A DNA stretch of 64,000 nt, from positions 381,061-445,060 of the forward strand of contig ML996695.1 in NCBI GenBank assembly GCA_010356995.1. Reading direction: 5' to 3'. The notes under the pieces were generated by a model, which was not told the DNA's origin, made no database searches, and was given only the letters and a program-made list of their open reading frames with translations. The position numbers were made by a program, and so were the translations under genes. This stretch comes from Trichodelitschia bisporula (Eukaryota). The first letter of the stretch is position 1. The number at the start of each line of letters is the position of its first letter. Positions 1 to 64,000 of the stretch are shown here, in pieces.

Positions 1-154
1 ACGCCCGCAGGCGCGACCCTTGGCAGATGCGCACGGGCCGCTGATACTGGCCCAAACTCCGTGCGGCGTCCCGTCTCCGCAGAACTTTTTTTGCTTTGCG
101 ATTTCATGATCCACCATCACCCACATCAGACTCAAAGAAAATCCAACATTCACC

Positions 155-2062
155 ATGCCGAAATCTGTGCTCTCAGAGAAGCGCAAGCGGCTCTCTGGAT
201 CCGGCTCTGGTCCGCTACCTAAGGTCGACAATGCCACCAGTGAACCTCCGGCGAAGAAAATGAAATCGCTGCTCGACGATAGCGCATCCGAAGACAGTGA
301 TTCGGACAGCGGCGTAAAGCTGAACATAAACGAAGAATTTGCACGTCGCTTTGAACATAACAAGAAGCGGGCGGAGCGTCATAAATGTCAGTAGCCCATT
401 CACGTATCGCCGTTCCCAGCTAACGGACTTATAGTGGAGGAAAAGTATGGCCCCGCAGGGAAGGACGACGATGAAAGTGAGACATCTTCCGAAGATGAGT
501 CCGAAGACGACTATGCCGAGCTTGCGACTGGAGAGCTTGACGCCGTGATTGAGGACACTCTCAAGGCCATCCGCTCCAAAGACCCTCGAGTCTACGATGC
601 AGATCACAAATTCTACCCTGACATTGAGCCCGAGGGCGAAACCAAGAAGGTCGAAAAGGAGAAGCCAATGTACTTGAAGGACTATCACATGAAGAACCTC
701 CTGGAAGGCGGCGGCGAAGGAGAGGCTGCACCCCGCACATATGTGCAGGAGCAAGCGGATATCAAGCAGAGCATTGTGCAGGAGCTCAATGCTGCCGTTG
801 ACGGGGACGACAGCGAGGAGGATAACTTCCTGGTGCGGAAGTCCAAGCCCGAGCCGCAGAGGGCGCTTCCGATCCCTGATCCGTCTCTTGCTGAACGGGA
901 GCCCGAAACTTTCCTCTCCAACTTCATGGCCAGCCGAGCCTGGGTGCCGGGCTCATCCTCACGATTCCAAGCGCTCGAGTCCGACGACGAGGAGGAAGAG
1001 GCCCGTGCGGAAGCCTTTGAAATTGCATACAACCTGCGATTTGAAGACCCCAACCTCTCGAATCAAAAGCTCATGACCCACGCTCGTGATGCAGTGGCCA
1101 AAAACACCGTGCGCCGGGAAGAGAAGAGCTCTCGTAAGAAGGTGCGCGAGAGGGAGCAAGAGAAGAAGGAGGAGAGAAAACGGGAGAGGGAGCTAGAGAA
1201 GGCGCGACTCAAGAAATTGCGGATTGAAGAGATGGAGGAGAAAGTCAAGTTAATCAGAGAGGCTGCTGGAGCAATGGGAAAGGCTGTCAATCTCGAGGAG
1301 TGGGCAGACGTGCTCGAGCAGGATTTCGACAGTTCGCAATGGGACGAGGAGATGCAGAGGCGGTTTGGAAAGGATTACTACGACGGCGGCGAACAGGGGT
1401 CTGATTCGGAAGTGGAAGAGGCGGAAAAGAAGCACAAGAAGCCGAAGAAACCCCAGTGGGATGACGATATCGACATCAAGGATCTGGTCCCCGAATTCGC
1501 GGTGGAGGAGGCGGTCGTTCCACCGGTGCTGTCGGACGAGGATGCAGAGGAAGAAAAGGTTGCCCAGAACCACAAGAAAGCTCTGGCGGATGCTAAAAGC
1601 GCGGCCCGGCGCGATCGCCGCCTTATCGAGGCGCTAGTGGATCAGACGCTACCGCTTACTACTGCGGATGCAAGCTCTGCCTCGGTTGCTCCTTTCCGCT
1701 ACCGTGAGACATCGCCGACAACCTTCGGGCTTACAGCTGCGGACATCCTCGCCGCGGACGATGCGCAGCTCAACCAATTCGTGGGCCTCAAGAAGCTTGC
1801 CGCCTTTCGCGATCCTCAGCGCAAGTCCAAGGACAAAAAAAAGCTCGGGAAGAAAGCAAGGCTTCGTCAATGGCGAAAGGAAACATTCGGGAGGGAGGAC
1901 GGTCCGCCGCCAGAGGCAATCTTCGACCCCAACGCCCTGCAGGCTATCAATGAGTTTCCTTCTAAGAGGAAAGAGTCGAGCGCAACTGCGGGTGCACCGC
2001 CAGGCGAAGAGAAGGCAAAGCGGAAGCGCAAGAAGAAGTCGAAGGATGCTGTGGTTGCATAG
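155..2062 (+). CDS. KRI1: KRI1-family 40S ribosome biogenesis protein (2 exons; intron 387-434)
   Basis: Exon 1 has LNINEEFARRFEHNKKRAE. The intron GTCAGT...CTAAC...TAG restores frame to LEEKYG. Motifs IRSKDPRVY, YNLRFEDP, FRYRETSPTTFGLTAADILAADDAQLNQFVGLKKLA. Confidence 0.93.
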
Positions 2063-2542
2063 AGCAGAAGCGCGTTTCTCAGCTCCTTATTACTTGGATT
2101 TCTTGATGTCAGCGCATGGCGGGGCGGCGACGTAATTTGCCTACAATGTCGGCATGGTCATTTGGGGGCATAAAAAGGTACTTAGTAAGGCCGTAAAGCC
2201 GAATGTTAGATCTTTGGGCCTCCCACATGTGAATGCATGTGCGTGTGCGTTCTCGCCAGATCCTCCGAAGCTAGCCAGGCCGTTGCACAGTGACGACCCT
2301 CCTGCCCGGTGGCTGTCCCGCCACTCGCACTTTCCCCGCTTCTAGCCGTTCCGGCAAATATTTCCGCGCTTACTACGTAGCAGCAAGAATGCATCGATTG
2401 GTAACTCTTATGCTGACATGCCACGATCGTCCATATAAGGGGGAACGGGGATCTGGACTCGAAACCGGTACTACTTTAGATCCGATAAACTTGTCCAGAC
2501 CAGCCAACATCTCTGCATAGCACCATCTGTTCGATTATCAGC

Positions 2543-4756
2543 ATGGAAGCCCACGTGCAAAGTCTACCTGAGAATATTCCTCTGGGCTTGTATCTCTGGC
2601 TCAGGTCCGTGCAATTGATTGGCTGTAGAGAGCCCAGCATAACGAGTCTAGGATCCGCCAGATTGGCATCGGCACAGTTCTGGTAGGGCTTTCGTCTCCC
2701 CATGGTACGACCACCGACTGAATGGTAAAGGGCGTTCCTGGAGACTTTAACCTCGAGCTGCTCGATCACATCTACAATGTTCCCGGGCTCAGGTTCGTGG
2801 GCAATGCCAACGAGCTCAACGCTGCCTACGCAGCAGACGGGTATGGCCGCATCAACGGAACGCCAGGCGTATTCGTTACGACGCATGGTGTGGGCGAACT
2901 CAGTGCTGTGAACGGTGTATCTGGCAGTTTATGTGAGAGAGTCAAAGTGATTCACGTCGTTGGCCAGACTCCGCGCCCGCTCCAGCAGGCAAAAGCCATG
3001 ATTCACCATTCAATCGGCGATCAGCCGGATCACCAGGTACGCTCCATCTCAAGATCTAAGGTAGTAACTGATCGTGATGTAGCTGTACAATAAAGTCTCG
3101 AAACCCATCCGCCTCACAGCAGCCGAATTGTGGGACGTTGAGAACGCACCTGCCGAGATTGATGTAAGTCCCCGGCGGTCTTCCCCGAAACCACGCTTAT
3201 GGTTTCCAAGCGTGTGATCAGGGAGTGTGTTATCAGCTGCGGTCCAGTCTACATTTTCATGCCGATCGACATGTCCTCGGAGCCAGTGCCTTCGTCATTG
3301 CTTTCCACGCCCATCGACTTCAGTCCACCCATAGATTCGGATGCTCAAAACCGTGCTGTCGAGGCTATTGTCGGAGCTTTGCGCGAGGCTCGCAGTCCAT
3401 GCTTGTTCGTTGATGCCCTGGTCCAGCGCTACGACGCTCGAGAGGACTGTGCTGCTCTTGCGAAGCGACTCCGTGTGCCGGTTTACTCGACGCACATGGG
3501 CAAAGCGACGGTACGGAGAATATAATGTGCTCAATTGAGTGGCGGCTGACACCGGACTTTAGGTTGACGAGACAGAAGAGTTCTACGCGGGGATATACCA
3601 CGGTCAGGTGGACGATAAGGCGATTTGTGAGGGTATCGAATCGAGTGACTGCGTTCTTGTGCTGGGTAGTGTTAATGCCGATACCAACTCTGGTGGATTC
3701 ACCCGGAAGATCAGGAAGGATGCGGAAGTTCAGATAAATCCCAACAATGTGGTGGTACGTTCACATCCCTCTCTTAGTTGGTGGCCGTCTGACGTACGCG
3801 TAGGTGAAAGGAGAACGCTACGATGGCATCGCCATAAAGCAGGTTCTTTCTCTCTTAGAAGACGCGTTGCAGGGCGTCGAAGTCGCACGGGTCAAACCTC
3901 CTCAGGTGCTACCAAAGCCGCTGCCAGTCGACCATGCGGCAAAGAACCTGACGCAATCCTGGATCTGGAGCAGAATTGCCGCGTTTCTGAAGCCGCACGA
4001 TGTCGTCATGGCAGAGACGGGAACAACATTGTTCGGATTGACGCCAGAGAGGATGCCTAGCGATGTCAGGTACGAAACCGCCGGATTGCAAAGCGGAAAC
4101 TAAATGGGAGTAGATTCGTTAGTCAAGCCTATTACGGCTCCATCGGCTACATTTTCGCCGCCTCCTTGGGCATCGAACTGTCATTGGAAGACAGCCACCA
4201 CGAAAAGGGGACCCCGAGAGGACGAACGGTTTGCGTGACAGGCGATGGAAGCATGGCGCTGACAATACAAGAGTATAGCCCCATGCCACGAAGATGAGAT
4301 GAATGAGCTAACTGTTTAAAGAGTCGGCACAATGATCAGCCAAGGCCTCAAACCGGTAGTCGTTGTGTTGAACAACAAGGGATATACGGTTGAGCGTGTC
4401 ATCCACGGAGCCCTGCAGCGTAAGTTCAGGCAATGCCAGATGGCGTTCTCAATCTAACCACGGCAGCGTACAACACGACGCCGAAGACGAACTATTCGCA
4501 CTTGCTACCGCTGTTCGCGCATCCGCAAGCAGATCAGTGCTTCCACAAGGCCGTGACGAAGGAGGAATTCGTCAAAGTGTTCGAGAAGGCGGAGCTGGCA
4601 GATCCACAAGTAACGCACCTCGTCGAACTAGTGCTCGATGCGATGGACTCTCCGTGGCGATTGACCAAGCAGCTTGCGATGAGAGGCGAGGCGGGCGTAA
4701 AGTACTTGACAGATGTTGGGTTCATTGGGCCGGGCAAGGTGGGCATTGGAGGTTGA
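2543..4756 (+). CDS. Thiamine-diphosphate-dependent 2-oxoacid decarboxylase (pyruvate decarboxylase family), about 10 exons
   Basis: GVPGDFNL, NELNAAYAADGYGR, GVGELSAVNG, MIHHSIG, AETGT, YYGSIGY and the TPP motif GDGS...NNKGYTVER. Nine short GT-AG introns (approx. starts 2605, 2683, 3037, 3164, 3511, 3755, 4070, 4273, 4420) join the ORF fragments. Confidence 0.92.
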
Positions 4757-6100
4757 AGTTGAGGATCCTGACAGACGGATCAGGAGAGATATAAGCGTGG
4801 AAGTCGTATACTCCGTATGGTGTGGTCGGAAATTCCGTGGGTTGCTATTCAATATTTTCTTAGCCTGGAGCATGGTAGTACGGTAAATGGCATCAGCATC
4901 AATAAGGACTGCCCCATGGACGTAAGAGGCGTCCGGGCTTCCTCGAGTCCGCCATGCAAGCCACACGGCAGGCCACGTGAGAGCGCTCCACTTCGGCGCA
5001 TTATCGCTTTGTTTGCCAAGGCCCGGGGGATTAGGGCACGAGACACAAACAAAAGGAAAAGCAACAAAGGCCGAATGAGACACGCACCAGCAAGCTTCTC
5101 TACAGCAGCAGAAATGCAGTATTTATCGAGGCCCATTGGGTGGCATTATGGGTTTAGCTGCAAAGCGGTGCTGAGCTGGACTCGGGGTCTGGAGCCAGTC
5201 GGGGCATGTGGTGGACGACGCGGCCTACTGCGTGCTGCACTGATGCGCTGGGTGCGGGGCTAAACAAACAAAAACAGGGCTGGCGGGCCAACGGGATGTG
5301 TCATAGGTTGAGAGACGAGACGAACGAAGCTCCAGAAGGATGACCATGTTTCTGTAGAGATTGATAGTAGAGAACGAGTCCAAGAAAGAGTCCTCTCCTT
5401 TGCCGCGAATGAGGCTCTTATGGACTGAAGAGACCGGATGAACGGTGGGGACTGCTTGAGGTCTGAGCCTTGCCTTTTGACAGGCGGGAGGTGATGAGAC
5501 GGGACGAGGATATGCCGGCTTGGTGAGAGGAAAGCGAAGCAAAGCAAAAGAGGCTTGTTACTTGGCTCTGCAAGACGATAGGCACCCCGATAGCCCCCCG
5601 GCAGCTGCAAGCGGGCCAGCCAACTTCAACCCTGACAACCATTTTCCCCCTCCTACCCAAAACAATTCTATACCGTCTCTCCTACTCACGAATACGAAGC
5701 CATAATTCTCCGCAAAAACCATTCCCTTCTTCGGCCATCTTTACCGCCTTCACGCGCACTTCAATTTCAATCGCTGTCTGCCTGACATCCCCTCCCATAC
5801 TTCGTTCGACCCCGGCCCGCGTGCAATTTAAGCAATAAGCGCTCAGGGGGGAGTGGCACCTTTCTTGAGGCAACGGACAAAAAAAAAAGAAGGCGAACAC
5901 ACCAGCACCCTCCGCGCCCGCGCATTGATGTCTTGCGCGCAAACCTCGCTCATCTTCGCCGGCTCACAACCAACGCGTATCCTTTGCACTCAGCGTCGCC
6001 AGCTCACCATCCCACCCCGCGACTGATCTGTCTCCCTTCCCCGCATTCCCCGCAGGCCACGAACAGACCCTGAGTCTGGTCTGGCGCTGCGCACCGCGAC

Positions 6101-8772
6101 ATGGACGGATCTCCTCCTCCGCCGCCGCCTCCACATGGCAAGAACCCTCGGTCGGCGCGGGGCGGCCTGCCGGACGGCAACTATGACATATTCATCATAC
6201 CCCCAGACAAAGCAGGCGGCGGCTTCCTCTACCTGCCCTCTCTCGCCCTAAATCCATGGAGCTTCGGCATCGGAATGGCGGCTGGCAGTGTCCTCACGTT
6301 CTTATTCATATCCGTTTGGAGTGCAATATCGTTGACGGTGAAGGGATGGGTGTCTTCGCAGACGACCGGCAATGTCGTGATGTGCGGGACGGTAGGAGCG
6401 GCCGCCTGGTTCTTCGGGAAATATCAAGAAAACTTGACCGCCGGCTTCCAGACACCACCCGGCACCAGCAATAACCACGGCCCACCTCCATCGGGCTCTG
6501 CACCGCCGCCGAATGCTTCATATGGCACCGGACCGAACGCACCCAACGGCGCGCCCAATGGCGGAGCATACGGGCCAAACACAAACCCGGGACAAGGTGC
6601 AGGCTATGGCCAGGGGCCTTCAGGGTCCAACTGGGGTCCAAATCCCCAGGGTGCAGGTGGATATGGTCCTGGTGCGGGCTATGGGCCGCAGTACCATCAA
6701 GCCCCCGATCCGAACTCTGCGCCTCCGCCTCCTCCGCCTCCTCCGCCATCACCCCCTCCTCAACCGGAAGCTCGTCCTCCTCCTCCGCAGCCTGAACCTC
6801 AGTCACCTCCGCCCCAACCTCAGGCTCAGGCACCTCCGAAGCCCAAAGCACAAACCCCTCCGGAGCCCAAGGCTCGGCCTCAGCCTCCGCCCTCACCTCC
6901 GCCGCCATCAGAGCCGGAGACACCCCCGCCGCGGCCGAAGCCGGAGCCTCGTTCTACCCCGAAGGCAGAGTCACACCGTTCATTCAAGCCGGACCCTCAC
7001 CGCCGGGTACCGCGCTCAGAGCCGCCTCCCAGTGAATACCCTGCGGACGATGCGCGATCCGAACGCACCGAGCGTTCCGAACGCTCCGAACGCCCCCGCA
7101 AGCCTCGGTCAAACAGCAATGCGTCGGCTAGCTGGGAGAAGGCGAAGGAGGAGACGCGGAAGCGGGCCGAAGATCGTAAACGTGCTGAGGAGGAACGCAT
7201 GAGGCGTGAGGAAGCGCGCAAGAAAGTCGAGGCAGAAGAACGTAAGAGAGCAGAGGAAGAGCGGCAGGCGCGAGCGGCAGCCGAGAAAGAGAAATGGGAG
7301 AAGCAGCTTGCTCGTGAGCGTGAGGCCCGCGAGCGTAAGGCCCGGGAGGAAGCGGCTCGCGAGAAGGAGCGCAAGGAGCAAGAGGCCAGGGACAAGCTGG
7401 AGAGGGAGATGCGAGCCCGGCTTGAGCGGGAGAAGCGGGAACTCCAGGAGAAGATGGAGCGAGAACAGCGAGAATTGCGCGAACGTCTCGAGCGGGAGGC
7501 CAGGGAGCGTGCGGAGCGCGAGGCGCAGGAGCGGAAAGAGAGGGAGGAAAAGGAACGACTTGAGAAGGAGGCCGCCGAACGTGAGGCTCGTATCCGGAAT
7601 GCTCGCGAGCGCATTGAGAAGGCAAAACAGGAGCGTGACGCGAAGGAGCGGGCAGCCAAAGAGCAGGCGGAACGGGAGAAGGCGGCACAAGAGAAAGCGG
7701 AGAAGGAGAAGGCTGTTGCCGCATCCGCTGCCAAATCCCCTCCTGTCTATGGTGTTGGCGAGCGTACCAACCCATATGCTCGTGAGCCCTCAGTCGTCAC
7801 CGTCGTCCCTCCTCCGGCGTCTGCTAATGGTTCAACCACCAGCGGCATGACTACTCCGAAGGCTGCGTCAACGCCAAGGACCGTGGTCACGTCCGCTTCC
7901 ACGCCGACTGCGACGCCAACGGCAACTCCTACGGCCCGGTCCGCCCCTGTCGGTCCCCGAAATCCCGCGCCCGCTGTCGACCCGGCTCCCAAGCCGACCC
8001 CTACTCCACGGAAACCGGTTCCCGCTCCAGCATCCGACGGCATGTCGGAAAGCACTGCTGCCCGAGAGCGAAAGATGTACGAAAAGCCCTCCGCTCAGAG
8101 TTATGTTGGCACATCAACAGCCAATTCATATCGTCCATACGACAGCCCGCCAGCCGATGCGAAGCCGAAGCCGACTGGTTCCCAGTCGTCCTTTTACAGC
8201 TCTTACTCCTCGTCATATGCACCCTCGGTGACAACCCAGCAGACCACTCCCTCGAATGGTAGTGGATATGCGACGAACAATCCGAACAAGGTTGTGATCA
8301 AGGGGGTGTACCAGTTCACCGATCTGCACCCTAAGATTCCGGTCATGAAGCTCATTGCTGGCGAGGATGGCATCTCGGACGGATTGGTCCTCAAAATCAC
8401 GACAGAGGGGCTGTTTATTGACGACTATTTGTCGGGTGCGGCGCTGCGAGAGTGGGATGTCAAGGCGTGGTCCATGAAGGGCGTCGAGGTAAGCATTCTA
8501 CTTAGCAGCTTCCCGTAGAATCGGATGCTAACTGTACTCAGACGGCAACCAAGGGTAATCTCCACATTTTCCGTGTCAACCAACGAGACATGGAGAACAC
8601 CAAGTTCCTCTTTATAATGCTCTCAAGCGAAGCATGGAAAGTAGAGCAGGGGATCAAAACTCTCAGCAGCGGCTCCATCATTCGGAGTTTCACGAAAAAC
8701 ATAATGAGCAATGCCGAAGCGACGAAGTGTCTGGAGATGCTGGGCTTCGGCGCTTATACTCGGGCCTCCTAG
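6101..8772 (+). CDS. Fungal hypothetical protein: N-terminal hydrophobic segments, Pro-rich region, long E/R/K coiled coil, globular C-terminus (intron 8489-8541)
   Basis: 805-codon ORF. The intron GTAAGC...GCTAAC...CAG joins it in frame to the 8590-8772 ORF. Non-repetitive blocks GNYDIFIIPP..GGGFLYLPSL and DGLVLKITTEGLFIDD..REWDVKAW. Confidence 0.85.
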
Positions 8773-9490
8773 CTGTGTGCGGAATGCACGCTGCCCCCTT
8801 GGGAGGATTCTACATTCCACCCCCCTTACCGCCATCTGGAGAGATACGATATGACGATCATTTTGGCGAGCGTTGCGCGGGAGTTTCTTTTGTGTTTGCC
8901 GGCCATTACCGCTCATTTTCAGCGTTGCCCGCAACATACCCCACTCACAGCGAGCGTTGTTGACTTGCGGCTATGTTACAGTGTTACCTCTTGGTTCCTC
9001 AGCGAAGACGAGTTGCGCGAGTGTAATACCCCGGGGACGGTTGGACGGAAGACGGTTACGGAGTTTTATGTGTGGCGGTGCATGTGAGCGGAGCGAAAGC
9101 TTAGAGTCTTCAGGGGCGTCTTGATGCTGCGTTGTTTTGTGGTGTACGTAGAACGCTGACCCACTCTCTCTGCTGCATAGCGTTGCATCGATCTGGGGAC
9201 GACGGATAGGCGTTGGATGTTGCCGCATTTTTGGAGATTGGGGCGCTGATGTAGGCGAAATGCCAGCTTGTTGATATGTGCTGCAGCCGTGAATCTCCCG
9301 AGCCGTGCATATGCCTCGTGATTGTCATGTCCCACTAAACACACAAGGATAGCAATGAGTACTCCAGCCAACAACGCGAAACCAACTCTGTTGATACAGA
9401 ATACTAAACTCGCAAAATCCAACCCAAACGCTACAGCAAATCAAATCCCAAAACCCAACTGCTTAAAACCCAGCATATACAATCTCACAA

Positions 9491-9515
9491 CCCCCCCCCC
9501 CCCCCCCCCCCCCCC
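9491..9515. repeat. C25 homopolymer (G25 just 3' of the stop codon of the SelK-like gene)
   Basis: Uninterrupted run of 25 C. Confidence 0.95.
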
Positions 9516-9518
9516 TGC

Positions 9519-9888
9519 TTACCCACACGACCCACAACCTCCCCCAAGAAACGGCACCGGCACCCTCCCCCCCCCTCCCGTAGGTTTACTCTTCGGCTCC
9601 GGCGCCCCGGGATCCATCCTGAACCCGACCCCCTCGCCCTCGCCCCTATGCCAGCGCTGACCCGCCAGCGCAGACGGTGCGCGCTCCGGGCGCACAGACA
9701 GCGGGACGCTATATGGTGAGTTGCGGGCCGCGGCGTAGGCGTCGAAGGAGAAGAGGCTGGTGAGGTAGAGGGCGATGAAGCGGAGGGGCGTGGAGAGGGG
9801 GTTGAAGCTCCTGCTTGGGGGTTAGTTGGGTGGGAGATGGGGAGGGGGGGAAGTACGATGAGCTGGGTGCGGTTTTGACGTCGGCCAT
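9519..9888 (-). CDS. Small membrane protein, selenoprotein K/SelG-like Cys homolog (107 aa; exons 9888-9857 and 9810-9519)
   Basis: Manual splice across GTACTT...CTAAC...CAG gives MADVKTAPSSSSFNPLSTPLRFIALYLTSLFSFDAYAAARNSPY...GGGGRVPVPFLGGGCGSCG*. One hydrophobic segment, Gly/Pro-rich tail, terminal CxxC. Confidence 0.8.
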
Positions 9889-10175
9889 GGTGGGCTGGGG
9901 CGAATGAGCGTAGTGGGTGGGAAGGAGTGATACCGGTGAGGGAGGACTTTGGGAGGGGGAAGTTCGAGATGATAGACGAATGCGGCGTTATGGCTCAAAG
10001 CCGACCAGGCACCCAACTGCCCTATCCCGATGTAACCTTAAGCCGCCAGGGCCAGGGTCTCGAGCCGGGGTCGCGAAATCTTGGCGCGAGCGCATTTTCA
10101 CGCGAGGTGGTCGCCGGTGGTGAGTGACATCAAACCAGCGCCGCATACTACGGTATATCTTCAATTTCAGCCATT

Positions 10176-11384
10176 ATGGGGGAGGACAAGTCCAAGGTTT
10201 GCATACTCCGTCCAAGTCTACTCTGCAGCCCTAATGCAAAGCAGAAGCGCAAGCGCACCGCCGCCCCCGCCCAACCCTCCACCTCCACCTCCGACGCGGA
10301 CATCGACACCTCCAAACCAACCGCAATCTACACCCCGCGCGCCCCACGTCCCCACACCCTCTCCCTCGCCCTCCCAGGCTCCATAATCAGCAACGCGCAA
10401 ACCCACGACCTGCGCACCGCGCTCGCAGGCACAATCGCACGTGCCTGCGCCGTCTTCTCCATCGACGAAATCGTAATCTTCAACGACGGCACCGCAACCC
10501 CCCGCCGGTCCGCACACCAGGGGCGCGACTTCGAGTCCGAGAGCAACTACACGGGCGTCAGTGATCCGGGAGGCTTTCTGCAGCACTTGTTAGAGTACCT
10601 CGAGTGCCCGCCGCATCTAAGGACAAGGCTCTTCGCGCTGCATCCGAATCTGCGCACGGCGGGCGCGCTGCCGAGTTGTGACATGCCGCATCATTTGAGG
10701 GGGGAGGAGTGGTGCGCGTGGCGCGAGGGCGTCACTGTCCCTCCTCCGGCTGGGGAGGCAGGTGGGAAGAAGAAGAAGAGGAAGGGGGCTGACGCGACCG
10801 ACGCGCCGGGCCCATCTTACGTCGACGTTGGTCTCGGTGCGCTGGTTGCCGTGCCCGATGCGATACCGCCGCACACGCGGGTTACGGTCAAGCTACCTGC
10901 GTCGCCGCCGGCGGGATTTCCAGGTGCACTGGAGCAGATGGAGGGCAAGGCGGTGGATCCTGCTACCCCGCGGGAACAGGAGGGATATTACTGGGGCTAC
11001 GCCGTACGGCGCGCGGCAAGCCTGGCGAAAGTGTTTACAGAGTGTGCGTTTGAGGGCGGTTACGACGTCAGCATCGGGACGAGCGAGCGGGGCGTGCCGG
11101 TTGAGACGGTGTTGCCTGGTGGCCCGGGGGCCGTGCGGAAAGTGCCTAAGACTTTCAAGCATGCGGTTATTGTGGTAGGGGGCGTGGCAGGGTTGGAGGT
11201 TGCCGTGGAGGCGGATGAGGAGTTGAAGGAGATGGGGATTGGGAAGGGGAATGTGGGCAGCTTGTTTGATTATTGGGTTGATGTTTGTCCGGGCCAGGGG
11301 AGTCGGACGATTAGGGCTGAGGAGGCGGTTTGGATTACGCTGGCGCAGTTGAGGACGTGGGCGCATGGGGGTGTAGGCGTGTAG
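10176..11384 (+). CDS. SPOUT-class RNA methyltransferase (DUF171/SPOUT1-like); probable in-frame intron 10197-10244
   Basis: TLSLALPGSII, IARACAVFSIDEIVIF, YLECPPHLR, GYYWGYAVR, GTSERG, PGQGSRTIRAEEAV. Confidence 0.92.
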   Translation: MGEDKSKVCILRPSLLCSPNAKQKRKRTAAPAQPSTSTSDADIDTSKPTAIYTPRAPRPHTLSLALPGSIISNAQTHDLRTALAGTIARACAVFSIDEIVIFNDGTATPRRSAHQGRDFESESNYTGVSDPGGFLQHLLEYLECPPHLRTRLFALHPNLRTAGALPSCDMPHHLRGEEWCAWREGVTVPPPAGEAGGKKKKRKGADATDAPGPSYVDVGLGALVAVPDAIPPHTRVTVKLPASPPAGFPGALEQMEGKAVDPATPREQEGYYWGYAVRRAASLAKVFTECAFEGGYDVSIGTSERGVPVETVLPGGPGAVRKVPKTFKHAVIVVGGVAGLEVAVEADEELKEMGIGKGNVGSLFDYWVDVCPGQGSRTIRAEEAVWITLAQLRTWAHGGVGV

Positions 11385-11700
11385 GGGTATTCTTGGCCCC
11401 AGAGCGGACTGGAAGGAACCGTCATTGTAACAGCGCTGAGGGCGGTAGCGAGTCACTTCACCTACAGTGGGATGGAGGAAGACTCTCCCCTCTTTATGGA
11501 CGAGGACGGTAAGTTATCCGACCCAGCTCGCGACGAGACTAGTCAGCTCCAGTCCAGCATAAGGCAGGACGGCATAGATATCCCTTCGTCCCATCTCAAA
11601 CCGAGAAAAAAAGGCATAGAACTTCGGCAACCACCAAACCTTAGAACCAACGCCGTGCTCACATCAACGCCCCATACCCCATAACCTATCCATCCATATC

Positions 11701-12600
11701 TCACGCCTTACAAACATGTAACTGCTGCAGCACAATAAGGATACACATGCTAACAAAGGAGGCCATGCCGAAGACGACGGGGGAGAGGTCGTTTTCGCGG
11801 CGAATGTTCGTCCCATGGCGGAGAATGCCGTATAAGATGCCCAGAACCTATTCCGGTCAGGCTGAAGCCACGAGAAAGGGTAAGAAGATGGGAAGGAGGC
11901 CGCACCACTGCAATGACGGTCCAGGCCGGGAAGAGGTTGTTCAGGTTCTTGCTGCTGCCGGACCGCTCGAGCACAAAGTTGGTGAAAATGTAGTTGATGA
12001 CGCTGGCTGTTATGAGGCGTACGATGGACGCAATGGGCGTGTAGTGGATCAGCCTGCCCTATCAGTATCCCATTCAACCCGCATCCAACCCAGAACATAC
12101 CATCTCATCATAAGGCAATCCATCGCAAAGAACGACAGATATCCAGACACAGCACACTGCGCCCATCAGCACCAGCCTCTCAATCTAACAAACTCAGATA
12201 ACCCACCCACGAAGCCGCCAATCCCAGCCCCTCAATCCTCACATCCCCATTCCTAGCCAGGACTTGGCGGAAACTCGGGCTCCCAGCGTAAAAGGCCATC
12301 TTGACCAGGATGGGGATGCCGAAGCGCAGCTCCGGCGCCACACTGCATAACCTGCAGAGGAAGAGCCATTTGTGCCAATGGGTGTGTACGCCGAGTAACA
12401 CGGCGGCGCGAGGGTGGAGACGGCCTGACGCTGTTGCTGGCGGCGGGGCTTCGGGAGGGAAGGTGTATTCCTCTGGAAAGGGAGAGTAGGCGGGAGGTGG
12501 AGGGGTATCAGTGTGGGGTTGCGGAGCGACAATGCGCGGCCGCGCGGAAGGAGGTGCCAGTTGGGCGGCGTTACGACGGCGTATTGCTGCCGTGGAGCAT
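11701..12600 (-). CDS. EOS1: EOS1-family ER membrane protein; at least 3 introns; 5' end unresolved
   Basis: Spliced product ...LHPRAAVLLGVHTHWHKWLFLCRLCS...GLAASW|CAVSGYLSFFAMDCLMMRW|LIHYTPIASIVRLIT...LFPAWTVIAV|VLGILYG..TNIRRE..VFGMASFVSM..QLHVCKA*. No in-frame ATG found, so the 5' coordinate is approximate. Confidence 0.75.
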
Positions 12601-13546
12601 TTCTGGGAGTATCGGCGGGGAAGGGAGCAGTATGGGGGTGAGGCGGTGGTATGGAAGTGCGACAGAGCGGCGATTGATGTTTTATAGCTATGTGAGGATA
12701 GAGGTCATAGGCATTGTTTGCTGGGCACGCGATATCAGCGGTGGGGGGCTGCATTGGACTGAATTGTAGCCTACGGAAGATGGAGTAAGAAGGCTGCTAG
12801 CTTGTGACGAGAGCATCTCACGTTGCGTATGATGATGGGAGAGGCGGAGATGTTGAAGCTACGTTGGGGGACGAGGAGTTGAGATTAGGGGAAATTAGAT
12901 ACGGCTGGCGAATTACACGGCTGCGGATAGGGAGCGGGGGAGGCGGGGAGGGGCCTTGGGGGGATACTATGTATCCAGCGGGCGGTTTGCCTGCAAGCGA
13001 GATGTGTCCTGGGAAGCTCTCATCGGCTACGGATAGCAGTTGATGGAGCAGAAGGAGAAGGAGGGGGAAGAAGAGGTGGAGTTGGAGGAAGATGATGAGA
13101 GAGAAGAAGAAGAAGAGGTGAAGTCCAATGTGGAGAAGGAAGCAAGAGATACGGGCAGGCCACACGCAATCGCCGGTTGACGTCTAGAAATGTTTCGCCG
13201 TCCCTTCTCCTCCTCCTCCCCCTCCCCACGCTACTCTCTTCTTGGCCCATTCGTACCCCGGATCGCCGCTAACCACGAGCGGAAGAGGAAGAGTCACGAA
13301 GTGAGGCGTCGTCGGCGCAGACGATCACCACATTCAGCCTTATCACGCAGAGCACAGCTGCCGCAAGACTTCATTCATCTCTCTTTCTCTCTCTAACCAC
13401 ATGCGTCACAATCCTTTTTGCCCTCACTCGCCCACCAAATCCCCTCCCCTCTCGATCCACAATCACGTGACCATGGGCAATCCCTCCTCCGCCCCACCCC
13501 GGCCCATGAAGACAGCCTCATCGAAAAAAAGTTCCCAACGCGCACA

Positions 13547-14505
13547 ATGTCCCTCTCCCACCTCCGGCGACCAGCCGTCGCACTACTCCGCCAACCCCCA
13601 CAATGGCGCCCCTCCCTCACACATACACGGGCCCTCACCCTCACGCGCACCCTCCAAGCCCGCAGCGGCGCCCGCGGCGACCCAATGGAATACATGCGGC
13701 GAGGGGGTGAGTCGCAGCCGGCGCCGCGAGCCCAGGCGCGCGAGAGGGACGAGAGTAGCCTCCCGAAGGACGTCGGGCTATTCCCCGGTAACACCCTTTC
13801 CCAGTCCCCCCCCCACATCTCCGTCTAACGCACTCAGACACCCTCGTCATGCCAACGGGCCGCGCTCTCCCCTCCCTCATCTCCAACCCCCGCGACCGCC
13901 TCTTCCTCGAATACCAGCGACTGGTGCAGCGCCTCAAAGACGTAGGCAGCCAAGTACACACCCGCTTCGTGGCCTTCCGCGACCAGAAACAGGCGCCTAA
14001 GTTGGGACGCAAGACGATAGTCCCCGCTGCCAAGAGCTTGCATGTGCAGTTGTACGACTCGCTAGCTGCCGGCGATGTCGATGCGTTGCGGAGCATCTGC
14101 GGCGAGAACCTCTTTACGCAGTATGCGGCGAGGATTGGCCGCCGTGGACAGCACGACCGCTACGAGTGGACCTTGTTGAGCCACTCGAACCGGCCTCGCA
14201 TCGTTAGCAACAAGATTACGACGCTCCCGCTTCAGATTGGAAACAAGCCGGTTGCCTATCAACAGGCCGTTGTACTCATCCGCAGTCGCCAGCGGCTACG
14301 CAAGGGAAGGTACGATCCACTTGAGAAAGAGGTCAAGTGGAAATCTCCTTCTACGGAGAAGGAAAAGACCATCCCCGAATACATGGTGGTGCAAAGGCGC
14401 TTCATTCGGGATCAGTGGGAGCCGTGGATAGTCTGGGGCTTCATCACCCCGACAAGCGTCAAGGGGCTAAGGGAGTCGTTGTCGCAGGTCAACCTGGAGG
14501 AATAG
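13547..14505 (+). CDS. Mitochondrial Tim44-like domain protein (mL45/Mba1-like); intron 13788-13837
   Basis: Arg/Leu/Ser-rich presequence MSLSHLRRPAVALLR. C-terminal LYDSLAAGD, QQAVVLIRSRQ, EYMVVQRR, WIVWG pattern typical of Tim44-like folds. Confidence 0.75.
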
Positions 14506-14926
14506 AGCACAAAGGCGCCTATCTGGCGGGGAGAGAGCATGCCATGCTGGCAAATGTACAACAGTCAACAGATATATCTTTACTCGATGGCTACTGTAAA
14601 AAGCACCCTGTAGAGATCCCTCATTGTCCACGCAGAAACAGAGACCGAAACTTGGGCTGCCAATGTCACAACCCTCAACGCAAAAGCATAATAAAAACAA
14701 ACGGACAACATCCATAGCTACTTGCTCAACCGATAATCCACGGGTATCATCTCCGCATGCCGCCCCATTGTACATCCCAAAACGTAACCCAGCCATCACA
14801 AAACAACAAGGATGCGACTTTCTCATGTACCGATCCACCAGGTATGCTTCTCGATGAGAAAGTTGTCAAAGCCGAAAACCTCTTGCCGGGGTGGCGGGCG
14901 GGGGACTGCGACGAGTGACTTGTAGA

Positions 14927-15680
14927 CTAGAAACCGTGGACCTTTATGGTCTTGGAGTCAATGTCGAGCCCATCCTTGTCGATGAGGAAGTCCTTGACAG
15001 CATTGCGCTGATCGCCCTGAAGCTGAATCACGTCGCCAGCCTTCTCATCGTTCACGATGGTGCCATTGCAAGCAAACCGCTTCTTGATGACCTTCAGAAT
15101 CTTCTTCAGGTCAAACTTGTTGGGAATGCCTTCGATCGTAGTCAGAGTCTTGCGACCATTCCGCTCTGTAATGGGTGTTAGTTTGTGGACGGGCAAGAAT
15201 CTGCCGTTAGAGGCAAGAACTCACGCTGAATGCGGATATGGATATCTACGCCATGGTTAGCCTTTGCTGACAGGGGTATTCAGGGAGCGGGGTTACTAAC
15301 TCGTCTGCTGGGTTTTCTGACTAGTCTCTACGGTGTCCTGATCGGCTGCATCCGCAAAGGGATCTATGGCGAGTTAGCAGGTGCGTTCCAGCGTACAAAG
15401 GAGCAAGTGCAGTGCCGCCGGATGACGCCGATAGGTGACGCCGAACGCCGTGTCTCAGAAATGCGCCAAGTAAATACCGGATCCGCACTTGGACGACAAA
15501 GGACGGCGATGTAGGGGAGCATGAATGCGCAAACGTAGTGTAACATACCGAAAGACCTGGGCAACGTCAGTATCGATCGCTTCAAACTGTAGCAAGGAGG
15601 ATTTTGGAGATGAAGCGGGGGTGGTGGCAGAACGGATGGAAAAGCGGGACTTACTTAAGGTTCTGGATCTCCGTGGACAT
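14927..15680 (-). CDS. SUI1: Translation initiation factor eIF1 (118 aa; exons 15680-15655, 15556-15549, 15363-15301, 15245-15225, 15165-14927)
   Basis: Assembled MSTEIQNLKSFDPFADA...IHIRIQQRNGRKTLTTIEG...FACNG...IQLQGDQR...IKVHGF*. All introns are GT-AG with branch points and the exon lengths sum to 357 nt. Confidence 0.97.
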
Positions 15681-15683
15681 ACG
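15677..15683 (-). promoter_or_regulatory. Suboptimal start-codon context CGU-AUG-U of eIF1 (autoregulatory element)
   Basis: Minus strand reads CTCGT ATG TCC, the same poor context known for yeast SUI1. Confidence 0.8.
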
Positions 15684-16728
15684 AGATCTGTGGCGGTGCC
15701 TGGACTAAGTGTGTTGGAAGAGAAGGCTCGTGGAGACCTGCTGAGAGCTGGACTCGTGGGCTTGTTTGTTTTGGAGAGCGTGGGGATGTGGATGGAGTTG
15801 CTTTGGAGAGAATGGAGAATCACACGAGTTGTAGGTTCAGGGTTGAGTGATGGAGGGGAGGGGGGGTGGGTTCGAGCCAAGGGCTTCTTCGGGCAGCTTT
15901 TAATCCCGCCGGGTGGCCAGTGCTTGAGGGGAGGGGAGGGGGCAGTGTGAATGGATGACTGTGATTTGACTGGGGTGTCTGGGGCAAAGAATGGGAGGAG
16001 CGGAGAGAGAGAGAGAGAGGCGTGAGAGGGCAACACACATGACTATGGGGCTTAGATTGCTTGGCAAAAGGAAAGCTTGGTCAAAAGTGGCGGAGCATTC
16101 GAGAGACTGCCACTCACACGTGATCAAACCTGCCCCTCTTTCTTGTCTCTCTCGTCTTGTCTCTTGGGCAACGTCAACACTTCTCACTCCTCACTCCTCA
16201 CTCCTCACTCCCAATCGAGACGTCCTGATCTCGGACATTCGGAACAACTCCCGTCGGGCGAACGTGGACGCCTGCTATGGCCATCTGCTACGTACGGTAC
16301 GGTACATCGTTGCTCAAGGCTGGAAGAAGCTCTGTCCTGGCCTGTGAATCTGTGTAGTAGCTGGAAGATCATGTTTCGCTGTTATCGACACTTCGTACTG
16401 TAAATGGGCAACGTCTTCGCAGGAGGCAGCTCGGCCGTGCCTGTCCAAGTTTATGAGACATTTGCCTCACTGGCTATGATTCGATATGCATGTCTCTGCC
16501 AGGGACTCTCGGCATATTGGTCCCATTCCCAGGCATCAAGCCGGCAAGCCGATGCACAATCAAATCAGAGAACATATCGTGATATTCCTTTTGAAGACTG
16601 TCGCTCAAATCATCAAGTTGACAAACATCGTTAACCTATTCAAAGTCTCATGACAAAATATCAAGAAGCTAAGCGCGTTCCAAAGTGCCAACTTTTGTCA
16701 AACATCACCGGGCACAGTGCCGTCGGTC

Positions 16729-19700
16729 TCAAGCCCCAGTCCTCGGATGCAGAGTGAGATCCGACAGATGCGTGAGAACGCCAGGCTGAAGCCGTGAAGC
16801 CAATCCAGCAAACTGCCCCAAACCACCCAAGATCCCACCAACCCTCTGACCAGCAACAAGCCGCGACCCAAGCACCTTGTCTCCCCCAGCAGCGTCCAGC
16901 GTCGAAATCCCCACCTGAGCCTTGTCCAGCCCGACGGGAACTTTGAGCCGCAACCGGCCTTCGAGCACCAGGCCACCAGGCTGGACCATGTTGAACGAAT
17001 GCGTGTTCACCTTACCGGCAACCATCGACGTAACATCGAGCTTGGCAGAGCTCAGCCTCGCCGCCACGCTCTTGAGCTCGATCAAGCCAAGGCCAGGCTT
17101 GGGCAGCAGCGTAATGGCACCCGGAGCCGTGGCCGTGAGATCGAACTTCATGACTACCGAGTCATGCGTCATGCCCATGCGCTGCATCAGCGTGATGGTG
17201 TGCGTCTTCGCCCGCGCCGACGCAACCGTGATTTCGCTGTTAACCGTGCCCAGCGCCTTGGCTTCGATGTGTGTCGTCTCGCCCTGGTCGATGGGCGCTG
17301 AAATGGTAAACTGCGTGGTGCCCGATTTGACCAGTTGCTGGTGCGTGCCGCCGCCCTGCTTGCCGCGCACGCTGATCTGGAAGTTGTTGGTTGGCTGGAA
17401 GGGTGTAAGGCGTGATTCCAATGCCGTGAGCGGGAGGAGTGGGTTCAAGTTGATGGGCGTGCCGGCTGACAGCAGGCTCGAGAGCGCTGATGACGCGGGC
17501 TGCATCGGCAGGATGGAGGCATTTGGCGCTTGATATCCGCTCGTGAATTTTAGCTCCCCAACACCGCCGTCGCCGAACATGATGGGTGTGTTGACAAAGT
17601 ACCCGTCCAGCTTGCGCCCGGCTTGCAAGGCGCGGATGGCGCGGCCGCTGTGCGCGCTCAGGTCTCCGCCATCTGCCGAGTTGAGGCTTGCCGTCTCCGT
17701 GTCGTTCCCCATAACGATGATGGTGCCTGCGAGGATGAGGAGAATGGCATCCCAAACCGGAGTGCGAGGCGCCGCGTTCAGGACGCTCCATGGCATGTAG
17801 TGGAGCCTGCCCCCACTCCATTCGGCTCCTGCGTACAGATTGCCGCCATCATACTTCCACGTGTTGTTGGTATTGTCAACCTCAATTGTTCGGATCTGGT
17901 CCGGGAAGTTGGGATCATGGATTGAAATCTTCCACGGCCGCGAGGATGAGTCCCAACCGATTGGATATATAGTGTGTGGGGCACCGCTAAAATCCACATT
18001 CTGAGAGATACAGAGGACGGGGTGATCTCCGCTGTTGAAACGATCGCGACTGTCGTTGAAGACTCGGACTGGATTGTGCGTATTGCCGGCCAGGAAGGTG
18101 CCGACGAACCACCAAATAGGAGCTGCTCCCACCTGGTACAAGTGCTTCACATTGAACACTGGCTGAAGCTGATTCCAGTCACCGAAGCGGTTGATCGGAA
18201 GACTGAAAAGACTCAGACCATGGCGAGCGTAGATGGCCTCGAGAGACATGCCGAAGCAGTTTCCGCCCTTCGCCAGGTGCTTCGCAACGGCTTCGTAAAA
18301 CGCCTTGTCCAGCCAATCCAGCGGGTCGTACACCTCCGGCGACGAGTCAACATCGCGGAACGCTTCAGCGTAGGTTTGATAGCTGATCGGATCGTTGCCC
18401 CTGTTCCTTGCTCCGGCGCCCCAATACTTCTCGAGCTCGGTGAGCGCGGATAAGTTGACCTGGGGGTGGACGGCAGAAGTGATGTTGTTGATTTTAGCGA
18501 AACCTCCGGAGCTGAAGATACCATTGTTCTCTCGCAGACCCCAGGCATTGGCGGAATTGAGCTGCTTGGTCCATGTACCGAGATGATCGTCACCTCCGCC
18601 AAATGGCGCGCCGCCGTCCGAGTCCCAGACATCCAAAACAACGGTGATTTGCTTCGTCGGGTTGGGGGTCATGACGGTGGGGAACTCAATGTTGACATCC
18701 ATGTCATTGCGGCCATCCCAGGAGCCTGAGGACGGGAACCGCTCTCGATAGAGTGTGTTGTTGTCTTCGTTGATTGTCGCGCTGAAGTAGAGGTCGTTCT
18801 GGCCCATGAACAGCCCTTCACTCTCCACCGTGTTGAGATTCCCAACGAAAAATTTGAAGGGGTTGATGATCTGAATGGAGCTGAAGCTGCCGTACCAGGT
18901 GATGGCGCCGTTCTCGAAGCCATTCGTGCGGCCGCCGCCTGGGATATCCATCTCATCGGTCACTGGGAGGCCCAATCCGCTCAGAGGCCCCTTCAAGTCC
19001 ATCCATTTCGCACGAATGTCGCCGTAAATGATGTGGGCATTTGTCTGCGGCGACCAGTAGATGTCGCAACCTTCGAACTTGCTCAGGCGCACGTTCCGCT
19101 CCACGTTGCCATCCTTGACGCCTTTGACAATCATCTCATCAGACAGTGGGAAGCCCCACTTCGTAGGCCCTCCGGTATTCTGGTAGGCATCCCGGATGGA
19201 ACCTATGACAATATGTGCGCTCGGAGAGCCGTTGCGGTAGAGAGCAGTCGCTCTCTGCATCCGCTGAGAAACGCCGTTGGGAACATTCTGTGGAGGTTCC
19301 ACCGGCAATCCCCAGTCCTGGGACTCTCCAGTAGCTTCATAGTGCAGGTAGAGTTGAGCCGTCACTTCGAAGGCGCCAGTGGCAGACGACCAGTAGATAC
19401 CGCCTCCTTGGAACAGACTCTTCCGGGCACCTTGGACGTAGGCAGAGGTCTCGTCAGTGACGAGATATCCGAGCGCGGATCTGGTGGCATCCGAAAGCGC
19501 CCTGTATCTCTGCAAAATGATGCCGTACATGAGGAAGGCAGAGCTGGCAGCGGAGTGGTACATGATGACACCTTGGTTGTAGTTCTGACTCCAGGTTGCA
19601 GTCACGGCGCTGAAGGTAGTATTGGACGTGGGGACGCCCATGTCCATAACCAGGCGGCTCATTTCCAACTTGGTGGTGATGAACCACACCGGTGAGAAGC

Positions 19701-20331
19701 GTTGACCATCCATGATTGGCTCCAGCTCAATCGGGATCCCGAAGCCAACGCGGACGGAAGCCAGCTGGCCCATGAACCGATTTGCAGCGTCTTTGCCGCC
19801 AATGACGATAGTCTTGACTGCGTCGGAAAGCGCAATATTTCCCGTAGTTCCGAAGCCGTGGCAGCCAGCAGGGTTTCCATCAATGAAAAGAAAGAGCGTG
19901 TCCATGTCGTATGCAAACTGAGCCAAATGCCAGCCGGTTGTGAGGGTCGGGCTGGAGAAAGTGTCTGTCCCGCGCCAGGCGGTACTCCCCATGATTTTGA
20001 CAGACACGACCAATTTCACCGAGTTTCCTGTGCCAACAAGCTCCAGCATGAAAGGGAGCCGTTCCGATTCAACAAGCGTCTGACGTCCGGGTAAGGCATC
20101 AGCCTGAAAGACAACCGAGCCATTGAACCGAGCTTCGTTGATGACTTCCACGTTTTTGATATCTACCTGGATAGGACCGGACCCCAACCGAGCGGCCTGC
20201 GGGAAGTTTTGGCCCTGGAAAGCGCCTGGTCCGGTACCAATCGTGGCATCGGCGGCGAGCGTAACTGGGAGAGAGCCATCTGGATTGGCAACTTGCTTGC
20301 TCGTGAAGACATAATCGAGGAAATAGCTCAT
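16729..20331 (-). CDS. Intronless ~1200-aa multidomain protein: LamG/ConA-like + LGFP repeats + C2-like + putative papain-like (Cys-His-Asp) domain
   Basis: Single ORF with first ATG at 20331. GWHLAQFAYD..LFLFIDG (LamG-like). Repeats LGYLVTDE..FQGGGIYWS, WGFPLSDE..FEGCDIYWS, LGLPVTDE..FENGAITW. VWDSDG..DDHLG. GGNCFGMS...PHTIYP...IHDPNFP. Confidence 0.85.
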   Translation of the reverse strand: MSYFLDYVFTSKQVANPDGSLPVTLAADATIGTGPGAFQGQNFPQAARLGSGPIQVDIKNVEVINEARFNGSVVFQADALPGRQTLVESERLPFMLELVGTGNSVKLVVSVKIMGSTAWRGTDTFSSPTLTTGWHLAQFAYDMDTLFLFIDGNPAGCHGFGTTGNIALSDAVKTIVIGGKDAANRFMGQLASVRVGFGIPIELEPIMDGQRFSPVWFITTKLEMSRLVMDMGVPTSNTTFSAVTATWSQNYNQGVIMYHSAASSAFLMYGIILQRYRALSDATRSALGYLVTDETSAYVQGARKSLFQGGGIYWSSATGAFEVTAQLYLHYEATGESQDWGLPVEPPQNVPNGVSQRMQRATALYRNGSPSAHIVIGSIRDAYQNTGGPTKWGFPLSDEMIVKGVKDGNVERNVRLSKFEGCDIYWSPQTNAHIIYGDIRAKWMDLKGPLSGLGLPVTDEMDIPGGGRTNGFENGAITWYGSFSSIQIINPFKFFVGNLNTVESEGLFMGQNDLYFSATINEDNNTLYRERFPSSGSWDGRNDMDVNIEFPTVMTPNPTKQITVVLDVWDSDGGAPFGGGDDHLGTWTKQLNSANAWGLRENNGIFSSGGFAKINNITSAVHPQVNLSALTELEKYWGAGARNRGNDPISYQTYAEAFRDVDSSPEVYDPLDWLDKAFYEAVAKHLAKGGNCFGMSLEAIYARHGLSLFSLPINRFGDWNQLQPVFNVKHLYQVGAAPIWWFVGTFLAGNTHNPVRVFNDSRDRFNSGDHPVLCISQNVDFSGAPHTIYPIGWDSSSRPWKISIHDPNFPDQIRTIEVDNTNNTWKYDGGNLYAGAEWSGGRLHYMPWSVLNAAPRTPVWDAILLILAGTIIVMGNDTETASLNSADGGDLSAHSGRAIRALQAGRKLDGYFVNTPIMFGDGGVGELKFTSGYQAPNASILPMQPASSALSSLLSAGTPINLNPLLPLTALESRLTPFQPTNNFQISVRGKQGGGTHQQLVKSGTTQFTISAPIDQGETTHIEAKALGTVNSEITVASARAKTHTITLMQRMGMTHDSVVMKFDLTATAPGAITLLPKPGLGLIELKSVAARLSSAKLDVTSMVAGKVNTHSFNMVQPGGLVLEGRLRLKVPVGLDKAQVGISTLDAAGGDKVLGSRLVAGQRVGGILGGLGQFAGLASRLQPGVLTHLSDLTLHPRTGA

Positions 20332-21657
20332 GATGAAAGTTGCTGTTCTCAGTTTACTCAAAATGGAAGGTGGACTGCTGTAAGTATGAGGCAGCGGCTT
20401 CCGGTTCTTTTAAGTTCAGCACTCCATCGCCTCGTGGAAGCCCAGGACACATCGTAGAGGTCATTTCAGCCCCCATCGCCTTCAGCAGAGGACTGGATGC
20501 GCCAAGATGGACTGACCCGGAGCTGGATAGCCACATTGCCCTCATGGTCGAGGCGGAGCATCATGTGGGGGATTAACGGCAGAAACGCACCAGGATTGGA
20601 CCATGAATGGTAACGAGTGCTGTGAGGGGTTGATAGAAGTGGTGAGAGGCAGCATCTGCCGTACAGCGGGACTGAAGTTGTAAAACTGCAGGAGTACATG
20701 TTCGTGGAGCAGCGCCAACTTTTTGTATTTTATCCAAGTGATGTGGATCTTACCTTCCTGTCATGTACGTAGTGGAGAGATAGGTAAGTTCTAGCTTAGA
20801 GATGTAACTTGAATGCTCTGTATTTTACGACTTTCAAGATAGCCACGTTCAAACTCTTGGGGAAGAGGGCGTTTGTTCGCTAACGGCGATCAGAACATTA
20901 GCAGATATCACGAAGCTCCGCCAAATACTGGTAGGCATCCTCATTGCATAGGATTCCATGATGGAACAGCTGAAGGAAGAGGCGGGGTAAAGAGCTTGGC
21001 TAGAAAGCTTGTATTAGCAACTGCGGTAGGCGGAGAGTCCGCTAAATATCACATTTGATGCATCTAGCCGCAGCTGAAAGTCGAAAGCAAGGAATATGCG
21101 AGGCAGTAGACTGCTCGAATGAAACTGCCTGCGTTCATGTGCAACTTTGAAATGCACCAATACTCCTGGGAGATTTCAGCCATTTTCCTGTACATGGAAA
21201 GGATCACAAACCGGCCCGTGTTACGTAGGTGCATTCAATACTCCCTCACGTTCGTGGCCACCTGTGATGTAGGCACGAGCGAAATATGATGCTTGTATGT
21301 GGATTTGAACGACTGCATGGAGTGAAGCTGCAGGACATCTGCTTTACGAGCCACCCACCAAGCTGCTGGCATCGGTTAGGACTCAGAGACGTCTCTGTTC
21401 AGTGGTGATGCACGGTTTTTGTCTCGAAGACTACAAGAGGGACGTTGAATCGAAGTGGAGCCCAGGCCCGGCCTGGATGTACCAACCCGAAAAAGCAATT
21501 AGCGCCAGATTTGGGGGCGGAAACCCTGCATCTCCACGTGCATTCGCGATCGCGCTTACAGCACCGCGCTTACGCGACGTGACGTCCATATCTACTCCGA
21601 ATTATCAACTTCTTGATAGCAATCCATCAATACAGTTCTCTCAGACTCCCGATCATC

Positions 21658-22529
21658 ATGCCACCACGCAAACGAGCTGCTGCCGCGGACGCTGAAGCAC
21701 CGCCCACAAAGCAGCAAAAGAAGACCTCCACCCCGGCTCCCAGCCAGCGAATAACGCGCCAAAGCGTGAGGTCCGGAGGCACAGCAACACCTGCAGTCGA
21801 AGCTGTGACTGAAGGCAAGGCAACAAAGGCGAAGCGGGCGCCTGCACCCCGAAAAGTCACGCCAGCGCCGTCAAAGGCAAAGAAATCCAAAGAGTCCAGA
21901 ACATCACCGCCTTCCAATGCAGCCCCTGCATCTGCAGCCGCTGGAGACCCAGAACGACAACCGGGGGAGAGGCGCTACTGGCTCATGAAGGCTGAGCCCA
22001 ACTCTCGGATTGAGAAGGGTATCGACGTCAAGTTCTCTATCGATGATTTGGCGGCAAAGACGGAGCCGGAGACTTGGGATGGAATCCGGAACCACGTGGC
22101 CAAGAACAACCTTCTTGCCATGAAGAAGGGTGACTTGGCCTTCTTTTATCACAGCAACTGTAAAGTGCCGGGAGTAGTCGGGATTATGGAGATTGTGGGG
22201 GAGGCACAAGTGGATGGTAAGTCTCACGTCCCGGAGGAGCGCCATGACTGATTTGCTCGATAGAAACTGCCTGGGATCCCAAATCGCCCTACTACGATCC
22301 CAAATGTTCATCTGATAAACCAAAATGGTTTTGCCCTTTGGTAGAGTTCAGAAAGAAGTTCAACACCATCGTGACGCTTGAGACGCTGAAGAAGGAATGC
22401 CAACCGGGGACGCCGCTTGCGAATATCCAGCTTCTTAAACTGAGCCGCCTCAGCGTCAGTAAAGTGTCAAGAGACGAGTGGGATCACATCATCAAACTGG
22501 CCGAACAGCAAGAAGCTGCTGGAGAGTGA
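21658..22529 (+). CDS. EVE-domain protein (thymocyte nuclear protein 1-like); intron 22217-22263
   Basis: YWLMKAEP, KFSIDDL, WDGIRNHVAKN, GDLAFFYHSNCKVPG, PYYDPK, SRLSVSKV; basic N-terminal tail. Confidence 0.93.
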
Positions 22530-23553
22530 GCAATGGACTGTCGTAAACCCAAATACAAGTAGCCTCCCAGGTTATAATAATAATTGCAAGCCGGGATGGC
22601 TAACGGCAGCGGACTCCGTCGCCCATCCCATGGAACAACATTCTGCAGATCTCGACACGTTTAGCCTGATACATTTACCACTCGAGTCTCTTTTCCACAC
22701 CAGTCGTACAGTTTCTGGCCTCAGGAGTTTTGGTCCGATCAGAAATGCCGCTACGCTCGTGAAAGCCCTCCCAGTCCTAGTCCCAATGGTGTGTTGAATT
22801 TTTATCTGGATAATCCAGCTAGTAACGCTAGTGGGATGTTGCTCATCGGCCCTGAAGCGTGCGGGGCGCGGTACTTGGGGGTACTTTGATACTCCCTAAC
22901 TAGAATGTGATGTGGTAATAGATTCACCTTCTGCGTTTCAGGAGGATGATGACTCTAGTCTTTCGCTTTGTGTTTGCCATACAAACGAAGCTAAGATTCC
23001 TAGGCTTCGGCGGATGACTAGTACTGTCACTATGACCTCCAAACTCACCTTCGTGTCCCCATGGTAGTCCTGGTTCTTGGTAGAAGCGTAGCATAGATGT
23101 ATTCGCTTCGCTTCCACGCTGACTCCAACTTTCAGGGGCCCCCGCTTCGGTCAAAAGCGCTCTTAGCAAACACGCAGCCAATAAATCTCCAGCCTTCGCC
23201 CTCTCTCCGTTGGCGATCAGCTACGGTTCTTAATCAGCAGCCCATCACTTGAAAATATCACCCAGAAGTCTTCACCCTGCCACACCGTGCACTATACCGA
23301 AACCGTTACGGCACCGAACGACTCAAGATCTCTGGATCTTTTCTCCTTCGCCGTGGCCTTTTTCAGTTCTCACCGATCTGAACTGCTTCAGGCAAGCCTT
23401 GTCGACGCCAAATTCTAAAGTTGGACAGCAGCAAATAAACGCACGGAAGCACTTGAGCATAACTACACAACATATATCATCTTTTTCCCTATGATTCTTA
23501 CGTCGACGCCTATGCTATACGGGGAGAATGCAAGACCACGCTCCGCTCCCGTT

Positions 23554-23645
23554 CTCTATTTTATAGCATTTTTCTGCTGTATAGCACTTGTCTGCTTAAC
23601 GGCATTTTTCTGCTTAACAGCACTCTTGCTTAATGGCGTTCTTCT
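23554..23645. repeat. Degenerate 18-bp tandem repeat (4-5 units)
   Basis: Minus-strand units AGTGCTGTTAAGCAGAAA / AATGCCGTTAAGCAGACA / AGTGCTATACAGCAGAAA / AATGCTATAAAATAGAGA. Confidence 0.7.
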
Positions 23646-23974
23646 ACTTTGCGAGCTTTGGCGGATGAGTTAGAATGGTGGGGAGAAGATGAGGAGAGAT
23701 CATGGTGTTAAAGGGTTAGGACAGCTCTCACCACATGGTCGTCCTCAGCGAGACATTGTTAACTCGCAATTCCCTCGCACACTTCCACTTGCGAGCATTT
23801 GATTGAGCGCGCCTTGAAATCCCGTTGACCAGATCCATTTCGGCAAGATATCGGACTATAAACGAAATGCAATCGAAAAAGTTGTTACTCCTGCAAGGTA
23901 ATATTTGTACACATTACTGAACGGGGATATCGGACAAAACAACTACGATGTCCACCTAGCTCCACAACTCAGGT

Positions 23975-24631
23975 CTACGGAAGGGGCGATGCTGCCGGTG
24001 GCTGGGTCTCAGAGCCGGAATGAGGCACACCGGGAGGCGGAGGGAGGAAGAGGGGAAGGTAGGTCTGCGTGGTGTAAGTAATTGAGGCCCGCCTGATTGA
24101 GCGGGCAATGGCAACTTACGACGCAAAGCGACATCATTGCCATCCCGACGGAGAAATAACCGGGGGTGCTCGCTGCACGTGTCGACGACTCGCCGAGCCA
24201 TGATTGCAGAGCAACGAGAACAGCAGACCTGAGGGTAGGTTAGTTGCCATCACCAACAGATTCAAAGGGCAGTCTCTTACCATCCGAGAATCCTAAGAAT
24301 CGGGGCATTAGACTAGTCAATTTTGCAGTAATAGGCTAGTAAACGTACTTGTTCCTGGTGACAATCTATTCAGATCTTAGCAAAATGATATATAGACACG
24401 GCACGTGGTCCACTTACCGCAATCATCGGCATGGTGGAGGCCATGGTTGCTGACATCGTTAGTTTCCAAACACTCGGAGTGAGAGGTTGCCATATTACCG
24501 GCCATGTCTCCATCCGACTCCTTGGGGGGCGGGGTGTAAGGGACGACTGCTGCCGTTAGAAATGCCTTCAGGGGATGGTAGACTGTTCACGTACCCAGGT
24601 CGGCCCGGCGCATATCCTTCCTTGATGCCAT
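23975..24631 (-). CDS. WDR83OS: Protein Asterix / PAT10 (UPF0139, PAT intramembrane chaperone subunit), 114 aa in 7 coding exons (24631-24595, 24546-24499, 24449-24418, 24365-24349, 24292-24281, 24228-24120, 24064-23975), plus a probable 5'UTR intron 24684-24827
   Basis: Six canonical introns splice with consistent phases to MASRKDMRRADLVVPYTPPPKESDGDMAATMASTMPMIAIVTRNKILGWSAVLVALQSWLGESSTRAASTPGYFSVGMAMMSLCVTYLPLFLPPPPG...*; total 345 nt. Confidence 0.9.
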
Positions 24632-25955
24632 GACTGCTGTCAAAGACGATGGTAGTGCAGAATAACTGGCAAGACAATGAGATCTGGTTTGCCTAATTAG
24701 TCCATGTGGTCGCCAGAAACACCAAATCGCAGGGGTTCAGGGCGGACAATGAGGAGCAACGTCACATGTAGTAACGTGACAGCAAATAGCGTCGACCGAG
24801 GGATGGATGAGGGTGGGATGCACTCACCGCTAGCTATCAGGCACAAGCAGAAGTTGTCACGCAAACTCAAGCGGCCAACGATAGGCTAGCTGCTTCAAAC
24901 AAGACGACGCGTGAAGAGATCCTTTGGGGTTAGGAAAAAACCGAGACGTGGGGATTCGACAGAAGGAGACGTCCGGAATTATGCGCAACTGCAGGACCAA
25001 TGGCGGAGATGGGGAGAGAGGTGCGACGTTGCGTGTTATCCGGTTGGCTGGTTGAGATCTCTTTGAACAGCAGAAGAGGAGAAGCGGAGGTGGAGGTTAC
25101 AGGTAGAGCTGGCCGCGGATTCCGGGGGCGGGCCGGGCCCCGGGGATAGGCGCGCTGATGGGGGCTGTTGGGTGCTGGGCACACTTTCGTGCGGGAAGAG
25201 CTTCTTCTCTCCGCATTCTCTCGTGGAATCTTTCCTGGCCGGCCGACTGTGCCGATATCATGTCGCCATCCTATCTCGGTCTAGCCGAGTATTCTACAGC
25301 AATATCTATCCGCCATCACGGGTAACTTATGCCAGATCAGAAGATCAACGACCCCTTCCACTCTTTCTTTAATCTGGAGTGGCAAACATGCACGGAGCCG
25401 GAAGGACTGCCGAACGTTGTCGGCTTTGCTTGCGTAATAGGAGAGACACTCGAAACATCTCCCATATCGTCATTCTAAGGGTAACAAAGTTCCCATCTTA
25501 TTTTACCCCGGAACCCAGCTCCGGACAACATCGTACCGGGCGATAGTAGTAGATGAGTAGGATGTGAGGCGAGGCTGCGATTGCTGGTGATCAGTTTCCA
25601 TTCTTGGGCGACGGAGGAATAGTAGGCTATTCTACAGTAGCCCAAAAAGCTCTCCAACTATGTAACATCATGCCTTTGAAGGCTGTGAATACTGGAGTCA
25701 ACCGATTTTATCACTCTGTCCCTTTACCCACAGTGGAGTATCGTAGCTCCACTCAACGGCTGACCCTACCCAAGCGGCTGGCTTGGTGACAGAATCATTA
25801 CGAATGTAGTCAAGGCTCCAAAGGGAGAGGAGAGTAGACAGAAGAAGAGGCAGTGAAGACGCCTTTGGGATCCGATGAGGCCGCCAAGAAGCCAGGTCAA
25901 GGTTGCGCCTGTCACGCCTGTTCCTAATCCACTCCACACCCGCCCGCCCACGACG

Positions 25956-25983
25956 CCCCCCCCCCCCCCCCCCCCCCCCCCCC
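25956..25983. repeat. C28 homopolymer upstream of MED12
   Basis: Uninterrupted C run. Confidence 0.95.
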
Positions 25984-26328
25984 AGTCGATCATCACCGGC
26001 ACCCAAGCAGCGAGTGTGATCCATCCAGAGTCCAACCATCACCCACTGCGACCCTGCCACTGCAGTTGTGGTAGTGCTGCCTTTTGGCGTCCAGCTTTTT
26101 GTCCTTACTATCTTCAAACTGTCAGACTTCTTTCTTGCTTGCCTTCGCCCCTTGGTCAGCACTGTCAGCGATTGTCGCAGCAGCAGCCGCTCCTCTCGCC
26201 CTCACCCCCCAACCAAAAGCTGGGACTCAGCCGAATGGCATGTCCGCAAATCAGCCGATGACCGCCCCAGTATCTCTTGGAACTCCATCACAACCTCCAT
26301 CCCGATCATGCTCGGGCCCGCCTAGGTT

Positions 26329-29300
26329 ATGACGTCTCGTTCTGCTGGGGGAATACACCAGATTCCCCAGCCGCGCATCGCGGGCGACTTGCGACCGACC
26401 GGGCGTCAGCGCGTGTCGGCTGCGGCTGCGCAACCCAACTCCCTACCGAACAACACACGAAATCATAAGTTGGCTATCGACCTCACTTCCAGTAGCCCTG
26501 AAGACTCTGTGACCCCTTCGGGGGGCGGCGTGAAAGGGGCTCTGGGGCAGTCTGGGCTGGAGTCACCGCGCCACTATGGAGGAGGGAAGCCGCAGCTGCA
26601 TGGCCACCACGAGGTCGCAACCCCGCGAAGCGCTGTTGGGGATCGAGCGACTTCGGCATTCGCTGCCAACATATCATTTCCACCACGTCCGGGACATTAC
26701 ATACCAGATTGCACGGCTCAACCGGTTTGGACCCCGACCGGCGCCGGGACGACGACGAAGGTGGACTGTAAAAACTTCACTCTTGAGACGCCATCGGCGG
26801 CAGTCGTCTACCCACAAAACAGTGAGTTGCGCCGTGCCATAGGGAGGGTGACAAGCAAGAGGCTAATGCGACCTTTTAGAGCCGGCAGACTTCAGTCCAT
26901 GGACTGGAAACCACCCCGAGGATAACCTGTCCGAGCAAACAATAAAGTCTGGCTACCAAAACAAGCCGCTCATCGCAAGCGAAGCGAACACTGCGAGAGT
27001 GTCCCTTTGGTCGCCACTTAAGAACAAATCGGGCCTCCAGACACTGTCATCGTTGTTTGTCACGATCCTAGAAAAGAGGCAAACAGCAGGCCGTTTGACG
27101 GCTCCATCAACCTTCAAACCCCCACCCCGTGTTGCCCTAACCACTACGAAACGCGAAGCCTGGTTGCGCGACCTCGCAAACCCGGCGATTGCGCTTCGCC
27201 GGCTGAACAGGACTGTCCCATACAATGTCAGCGGCAAAGTCTTACTGGAGCAATGCCTGTCCAAGAACGTGCCCACCTCCCGTGCCGTATGGTTGGCCAA
27301 ATGTATTGGCGCAAACGAGCTGCGAGGCTTCAAGAGAAAAGGAGCGAGTGGGGGTGCAGGCTTAAACGGAGAAGTCAAGTGGGTGCGCGAGTGGACCGCC
27401 GCTGTAGAACAGTTCGTTGAAAGCACAGCCGGAAACTGCGGCGAGGAGGGTTGGAAAGCGAAGATGGTATATGTGTATGCACCCTTGGTCCCTCTCGTAT
27501 CTGCCCTAGCTAACAAGCGGAAGAACTCGCCTCGCGTCTCACCTCTTCGCCGAGCAACTTCTAGACCATGAGCATTTTCTGGACTGGCTTATTTCTACCT
27601 TCGAAACCAGCACGCTCGACCGGCTGCCGTTGTGGATTATTCAGATCCAGATCTATTGGAAGAAATTGGTATCGAACCGCCGGCGCGGCCGAAGGCTTGC
27701 CGAGTGCCTGTTTGCTCACTTGAATACTGTAAGTTTCTCGCGTCAGTTGGTGCCTCGGGACTCACATTGGTACAGGCCTCGGAAGACGGCAATGAACTGC
27801 TGGCGCCCATCTTCCAACGGATACAGTTATTGCTCACCACACTGGCCGTTGCACATAGCGGTTGCTTGATTCTTCCGAAAATATGGGAGAAATACAAGCA
27901 TTTGCTGGACACAGTGCCGGCTAACTCCGATAGTCTCGACTTCCTCGGGGCGATACAGACCGTCCGTATGCGCAATGAGCGCCTGGGATCACCTTCATAT
28001 TTCGCCGCCCATGAGGCAGATATCTCCCCCGGCAGAAAAGTCCTCGATATCCTTGACAATGCCGGCGTGGAAATCTCCATCAACGCGCTTGCATCCCGAT
28101 GCCTCAACCATATCAGCGACATCAGTCGTCTGGTGCCTGTCATTCTTCAGTGGTCCTCGTCTATCTACCGCGAAGGGGCGCACCGGATATACATCGCGGC
28201 TCGCCTTCTGAGAAGGTACAAATCGCTCAATGGTGACATTGAAACCGCAATCATCACTTTCGTATCCGAGATGCAAGAGGGACAAGGCGTCGATGCTGCC
28301 AATATCTTCAGGGTCGTTGCCGAACTTGTCCGCTCGAAGCACTTTTCGGTCAGCCACTTTTTGCGATCTCTGGTTGCAACAGGCGCTCTGCTCGGCAGTC
28401 AACAGTCATCCAAACATTTGGTTGCTCTGCTGACTGATCTCCCAGTTGATGACCTACCCGAACACATTTCGAACCTGCGCTTAATACTTTTGAACAAGGC
28501 TGGTCACGATGGCTTCAAGGAATCCGAAAAAGTGGGCCGTATCCAACGGACCGTCAACTCTTGCTGCATGGCTACGTCGAAGGCGATGCCCCGCCTCTAC
28601 CAGGAGCTGGATCAGTCACTCCGCGATCTTAGCTTGTGCTGCAAGCTTGAGCTATCCAAGTATCTTAGGCAGCGGCTAATATTGCACATGCAGGAGCCTC
28701 GGGCTGGCGAGCCAGAGTGCACAGTCACTGCTCAAGAATTCTTCATCATCCGAGATATTGTTGAGCAGTTCTGCGACTACACAATGCTTGCAGATATCGC
28801 CGGGATTGGATTGACGTCTAGCAATACCGAAGTTCTCACCTCCGTGGTCGAAATCCTCAGCTTCCGGCACCATGTGCTTGCAGCCATCGGGGCGCTGAGG
28901 CCATTGCTGGAGAAGACAATTTCGCGGTACCAGTCCCTCCGCCTTTTGACACCTTTGAGTAAGGCATTTCTTCTGTCGCTGGTGGAAGTCTCTCGGATCT
29001 TGAGCCTCGATCCGCAGCTACAGATCCAACTCTCCTACGATATTTCACGGTCAGAGGCGAAGGGCGTTGCCATGTGCTCACCGGCGTCGGACAATGCAGC
29101 CGAGGTGCTCCAGACGACAGGCGACTCGGACGAAGCGCTAGAGCGCATTCTTTCGAGTGGAACGACGATGGACGAGCAAAGCATGACTCGTGTTTTCAAG
29201 AAGATCACAGCTCGACTCGAAGAAGAATCTCAGGCGCCGTACCCAACTCGCCTTGGAGGTCTGTTCTGTCGCCTTCGAGCTTTCGATGAAGCTGGTTTCG

Positions 29301-31158
29301 ATGGCATGCAACACAAATGGCTGTCTCAGCTGCTCAGCAGTCCAAATCGATCCCTGTGCAGATATTATCTACCAGCTCTCATAGGAGCTGGCTGTCTGAC
29401 CATGGCTGGATTCCTCCAAGCGGCAAACGAGGCACAGAGTCAAGTCGCAGAGACAGACAATGACGCAAGAGTCGGCATTGAACTTGAGGTTCTGGAGGCC
29501 TTCCTCCCGAAACCGACAACCATATTTGAGAGCACTCCGGTATGCGGACAGGGCTCATCCGAGGTATACGTTGCTGAGTCGCAACAGGACGTGTACCGCT
29601 ATAGGATCAAAGCACGGCAGTTTGTCTCTGTTAACCGGTTCGCGGTCTTTCAGCGCCTGCGGCAGACAATCGATCTTTGCCAGAGCGGTACTGTCCCAAG
29701 CTGCAGTCTTCGGATGGGCATGCTGCTTATCAATCCCGCTTTGATGTCGCTGCTGAAGGACACTGCCATTAACTCGAGGGACGTGCTTATGGATTCGTTG
29801 TTCCTACCCGCTTCTTCGACGGATAGCAACACTCCGTCCATGACGAAGCAGATATTGGACCGACTTCTGGATCCTTTCGGCCGACTTGGTTCATATTCCT
29901 CCCTCAATTCTTGTTGCGGTCTAACATGTACAGGATTCTCAACACTTTCGCGGCAAAATCAGATAATCCGCCTCGTGGAAATCGCGGATGATCTTTCGTT
30001 CCCGTTTTGTGAAATGCAAGTTCGCTACCTCCTCGCGCCTGGCTCCGAAGCTCTTGGAATGGGCGTGGGTCTAGCACCATCCCTTTTTGCCGCGATATGC
30101 GGAGCAATGGACGAGGACCGATGTGTCTGGGCGGAAATCATCTCGAGCTTAAGCTCTGACGTGGCCCTCAAGGTACGTCTGTTTCGTATCATCTTTTTCG
30201 TGTCTAACGCCCGCAGATCCGCGAGCATGCTGAGGTGGACATATTGGCTATCGTCACCGACGTCATGCGAAAGATGTCCGTTCCTGATACTGATAGGGAA
30301 CTGATCAGTCCCACCATGGATTCTTCCTTGTTGAAGAAGTACCTACGTGTGGTTGACTCTACTAGCAAGTCGGTCTCTAGTGACTGCGCTCCCCGGATCG
30401 CTGCAGCCTTTGCGGAGAAGCTTAAAGTCATTGTGTACAATCTCAGCGCATCCGAACCGGGGGACCGTGCGGCCGTCAACGAGACTCCCGAGATGCTCAG
30501 ACGGTCGGTTGCCAAATCCACCCAAGCCTGTAATTGGTACGTATCTCGGTCAGCAGTTATTCGAAGGCTGATCATCGATAGCATTGAAGCGTTACTCCAC
30601 CTTTTGACCATTCATAAGGACTCGTTCTGGAAAACGAACCCCAGCGTTGCTGGCCAGGCGACCCTGATGTCGACTCTCTGCTCGCTGCTTACCAATCCAG
30701 AACTGCAGCGATTCCCCTCAACCGTCGAACGCGTCTTTGACGTCGCATCATACTTCTCCGATGACCTACCGGATAACCTGCGCATGAGCCTAGCCAAGAT
30801 CGAGGGTACCAAGCATTGTAATGACCCTAGAATCGCCTTTCTGTTTGGATCGGCTCAGAACCCGGATGATTGGCTTGGATTGATCACCAGCGCTACCGGC
30901 TACGCCTCGTCAGCTGGACCTTCTGCTGCACTGGTTCCGGCCGCTCGTACCCCGACCGGCCAGTTGCAGCAGAGGCAGCAGCAAATCCTCCGAACGGCGC
31001 CAGCCCAGCGTCCAGGTGCTAGCCCGAGTCAGATGCACTTCAACCCTCCGGTCCCGTTTCCGCTTAGACGGTGGGAGCTGCTGCCTGACCAAAGCAACAA
31101 CACAAGCGGAAATGATACCCCCATCAGTCTCAGCCTCTTCAAGGCGAGGAAGGTGTGA
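26329..31158 (+). CDS. SRB8: Mediator kinase-module subunit 12 (about 8 exons)
   Basis: ADFSPWTGNHPED after intron 26822-26879, FKPPPRVALTTTKREAWLRDLANP, VPTSRAVWLAKCIGANELR, CSPASD, and C-terminal PFPLRRWELL...NDTPISLSLFKAR. Confidence 0.92.
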
Positions 31159-31646
31159 AGAGATACCCCGGAACGGATGGTCAAGCTTTGGAGACTCACT
31201 TCGGAAATCGGCACTTAGCGGGCTGGATGGTCTTGGACGGTGTTTTTGTACATCTGCGGGAGTTTCGGAGAATTGATAGCATTTGTTACGGTGTACATGG
31301 GCATGTTATTTGTAGGAATTGTTTGATTCGTGATTTACCGGGAACGCTGCACAGGGGCATGAGGGGCACGATGCCATGCTGGATGCTGACATATTACGAT
31401 ATGGGGTGCAAATGCCAGGAAACAGGTTTCCACTACTCTTAGTTAGGGTCTGCTTGTACTTGATTATCCTTAGATACCCCTCGGGCACTTGGGTTGAGGT
31501 TATGGTGGTCATGCAGTTTTGGATCGATCTGGGCTCGGCCAATCGTTTCGCCGAGCTCTTGACTGCTGATGCTTCGTGAACATTTGCTCTTGAACCACCA
31601 ACTCCACTCTCAACTCCCATTGTCAGCAGAGCTCTCGCCATACACC

Positions 31647-33377
31647 ATGTCCCTCCACACCACCCTAAGACCAGCAATGCGCCCCCTCCGCCCCCCCCTC
31701 CTCCGCCTCCGCCCTGCCAAATCCCGCCGCTTCACCTACACCCCCCCGCACCACCACCACAGCTGCCCCCCCACCAGACCGCAACTCGCCTTCCTCGCGC
31801 TTCCCTCCCGGCGCCTTCCCCGAACTACCTACCCGGGACACTGGCATCTCTCGCGGCTGCTAAGCACAGAAACTAAACGCTTCCTCCAAGAACAGGCCTG
31901 GCAGGGCGGGAAATGGACGCTCTACGGGAGTATCCTGACGGCCCTGGGACTGGCCTGGGCGTTCGCGCTGACGCACGAGTTGCTCGAGCGCGAGTTTCCT
32001 ACACCGCCGGAGTGGAGCTTTTTCAGCCGTCTTGCTGCGCATTGTGCGCGCGCGCAGCAGGTGCCTCAAGCGACAAGGTACGGCGTCACGGAGTGGGGTA
32101 TCGTGGGGCGGGCATATGACAAGCTCGTCTCCCGATTAGAAGACGCGAGCGTAGATGGCGTAGGCCTGGTGTCCCTAGGCGTAGTCCCCGGCGTCGAGGC
32201 CCAGGCATGGGACGTTACGGGCAAGAGCACGGCGTGGCGGGCGGGGTACTTCGATGCGCTGATGGGGCAAGCGAAAGCAGCAGAGCACCTCGACGGGCGT
32301 GTGCTGGACGTAACCCGCAGCTTCGTGTTCCCAGCCGAATACGTCATCGGGCCGTCGAACCCTAGCCCGAAACCGTGTCCGCCGTGGCGCCCCTCGCCGC
32401 CGCTGGAGGAGAACTGTGTGCCGGCCTATGCGCCGCCGGAGACGTTTTACCTGAAGATTCTGATGACGGGCGGGTTCACCACACGCCAGCGCATCCAGGC
32501 GGCGCTGGCGTATGGAGAATGGCTTGATTTTAAGGGCGTGCATGGCGCGGCGGAGGAGATGTTCCGCTGGGGGCTGGATATTGCGAGTGAGAAGCTGGAC
32601 GACCCCGGTGCCACTATCGACAAGGCCTCGGCTACGATCTGTGCTCGCGCGCCGGTTGTAACCGAGAATGTTCTCGCGGCGGTGACCGGACTCGGCGTGC
32701 ACTTCGCGCAGACGGGCGACATGGTCGCCGCACTGCCTATCTTCCTCTCGGTGCTAAGAGCACGCCGCGCCGCGCCGTTAGACCCGGCTGCCGGTGCTGG
32801 ACGGGAGAAACCCCGCGCCCCTCCGCCACGCACGGATATCGATTCTATGAAATACTACGGCGCGCTTGCGCTCAGCCTGTTCAAGGCGGTGGAGTACCCG
32901 GCACCTCCACCATCGGGGGACGATCCCCTCATGCGGACGCCGCGGGATGAGTGCGATGACGCGACGCTCATGACGTATATCGGGGAGATATTATATGCGG
33001 GGAAGGATGCGGAGGCGGGAGTGCAGTGGACGCGGGAGGCGCTAGAGACGGCGGAGAAGGTGGCGGGACAACTGGCGGTGCAGGATGGGAAGAGGGAGAA
33101 GTGTCGCGAGTGTTTGGATGTTGGGATTGAGAATTGGAGGGCTATGGTTGAGGGGAGGGTTGCGCTGTTGGAGGAGGGGGGGGAGGAGAAGGAGAAGAAG
33201 GGCTGGTTTGGGTTAGGGGCGAAGGGGAAGGATGTGGAGAGGGAGAGGGAAAGGTGGAGGGAGATGGAGGGGGATATTGAGGCGTTCCGGGAGAGGGTTA
33301 GACGGACGGGGTTGTTGGAGAAGGTGGAGAGGGAGGGGAGGCCTATTTGGGGGACGTGGTTGACGCTGCTGTTTTGA
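31647..33377 (+). CDS. Fungal hypothetical protein, predicted mitochondrial, single TM, helical C-terminus
   Basis: Intronless ORF with an Arg-rich presequence, TM segment TLYGSILTALGLAWAFAL, and motifs EREFPTPPEWSF and WRAGYFDALMG. Confidence 0.75.
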   Translation: MSLHTTLRPAMRPLRPPLLRLRPAKSRRFTYTPPHHHHSCPPTRPQLAFLALPSRRLPRTTYPGHWHLSRLLSTETKRFLQEQAWQGGKWTLYGSILTALGLAWAFALTHELLEREFPTPPEWSFFSRLAAHCARAQQVPQATRYGVTEWGIVGRAYDKLVSRLEDASVDGVGLVSLGVVPGVEAQAWDVTGKSTAWRAGYFDALMGQAKAAEHLDGRVLDVTRSFVFPAEYVIGPSNPSPKPCPPWRPSPPLEENCVPAYAPPETFYLKILMTGGFTTRQRIQAALAYGEWLDFKGVHGAAEEMFRWGLDIASEKLDDPGATIDKASATICARAPVVTENVLAAVTGLGVHFAQTGDMVAALPIFLSVLRARRAAPLDPAAGAGREKPRAPPPRTDIDSMKYYGALALSLFKAVEYPAPPPSGDDPLMRTPRDECDDATLMTYIGEILYAGKDAEAGVQWTREALETAEKVAGQLAVQDGKREKCRECLDVGIENWRAMVEGRVALLEEGGEEKEKKGWFGLGAKGKDVERERERWREMEGDIEAFRERVRRTGLLEKVEREGRPIWGTWLTLLF

Positions 33378-33605
33378 TGCAGCTGTAATTACCTGTAAGA
33401 ACAGAATTGGTCCGATATCAGGGCCTTGCGGGCGTGGAATTGGGCATTGAGATACCGAATCGGGAGAGGCGGATTTCACAGGCATCGATTACACCGCACA
33501 TGCGTAATAAAGTGAAGACGTTCCCATTCTGGCGCACGCTACGCTACAGACCTTGAACACCGAACGCCAAAGCCTAAAGCATGCATGAGAGGAAGATCAG
33601 AGCAG

Positions 33606-36178
33606 CTACTCGCCCTCCGAGCTCGTGCTAGAGCTAGAGGAGTCAGAGTCCTCCACATCCTCGCGCTGCTCCTCATTCCGGTCCTCCTCCCTCTTGCCCA
33701 TCCACACAACATTGTTTAGGAACTCCGCATCATCGAGCTCAACGGACATAGGTCCGTCAGCGCGCTCAAAATGCTCCAGTTCATCCTTGGCCAGTTCGTA
33801 CAGATCAGATATGTCCGTGCCGTCTGTCTTCCCAGCCTTGATCCGATCCTTGATGGTCACCAGCTGGTCAAAAAAACCATCGTAAATGTTCGGGCGCACA
33901 TAATCCAGCAGCGCAGGGGCATGCTTGGCGTTGATGCAGAAAATACCCTCGCAGCGTGTCGCCGCAATGATGATTACCGCCAGGAGGAACGCGCGCGATG
34001 GATTCTTCTCACGAGACAAGTCCTTCAGCATGTCCTTGAGCCGCACGAGCTTAGCATTGACCAACGCCGGGCTCTTGAGGTAGTGGATATGAAGCTTGTT
34101 GTGGAACCTATGCAAGGATTCCCACACCTTCATGTTGCGGGTTGCCAGATGGGCTTCGAGCTTCTCGACCGCATGAACGATCGGGTAGCTCCGAACCATC
34201 TTCTTGGCCTTGGCTTTCTCGAGAGCGCGGGGGATCAAGTCATTGCGGATGTACGATTCCTGCGAGCTGAGGAACTTGTCGGAGAACTTGAATTGTTGGT
34301 CATTGATCGCGGTGGCGGCGAGTTGTACCAGCCCGGTGACCCGTGGTTGCCAGTAACCCAAGAAGAGACTCAGGGCGGCTTTGTCTTGTTCCTCGCACGC
34401 CTCCTTCATGGCTGACTGACTGAGCTCGGGAAGACCAAGCTCCGGCTGAGCCCAAAGCAAGTCTATCAAACGCTGCGACGGGCGTGTGGTAACACTGTGC
34501 TCTTTGTCTGACCGTACGACAGAGTACTTGAGCGGGTGGAAGACAACCAACCCCAAAGACTCGGTGGCAATGTTTTCAGCTGCGAAGAGGCTCTTGAGAT
34601 GCGAGACGAGCCTCTTGCTCATGTGGCGGGTAACGCGAACACCCTTTGAAGCCTTCGCTTCCCACATGGACACACCCCAGTGTTTGGCGGTGGTGCGCAC
34701 ATAGTTGATGAAGCGATCGACCCACACCTGGGGCACCACGAACTCCTCCAAAACAATGAAGTCATTATACTTCTCCAATCCTAAGGAAACCGTCTCGGCC
34801 GATAAGGCGAACTTTGAGCAACGAAGTGACCGGAGCTTGTTTACAATGATCAGGCGCATCTTTTCTCCCGCGTGGTGTGGAAGCGGGTTCAGAAACTCCT
34901 GTAGGTAGGTCAGTTGCGCACATATGCTCCGAAGAAAGTTTGACAAACCTTGAGCTCCAGTGCCTTGGACTCCTTGAACAGTGCGTTGGCGCTCTCGGCC
35001 AACCACGCGTCCAGGTACGCTTCGGACACGAGAGTGCCCGATATGATCCTCAACGAGGAAGTCCGTCGATCCTCTGGCAGCGTCTCCACTAAGGCCTTAG
35101 CCGCCCTCTCGTCGCGGTCGAGGAAGTAAATCCTTCCCGCAACTAAGGCCTGAAGCATGTCCGCCATTTCGTCGTAAGTTACCTCACCAGGGACAAAGGT
35201 AAGTGGAGTGCCGGCAGTCCAACGACCACACTCATCAGCCTTCTCCATATCATTCGGGATCAGCTGCTTAAGGATGATGATCGCCTTCTCGCCCGTCAGA
35301 CCGTACAATTCCTGCAAAGTCCAAGACGCAGGCCTATATAATTAGCCATGTCCCAGTATGAGGATCTAGTTATGAAGGAAGCACGTACTTCTTGTCGGCA
35401 ATTGCGTCGGCAATCTTCTTGCTACCTTCAGCTTTGAAGCGCTCGTAGAGGTCCACTGTCGTGGCGACAGTGCACTCCGTTTCCTCATCGGAATAAAAAT
35501 TGAGCCACATCAATGCCTGTTCCATCGTCCTTTGGGCTAACCAGAGGGGCCTGATGCTGGATTCCTTGATGTCATACGTCATGCTGACGTCGTTCAGGTC
35601 CACAAACCCCTTTGCGGCGAACTTGCGGATGTGACGTGCGACTTCAAGCTTACGAGGGCTACGTAGGGGTCAGCTGTATATCGGACTGAGAGCGAAGGGC
35701 TTACTTTGAAAGCAGCATCTTGCCGTCGCGACTGGTGACGAAGCCCTTCGCCAGACGGAGCAAGACATCATGTTCGACATGCCAGTGATCTGCGACATCC
35801 GTAACAGATATCTGAAAGCGCCCCTTGGAGTCTGTGTCGTCTTCAACTGTCTGATCTTCAACTGTGTTAGCGGAGCTATACCGATATTGTGTAGAGACAT
35901 ACCGATCGGTGCGGGTAATACGGAAATTGGATGGGGCACTTTTATGATTGGATACCTTCATTCTCGACCAAATGGTCAAGGCGCTGGATCAGCTGGCTAC
36001 ACGAGTAGAAGCCATCGCCCGTGGTGCGTGGAACCAGAGGAATGACCTCTTCACCATCCTCGTATTCGACCTCGGCAAGCGGGAAGCGCTTGACGTAGTT
36101 CGCGACGTCTAATTGAGAAAAGCTCGGCACGCAATCAGTAACCGGGAGCGAGATCTCGGGTGAGGGTGAGAAAGGCAT
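33606..36178 (-). CDS. Divergent UFL1 (E3 UFM1-protein ligase 1)-like protein, 5 exons
   Basis: Four GT-AG introns join the ORFs 35942-36283, 35701-35979, 35370-35603, 34910-35317 and 33606-35006. Winged-helix-like motifs GRFQISVTDVADHWHVE and GFVDLNDVSMTYDI; C-terminal NPSRAFLLAVIIIA..EGIFCINAKHAPALLDYV. The gene is well supported; the UFL1 identity is an inference. Confidence 0.62.
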
Positions 36179-36483
36179 TTTACAGGGACAACAATTGTGT
36201 TTGCAGAAGTAAGGTGTTGAAAGAGGAAGAAGTTGGAGAGTAGAACTAAATGGAGTTGACATGTTACCATTGTCGATGCGCACGGGCCACGGGCTATAGA
36301 TTTCCCGGGAGAGTTGTTTCTGTCAGCAAATCAGCGGGCGAAATGCGGAAGTGCCAAGCGCCGTATCGACAACGTCCAGCGCTTCTTTGCTGTCCCGGCT
36401 TCACTCGGCCAAAGTCTAGAGAATAAACGTGTGGCCTTGATCCTTCGACCACCCCTCAATCAAACACAAGAACAGGCGACGAG

Positions 36484-36945
36484 ATGGCCCAGTTCCGTGC
36501 GAATCGCCTCGATCTGGGCTGCTTCATCAACAAGTTCGTCATCCGAGACCACACCAAGCGCAAGGTTTTTACCGAGTATGAGACGGAGAGGTATGCTTTC
36601 AAAGCCATTGATCTTTGTCACACTATTTCTAGGGCTCATGGCTAACCATGACAAACAGGCAAGCTCTCCGGTACATCATCCGTAACACCACGCTGCCGCA
36701 GCGCATGCGCGCTTCCGCGCAACTGAAGCTCTCGCAAATGCATTGCTACACCCGACCCACGCAGATCCACAATCGGTGCTTGATGGGCGGAAAGGGTCGC
36801 GGTGTGTTTAGAGATTTTAGGATGGCAAGGGTAAGTTCCCTGTCATGGTTTGTAGCGGTATATACTGACGCCGGTTTGAAAGTATCAATTCCGTGTCAAC
36901 GCGCTCGAAGGAAATATCCCCGGCGTCAAGAAAGCCAGTTGGTAA
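36484..36945 (+). CDS. MRP2: Mitochondrial ribosomal protein uS14m (introns 36591-36658, 36831-36882)
   Basis: IRDHTKRK..ETER|QALRYIIRNTTLP...IHNRCLMGGKGRG..FRMAR|YQFR..ALEGNIPGVKKASW*. Confidence 0.95.
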
Positions 36946-37451
36946 AGCGAGTTCACGACTTCGACTCTGGACGACGTGCCGGATATCGCACGACCACCCT
37001 CAAGAAGCTTGTGTACGACACGCAGTGGTGAAGATCGATGGGGCGATAGACGCTGCCATCATTGTGTATTCAGTGTATTCTTATGGCTTTACGGTGTATA
37101 TTTGGGCACATAGAAGGCGTTCGGACATCATGAGCATCTTTGTGGGAAAGTGCAATGAGGATGCCAAACTCTTTGGAAGTCATCATCTGCGCCATCGGTT
37201 TGTCTCGTCTTGACGTTTTTCGATTGTGAGCGTTACGACGCGCGGCTGCTGTTTATCGAGGGCCCTGTGTTTGCTCATTTTGGGGGCTTGGAAGTTGCAG
37301 CTCACCCACTTCACCACCACACCACCACCACCCTTTCTCATTCCGCCGTTTGTACATCGAGTCTCCAACAACTTTTCTACCTCTTTTTTATGCCCATCGG
37401 CTCTGCAACCCCCTCACAAAATTTCAAGTCATAGCGCTTCCGGAGATCACC

Positions 37452-39244
37452 ATGTTCCGTAGATTCGTTGCTTCGTTCCCTAAAGATCCCGTCTTCAAGG
37501 CGGACATGAAGACTCTGGGCTACCAGATAAATGAAAAGGACCAAATCCGCAGCATCGAGAAGCCCGATCAGCCCTACAACTTCTTCATTACAGGCAACGA
37601 GCGCTACAATGAGGTACATCGCGAGGCCCTGCACAGTAAGTTACTGCGTTAAACCATTACCTGACGGGTTATCTGACATCATCGGACAGTCTGTGTGCGC
37701 CATGTTGTATCCAAGCGCATGGCCGAGCTGGGTGTCGCCCCGCACTACCTACCGGATTGCACTACGACGAAGCCGGACGGCCCTCACATTCCAATCTTCA
37801 TGACGGCGCCGGAGATCCTGAAGACAAAGAAGTGCATCATCGTCATTGCCGGTGATATCACGAAAGACTTGGGTATCTTCTCCTACCGCAAGGTTAACGG
37901 CGATGACGGAATTGACAGCGGAACATGTATTGCCGTCGTGAAGGAGCTCAAGCGCCTGTCCGAAGAGAATTGTGACGAGGAGCCAGGCGTCATTGTGCTC
38001 AACACCGGCGGGCTGCTCTACTCGTGGAAGGAGAATTCCGCCATGACGATGGAAACCTGGCAGGCGCGCAAGCGCAAGTCTGCCTTCCATCCTGCCATCC
38101 ACGACGACCTTGTACACAATCGTTTGGCCGGCAACCGCACCACGGAGGAGCATGTCGGATACGTTTTTGAGAACGTCATCGGCAATGCGAAGTTCGTCAA
38201 TCCGGGCGCCAAGGTCTATCTTGTCGGGATTGAATCTGGAGGGGACAGCGCGATTGACTTTTTTAAAGGTCGTGGTATGTAGCATTCGTGCCATTTGTGT
38301 GACCTGATTAACTTGTTTTAGGCGAGTCGTTCATTCCTCGTGTGGCAGCCATTGCTCTGATGGAGCCGTTCCACTATGCCGATCTCCCTTCGAAGATGAA
38401 GACCTGGCTCGAGCAGCGTGCGCGCGCCTGGACTGTTTGCGCAGGCGAGATAAACACCTGTGTGGCGGTCCCGACTCGCGACGGACAGCCCAAGGACCGA
38501 GAGGAGCTGCTCGGGCCGTACGATCTTCCCAATGCTATGTGTCCGGTCTTTTCCTCGACCGAACCCATGTTTATGGAGCTCGTCTTTCCGACTGTCTACA
38601 AGGAGGTCCTGAAATGGTTCGCGAAGGTGGCGGAGAACGAGGAGGACTACTGCAACCCACCGTTTGAGGCAGTAGCATACAATGAGCCTGAGAGACCGTA
38701 TGAGCCGTACGAGCATCCTGATGAGGACGAGAACGAGGATAGCAAGCCTGAGGACAACAAGGTCGAGGAGAGCGCAGCCAAGGAGAGCAAGTCTGAGGAT
38801 AAGCCGATGAAGGACGAACTCGACGAGAGCAAGTTGAAAGACGGCAACAACGAAGAGGCTTCGTCTGCTCCGACCAAACCCCCCCAAGCTGACTCCGTCG
38901 GCACGGAATCCAAGCAGATCACGGAGCCAAACCTTGAGGAGCCCGTGGCCGCCGAACCGCAAGGCCTCACCATCGAACCAGCTAACATCCCGCTCCCGGC
39001 CACTCCTGCCCCAGGCGAGTCTGGCCGTTCAACAGCCACCGCTCACCACCCCATGAACGATGCAGACCTCTTCAATAACATCCCCTCGCCTAACTTTGCA
39101 TCTACCCCCCTGCTCCCCTCCATATACGCCGGCGACACGCCGCTGTACACGCCGCCCAGCCTCGCCGCCGAGACCGGGAAAGGCTTGCACGCTACGGATC
39201 CGGGTGCCGACGACGCCGCGCCCACTGCTGATGAGCGGACCTAG
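37452..39244 (+). CDS. ARB2: Arb2-domain protein (Argonaute siRNA chaperone subunit-like), 3 exons
   Basis: MFRR..FPKDPVFKADMKTLGYQINEKDQIR...NERYNEVHREAL, DLGIFSYR, PGVIVLNTG, NRLAGNRTTEEHVGYVF; introns approx. 37636-37689 and 38275-38321. Confidence 0.82.
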
Positions 39245-40365
39245 CCCTATCGCAGTGATTAGGCGGGCGATCACGATTATTCGCGCGGCTCAGGCTATGG
39301 TCCAGGTGCTAAATTTACTACTGCCCAGACGTCGAGAGTGCGAACGTGATCGTGGGACTAGGGGTCTTATTGTGTAGATCGGGATCGGTGGAGGGTCGGT
39401 ATGGACTTGCTCTTATGGAGTGGTTACGTGGATAGTAGAGCGTATGACGTTTCTACTTGCCGAGTGAGTGTGATCTGATGTGCGCGACGTAAGCCTGTTC
39501 CCGACGCTGCGGGCAGCGGCCTGGTTGGATGTCAAACGAGTATTCTCGGTCTTTGATACACCGAGTAGTAAAGGGTCCCCCCCACTTCCAGGTGTCGGGT
39601 ATATGACCCCGATAGTGCCCAGCCCCTCCCGGGCCAGCAAGGCTGAAGCCCGCTCTGGGCGGGGGGGCGCAAAGCGGCTCCCTGGCAGCCTCTCACCGTG
39701 CCGTGGGGGCATATGTACATAGTAGCCGTAGATGACAGCGGCCAGATGATGTGTAAGCACGGATCGCCACCTTGACTGAGCGTCGGGGTTGGCATGTCTG
39801 ATGCGGCGATGTCGCCGCTGTGTTGCGGCGTTTGGTTGGTCAGGTGAGATGAAAGCTTCTAGAAGGGTACCGAGTTTGGTTCGGGTTGTTTATGGTGCTT
39901 TTACTTGCGGGATGGAGGGCTGGGCGTGGTGTGCTTAGGGGCAGCGTGGGGGTGGGGGCGTGCCTGTGATGGTGAGAGGCACGGCACGGAAAACTGTGAT
40001 CGTAAGGCTGGAAGCATGTAGATTCCACGCTCATTACATACGTGCCGTCGGGGATACGCGAGGTCGTGCTTGCGCCTCGCGACCCAAAAGCGGTGCTCAC
40101 TATCCTATCCTACAGTCGAGACCCGCCCGTGCTCATGCCGTCTCGTGGTATCAGTATCGCAAGAAAAGCCTTTTCCAAAGTTTCCATATCCTGCGCCGTG
40201 CCGCGCCGTGGCATGCCTGCCGTCTAGTGTCCTTTCCCTTTCCCATGTTTGTCCATTCCGTTCCGTTTCGCTGTGCGCCGGTTGTATGCAATGCTGCGGT
40301 GTCGAACCGCAAAAACGAGTCCCCCGTCTCATCCCCCTCTTGCCAGTGATTCCGGCGCGCCATCA

Positions 40366-41767
40366 TCAATACCCCACCGGCTTCGTCCCAAACTCCAAAC
40401 TCGCCGGACTAGCCCCCCCCTCCTCCCCCTCCTTCCCCGTCCACAGCCGATGCGTAGATCCCGTCTCATCCGGCACCGCAAGGCCAGGAACAGTCGGACT
40501 CTCCCTCCTCCTCTTCGCCGCCGCCTTCTCCTCCTCCGTCATCGGATGACTTCTCACCTCCACCGTCGTATGCTGCTTAATATTCACAAACCCGAGCGGA
40601 TCAGGACTGTTAATCGCGAGCCCAGCGCCGCGATCATCCAAGGTGCCAGGCATCCCGCCGTAGCTCTTGTCGACGAAGAAAATGACCTCGCCCTCGGGAC
40701 TGTCGGGCACGTACTCGCAGCGCGTTTCGGTGCCGAAGGGGTCTTTGCCGCCCCAGGGGACGCGGAAGGTTTCTAGCCCGCCGGTGTCTGGGGGCGGTTC
40801 GTCGGAGAAGAGCATGATGCGCCGGGTGATGCTGTACAGAATGACGTCGAGCCAGCCGTTGGATGTGATCATCCCGCCCGCCAGGCAGAAGAAGGTGTAC
40901 TTGGGGTAGCGCTCGTGGCCGCCCATGCTGTACAGACGTAGAGTGACGAGCGGCAGCGTGCACACGACGTACACAACCGGATACACAACCATAAGTTTCG
41001 CGGCTTTCCGCGCATGACGCGCCTGCGTCTTGCTAGCGTAGAAATTGCCCTGCAAGCGCGAGCGCACACAGATGTACAGAGCGATGTAAATAAACGCCGT
41101 GCCAAATTCAAATAGGATGATCCAGAAGTAGTGCAGCCAGAGCCGGATCTTCTGGTACTTGGCGTTGACCCAGCACCAGCTCACGGCGCGGACGTAGAGT
41201 TGCGGGTGCTGCGCTACACCGGCGACGGCGGTGCCGTAGATGAAGAGCCAGATTGCGATGATGGTTAGGAGGAAGGATTTTGTGCTGAGGCGGTAGTCGA
41301 AGAGGACGGTTGCGAAGGTGTGCAGGCCGATGGCGAAGCAGAAGGCTCCGGAGCCCATGTCGCCGGTTGAGACGAACCTGAAGGATCAGCCTGAGATCGA
41401 GTGGAGTGGGGGCGGATCGAGTCTGGCATCACACGACTACATACCAGCCTTGAGCCCAACATGTCGCCGTTCCCACTTCAATCGAGTCCTTGACGAGCCA
41501 TCTTGCATTCAACACAAAGGCAATCGACTGTTGCAGATCCGCACACAAGAGGTTGTAGATGAGGATGACAAACTGGTTGATATGTCGTGACTTGCGCTGC
41601 CAAGTGATGATACGATATGTCAAGAGGACGAGAAGCGTGAGTGTGCTGAGAAACGAGAGGAACCCGAGCACCGCGACTGGAATTAGACCTCTCGCCAGGC
41701 TCTCGGGGAGCGGGGTCAGCGAGCCGGCGAAGCGCTCCTCCACGGCCGGAGGAATCCGAGGCGGCAT
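40366..41767 (-). CDS. Git3/Gpr1-type (GprC/D-like) G-protein-coupled receptor; intron 41378-41444
   Basis: Seven hydrophobic segments; NQFVILIYNLLCADLQQS, CWAQGWFVSTGD, WCWVN, LWLHYFW, YPVVYVVCTLP, GWLDVILYSITR. Confidence 0.9.
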
Positions 41768-44700
41768 CGTGGTGTATGGTGCACGATGGGAGCCCACGGA
41801 AGGCGTAATCGCTCGCGACTACGACGGGAGGGCAAGACTTCTGGGACTTGTGCGCATGGTTGAAGGCCGACCAAAGATCCTGCGAAGGAGTGTGGATGGT
41901 AAGGTGTGGTGATGGTGGTTGTGGTGGCGTATTCAAGGCGAATGATATGCCTTGCGAGGAACAACGGTACCAAAGGCTAGCGGCTTTAATTCCCAAGGGT
42001 GAGGCTATGGACCGCTATAAGAATGGAGCCCAGCTTGTCGAAAGAGGAAACGGTCGACGGATGATGGGTGAGGGGCCAGACAGACACGAGAGGCGGAGAC
42101 GGAGTATTGTGCAGCTATGGGCCAAAGCCGCCAAACGCGATATAGGCGGACACTGGCCTTAATGCACCAAAGGGAAATACCCAGCAATGCGCATTGTTAC
42201 AAACTTACAACGCCGTCCAGTGGACCTAGCGCCCGGTAGGGAATAAGCCGAAGTTAATCTACCCGAGGGTGCGCAGAACGTGACAGAGAACGCTTCTTCC
42301 TGGCTTATCCATGATCCACATCCCGGGGGGACTCTGAGGACATGGATTCGGACCCCCCGGTTCCAGCTGTCAAGGAAGAGCTTGACGCTTTGCGGTAGTA
42401 AGAGGTCTACTGGCGGAGAGGTAAGGGCTAGAGATGTTGGATCGAAAGGCGGACAGCCGTGCGTGACAGCTTGTGGGATACTGTTCCGATACGGCGTATT
42501 CTCCGGTCCGGCTGTTGGTTTGCTGGGTGTCGAAAACTCCGCAATCATCCCCTTCTTCGTCCCCACATGGCTATCTTACCGCATGCATGGCGCTGCAGCT
42601 ACCACCGCTGTCAGCAGCGGACTACCGAGCCAGTGTCGTCATTCGCCATTCGTCACTCCCACATGCGCCGCCACGATCGATGCAACGGTCTCTCCCAGGT
42701 ATGGCGGCGTCCAGAAAGGAAGCTGGCAAGCGCGGGGCGGCGACAAGCCTTTCGTATCCGTGCTGGGCGTCAGCCACGGTGTCTGGCATCCGCCTGGTCC
42801 GGCTGAGCACGTTTCGCTCATCAGCGGCTGAAGGACGGAGAGAGAAGAGCGGCGATTCACGACGGGGGAGCCTGGGGGGAGACAACGGTCGGAGTTGAGC
42901 TTCATTGCAGGGTGGAGATGCAGGCTTCCAGAAGGTCTGGCACGGTTCTACCCCCAGTCTCTGTGGAAGAGTCAAGGCGTCTCACACTGGGCGTCAAGCC
43001 TTGGGACAAGACTTGTCGCAGGGAAGCCTGGATAACGGAGGCCTGCTGTTACTGGGGGAAGATAGAGTGCTGCAGGGCTGGCTGAGTCGGTTCAGTGCCG
43101 CACTGGCGGCTAAAGAGACAAGATTGTGAGAATTTGTCACCATAGCATCATGAGTATGTAGTGGTGTAGAAGGATTGCAGAGGTTGTCGTCGTTCTTCTC
43201 TTCCTTCCCCAGTGGCGCTGCGGAGGCTGAGATAACCTCCCGAGATGTGGCTTCGCGTAGCCCTGTGGCGTCCCACTATGACGCTACGTCTGACCTTCAG
43301 TTCTTCAACACCACGACGCCTCTCATCACAGCCTTTATCACCACTTTATTTCGCTGCTGTTGGTCTTACCTTCATCCTTCATCTACCATCCATTTTCTTT
43401 GTTGACTGTGCATCAGCCACCGTCTCTAAGAGAATTGCATTATGAAGACTTCCCGTCCGCACAGCCTCTGCCCTCCTCCCATTTGCCGCCCGAACAATAT
43501 GAGCCCGAAAAGCTACAACCAACTGTAACTAATGGCTGAACCGGAAAAAGTGTCAAAGAAGCACGTTCTCGGCCTGTGCGCCGATAGAGCTGATCATATC
43601 ATCAACGTGTCCAACGGTCCAGACGACGCGACATGCCGAGACACGCTGTGTCGCACTCTTTGTTTGCGGGTATCAGCGTCCAGCAACTTCAGCCTCCAAT
43701 TTCATCATCTGTCCTTTCAAAGTTTGGATATGCCCTCCATCTCAGTATCGCACTGACGCAGTTTCTCGTCATGTTGTTCGAAGAGTGACGTCCACGGAGG
43801 CCGTTGATCGACCGAGAAGCGAGTGACGAGCATAGAATCTACCTTCCTAAGCGCGTCATTCAGTATCTAAGTTTTGACACCACGTTACGAACTGTTTGAG
43901 AGCAGCTTTGGTCTCACCCTACAACTTTTGTAAACCAATTCCCCTCAGCACCGCGAGCCCACAAACCATTGCATCTAGACCCACGCCCATAACCGCAGAG
44001 CATATACACCGCGTCCGCATCCCCGCCCAACCTCCAAAACAGACCGGAGAATCTCAAATCTCCAGCCGGAGCGTTTTGTTCCCCCGCCTAAAGCTTCAGC
44101 GCATCACCAGCACGGCCACAGCCTTCGGGTGCGCTCCCCTATCGCTAGACCATTTCACCCTCATCCTTTCTCCTCCCTGGACCCGCGCATGCTAGGAGCC
44201 GATAGACTCCATTCCCACGCCCCCGGGCTTCGGCCGTTTGCCGTGCCACATCCCCAACCCAACGGGCCGCCATCCTGCCTACAACCGTCGGCACATGGCC
44301 TTTGTACAAGACCCGCAACTGCCGAAAAGCAGAACATCCTCGCCCGTATCTGTAAGCTGCCGACTCGCCTCGTATTTCTCCCTGTTGATAAATAACACTG
44401 ATCCCCATAGCCGGGTAGCATGAATGATCCTCGGGCCGTGAACCTAAATCATAATGAAATTCCAAACCCATCCCAATCAGCCTACGCATTCTAGAACTAA
44501 ATCCCCCATGCTGATAATCCATCCTCTCATTCGAACCCCAAAAACATCAACACACATGTAACCAGCGGGAAATCCCGCCCCCCTCTTCTTTCCCCATCCC
44601 TTCACCTCTGCCGATCAAACCGCACGGACCACTCCGCGAGGCTGGACTTGCTGCATGATGCCCAGAGGCCAGGTGTCGCACCAGCGGGGAAGCTTTGTCG

Positions 44701-45314
44701 CGGCGGTTGTGCGGCGAAGCTTCGCGATCGATTGTGAAGCGCGGCGGAGTGCTTGGTGGAGTGCTAAGCTTCGGAGTGTAGGAACAGTTTCAGAGCGTGG
44801 AGATGGGGAAGGAAAACCAGGGGCAGGAGGGAAAGCTTGGTAGGAGGGAGTACGGACGTATGGCTTGAGGGTTGCGTGGCCTGGGATCCGGGCGGGGATC
44901 GACCACCGCATGGCGAAGAGATGATTACTCACGCGGCGCAATGGCGGGAATCACTTTACTAGACCGATTGAGCATCTTTTACGAGACCTATCGAGCATCT
45001 ACAGAACTAGATACACGAGAGGTCCATGACGATCGACCTAGCTTGAACCATCCGCACGTTATCCAGTTTGAGCCTCTACCAGAATACGCAAGGGACGAAC
45101 CCATTCTAGCGACATCGGACCCAGAGAGTGCAAAGCCATCTTAACCCCTTTTAGCAGATCTATTGTGCGCCTACGATACCAGGCACACGAGAGGTCAACA
45201 ACACACAAACACAGCCCAAACCACCCACGCGATAGCCAGCCTGACCCACCGTCGGAATACCCACGAGGGATGAACCCATTCCAGCGGCATCAGACCCAAC
45301 CAGCGCGAAGCCAT

Positions 45315-47374
45315 CTAAACCACGTCGCGAGCATCCGAGATCCACTTCTTGCCACCCTTGACATCGTTCTCCTTCTTCTCTTCAGCCCTCTTCATGCCAA
45401 TCTTGCTCCACACAAGCTCCCTCGGAAAGTTCGGCGACGGAACCGGGGTCGCGATCGGACGATTGACGAAGCGGCGCGGAGCCGGCGTGGGCGTAATTAT
45501 TGGAGTACCAGTCAGGCTGATCAGAGTGTTCCCGCTCACACGCGGCGGCGTAAGCATCGCTGACCCCATGTTCGCCCCAGAGTATCCCCGCAGCAGACCA
45601 ATGCCCGACATCGCTGAAGAGGGCTCCGGAGTGGATGCCGCGGCCGGGCTCACGATCTGCGAGGTGCGGAAGGGGTTGCTGCTGGTGCGCTTGTCTGTGG
45701 ACGATGTGGTCGAAAAATGGTTACTCACGCGCTGGTCCGCAGGCATGATGTTGATAAACGGGTTGCTGCTCATGCGCTCGTCCGTAGACGAGATGGTCGA
45801 AAAGGGGTTGCTCGCGCGAGTGCCCTCGGACGGAGTAGTGGTGAACGGGTTGCTGGTACGCTTGTCCCCCACGAGCGTGCTCGCCCCGATGCTATCGTAC
45901 CGGCCATCGTATTTGAACGATGACTCGTCCATCGAGGTATTGTCTTCGTCACCGATCACAAAGACGTCGTCATCAAACGGATTGATGACGCGTGGCTTCT
46001 TCGCAACAGAGTCGCGGAAGGAGACGTTGGGTTCCGAGCGCAGGGACTGCAGCGGGATGCCGTGCTGCATGCACAGTTTGTCGAGTCCATCAGTGGTCGG
46101 CCCGGACGTGTGGAACGGAGAATCGACCATGTCGGCTGGATCGCCCGTGCGGAAGACCAAGTCGGGCAGGTCATCAGGTCCACCCGTGTGGTAGGCTACG
46201 TTAGTTGAAGTACGCGAACCCGATGTGCCCGATTCCTTGGTCCAGCGTTTGGGGATATAGTTCCCAAAGCGCTTCTTGTCGCGTGACCTATGGGAGCGGA
46301 GAACGCTGCGGCGCAAGTAGCCGTACACCAAAGAGTTGACCAGACCCGAGCAGGCGATAATGGCACCGCCAAAGCAGGTCACGATGAACTTCTGAGGGTG
46401 GTACGAACTGACGATACGGATCACCACGAGTGGGAGATTGAGTGTCAGGTACGCCACCGGACAGATGATCATGATCAGATCCGCGCGCGTCATACCGTTC
46501 CAGTTCTTCTGCTCACGTTCCAGAGAAATGAAGTTCATCCTGCTGTTTCCAGAATCCATGGCCGAGGTAATCTTGCGGCGCGTCTTGATTATGGACCTCC
46601 AGATGAACCCGTAAAGTGTGAAGGTCGCCAACACACCGAGTATCATCCAAATGTCGTGGAGGAACATGACATCCAGGCGGTAATGAGGATTGGCCCAGCA
46701 CTGTTAAGCGGTTAGCTGAAGGCCGTAATAGTATTTTGAGATATCGCAATAGTCGCTAGAGAAGGCCCGCCGTCTGCACTGTACGGAAAGAGTTGGCGGG
46801 GCTGTTACTTGCGGAGCGTGACGCCTCAGTAAGACACGAAATAGTGTCGCTTGTAGCTTACCCAAGACCCATTCAGGGCAAAGAAGTATTCTGGATGCAG
46901 AGCATAACCGATAGATGGCATCACAGCAGCGAATAGCCAGAGCGCGCCGATGCTCCAGCCCACAGCGCGATTGCTAACCGGAAAATACCACAGCACCGAG
47001 TTGGCAGTGCAGAGAGCAGTGGCACAGACGAAGAAGACCGAAGCCAAGTCGCCCATCATCGAGATGTAGCCCTGAACCTTGCACATACTCGACATGCTGA
47101 CAAGCTCCTTGGTGCGGAGCCAGTAGAAGCTCAGCGAGTATGACAGCGACTGAAGCAAGTTTGCGACCAGGATGTTGAAGAGCAAGAGGACTTGAACGAA
47201 ACCATGCGAGGTCTCGACATCCTTAAACCAACGTATGAGATTGTGCGCGACGTAGGCAATGGTCGGAACAGTGTGGATCGCCGCCCAGATCGAGATGACC
47301 GCGAGAATCATCAAGCATGACTGAGTCTCGATGGCGGGGACTGCCGCAGGGTGAAGCTCAGACGCGGAGGCCAT
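45315..47374 (-). CDS. Second, more divergent Git3/Gpr1-type GPCR with long C-tail; intron 46701-46861
   Basis: LLFNILVANLLQSLS, CKVQGYISMMGD, SW|CWANP, CPVAYLTLNLP, GLVNSLVYGY; intron GTAAGC...GCTAAC...CAG. Confidence 0.83.
45655..45870 (-). repeat. Coding tandem repeat (42-45 bp, 5 units) encoding R-x(1-2)-S-NPF motifs
   Basis: KRTSNPFTTTPSEG / TRASNPFSTISSTD / ERMSSNPFINIMPAD / QRVSNHFSTTSSTD / KRTSSNPFRT. Confidence 0.85.
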
Positions 47375-48123
47375 TGTGGCGACTGTGACGATAGCAAGGT
47401 AAAAGTGACGATTAATTGTGACGTGCAAAAGAGCACAAAAATGGTGTTGAGGATGGTTAGAAGTCAAAAGTTGCAAAAACCATTGAAGCAATACAATGGG
47501 AGAGGGAAAGGTTGGGTGCTGAATGTTTGGTGTTGAATGCTGGGTGTGAGCTCCAAGATTTTGTACTGTGCCGTACCCGTACAGTTTGCTTGGAGCCAGC
47601 GGCCCGACCATCTCAGTGCTTGGCACCTACCTCTCTCGTGGTGAAGAGGAAGTTGAGATGGTAAGAGTCTCCTGCTTTACGATGTCAGCTCATAATCATT
47701 GATGAAGAATGATGCTTATAGTATTGATGGCAAGATGGTATTTGGATAAGAGTATTCTGAGGACTTCCGTGGGCCATTGAAGCCAAAAGAGCACCATATC
47801 ACCAATATTGTGGGGCCTACTATCTAAAGTTTAGGTTGTCAAGTGAGTGGTTTGAAGTATCGCGGGTCACGACCGATATCGTCAGCGCGCTGTCACATGA
47901 TCCCAAAGTCAGGGTCAAAGCCGCCACAAGAACAAGCCACATTGAACCTCACTGTGGCTGACCCCAGAGGATTTACGGACACGGAGCTCTACAGTTGCTC
48001 GAGGAGCTCACGATCTTGTTTTCTCTGGATATAACCGCCCCAAACCTGCTTTGGAAGCTCCATACACAGCATCCCTGGGTCTGTACTCCCAGTCAGCCCT
48101 CCACATCGTCGCAACCCCCCACC

Positions 48124-50668
48124 ATGCCCGCCGCGACCTGCTTCGCTCCCGCGGCGCTCGACTCCCGTAAGCCATATTCTCAAGACCATTGCGTATCTCA
48201 GCGGGACATTGACCATGCGCAGTCGACTACGAGCCGCTTGACCACCTCAACGCTATCTTCTCCCATCCTTCCGCCCTCCCCGCTGTCTACGATATCGCCG
48301 ACGCCTTGACGGCATACCAAGATGACCTCGACGAGTCGATCGCCGGGTACGTCGCAGCACAGAGCTCATCCGACGCAGCGAGCGTGCGACGAATGCAAGA
48401 AGCCAAGTCCGAGCTCGCGGAGCTGTTTAAGAAGGTGGAGGGACTCCGCGAGCGCGCGACGCAGACCGAGCAGGCGATCACGGAGATGACGGCGGACATC
48501 AAGCGGCTGGACAACACCAAGCGCAATTTGACGCTGTCCATGACGGCACTGAAGCGTCTGCAGATGCTGACCACCGCGTACGATCAGCTGCGCGGCCTGA
48601 GCAAGACGCGGCAGTACCGCGAGTGCGCACAATTGCTGCAGGCGGTCATCCAGCTCATGGCGCACTTCAAGAGTTACCGCTCCATCGACCAGATCGCGAC
48701 GCTGAGTCGCAATGTCTCGGACTTGCAGCGTGAGTTGCTCGAACAGGTCTGCGAGGACTTCGAGATTTCGTTTGCGAAGAATGAGGTCGGGCAGCATCGC
48801 GCGACGCTGGCGGAGTCGTGCCTCGTCATGGATGCTCTGGGCGAGCACGCGAAGCAGCGCCTGATTACGTGGTACTGCAACACACAACTTCGCGAGTACC
48901 GCTCCATATTCCGGGGCAGCGACGAGGCTGGCTCACTTGACAACATCGCCCGGCGCTACTCATGGTGTAACCGTATGCTAAAGACGTACGACGCCGAGCA
49001 CGCGGCTATATTCCCAGCCCACTGGCGCGTCGGCGAGATGCTGGCCAATGCCTTCTGCGAGGGCACGCGCGACGACTTCAAGGCCATCCTGCAGCGCTCA
49101 ATTCAGCGTGCCGACGGGCAGACTCTGGACGTCAATCTCTTGTTGGCCGCCCTACAGGAGACGCTCAACTTCGAGCACAGCCTCGAGCGCCGCTTTGCCA
49201 GCGAGTCGCGACAGTCACAAGACACGATGACGTCGCGGGACGACCGGCCGCACGGCGTGGGGCAGATCATCTCTGAGGCATTTGAGCCGTACATGAGTCT
49301 TTGGGTCGAATCGCAGGACAAGCAGCTTGCGCAGCTGATCCCCAAATACCGGCAACAGCCGCTCCACAACCCTGACGAAGAATTCTCCCCGCAATCGGTC
49401 ATCCCTTCATCAACCGAGCTCTTCCATTTCTACCGCCTTGCGCTGGCGCAGTGCGCTAAACTCAGTACTGGAACCCGTCTCCTCGAGCTCTCTAAAACCT
49501 TTGGCAAGTACCTAGACCAGTACAGCCAAGCCGTACTTTTCTATTCTTTGACAGAGCGTAACCCTTCCATCGAAGACACAGTGCTCATCCTCAATACTGC
49601 TGACTACTGCTACGCAACCTGCACGCAGCTCGAAGAGAAGATAAAAGCCCGTATCGACGAGGACGTCCGTGCCTCCATCGACCTGCAATCTCAAGCTGAC
49701 GCCTTCATGGGCATAGCCAGCGCATGTGTACGGTCATTCGTGCGGCGTGTCGAAGTCGCTCTCGAACCCGCCCTACGCGAGATGCGTAACATGCCGTGGG
49801 GCCGGTTGGACTCGGTCGGCGATCAGAGCAGCTATGTCACCGAGATGCTACGGATCATCAAGGAATCCTGCACTGCGACCCTGCTCCTTCTCCACAAGCC
49901 ACAGTACGCCCGCGCATTCTGCGACCACGTTGTCGATGCCGTGGTCGGCCTGTTCCTCACCAGCGTGATGCAGTGCAAGCCGGTAGTGGAAGTCGGCGCG
50001 GAGCAAATGCTCCTCGACGCGTACACGCTGAAGAAGCCGCTTTTGGAACTCCCTACCCTCACCGCTCCCGGTACACAGCCACCCGCAGCGTATGTCCACC
50101 TTTCCTCTCTCACCCCCCCCTCCCTTTTGTACTCCCTCCTAACACTATCTGCAGGTTCACCAAGCGCGCCACAATCGCGCTCTCCAAGCTCGATCCCCTC
50201 CTCAAAACGCTCCAAGTCCGGCCCCACCCCCCCGAAGCCCTCGTCCAAGCCTATCTCATCCACATCGGCGACCGCAGCGAGGCGAATTTCCGCAAGGTGC
50301 TCGAGCTCAAGGGCGTGCGGCGGCCCGAGCATGCCGCGCTCGTTGACCTATTCAACGCGCACGCCGCGGGGTCGAGCTATGCGCATCTACCCGCTGCGAA
50401 CCCAGTGCTTGCCGGACTCACGCTTGCGCCGCCGCAGCCTAAGGAGGCGACTCTGGCCCCGCAACAACGGTTCGATGCCGGGGCGTTTGGCTCGGCGTTG
50501 ATTAATGTTGCCCGGGAAGGGGTGGATCGGTTTGGTAGCCCCGTGCTGGGTGGCGCGGGGCAGGGGAAGGAGGTGGAGGCCGGGACGCAGTTGAATGAGA
50601 ATTTGAAGAGTATTGGGAAGTTCTTTAGGAGGGATACCGGGTTTGGGCGGTTTGGGAGTAAGGGTTAG
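48124..50668 (+). CDS. VPS53: GARP complex subunit Vps53 (introns 48167-48222, 50090-50154)
   Basis: DYEPLDHLNAIFSHPS, ITEMTADIKRLDNTKRNLTLSMTALKRLQMLTTAY, SLDNIARRYSW, VGDQSSYV, AEQMLLD, NFRKVLELKG. Confidence 0.96.
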
Positions 50669-51290
50669 ATGGGATGGGGAATTTGGGTCGTGGGCAATGG
50701 CGCTGGAAATGATGAAGTGCCCTGGATCGCTGTGAGTGGTAGGAGAATTATACAGTACGCTTACGCATCGCGAGACCGACTCTGATACCCCTTTGTTCCC
50801 ACTGTGAGCATAAGGCTTAAGTCTGCGGGAATAAAAGGTTGATCGGCTGTCCTCTAGGATGTCCTCCAGTTCTAGGCTGTCTGTCATGCATCGCACTGAG
50901 TTCGAACGCGGGGATGGGAATATGGACGGCGGCACAGTATCACCAGTTGCCACTAATCTGTTCGCCTAAAATCAATAAAGCGGCAAGGATACCTCTCCGT
51001 CGACCCAAAAGCGTAGTGGAACATGTGAGGGGCGAGGAAGTGAAGTTGGATGGACCTGCTTACTTTGGGTATCCCGCGGTCTACGGACCACCATACCCCG
51101 CAGGGTGCACCCCGCATCTCCAATTGCCGCGCGGCGTTACTAACGGAAGGTCGCAGCGCGTGAGAGGGGCGGAGATGGCCTACATATACATCAGCTCACC
51201 GATTTTACCTTTATAACTTTCCCTGGTTCTTTCTGGATTTTTGGATTTTTGGTATCTCTTCTCTTCTGTCACTCACCATTTCCACTCATC

Positions 51291-52330
51291 ATGGCTCCTC
51301 ACGTCGAAGACCCCGTCGTTCTCAGGTCGAAGGAGCAACCCGAGCCTGTGGACCCGGGGACAGCGCTCAAGCTCCAGTTTCCCATGCCACCGACGTTTGA
51401 GGACAAGTACAAGGAGAGGGAATACCTCAAGGGACGGCTTGCCGGCGCATTTCGCATCTTCGGGTAGGTACACGGCGTTCCGTGGCGCATGTGCTGATAT
51501 CGGGAAGCAAGTACGGCTTCGACGAGGGCGTAGTACGTTATCCCCCATTTATGATACCACCCAGCTAACACCTTCAGGCCGGCCACATTACCCTCCGCGT
51601 AAGAAGCTGCACCCGCACTATTCTCGCGCCGACTAAACCCCCAGGACCCCGTCGAGCCAAACACCTTCTGGGTCAACCCCTTCGGCGTCGCCTTCTCCCT
51701 CATCAAAGCGTCAGACCTGATCCGGGTCGACGAGCGCGGGGTCGTCATCGACGGCGGCCCGTGCCGTCTGCTCAACGTAGCGGCGTACATGATCCACGAG
51801 GCGATCCATAAGGCGCGGCCGGACGTCATTGCCGCGGCGCATAGTCACAGCATCTACGGACGGTCGTTTTGCTCGCTTGGGCGCAAGCTGGACATCATTA
51901 CGCAGGATGCCTGCGCGTTTTATGACGTAGGCTTCCCGGGCTGATGGGGTGGTTAGGGGTGCTGACGGGATAGGATCATGTGTTGTACGAGTCATTTAAC
52001 GGCATTGTGCTTGAGGAAAAGGAGGGGAAGGATATTGCGGCGGCTCTGGGACAGAAGAAGGCTGCGTTACTGATTAACCACGGCCTTCTTACTGTGGGAA
52101 AGTCGGTCGAGGAGGCGGTGTTTTGGTTCGTCAGTCTCGAGAAGTGCTGCCAGGCTCAACTGCTGGCGGATGCTGCAGCCGCAGGCAGAGGAGGGGAGAC
52201 GGTCAAGATTGGTGACGAGGAGGCGAAGTATACGTACGCGACGGTCGGCACACCGCTCGGAGGGTGGTTCTCGGCTAAGCCGCTGTTCGATGTGATGCAC
52301 AAGGAAACGAACGGGGACTATCTGAACTGA
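51291..52330 (+). CDS. Class II aldolase/adducin-domain protein (5 exons, including 25-nt and 21-nt exons)
   Basis: RLAGAFRIFG|KYGFDEGV|AGHITLR|DPVEPNTFWVNPFG...AAHSHSIYGR...NHGLLTVG; metal-binding His residues present. Confidence 0.92.
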
Positions 52331-53500
52331 GAGCTGGGCTGGGAGTGTTGAATTGCGCTTTGACGTTGAGTCACATTTCTGCAATGCATAGGGTCGTCGG
52401 TAGGGACTACAAGAATCCACTTTTGATGTACGGGGTCAACGTACCTTGGTTTCGTGAGAGGACGAATGCTTTCGGAAATGGCCTTTGAAAGCTGCAGCTT
52501 CTTGTCTCAACTACGGATGTGCTGAGCGCGGACGAAGCCTCCTTTTACTGGAAATAGTAATCGAGAATCCCATCAATCCATCCATCCATCATAAATTGAT
52601 TGATTGAGAGAACCACCTCGATTGAGCATCGAAGCGCCGTGTACGTCGAGTTCTCTCGAATTGATTCGCCCTTGAGCCAGGTGGAAGTACGGTGCCTCCA
52701 TTGTCGTACGCATGGAATCAAAATATCGTAAGAGGACAGATGCTCTCAGAAATAGCCAGTGAGGGTTGCAACTTCTTGCCTCAACGAGTCAAGAAGCTCA
52801 ATGACGGGTAATGCAACTTAACCGCGGACAAAGTTTCTTTCAGCCTTTTTAAGGTTCCATGCTAGGCCTAGAAAGGCTAGAGCGGCATCATGAGAGATGG
52901 AGTGGAGAGGGGTAGATTAGATGGGAGATAAAATGCATGTCAAAGCTTGATTTCCCGTCAATGGTTGACCCTCGTGGTGACCCTGGGGGGAGAGGATAAC
53001 TTGCTCTTCCATCATCACCTCTCCATCCCCCCCCCCGATGAAGTTATCCCATTCATCATCCGTCACCATTGAACTGACGATGAAGCCGCGACCCCCTGCT
53101 GCTTGAAAAGCCGCAGACGTGCTGTGCGTCATTCGTCACAAGCCACGCAGAAAAGAAAAGCCGAAGAGGTCACGCAAGCGCCTTTCCTTCACGACCAACA
53201 ACCACTACCCAGGGCCCAGGGAGAAGCAGAGCAGAGCACAAGCACAAGTGTCACCAACCATTCTCTTCGTTCAACCCACCCCTTGATCAGCCTCGCCTTT
53301 CTCCGCCGGGAGAATCCTCGCAATTCCGCACTTGGAGTGCTCGCCACCCAACCCCAGCTCCTTCATCCAGCCGTGTACCTTCCCCACTCAGCCATAAATG
53401 CAGACAAAGCGCGCGAGAATGTGAGCAGCGCTGCTCCCTCTCCAACCCGTGAGTGTGCGTCGCAACCAACCGAGACCACTCTTAGTTTCTCCTCCCCGCA

Positions 53501-55117
53501 ATGGCGCGCGCTCCGGATGTTATTTTGATCGCAAGGTGGGTATCTTGTTCCGTGTTGTGACCTGGAACTAACCTTCCCCCCCACCAGGCATGGCACACGC
53601 CTCGACCTCACCCAGCCCAACTGGCACCTCAGCTCGCCGACCCCATACGACCCGCCGCTGACCTACGGCGGCTGGAACCAGTCAAAAGCACTCGGCGTCC
53701 GCGTGGCGAAGATATTGCACGCGCGCGCCCACGCCGCTGGTCGCGACACACAGAATGGCTCGAAGAATAACACACCGGATATCTCGCCTCTCGGGACGCC
53801 GAGCGACAATGGCAGCATAAAGAAAGAAACGCGCCGCAAACCACGTAGGCAGAAAGTCGTCGTACATACCTCGCCCTTCCTCCGCTGCGTGCAGACCTCC
53901 GTGGCTCTCTGCGCAGGCATCGCTCAGGCGACCCAAGAACATCGCCACAAAGAGCGGCGCCGCTCCACGCATGTGCGGCGCCGGTCGCGAGATGTAAATA
54001 TCGAGCTTACCGACGCCGGGGCCTTCGAGGATCACAACGAGATCGTGAAGCCCGTGCTGCGCGTCGATGCCTTCCTCGGCGAGTGGCTGTCGCCCGACTA
54101 CTTCGAGGCGATAACACCGCCACCGGACTCGGCGCTGATGATGGCTGCGGCCAAGGCGGGTCTCCTCCAGCACGAGGAGATCGAGGTGTTCCGCCCCAGT
54201 AACGCGGGCGTCGGGTATTTTCCCGGCGGGTGGTCGGCGGGCGGCACGGACAAGCCGGGCGGTGCGCTGGCACAGGTTTGGCCGTCGTCGCACCGCTCTA
54301 ATAGCTTCAGTGGCGGCAGCAGCGACACCAAGGTCGTGGCGTCAGCTTTTCTGCATACCCCTACTGGGTACGATGCCCCGGTGCCGACCTACGCGATATC
54401 GCCCGCCGATCCCATCCCGCGCGGTTACGTCGCACATGCACGCGACGCATGCGCCGCAGTCGACATTCACTGGGACAGCACGAAGTTACCGCAAAACTGG
54501 GGCGACGGGGGGACGCTACCAGAGGAATGGAGCGCGATGCACCGGCGCTTTCGAAGGGGGTTGCAAGGCGTTGTAGGGTGGTACTCGGGGCACAGACTTG
54601 AGTTTCATCCCGATTCCGAGGACGCAATGACGTTCAAGGAAGAGGAGCAATCTCACAACGACGATGACTACGACCTCGTCGTCGTTCTGGTCACGCATAG
54701 CGCGGGCTGCAACGCCCTCATCGGCGGGCTGACTAACCAACCCGTCCTGCTCGATGCGGGACTTACGTCCCTCACCATGGCTGTGCGCAAGCCCAACGCC
54801 CCTGAATCCACCCTTCCTACCCGCCCACACCCCGACCGCCTGCTCTCCGACAGCGGTCTCGCGGGGCAGTATTCAGTGCCCATCCTAGCGTCAACGGACC
54901 ATCTTCGCGTCACACCGGACGCGGGCCGGCTGACTTCCCTGCCCTCGACACGGCTCGTACAATCGATACCGACATATCCGCGCCTGCACCCCGAGATGGC
55001 TCCGCCGAGGCCGTCGAATAGCGCGCTCGGGAGTATACGCCGCGCTTCGGCCACGCCATCTGCCACGCCGTCGTCGGCGTCTTTATCGCGGGGGGGGAGC
55101 ACGGGGGGCACGTGGAG

Positions 55118-55151
<34 letters not shown>

Positions 55152-55451
55152 ACTTCGAGGAGCAGTAGCGGGCTTTGGAGTAGGCCTGTGGTTGGAGGGG
55201 GAAATGGTGGAGGGGAGAAGGAGAAGGAGAAGGATACGGCGCACGTGGTTTCAGTGTCATTTGCTCCGGAGTTGGAGATTGCACCTGCGGTATCGTTGGC
55301 TCCGTCGCTCTCTCCCACGGTTTTGATTTCTCCGCCTGGTGCGGGCCGGACGATGACGCATCTTGCGCCTGGTGGGCAGGCGGGTTTGTGGCGGCCCGGG
55401 GCGCTGGCGGTGCAGAAAAGACGATGGACGACGCATGAGAGTGATGCGTGA
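53501..55451 (+). CDS. Histidine phosphatase / phosphoglycerate mutase family protein (intron 53536-53587)
   Basis: ILIARHG (spliced within the Arg codon), DPPLTYGGW, HTSPFLRCVQT, LVTHSAGCNAL. Confidence 0.9.
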
Positions 55452-55964
55452 GGGTTATGAGGTATGAGATATGATATGTGGTGATGATATATACCAGCAG
55501 GGCGTCGGTAGGGGAGTCCTTGTAACATACTGGTAGTTGATAGCGGGTATTGGTTCTCCTCTAATGGTAATGGCTGGATTAAAGCGAACTTGATATACTG
55601 TCGATATTCAGCCTTGCATCTGATTTCAAGCTTCATGAGCTGTGAAGCTTCAGCTACCTGCAATATCTCAGCTAGCCATCCATCACGATAAATTTGAGGG
55701 TCACATACTGCAGGTGGTAAGACTCAGGTGACATCGCGTCGAACCCCGCGTCCCCGCACTCTCCACTTAGTCCCCACTGCAGGGTAACCTTAGCTGCATG
55801 CATGCGCTGGACGTCACAGCTGAGCGATGCACGACCTCCGCCGGCCACAGTCATCTCGATAGCAAGCAAAATTACTCTACACCTCCCCTCCATACACCCA
55901 ATCCCCATTCTCTTCCTTCTCCAGCTTCACAACCTCTCATCGTTATCCCGGTCCGTCGCCCACC

Positions 55965-58037
55965 ATGAGCTTGCCGGACAACGCCGTTACCGTCCACGCC
56001 CCGGACCCCGCCCCCACCTCCCCGCCCACCGTCCGCATCCTGCACTTCAACGACGTCTACCACGTCGACGCCTCCTCCGCTGAGCCCGTAGGCGGGATAT
56101 CGCGCTTCCAAGCTGCGGTAAACTACTACCGGTCCTCGGCGGAATACGCAAGTCAACCGGACCTCGTCACCGTCTTCTCCGGCGATGCGTTTAATCCGAG
56201 CTTGGAGAGCAGTGTGACGAAGGGCGCGCATATGGTGCCTGTGTTGAATAATATCGGGACGGATGTTGCGTGTGTGGGCGTGGGTTTACCCCCTCCCCCC
56301 AGGGGGCCAGGCTAACGGGCACAGAATCATGATCTCGATTTTGGAGTAGCGCAGTTCGAGCATCTGAGCAAGCAATGCCACTTCCCCTGGCTGCTCGCCA
56401 ACGTTCTCGACCCAGGCCTCGGCCCCGACGTTCCGCTCGGCCACGCGAGGAAAACGCACCTGCACACCACCTCCTCAGGCCTAAAGATCGGGTTCATAGG
56501 CCTCGCGGAGAAGGAATGGCTCGAGACCATCAACTCGCTGCCGCCGGACCTGATTTTTCAGGAGCCCGCTACTGTGGCCGCTGAGCTGGTCCCCGGGCTA
56601 AGGGCCGAAGGTGCAGAGATTGTGGTGGCGATTACGCATATGCGCGAGCCGAATGATTGGAAGCTGGCGGAGGAAGTGGAGTCGGGATTATTGGACCTGG
56701 TCCTCGGGGGGCATGATCACTTCTACGCGCACAAGGAAACGAACGGGGTGCACGTCCTACGCTCCGGGAGCGACTTCAAGCAGCTCTCCTACCTCGAAGG
56801 CTGGAAAAGCGAACACGGGCCGTGGGCCTGGCGCATCTCCCGCCGCGACATCACATCCTCGTACCCACAGGACGCAGCAGCAGTGGAACTTGTCAGGCAG
56901 CTAACGAACACGCTGCACAAGAAGCTAGACAGGCCGATCGGGTACACGGCCCAGCCGCTCGACGCGCGCTTCACGACGGTCCGCACAAGGGAGAGCAATA
57001 TCGGCAATTTTGTCGCGGATGTAATGCGCAGTTATTATGGCGGGGATGCGTGTCTTATGGCAGCTGGCACGATAAGAGGGGATCAGATTTATGGGCCGGG
57101 GGTGCTTAAGTTGAGGGATATCATGAATTGGTGAGTTGGGCCCAGGGAGGGGAGGGTTAGTTCGAGTACGGGCGAGACTGATAGGGAGCCAGTTTCCCGT
57201 TCGAGGATCCCGTCGTTGTGATCCGTGTCACGGGCAAGGCCCTCCACGAGGCGCTAGAGAACTCGGTTGCGCTGTACCCCGCGCTGGAAGGTGCGTATCC
57301 CTCACATACCGGGCGAGGCTGACTCCCCAGGCCGCTTCCCTCAAGTCTCAAACATAACCTTCTCCTTCAACCCATCCCTCGCCCGCGGCTCACGCGTCAC
57401 ACACGTCGCTGTCGGCGACGCCCCGCTCGACCCCAAGCGGGAATACACCCTGGTCACGCGCGGGTACATGGCGCGCGGCAAGGACGGGTACAGTTCGCTA
57501 CTTATCCGGGCCGAGGGGGGCGAGACGGAAGAGGTTGTGTCCGAGGAGAATGGGGTGCTGATTAGCACGCTGCTGAGGCAGTATTTTTTGTCTTTGAAGG
57601 TGTTGGGGAGGTGGAGGAGGTGGGGCGGGGGGTTGGAGACGCATTGGGCTGCGGTGCAGGAGAGCCTTGTTAAGGGGGGGGCGGGGGGGTTGGTTGATGG
57701 GACGGCGGGGGCGAGGGCGCGGGAGGGTGGGGATGCCGGGAAGGGGAAAGTAGGGAAGGAGATCCGCGAGACGGAGTTGAATCTCTCGGATGATGATGAT
57801 GAGGCGCCTGAGCGGGCTGTTTGTTCGGCGGCGTCGGGGATGCGGGAGCTGGATGAGAGGGAGCGCGGACTTGCGAGGCGGGTGGTGCGGAAGTGGTGGC
57901 GGGTTGCGGGACTCAAGGGCGAGCCTGGGGTTGGGGAGGGGTGGGGAGAGGGCGAGTTCGTGGTTAATTGGACGAAGGCTATTGCGCCGAGGGTGGAGGG
58001 GAGGATTAAGCTGGTTGGGAAGGAGGAGAAAAAGTAG
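55965..58037 (+). CDS. 5'-nucleotidase family (calcineurin-like metallophosphoesterase + C-terminal domain); introns 56280-56324, 57131-57192, 57291-57330
   Basis: HFNDVY, FSGDAF, G|NHDLDFG, ITHMR, LGGHDH, RESNIGNFVAD, GTIRGD, FPFED, GRFPQVS, GKDGY. Confidence 0.93.
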
Positions 58038-58619
58038 AGGCGGATGGGGGGAGATGACACGGAGGGATAGACGGGAGGGCGGCGGTAGACTAGAACTAAA
58101 CGACGGATACGGGAACGGGTAACGGGTGACGCTCGGCTCGGGTAGTGGAATTGATCCTATGTTCTCATCCCGCCTTAACGCTGAGGGGGGGTTGCCTCCG
58201 CTTTGCAAGGCGGTCGTTATGTGGAATTTAACCGTCACGAGGTTAGACATCAGAGGAACAGATTAGGATACACTCTTCTCGTTCATTATAGAACTTCGCC
58301 GCCGCGGAAAGGTACATTCCTCTCAGTTCTTTTGATGCACCCTTCCGCGGCAGCCAAGTTCTGTAAAACGAGCGTGCTGCAGTGGTCATCAAAGACCGAT
58401 GATGTGGCGGCCTTCGTGCCTACATAGTCTTCCAGAACTGTAGAGGTCAATCTAGCCGGGAGGCGTATACCAAGGCAATAAAGGGACAAACCAAATCATC
58501 GGGGTCTACTCTAAAGCAAGCGGCGTCTGCCTAGGGTCTTTGCAAGTAGGCAAGGGCATAAATAGTGAGGGAGACGTATAGAGAAACTTACAGTACACCA
58601 TTGAACTCTCCCCAGCCCG

Positions 58620-59243
58620 ATGACTCCCACCAAAGACGCGATGCCCGAGTCAAGGGGACCTTTGGCCAAGGCGCCGTGGGTGGCCCCCAACCGTCCGGGC
58701 GACCTCTCCCGATTTACAACCAAAGCCATCATCCACTACATCGCTAAAGAACTCGAAGTTGTTGAGGACGAGGCCGACGAAAACGGCTAGGATCTTAAAA
58801 AGCGCTGCGAGGTGCTCGAAAGGCGCTGCGAGGCGCTCGAAAAACGCTGCAGACTCTTGGACAGCGGTGTGGAAGCCCACGTGAAGGAGCTGGATACCAA
58901 GATCGCGGCTTCCGTGAGTGATGCCGAGGAGCGATACGAGCGTTTGGACAGACAACTGAAAAATTTCAAGAAGAGACTGGATGCCATGTTCGCGGCTTCC
59001 CTGGGTGACGGGACTGGAAAGCGGAAAAGACACATGAAGGAAGATATTCCGCCAATTTCAAAGCGAGCTAAAATCATGTGAGATTTTCTAGGGAAGAGTC
59101 CGGCTAAGTCGCACGCGGCTGAGCCTGCACCTGAGTCTGAGCCTGAGCCTGAGCTCGGCAGGGAGGATGAGACGTTGGAGGAATATGACGAAGAGGAGTC
59201 TGTGCCAGATGACTACTATGAAGTTAAGAGCGAGGCGAAGTAG
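58620..59243 (+). pseudogene. Probable pseudogene: 208-codon coiled-coil/acidic-tail frame broken by TAG (58788) and TGA (59079)
   Basis: One frame runs from ATG 58620 to TAG 59243 and reads as coherent protein (heptad repeats LKKRCEV/LERRCEA/LEKRCRL, KRKR, acidic tail) apart from two internal stops. Confidence 0.55.
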
Positions 59244-60151
59244 ATATTGGCGCTGTTGTAGTTGCTCTGGTGTTCCTAAAGTTCCTGAAGGCGTCTTCCG
59301 TAACGCAATGCAGAGGTTATCTCGTCGCTTTCGTGAGCGGTGCCCGTGGTACGCACTGATACTTTCCTGTCCCGATCTCGTTCTTTGCTGATGTCTGTGC
59401 CACCCGTGTCCTTGTGCCTTGAGTCCTTACCAGATAGTCTTGCACGCTATAGTATTGATGGGTGGGACGACAAGGCATAGCGGGAAGGCGATATCCTCCA
59501 AACACTGGGATTAGAACAGCGGAATAGAGTCGGAGTCGGGAACAGCTCCGAAAACTTCACTCAGAACTTGGCCTCGAAATTACTGGCACATCTCCAAGGC
59601 TTACTGGGGCCAGATAAAGGCTTGATTCGACGTACGTAGATCTTAAGAGACGCGAATGGAAATGGCGCTGCAGAGCGCAGACGAAGAAACTGCTGAAAGA
59701 GTTGACGTCGAGAAGTCGAGACGTCGCAATAACGTCATATTAAGGCTTGACGCCACACCCCAAGTCCACCATTCCCACTCGCACTTTGCCATCATTCGAC
59801 CCTCAGGCTGCCGACAAACATATCTTATCCAACAAGCACATCACCTCTTTTGCGTCCAACGATCAACACTGGTCACATCTCCGCGCCGATTCCCTGATTT
59901 CTGCTCAATTCCTTCCCTTGCAATTGACGTCGGTGGATTGATGATTAAGCAAGATCTTCACCACTGCCCAACACTGACCGGACAGTTTGAGCTCCCCGCT
60001 CCGCGGCGCAGCACAGCGCAGCTCGTGTGCTGCAGCTCGTATGCAGCCCAACAGAGCAACTGCAGACGAACGACCACATGATAGCGCGACGCCGACTGCT
60101 GCGTCTAGGGAGCGCTGGTGCACCGCGTCGCGTTCTTTTTGCTTCACATTG

Positions 60152-60555
60152 CTATGACTGGACCGATGTCCGCTGTCGAAGGCTATGGAAGAGACGAATT
60201 AGGAGTCTATCCAATGCTACGACGACGCGGCGTAGAGCGCCATGATGACCACGACGTGAGGGGCTAAGCTGATGCTAACTGAGAAGCGAGAATACGATGA
60301 ACCCCTGACTTCGCGAGCGGGAAATTGTCCGGAAATCAGCTCGGCATCGCGATGACTGGACGGATATCTGCTATCCAAAGCAGCGCCAAATGGGAATTGT
60401 CCAATGTTACAACGGCTCAACAATGAGCTGCCGTGACTCCCACGGCGTTCGAGGCCGAACCAATGCTAACTGAGAAGCGATTCATATGTGCGACAAATCG
60501 TCCGGCTTCGAGAGCGAAAATCGTCCGAGAAAGCATCGTCGATTCTTGCATCGGC
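60152..60555. repeat. Degenerate ~200-bp tandem duplication (2 units)
   Basis: Collinear shared blocks ATGACTGGAC, TCCAATG(C/T)TAC, exact ATGCTAACTGAGAAGCGA (60272 and 60463), CTTCG(C/A)GAGCG. Confidence 0.75.
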
Positions 60556-61376
60556 GCACTCATCTGCGCCAAAGAATCTCCAGCATCTGCAGACGCGGCA
60601 GCACCTGCTGCTGATGCATCACGGATCGCTTAGAATCGGCATCTTGCGGTCTTTGACGGTTCAATTCTGACAATTGAGTTCGAATGTGTTAGCCGGACCC
60701 TCCGATATCGGCGAAGATAACATAACCGGGTGATGGACCAAGAGGACCCACCCCCGCCTCAACATCGACACCAATCGCCGGGCCCCATATCGTTAAAGAC
60801 GAGGCTACCAGGCTGCAGCGCAAGCCCCGAACCTGCATCCCGATGCGCCTCCGGCCAGCTGCACTCGCTCGCGTGCCCAGCGGAAGGTCAAAGGTGCTTC
60901 GCGGGTCTTCCATCCTTCCAGCCCCAGGCCTAAGTATATCGGTGCATGCGGCATGCGGCATTGAGGCTGGGCGGTAGTTGAGAAATCAGCGCCGCGGAGA
61001 AATGCTGGGGTGCTGATGCAAACCCATGTCAATGGCTGCCGAACGGACCAATCTCCTCGAGGTTCTCCACTTGAGCGCAGAGGCGGGGCAACATGTCATA
61101 CGCCTTCCGCATATCCAACCCGTTTTTGAACGCGCGCCCTATGCATGTACTCTGGCTTCCGCTTTGGGCTTGGTCTTCTTGACCAGGCTTTGCTCTGAGT
61201 CGAAAGCACGTAAGGGTGAGTTGAGCCTGGACGACCTTCCTATTAAAAAAAACTGGTCGCCACAGACCTCGACTTCTCGAATTTCCTAATCTCATCTACT
61301 ATTCATTGATCCGTTGATTCCGCGCTCAACATCTTTCTCTCCCCGTGACGGGCCGAGCCGTCGCTTAACCATCGTC

Positions 61377-63788
61377 ATGGAGCACCAGCAAGCAGACATG
61401 GCCGATTACTTTGACTTCACCGGTGCAGCCGAGGAGTTATCGGCGCAGGACCTCTCTGCGGCAGGCTTTTCGGCGGCGGACTTTCCGGCGGTGGATTTCT
61501 CAGCAGCGGGCTTTTCGGCAGAGGACTTTTCGGCAGGGGATTTTACGGCCGAGATGCTGGATGCATTTCCTCTCGAGGCTCCGCTCTCCGGCGAAGTGCC
61601 GAGTATATCGCCCGTATCGGATCAATCCATGGAATCATATCCGGATGAAGGGTGAGCCACGTCGTCGGCCATGGTGCCACCAGTGCTCACATGCCTCAGT
61701 GTTCACACCGAGTTCGGTATCGCGCAGGAGGACTTTGATTACACCAACTTTGCCAAATGGATACCACGCTACAAGAAGCCACATCACGGCTGCACCTACT
61801 GCAAAGAGAAGCACCTGGAGTGCTGGTTTACATACGAGGGCCAGACTAGCTGCTCACCATGCAGTGCCTTGTTCCGCCACTGTTCGTTCAACTTGCAGGA
61901 GGCCCGCTCCACTGCCCACATGGAAGCATTACATACGGTGCAGGAGGATCAGTGTATCCAGAACGGGACTCTCACTAACCTGGTCGCCCTCAAGTCCTAT
62001 GACCGCACCGCTCTCGAACCTCAAGCCGAGGAAGACGACGATGACGATGAAAGGCCCTCGCGCAAGACGGGCACGCGATTCTCGCGGGCGGCTGTCAAGA
62101 TTCTGAAAGATTGGATGGAGCAGCACCGCGAGAACCCTTACCCGACCGATACCGAGAAAGAGCACCTCAAGGTGCTCACCGGGCTCAAGCTGATACAGAT
62201 CAACAACTGGCTCGCAAACACCCGGCGGCGACACAAGCTGCGGACCCCTCGCGGTGTGTCGCCGAGCATCCGATCACCGACGTGGCCGACAGGTGCTTCT
62301 CGGCCCGTCAGCATACCAACCATCCCGGCCGACAAGCGCAGCATCAACCACCATGGCAAGACCTGGGACATCATGAACCCTCTCGAACGTTGGCAGCACT
62401 CTCCGCCGGAAAATGAACCGGCCTCCGTGTCCGACATTGCCAACGCTCTTAAAAGTCGGATCAGCCCCGGCAGCTCGACTCCGTCGAGCCAAGGCAATGG
62501 GCCGTCCAGTCACTCGGCTGGGTCGGCCCATCGGGCGCCGTCAATTGCCAGTTTGGAGACGGGACAGTCGGATTCGCTGCTGTCCAGCGGCTCATTGTCG
62601 CACGCATCCTCCAAGTCTTATGGCTCCAAAAACTCGTTTGGCTCGTACGGCAGTGGTCACAAGGACCGCAGACGGCGGCGCCGGACCGCGGCTAACCCGT
62701 CGCGCACTGCGCCCGTAACCCAAGAGCGCCTGTTCCAGTGCACATTCTGCACCGACACCTTCCGAACCAAGTTCGACTGGACACGGCACGAGAAGTCGTT
62801 GCATCTGAGTTTGGAAAAGTGGATATGCGCCCCGCTCGGGCCCGTTATCACGTCCAAAACTGGACAGCGACAGTGCGTGTACTGCCTGGAGCTCAATCCG
62901 ACCGACGACCACCTCGAGACCCACGGCCACAGCTTGTGTGAGGAGAAGGGCATGGATGCGCGCACCTTCTACCGCAAAGATCACCTGCGACAACATCTGC
63001 GCCTCGTGCACGGGTGCAAAATGCTCGAATCTATGGATGCATGGAAATCAGAGGCCGCCTATATCAACAGCCGCTGCGGATTCTGTGACGCGCATTTCAC
63101 AAACTGGCAGGAGCGCTGCGACCACCTGGCGAAGCACTTCCGCTCCGGCATGAAAATGAGCGGGTGGAAAGGCTGTCGCGGACTGGACTCCGCTGTTGCC
63201 GCGCAGGTCACCAACGCCATGCCGCCTTACCTTATTGGTCACGAGTCCAAAAGCCCGATCCCCTTCAGTGCTTCTAACGCGAACACCTGGTTATGCGGGC
63301 GAGGCATTGCACCGAGCCTTGAGGCTGCCTGTGGGACCGACGGAGTCTCCGTAAATGATCCTCAGATGGCGCGGTACTTTGACTACAGCTACGATTTGCC
63401 AGAGTCCGGCATTACTCGCTCCGGTGCAACAACGTGCTGGGCTATCTTGACGGTCGGCCTGGGGCAGTATGTGCGCGAGCAACTGCGGATAGCACAGGAA
63501 ACCGGCGTGCAGGTTCAACTGACGGATGAACACCTGCAAGACCAAGCGCGGCGCATCATGTACGACTCTGACGACACGTGGAATCAGACGGCAGCGGACA
63601 ATCCGGAGTGGTTAGAGCTGTTCAAAAAGGCACATGGGCTGCCTAATGTCGCCAAGGATATCCGGGTGGACTTGGATGAGGATTTGGGAGCCAACGTGGA
63701 TGAGCTGAATTTTGACATGTTCTTCCTTGATCCGGGATGGGATGTGGATGTTGCGGCCGGCTTTGGCGTGCCGGTACAGGGCTTTTAA
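61377..63788 (+). CDS. Homeobox (TALE/KN-type) plus C2H2 zinc-finger transcription factor with a Zn2Cys6-like N-terminal cluster; intron 61652-61699
   Basis: CTYCKEKHLEC...CSPCSALFRHC; homeodomain ILKDW..HRENPYPT...QINNWLANTRRR; FQCTFCTDTF..DWTRHEKSLH; FYRKDHLRQHLRLVH. Confidence 0.93.
61437..61553 (+). repeat. 15-bp coding tandem repeat (about 8 units, F-S-A-x-D/G)
   Basis: LSAQD LSAAG FSAAD FPAVD FSAAG FSAED FSAGD FTAE. Confidence 0.85.
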
Positions 63789-64000
63789 TGCTGCGGTTTT
63801 TGGTGTGGGTGTTTAGCCTAAATATCTGCGCCTTGCTATGGCGTTGGGAAGGCTGGCGTTGGATCTCTTTGGCTGTGACTCTTCGAATTAATGATTTCAA
63901 CGGAGGAGATTTGGTCTAGGTTTGCTTCACCAGCAAACAGCCCGTAATTCAAAAATTCTACTGAGCAACATGTACAACTTTTGACTCCTTAAACTGTGAC

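Follow-up and report, generated by a model that had tools for sequence, protein, structure and literature searches.

In the window, that is, the whole 64,000-nucleotide stretch of Trichodelitschia bisporula DNA that was analyzed, one long reading frame on the minus strand lies uninterrupted between an eIF1/SUI1-type gene and an EVE-domain gene, as the preliminary description had stated (Table 1). The stop-to-stop frame covers 16729..20409, with the first in-frame ATG at 20331 and no internal stops in the ORF. The flank on the SUI1 side is a C-terminal exon on the minus strand (14927-15220), identified by eye and presumably belonging to SUI1; the EVE-domain gene (Pfam EVE, E=5e-25) begins at 21658 on the plus strand. 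Eukaryotic genes flank the ORF on a contig of 1.06 Mb, within a housekeeping region, and the GC3 of the gene matches that of its neighbors, its composition being fully host-like.

Contigs assembled from RNA of a second study follow the genome without a break over 16132-20999, with the coding sequence unspliced. No run is recorded as RNA; X3 and X4 were assumed to be RNA, and spliced joints are present in their contigs, whose depth is unsuited to ranking expression. GT..AG joints are present at 15165/15225 and 15245/15301 in the SUI1 transcript and at 22215/22263 in that of the EVE gene. The earlier contrast between an intron-free gene and its spliced neighbors thus holds for the coding sequence but not for the upstream leader, which contains two GT..AG introns, at 21000-21052 (53 nt, retained in one X4 contig) and ~21165-21210 (46 nt). 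The leader has 23 upstream ATGs; it is possibly a 5'UTR of unusual length, or else part of another transcript that overlaps the gene from upstream.

Table 1. Features of the gene and its product, with positions in the window
Feature	Position	Strand	Residues or length	Basis
Upstream transcribed leader	20332..21436	-	1006 nt once spliced	X3 contig, 5206 nt
Coding sequence (P0001), uninterrupted	16729..20331	-	1200 aa + stop	ORF; colinear RNA contig
Putative LamG/concanavalin-like head, conserved from residue 1, without signal peptide	19648..20331	-	1-228	alignment to relatives
Five LGFP repeats	18871..19647	-	229-487	Pfam PF08310
C2 domain with conserved acidic cluster D513, D570, D572, D581, D582	18457..18867	-	489-625	
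Papain-like cysteine hydrolase domain (probable)	17782..18429	-	~635-850	
Candidate triad codons	18256-18258; 17974-17976; 17914-17916	-	Cys692; His786; Asp806	
Hydrophobic helix-strand element, conserved, not a membrane span	17710..17760	-	858-874	Kyte-Doolittle 1.85 over 19 residues
Beta-rich C-terminal domain, fold not recognized	16852..17382	-	~984-1160	
Gly-rich C-terminal tail, predicted disordered	16732..16809	-	1175-1200	pLDDT <50, model residues 281-306
3' untranslated region	16132..16728	-	~597 nt	shares RNA contig with the coding sequence

Domains of the encoded protein

The architecture runs in the order LamG-like head, five LGFP repeats, C2 domain, papain-like domain and beta-rich C-terminal domain. 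Aligned with its relatives, the head shows 25-38% identity; the Pfam model Laminin_G_3 (PF13385) matched 21 of the 27 aligned full-length relatives (best E 6.7e-9), whereas no LamG match to the window protein itself was obtained at E<=1, and the proposed check against this model was therefore positive for the relatives only. The Pfam LGFP model (PF08310) matched the window protein in five stretches, scoring 132.4 bits where 22 is the cut-off (E=7.1e-39), and was above the cut-off in 27/27 family members, so that the absence of a profile match, named earlier as an outcome that would count against the gene's description, was not found, and the approximately five repeats placed at ~18890-19640 were borne out with slightly different limits. 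LGFP is described in PMC2447325 as tandem units of ~54 residues each, and the units of the window protein fit this length, their anchors (residues 231, 287, 340, 392 and 453) being spaced 53-61 residues apart.

The region following the repeats shows an eight-stranded C2 beta-sandwich fold that resembles cytosolic eukaryotic C2 domains, and no match to the Pfam C2 families was obtained for the window protein (E<=1) or for 27 relatives (E<=0.1). C2 domains are usually seen as a eukaryotic membrane-targeting module. The acidic positions are conserved among 120 sequences (D513 in 115, Asp or Glu at D570 in 119, D572 in 119, D581 in 109 and D582 in 107), and they may be equivalent to the Ca2+ ligands of synaptotagmin-type domains.

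In alignment with relatives, the papain-like region is the most conserved stretch of the protein. The candidate triad is nearly invariant, distant variants included (Cys in 131/132, His in 132/132, Asp or Asn in 131/132), and in the model the Cys (208) opens a helix (208-219), the His (302) is on a strand (302-310) and the third residue is at 322. The catalytic-domain assignment comes from one fold match. No membership in a described peptidase family was found by sequence in Pfam, in NCBIfam or by profile search of the PDB: NCBIfam matched 0 families, the PDB sequence-profile search with the C2 and protease alignment had 0 matches at E<=10, and a relaxed Pfam scan of 48 protease domains gave nothing consistent. 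The best match in that scan was to an unrelated helical domain, in 5 of the 48 (E 0.047). Residues 630-900 retrieved only hypothetical clusters without names from the ESM Atlas, a viral structure library had no match at E<=0.001, and when truncated or divided versions of the protease region were sought, only fragments of the same family came up. The domain is probably papain-like, a candidate peptidase of an undescribed family, and it is moderately likely to be an active cysteine hydrolase.

Downstream of this domain, a membrane span was considered for residues 857-875 and rejected, because exported variants keep the segment, and in them charged residues interrupt it. Within the family, sequences diverge most in the beta-rich C-terminal domain. 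The earlier suggestion that the protein may recognize bacterial or other foreign cell walls leaves aside two thirds of it, namely the C2, papain-like and C-terminal beta domains.

Distribution of the family and origin of the gene

The full architecture is present in 167 prokaryote species from many phyla and, among named fungal records, in three fungi, that of the window included. Relatives closest to the window protein (47-70% identity) are all members of the fungal clade, none being bacterial. The core of LGFP repeats, C2 and papain-like domain comprises 469 representative clusters and has no Pfam model; members of the papain-like domain family nearly always have LGFP repeats in the same protein, and in canonical members the C2 domain is placed between the two. 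No signal peptide was found in the full-architecture members examined, bacterial or fungal. Among relatives that share the core but lack LamG there are Sec, lipoprotein or TAT signals, RTX repeats or discoidin domains. In bacteria there were no conserved neighbors (the largest neighbor family was present at 4/78 loci) and no recurring theme among immediate neighbor ORFs (73/111 scanned), and PADLOC anti-phage defense models matched 0/27 members. A metagenome scan with the fungal-clade alignment yielded bacterial-like loci only, at <=50% identity, and 0 fungal-clade contigs. A search of the openly available literature found no paper that describes this architecture or fungal LGFP genes.

In three trees all eight fungal-clade sequences formed one group (support 98-100) inside bacterial sequences, and in two of the trees the nested position had SH-type supports of 95-100. 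AU tests under LG+G4 did not reject trees in which the fungal clade lies outside all canonical bacterial sequences (p 0.070 and 0.135). A species-tree-like order inside the fungi was not rejected either (p 0.138). An old transfer from bacteria to Pezizomycotina is the best reading, and it is very likely that this is a real gene of bacterial origin, given its occurrence in 167 prokaryote species against three fungi in named records, the nesting of the fungal clade in three trees, its position on a large contig among eukaryotic housekeeping genes, and its transcription. Two marks by which transfer is recognized, a wide distribution in donors with a patchy one in recipients (as judged from named fungal records) and physical integration with expression in the recipient, are seen here. 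That the gene came from bacteria, as first proposed, is accordingly well supported, but an actinobacterial donor is only suggested, by the Nitriliruptorales MAG that is the nearest named row to the fungal clade, since the AU tests do not reject a non-nested placement.

Two other origins were weighed. An ancestrally eukaryotic or fungal gene lost in most lineages, or a move from fungi to bacteria, would accord with the AU results on both the outside placement and the order within fungi, and with the host-like composition; the disparity between prokaryote and fungal occurrence, bacterial export signals in the wider LamG-less superfamily, an intronless coding sequence beside spliced genes and the branch supports for nesting all speak against it and make it highly improbable, and the broad, vertically inherited fungal orthologs that would have been expected were not found in named fungal records. 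Bacterial contamination or a chimeric assembly is already effectively refuted. DNA contigs span both junctions of the gene, so the chimera raised as a concern in the preliminary description did not appear; these runs are possibly the source of the assembly itself and are thus not independent evidence, and beyond this nothing was found in favor of contamination. Against it stand the eukaryotic genes on both sides, RNA contigs of the other study that link the coding sequence to a leader with spliceosomal introns, the host-like GC3, and nearest relatives that belong to the fungal clade and are not bacterial proteins. The gene is a genuine, transcribed Dothideomycete gene and no assembly artefact; one of its neighbors has 98% identity to a protein of Trichodelitschia bisporula.

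Proposed working and comparison with known systems

The best overall explanation, to which a probability of roughly 0.6 is given, is a transferred stand-alone bacterial gene for a glycan- and membrane-docked cysteine hydrolase, with function read from sequence and models. The ancestor would have been a stand-alone bacterial gene that moved long ago into Pezizomycotina. The LamG and LGFP modules would anchor the protein to a polysaccharide, with a cell-envelope glycan as the likeliest choice, the C2 domain would attach it to an anionic lipid surface when Ca2+ is bound, and the papain-like domain would cleave a peptide or amide bond of the docked target. Because canonical LamG-headed members examined are without signal peptides, the site of action may be inside the cell, or outside after non-classical release. 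An envelope or cell-wall target is a tentative suggestion.

Two other workings were weighed, the first with the same origin. A cytosolic, calpain-like protease triggered by Ca2+ would be brought by its C2 domain to the inner face of the membrane when Ca2+ rises, with LamG and LGFP sensing ligands (e.g., fragments of glycan or cell wall) or holding the substrate. The absence of signal peptides from all canonical members examined, the likeness of the C2 fold to cytosolic eukaryotic C2 domains with its conserved acidic cluster, the stand-alone gene with no secretion partner and the resemblance of a papain-like core plus C2-type domain to calpain are consistent with this. However, LamG-less relatives with the same core are exported, so that the core works extracellularly there, LGFP partners among the database matches are extracellular wall hydrolases, and free Ca2+ in the bacterial cytoplasm is low; this working is rather unlikely. 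A non-enzymatic lectin or adhesin, implicit in the first description, would give the papain-like domain a structural or binding role. It draws on the facts that sequence models recognize only LGFP, plus LamG in relatives, and that the catalytic assignment hangs on a single fold match, but near-invariance of Cys, His and Asp/Asn over 132 sequences, distant variants too, in the region where conservation is highest renders it improbable, and a simple surface lectin does not fit full-architecture members that lack signal peptides.

Modular cell-wall hydrolases of bacteria and phages also combine LGFP repeats in tandem with a domain of hydrolase type: among the LGFP-only database matches are fusions with GH25 lysozyme, Amidase_2 or SLT transglycosylase, and PMC8223927 lists LGFP among wall-binding domains in lysins of Gram-positive hosts. 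The window protein differs from these in its unclassified, papain-like catalytic domain, in a C2 domain between repeats and enzyme, in its LamG head and 300-aa C-terminal domain, and in canonical forms without signal peptide. With staphopain-type papain-like cysteine peptidases (clan CA) there is no sequence-profile relationship (~12% identity), and the window protein has no prodomain, its papain-like domain being one of several in a chain of 1200 aa. In calpains a papain-like protease core is paired with a C2-type beta-sandwich; they depend on Ca2+, are cytosolic and have no signal peptide. The window protein, which has no signal peptide either, would resemble them in the other traits; in the window protein, however, the domain order is reversed, penta-EF-hand and PC1/PC2 split are lacking, and no sequence similarity was found, while calpains are without LamG and LGFP modules. 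GH25 lysozymes and Tae/Dae amidases are bacterial antibacterial enzymes transferred to eukaryotes, alike in being stand-alone hydrolase-type genes of bacterial origin that are patchy in eukaryotes, integrated and expressed; their eukaryotic copies are secreted with demonstrated activity, whereas the present family is known here from sequence and models.

Transfer from bacteria to fungi is well known, so the gene provides a further example and no surprise; the protein is of more interest than the transfer, in that it reveals a family of papain-like domains that has so far gone unannotated. Should the enzyme act on bacterial envelopes, the fungus would have borrowed an antibacterial tool; should it act in the cytosol, it would be a new calpain-like design. 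In a bolder and quite unlikely view, the LGFP-C2-papain-like core would define new, widespread Ca2+- and glycan-gated cysteine proteases, whose LamG-headed form, without signal peptide, would serve as both sensor and effector inside the cell: it would sense cell-wall-type glycan fragments, be carried to the membrane by C2 and cleave a target there. It would be a ready-made module of one gene that a few fungi would have taken from bacteria for use against bacteria in the manner of innate immunity. That the gene is a single unit without partner genes may explain both its crossing between kingdoms and its continued expression.

The locus and its transcription

The LGFP gene of Trichodelitschia bisporula (a Dothideomycete, order Phaeotrichales) lies on a contig of 1,060,084 bp as a single unbroken ORF, with its frame shut upstream at 20409 and the ATG at 20331 as the earliest possible start. 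The preliminary description had proposed an uninterrupted 3.6-kb ORF between SUI1 and an EVE gene, with about five LGFP repeats at ~18890-19640, and each of these was borne out; the HMMER comparison with Pfam LGFP that it suggested gave a clear match in five stretches (E=7.1e-39). The flanking exon read by eye is presumably that of eIF1/SUI1, and more distant neighbours are Kri1, an RNA methyltransferase, Med12/SRB8, Vps53 and a homeobox gene. The Vps53 ORF shares 98% identity with a named T. bisporula protein.

Coordinates, in the window, of the LGFP gene and its flanks
Feature	Position	Strand	Intron ends	Basis
LGFP ORF, 1200 aa	16729-20331	(-)
LGFP repeat anchors (residues 231, 287, 340, 392, 453)	18871-19647	(-)		alignment and mapping
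eIF1/SUI1-type exon (presumed name)	14927-15220	(-)		read by eye
SUI1 splice joints	15165/15225, 15245/15301		GT..AG	RNA contigs
EVE-domain gene, neighbour of the LGFP ORF	start 21658
EVE gene splice joint	22215/22263		GT..AG	RNA contigs
Leader intron 1, 53 nt	21000-21052	(-)	GT..AG	RNA contig
Leader intron 2	~21165-21210	(-)	GT..AG	RNA contig

Contigs from two short-read DNA runs span 14500-22399 and 15868-22500 with zero differences, bridging both junctions with no chimeric join seen; these runs are possibly the assembly's own source and thus not independent support. Two runs from a separate study are RNA, their contigs splicing out introns in the SUI1 and EVE genes. One RNA contig (5206 nt) follows the genome unbroken over 16132-20999, then skips two introns and ends at 21436, showing that the coding sequence is transcribed and intron-free; a contig of the second RNA run keeps the 53-nt intron. 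Contamination or a chimeric join as the source of the LGFP gene is effectively excluded. The earlier picture of an intronless gene among spliced neighbours therefore stands for the coding sequence, but not for the RNA upstream of it (20332-21436, minus strand), which is spliced to a leader of 1006 nt with 23 ATGs and a longest upstream ORF of 78 codons. This leader could serve as a long 5'UTR with a regulatory role; alternatively, it is an overlapping transcript in its own right, whose divergent promoter region (21436-21577) is shared with the EVE gene. In the SUI1 gene, contigs of both RNA runs also skip 288 bases at 15364-15653 (minus strand) with non-canonical ends (TA..TT, plus strand) and 5 letters between; the gap may reflect a micro-exon with an intron on either side, or an artefact of the contigs.

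Protein architecture and candidate catalytic domain

A search of 5.8 billion proteins recovered 28 relatives that match over all or nearly all of their length (E<=7.5e-170); the other 23 matches cover the LGFP region only. The canonical order is a LamG-like head, five LGFP repeats, C2, a papain-like domain and a beta-rich C-terminal domain. An alignment of 27 members is conserved from the first residues, and its invariant positions include Cys692, His786 and Asp806. Pfam found LGFP in all 27, Laminin_G_3 in 21 and no other consistent family; the LamG model proposed earlier thus fits most of the aligned members, but has no match in the window protein itself, which is an LGFP protein by membership tests. 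Residues 485-905 are best conserved (40-59% identity; 33-36% in two distant rows), the N-terminus shows 24-38%, and over the C-terminal 300 residues identity between the window protein and the aligned bacterial rows is 17-26%.

An AlphaFold model of residues 485-905, built on 59 sequences, was confident (pLDDT 88.4, pTM 0.84). In it Cys692 starts a helix, His786 starts a strand and Asp806 lies just after the next strand, and both geometry and conservation are as expected for a papain-type triad: across 132 aligned sequences the Cys is kept in 131 and the His in all. As third residue, 119 of 120 canonical members have Asp, while the 12 distant variants have either Asn (9) or Asp (3). Asp/Asn exchange at this position occurs in papain-type triads. 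Fold tests of the C2 region returned C2, and acidic residues of its loops (D513 in 115, D572 in 119 and D581 in 109 of 120) are kept, which may be equivalent to the Ca2+ ligands of classical C2 domains. Profile searches of Pfam, NCBIfam and PDB tied the catalytic domain to no described family, and by sequence the protein matched none of the described families of C2 domains or peptidases. A membrane span at hydrophobic residues 857-875 was rejected; charged residues break the stretch in exported variants, so it is read as a buried element.

Proposed working and family context

The LGFP gene reveals an uncharacterised family of predicted hydrolases; that the enzyme is an active cysteine hydrolase has a probability of about 0.6. 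Domain order, triad, acidic C2 cluster, the constant tie to LGFP, the lack of partner genes and transcription in the fungus are observed, and the working outlined next is inferred. The papain-like domain would cleave a peptide or amide bond, and the C2 domain would contribute Ca2+-dependent lipid binding. The LamG and LGFP modules would dock the protein on polysaccharide; LGFP is counted among the wall-binding modules of lysins (PMC8223927) and was first described in cell-surface proteins (PMC2447325). Among known designs, LGFP-bearing wall hydrolases and staphopain-type peptidases come nearest, with calpains close by analogy only. Open-access text yielded no account of the full LamG-LGFP-C2-papain-like architecture or of fungal LGFP genes.

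A catalytic-domain profile matched 469 representative clusters (E<=0.001), 193 of them at the stricter cut-off of E<=1e-30. Among the 46 scanned matches that carry the domain at another position, LGFP is present in 40 and LamG in one, beside FIMAH (5), RTX repeats (2), and a TAT signal, discoidin and Cu_amine_oxidN1 (1 each). A crude hydropathy screen, backed by visual inspection, assigned Sec, lipoprotein or TAT signals to about a dozen of these LamG-less forms; the LamG-headed forms examined, bacterial and fungal, have no export signal. In the exported variants, at least, catalytic domain and LGFP repeats are predicted to act outside the cell. An envelope or cell-wall target is a tentative assignment, less likely than not, and a cytosolic, calpain-like role is somewhat less likely still.

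No partner gene accompanies the family: the largest neighbour family is common to only 4 of 78 bacterial loci, immediate neighbour ORFs (73 scanned of 111 listed) have no functional theme, and PADLOC gave no model match. In single cases a KAP-family P-loop NTPase (L013, 2832-5489, Frateuria) and a NACHT-domain protein (L059, 3022-5211, a cyanobacterial MAG) adjoin a homologue; both families are frequent in defence islands. In two Chitinophagales loci (L011, 9947-10990; L038, 2428-3483) a second ORF of about 350 aa directly after the main gene resembles the LamG-like head only (residues 28-277). Homologues in two overlapping frames in a betaproteobacterial MAG (L040, 5929-9690 / 7742-9592) and Luteimicrobium album (L033, 6001-7578 / 5889-9740) suggest a frameshift, by pseudogenization or sequencing error. 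P0053, a 128-aa protein in the 90% cluster of the relative P0004, is recorded on 15 contigs, hinting at a repeated or often fragmented piece of gene in one source.

Distribution, direction and age of the probable transfer

Of 175 candidate stretches on prokaryote contigs (one genome per species), 167 code for a relative; they come from at least a dozen phyla, whose members are intermixed on the tree. Among named fungi the gene occurs in the window's organism, in Trichoglossum hirsutum (58% identity) and in Pyrenochaeta sp. MPI-SDFR-AT-0127 (47%), and five further proteins (37-70%) group with these. This 8-member clade has support of 98-100 in three trees: FastTree on 93 rows (support 100, with a stem of length 0.46), a second FastTree run on the core shared by 132 rows with a LamG-less outgroup, and IQ-TREE (LG+C20) on 49 rows. 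Successive sisters in IQ-TREE are the proteins P0218 and P0228 (99), one protein with a Nitriliruptorales MAG (100), and a Limnocylindria, Gaiellaceae and betaproteobacterial group (95); in the core tree the first two of these steps have support of 99 and 98.

The bacterial origin proposed earlier is favoured by the wide prokaryotic distribution and by this suggested nesting, which would point to an actinobacterial-like donor; a tree uniting all non-fungal canonical rows, a group defined post hoc after tree inspection, is nevertheless not rejected by AU (27 rows, dlnL 30.4, p 0.070; 49 rows, dlnL 29.5, p 0.135). Provided that the outgroup is bacterial, the direction of transfer would be the same with or without nesting, since a bacterial ancestor is then parsimonious under either topology; treating the outgroup as bacterial is supported by LamG-less relatives, which include a form in Calothrix sp. 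NIES-2100 (L078) and forms with bacterial export signals. The gene is real and expressed and very probably derives from bacteria, which makes it one more, fairly clean example of transfer from bacteria to fungi.

GC3 of the ORF (0.69, vs 0.59-0.79 across annotated neighbours) is host-like and points to an old event. The window protein is nearer the Geoglossomycete copy than that of the other Dothideomycete, in contrast to Vps53, which shares 70-75% identity with its counterparts in both; a species-tree-like arrangement inside fungi is nevertheless not rejected (p 0.138). The pattern may stem from a single old entry with many later losses, from hidden paralogy or from spread between fungi. The sole archaeal copy (L071, a Nitrososphaerota MAG, match 1752-4865) falls inside a Prolixibacteraceae (Bacteroidota) clade and more likely reflects a mis-binned contig or recent transfer than a branch of the family proper to archaea.

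Follow-up and report, generated by a model that had tools for sequence, protein, structure and literature searches.

A transcribed fungal gene of probable bacterial origin encodes a predicted papain-like cysteine hydrolase domain joined to LGFP repeats and a C2-like sandwich

Results and Discussion

Gene Structure and Transcription

The window analyzed here, a stretch of 64,000 nucleotides from the genome of Trichodelitschia bisporula, contains on its minus strand a reading frame for a large multidomain protein, which lies between an eIF1/SUI1-like gene and a gene for an EVE-domain protein. The features of the locus, in coordinates of the window, are summarized in Table 1. The transcript contig recovered in run X1 spans the 1200-aa reading frame without a joint and is interrupted only upstream of it. 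Its joints read CT..AC on the plus strand, corresponding to GT..AG on the minus strand, and they were absent from the DNA run X2; runs X1 and X4 were taken as RNA-derived from such splice-type joints only. In the spliced sequence, the leader is approximately 1006 nt long and contains 23 ATGs ahead of the reading frame, and the 3′ tail measures 597 nt. The gene is transcribed.

Table 1. Features of the gene and of the encoded protein, with their positions in the window.
Feature	Positions	Strand	Basis or remarks
Coding sequence, P0001, 1200 aa	16729..20331	minus	ORF list and translation; intronless, stop included, first ATG at 20331
Transcript contig	16132..21436	minus	X1 record 2, 5206 nt
Two leader introns, spliced, 5′ of the ORF	21000-21052 and 21165-21210	minus	X1 record 2
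LamG/concanavalin-like jelly-roll, N-terminal, residues 1-206	19714..20331	minus	
Five LGFP repeats, residues ~230-485	18877..19644	minus	Pfam
Eight-strand beta sandwich, residues 487-623	18463..18873	minus	Secondary structure of the full-length model
Predicted papain-like cysteine peptidase-type domain, residues ~630-870	17722..18444	minus	AF2 model, fold searches; no Pfam/NCBIfam model
Cys692 codon TGC, putative nucleophile, in GGNCFGMSL	18256..18258	minus	N-terminus of helix 692-703
His786 codon CAC, putative general base, in GAPHTIYP	17974..17976	minus	First residue of strand 786-794
Asp806 codon GAT, putative third triad residue, in ISIHDPNFP (D-P-N-F motif)	17914..17916	minus	Just after strand 800-805
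Hydrophobic 19-mer TPVWDAILLILAGTIIVMG, residues 857-875, end of the protease domain	17707..17763	minus	Kyte-Doolittle, conservation
C-terminal beta-rich region, residues 984-1160	16852..17382	minus	Model secondary structure

Modules Flanking the Central Domain

The original prediction had described a LamG-like domain, LGFP repeats, and an acidic C2-like segment in addition to a putative catalytic domain, in a protein with no evident signal peptide. The LamG-like domain (Laminin_G_3, PF13385) was confirmed at the N-terminus by an HMM match as well as by a jelly-roll fold. The LGFP repeats (PF08310) were confirmed as well, scoring 132.4 bits where the cut-off is 22, with an E-value of 7e-39 over five stretches, and this part of the protein structurally matches MytA. 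When the model of all 1200 residues was searched using VIA-align and Foldseek, the listed matches were likewise LamG and LGFP.

The segment between the LGFP repeats and the central domain is modeled as an eight-strand sandwich that carries two acidic motifs, GQNDLY and VWDSDG...DDHLG; the latter, at residues 568–585, is the acidic segment of the original prediction. Residues N512, D572, G585, W597, and G598 of the sandwich were invariant in the homologue alignment. The Pfam C2 model (PF00168) gave no match in the window segment and matched 3 of 73 homologous segments weakly (best E 0.011). The C2 loops of otoferlin matched the sandwich weakly (E 0.07), and the Atlas lead for the sandwich scored 0.77, which is below the useful range. 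On these weak hints, the sandwich is tentatively called “C2-like.”

The C-terminal region is the least conserved part of the protein. It showed a weak Pfam match to GO-like_E_set (E 0.1), and in distant relatives it is exchanged for other modules. A hydrophobicity scan revealed no hydrophobic N-terminal signal in the window protein, in agreement with the original prediction, and by a crude hydrophobicity test 95 of 96 LamG-type N-termini lack a signal peptide. Thus, cell-wall or extracellular glycan targets appear to fit the family poorly.

Fold of the Central Domain

Searches of family libraries did not place the central domain: hmmscan of residues 624–900 against Pfam-A returned 0 families at E ≤ 10, and the protease domain had no match in NCBIfam. 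When solved structures were searched by sequence and by profile, only the LGFP part of the protein was matched, and in the Atlas search the protease part matched unnamed clusters only. Judged by these searches, the family to which the central domain belongs has no counterpart among the Pfam and NCBIfam models.

The AlphaFold2 model of residues 624–900 was confident (pLDDT 93, pTM 0.86). In domain numbering, the Cys starts helix 69–80, the His starts strand 163–171, and the Asp follows strand 177–182; the same placement of the triad was seen in the full-length model. A Foldseek search of the PDB with the domain model yielded no match at E ≤ 0.001, with staphopain, IdeS, and PCAT1 as the weak top rows. 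Among the best 50 structural neighbors, at least 44 were, by title, cysteine peptidases or papain-/transglutaminase-like enzymes. The leading neighbors among these 50 were staphopains, SpeB, interpain, and C39 enzymes. The model therefore supports the assignment of the Cys-His-Asp order to a papain-fold domain, and the secondary-structure placement suggests that the three side chains would be juxtaposed.

A papain fold with a working Cys-His-Asp center might nevertheless serve a chemistry other than peptide hydrolysis, for example that of a transglutaminase, an acyl- or amidotransferase, a deamidase, or a gamma-glutamyl transpeptidase-like enzyme, with a small molecule or a glycan-linked compound as the substrate. 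The structural neighbors include the pseudomurein endoisopeptidase PeiR (7.9), CtaG (6.1) and CcbD (5.8), which are both biosynthetic, the deamidase OspI (5.4), and an NlpC/P60 enzyme (5.2), and the LamG and LGFP modules hint at carbohydrate-rich targets. However, the best structural matches are classical endopeptidases, namely the staphopains, SpeB, interpain, and C39, and no feature of the sequence tells these chemistries apart. We regard a non-peptidase as rather unlikely.

At the end of the domain lies a 19-mer whose Kyte-Doolittle mean (1.85) exceeds that of every other 19-residue stretch of the protein and whose columns are strongly conserved. Residues 860–866 within it had a pLDDT below 50 in the full-length model and a high one in the domain model.

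Relationship to the YopT/AvrPphB Family

The original prediction had read the triad as papain-like and of the YopT/AvrPphB type. The first part of this reading stood, given the confident placement in the model, the structural neighbors, and the conservation of the residues, whereas the second was not supported by the profile comparisons, which were non-significant. A true member of MEROPS C58 would be a Cys-His-Asp protease, perhaps self-processing, that cuts membrane-associated targets. The resemblance to this family lies in the motifs. The alignment of the YopT family (21 sequences) is invariant at C139, H258, and D274-P275-N276-F277; the window protein carries G-G-N-C and D-P-N-F, with P807 and N808 nearly invariant in its own family, and the GxC and DPNF motifs of the domain are collinear with the YopT-family invariants. 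Greedy hhalign with the domain alone produced one collinear alignment of 196 columns with 19% identity, in which C692 was paired with C139, H786 with H258, and DPNF with DPNF. In addition, AvrPphB ranked top in sequence identity among the neighbors listed (20% over 131 aligned residues).

However, the score of the greedy alignment was 21 (P 0.064), and when the columns of the YopT alignment were shuffled, 17 of 272 trials reached this value; profile-profile hhalign gave no match in the domain (probability 0.45%) with a YopT profile that is shallow (21 sequences, mostly 44–56% identical to the first row). The lack of any Pfam match at the permissive threshold extends to Peptidase_C58, provided that the library holds this model, as we presume; PF03543 was precomputed on YopT relatives. 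By Z, AvrPphB (6.5) was 18th among the best 50, after C47, C10, and C39 enzymes. A single YopT sequence compared with the family profile gave no alignment within the domain, and tblastn of YopT against plasmids found Yersinia only, which offered no material for a more diverse profile. We consider membership in C58 unlikely. The likeness, as read from these comparisons, appears to hold at the motif level only, and short motifs are insufficient for membership; the domain should not be filed in C58, and “YopT-type effector protease” would be the wrong annotation for the window protein.

Conservation of the Triad

The reverse-complement read of positions 17880–18290 and its translation placed all three triad codons where they had been predicted, within the single 1200-aa reading frame. 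Conservation in homologues, which had been proposed as a check on the triad, proved to be near total, with an alternation of Asp and Asn at the third position. Cys692, His786, and Asp806 were invariant in three homologue alignments (n = 35, 114, and 125). In a wider set of 272 domain hits from 265 proteins, the Cys column is covered by 255 hits, of which 254 have Cys, and the His column by 262, of which 261 have His; at the third position, also covered by 262 hits, 220 have Asp, 41 have Asn, and 1 has Glu. The adjacent Pro807 and Asn808 were found in 254 and 244 hits, respectively, and G690, G694, and Q733 were, like P807 and N808, nearly invariant across the 272 hits. Among papain-type triads, papain has Asn as the third residue and C58 has Asp. 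The exchange of Asp and Asn at position 806 follows this pattern and thus supports a papain-type third residue.

Conservation of the triad is, by these alignments, far beyond chance. It could be argued that the triad is a coincidental or relic motif in the non-catalytic scaffold of a pseudoenzyme, as 3 of the 265 proteins are substituted at a triad column (P0155, Cys to Gly; P0259, His to Val; P0156, Asp to Glu). This is very unlikely, since the residues are almost totally kept across many bacterial phyla and fungi, with Asp to Asn as the sole common change, and they occupy canonical secondary-structure places in the model.

Distribution of the Family and Origin of the Fungal Gene

For the protease domain, 312 cluster representatives were found at E ≤ 1e-3. 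In 234 of 265 proteins, the C2-like segment and the protease domain are direct neighbors, the complete architecture is present in 151 of the 265, and LGFP was found in 27 of the 36 distant members scanned. Relatives were encoded in 105 of 203 candidate stretches of species-representative genomes from many phyla; isolates of Algoriphagus, Hanamia, and Microbacterium are among the carriers. To judge from these sequences, the gene occurs widely among bacteria, where it stands alone and in most cases encodes no signal peptide. The original prediction had named no characterized fungal protein with this architecture. The architecture is not peculiar to fungi; it is widespread in bacteria, and the fungal copies group inside bacterial sequences.

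Across 12 isolate genomes, the 48 ORFs compared from the flanks of the gene shared no recurring family, except between two closely related Algoriphagus loci, and none of these ORFs was a secretion-system, immunity-like, or protease-partner gene. A tblastn search with residues 480–900 gave no match in the phage collection or in the plasmid collection. PADLOC returned nothing for the window protein; on a homologue it gave one stray BrxB row (14 bits, E 0.0075), located outside the protease domain.

On the phylogenetic tree, a quick LG+G4 search with composition warnings, the window protein clustered with the proteins of two named fungi, Trichoglossum and Pyrenochaeta, and five others (support 100). 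This clade was nested in a larger one in which Actinomycetota and Chloroflexota are abundant. Horizontal transfer from bacteria is the most likely source of the fungal copies, a direction that we infer. That the assembly is contaminated and the reading frame bacterial, as its lack of introns and the 55–60% identity of its central part to bacterial proteins might suggest, is extremely improbable, since one DNA contig (15868–23000) holds the frame together with both neighboring genes, contigs with GT..AG-type joints absent from the DNA run cover the frame and its two leader introns, the intron-bearing flanking genes are spliced in the same runs as the leader, the GC content of the region (0.56–0.57) resembles that of the adjacent bins (0.53–0.54), and the two named fungi carry close relatives. 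The reading frame is a genuine fungal gene.

Proposed Working of the Protein

We put the probability at roughly three in four that residues ~630–870 fold into a working cysteine hydrolase of the papain-like (clan-CA) type, the core of a fixed LGFP/C2-like/protease module of bacterial origin. The fold, the position and conservation of the triad residues, the domain order, the distribution, and the transcription are documented above; on top of these, we infer hydrolytic activity, a peptide substrate, targeting by the lectin modules, and control by Ca2+ or membranes. In such an enzyme, Cys692 at the N-terminus of its helix would be the nucleophile, His786 at the start of its strand would act as the general base, and Asp806, located after the neighboring strand, would orient His786; most likely, the enzyme would cleave peptide or isopeptide bonds. 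The module runs from the LGFP repeats through the eight-strand C2-like sandwich to the protease as the presumed enzymatic core, and the subfamily of the window protein adds a LamG-type lectin domain ahead of the module and beta-rich domains after it. LamG and LGFP, as glycan- or cell-wall-binding parts, may bring the protease to a decorated target, and the acidic sandwich may add a dependence on Ca2+ or membranes.

Taken further, the LGFP/C2-like/protease triplet might be a self-contained cytosolic “detect and cut” device of many bacterial phyla that was passed to filamentous fungi. The lectin-type modules would sense glycans or pieces of cell wall that are foreign or out of place, the acidic sandwich would react to Ca2+ or membrane damage, and the protease would cut a membrane-proximal target. 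The protein, instead of being a secreted toxin, would then sense damage or invaders in a calpain-like manner and belong to a new family. We offer this scenario as a speculation whose odds are low; the original prediction had more broadly suggested a recognition-plus-protease toxin or sensor, which would be a candidate role.

If active, the domain would represent a new family of papain-like cysteine hydrolases comprising hundreds of sequence clusters from many bacterial phyla, with a fixed and unusual pairing of a protease domain with LGFP repeats and a C2-like sandwich. Literature searches on LGFP in connection with papain-like domains, with fungi and horizontal transfer, or with the cell wall found no description of the family; the last of these led to work on lysins and envelope proteins. 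For protease biochemists, it offers a target with a clear putative nucleophile and a 484–900 fragment that is proposed to be soluble. For evolutionary biology, it would be a clear case of a large multidomain gene from bacteria that has become established in the genome of a fungus and is transcribed there.

Comparison With Known Systems

The nearest folds are those of staphopains A, B, and C (C47) and of SpeB and interpain (C10), yet the identity to the window domain is 7–11% and no sequence or profile match was obtained. These enzymes are secreted zymogens with pro-regions, whereas the window domain forms part of a 1200-aa protein of LamG-LGFP-C2-like composition that lacks a signal peptide. 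The C39 peptidase domains, such as those of PCAT1 and ComA, are fused to ABC transporters and differ in the third residue and in context; they showed no sequence match to the window domain.

The YopT/AvrPphB family (C58) has a motif triad like that of the domain, without significant HMM or profile-profile similarity. Its members are type III effectors of approximately 30 kDa. In contrast, the window domain sits in a large multidomain protein, and no secretion-system neighbors were found at the loci of its relatives that were examined.

With calpains (C2 family) the analogy would be functional only, resting on a papain-like core beside a C2-like beta sandwich. Eukaryotic calpains are under Ca2+ control. 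Calpain chains were absent from the best 50 structural neighbors in either listing. Bacterial calpain homologues are the subject of a published article (PMC4631099). The window protein differs from calpains in that its sandwich stands before the protease, in reversed order.

Finally, mycoloyltransferase A (PS1) of Corynebacterium glutamicum (6sx4, 6swz) carries an LGFP domain on an esterase and is a secreted envelope protein, whereas in the window protein LGFP is joined to a predicted cysteine-hydrolase module, and this in a fungus.

Coding sequence and putative catalytic motifs of P0001

The window protein P0001 is encoded by a single open reading frame, and reading of the reverse complement of positions 17880–18290 confirmed the three motifs from which a Cys-His-Asp catalytic centre had been proposed. 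The LGFP repeats, also foreseen in the original prediction, were the sole Pfam finding in the whole protein (E 7e-39; five stretches, residues roughly 230–480), and the LGFP domains of Corynebacterium PS1/MytA were the only relatives by sequence among solved structures. Scans of P0001 with NCBIfam and PADLOC gave no match, and residues 624–900 alone, which carry the three motifs, matched 0 Pfam families even at E ≤ 10.

Features of the P0001 gene and its neighbours in the window
Feature	Position	Strand	Remarks
Open reading frame of P0001	16729–20331	minus	3603 bases, 1200 aa; first ATG at 20331
GGNCFGMSL, Cys692	TGC 18258–18256	minus	reverse-complement reading
GAPHTIYP, His786	CAC 17976–17974	minus	reverse-complement reading
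ISIHDPNFP, Asp806	GAT 17916–17914	minus	reverse-complement reading
Hydrophobic 19-mer, residues 857–875	17707–17763	minus	
Leader of the transcript contig	20332–21436	minus	introns 21000–21052, 21165–21210
eIF1/SUI1-like gene	14000–15776	minus	ORF 14927–15196 translates to SUI1-type C-terminus; introns 15166–15224, 15246–15300
EVE-domain-like protein gene	21577–22679	plus	Lys/Ala/Pro-rich N-terminus; one intron, 22216–22262

Fold and conservation of the Cys-His-Asp domain

An AlphaFold2 model of residues 624–900, built from a 114-row alignment, was confident (mean pLDDT 93, pTM 0.86). Cys692 begins a helix, His786 begins a beta strand, and Asp806 comes after the next strand, in the same hairpin as the His786 strand. 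The predicted placement of these residues is the canonical papain-type one, and it was the same in the 1200-residue model (pLDDT 85, pTM 0.77). A Foldseek search of the domain model against the PDB gave no match at E ≤ 0.001; the best of the weak rows were staphopain, IdeS/Mac-1, PCAT1, GtgE, and cathepsin B. Judging by title, we take at least 44 of the 50 structural neighbours listed to be papain- or transglutaminase-like, the fold not being evident from the title in six rows (CdiA-CT, BtaeB-CTD, P210 CD lyase, CtaG, CcbD, and a “bacterial peptidase”). The confident model, the triad placement, and these neighbours bear out the papain fold suggested by the motifs.

The Cys, His, and Asp were invariant in three alignments of 35, 114, and 125 sequences. 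A domain HMM applied to 265 proteins yielded 272 domain hits, and each column was counted only over the hits covering it. Cys occupied the Cys692 column in 254 of 255 hits (Gly in homologue P0155) and His the His786 column in 261 of 262 (Val in P0259), while the 262 hits covering Asp806 carried Asp (220), Asn (41), or Glu (1). G690, G694, Q733, P807, and N808 were also near-invariant. Conservation of the triad in homologues is thus near-total. The third residue of papain-type centres is expected to alternate between Asp and Asn; the alternation observed here argues for a probable role in catalysis and against a structural one.

P0001 joins LGFP repeats and a small acidic beta sandwich serially to a papain-like domain whose Cys-His-Asp/Asn centre is intact and conserved. 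The Cys692 thiolate, partnered by His786 and oriented by Asp806, would attack a peptide or isopeptide bond; non-peptidase chemistry on this fold is a less likely alternative. Target choice may fall to the LamG and LGFP modules through binding of a glycan or cell-wall-type ligand, and the acidic sandwich may make the reaction dependent on Ca2+ or membranes. The family merits biochemical follow-up.

Domain architecture of the family and export signals

The domain query retrieved 312 cluster representatives at E ≤ 1e-3, 232 of them at E ≤ 1e-10. Segment HMMs detected the complete LamG–LGFP–C2-like–protease–C-terminal order in 151 of 265 proteins, and the C2-like segment immediately ahead of the protease in 234. 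A Pfam scan of 36 distant members identified LGFP in 27, FIMAH in three, TAT signals and RTX repeats in two each, and F5/8-type-C and Big_2 in one each.

The acidic segment (residues 487–623) had been described as C2-like. Its eight strands in the 1200-residue model and its acidic motifs, invariant in the alignment, agree with that description, and GQNDLY and VWDSD...DDHLG presumably resemble C2 Ca2+-binding loops; however, the sequence support for a C2 identity is thin, as Pfam C2 matched only 3 of 73 homologous segments weakly (best E 0.011), and the sole PDB sequence match was to otoferlin C2 loops (E 0.07).

The hydrophobic 19-mer has the highly conserved consensus PRTP(I/V)WDAILL(L/I)LAGT(I/V)(I/L)I(L)G. 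It is the sole stretch of P0001 in the transmembrane range (Kyte-Doolittle mean 1.85); the domain model predicts it with confidence, but residues 860–866 have pLDDT <50 in the full-length model. The segment may form part of the buried core, serve as a hinge, or act on membranes.

As predicted, P0001 has no signal peptide, lacking an N-terminal hydrophobic stretch. By a crude hydrophobicity test, only one of 96 homologues sharing this N-terminus exceeded the threshold, and 7 of the 140 remaining homologues had Sec- or lipoprotein-like signals. Distant relatives without LamG (P0164, P0167, P0179, P0217, P0221, and P0228) have signals of the lipoprotein, Sec, or TAT type or RTX repeats, with varied C-terminal adhesion-type modules (FIMAH, F5/8-type-C, Big_2). 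These sequence features suggest export for at least some members of the wider family, in contrast to the LamG-type subfamily.

Distribution and probable bacterial ancestry

The architecture is not a fungal peculiarity: in species-representative bacterial genomes, relatives were encoded in 105 of 203 candidate stretches, in Bacteroidota, Actinomycetota, Cyanobacteriota, Pseudomonadota, Chloroflexota, Acidobacteriota, Myxococcota, Nitrospirota, and other phyla. Among 48 flanking ORFs from 12 isolate genomes, no family was shared except between two related Algoriphagus loci. With no signal peptide on P0001 and no operon partners in these genomes, more than one site of action is conceivable. Sequence searches of a phage and a plasmid collection found no copy of the gene.

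In a quick maximum-likelihood tree (LG+G4, 76 rows, many of odd composition, midpoint root), P0001 formed a clade with P0003, P0005, P0006, P0004, P0077, P0041, and P0023 (support 100), the named fungi being Trichoglossum hirsutum (P0005) and Pyrenochaeta (P0077). This clade was nested inside a group in which Actinomycetota and Chloroflexota are abundant. Identity between P0001 and bacterial proteins was 55–60% over residues 480–900 and about 40–45% over the full length. The P0001 gene is, by these comparisons, of apparent bacterial ancestry.

Phylum labels of loci L001–L080 were scattered over the bacterial tree, with 22 label changes against a minimum of 12 and, for example, a betaproteobacterial row within Gaiellaceae. 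The gene thus seems to move between bacterial phyla too, and mis-binning of MAGs could contribute.

Transcription and neighbouring genes

Contigs of runs X1 and X4 were accepted as RNA-derived because they had GT..AG-type joints on the strand of the gene that were absent from DNA run X2. These joints remove introns of the flanking eIF1/SUI1-like and EVE-domain genes and two introns upstream of the P0001 ORF, and one 5206-nt contig (21436 to 16132) spans the entire uninterrupted ORF. In addition, a DNA contig bridges 15868–23000. P0001 is a real, expressed fungal gene.

The leader (~1006 nt) contains two introns and 23 upstream ATGs, which points to regulation of translation or to a contig that has absorbed a distinct non-coding transcript. 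The eIF1/SUI1-like gene had very high contig depth in the RNA-type runs; its third joint (15365–15652) is non-canonical at its ends and includes five additional letters. The EVE-domain-like gene is divergent from the LGFP gene, and only ~140 bases separate the two contig ends, suggesting a common bidirectional promoter.

Relation to C58 peptidases

The C-x-G...H...DPN order of the domain had been likened to the triad signature of YopT/AvrPphB-type (C58) and related papain-fold enzymes. In an alignment of 21 YopT-family members, gathered with yopT of Y. enterocolitica pYVe227, C139, H258, and D274-P275-N276-F277 were invariant; the DPN cue is therefore real, since P0001 and the YopT family have D-P-N-F in common. 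Membership was not supported by Pfam or by profile tests. The single YopT sequence gave no alignment within the domain of the family profile, and profile-profile comparison with the shallow 21-sequence YopT profile gave a probability of 0.45%. Greedy, domain-only hhalign produced one collinear alignment (196 columns, 19% identity) in which the whole triad and the DPNF motif line up with their YopT counterparts, with a score of only 21 and P of 0.064; 17 of 272 column-shuffled YopT alignments scored as high. AvrPphB had the top identity (20%) among the structural neighbours listed, yet ranked 18th by Z. The C58 label is thus not established, a result that a deeper YopT profile could alter, and we read the domain as a new clan-CA-type family with a motif-level likeness to C58.
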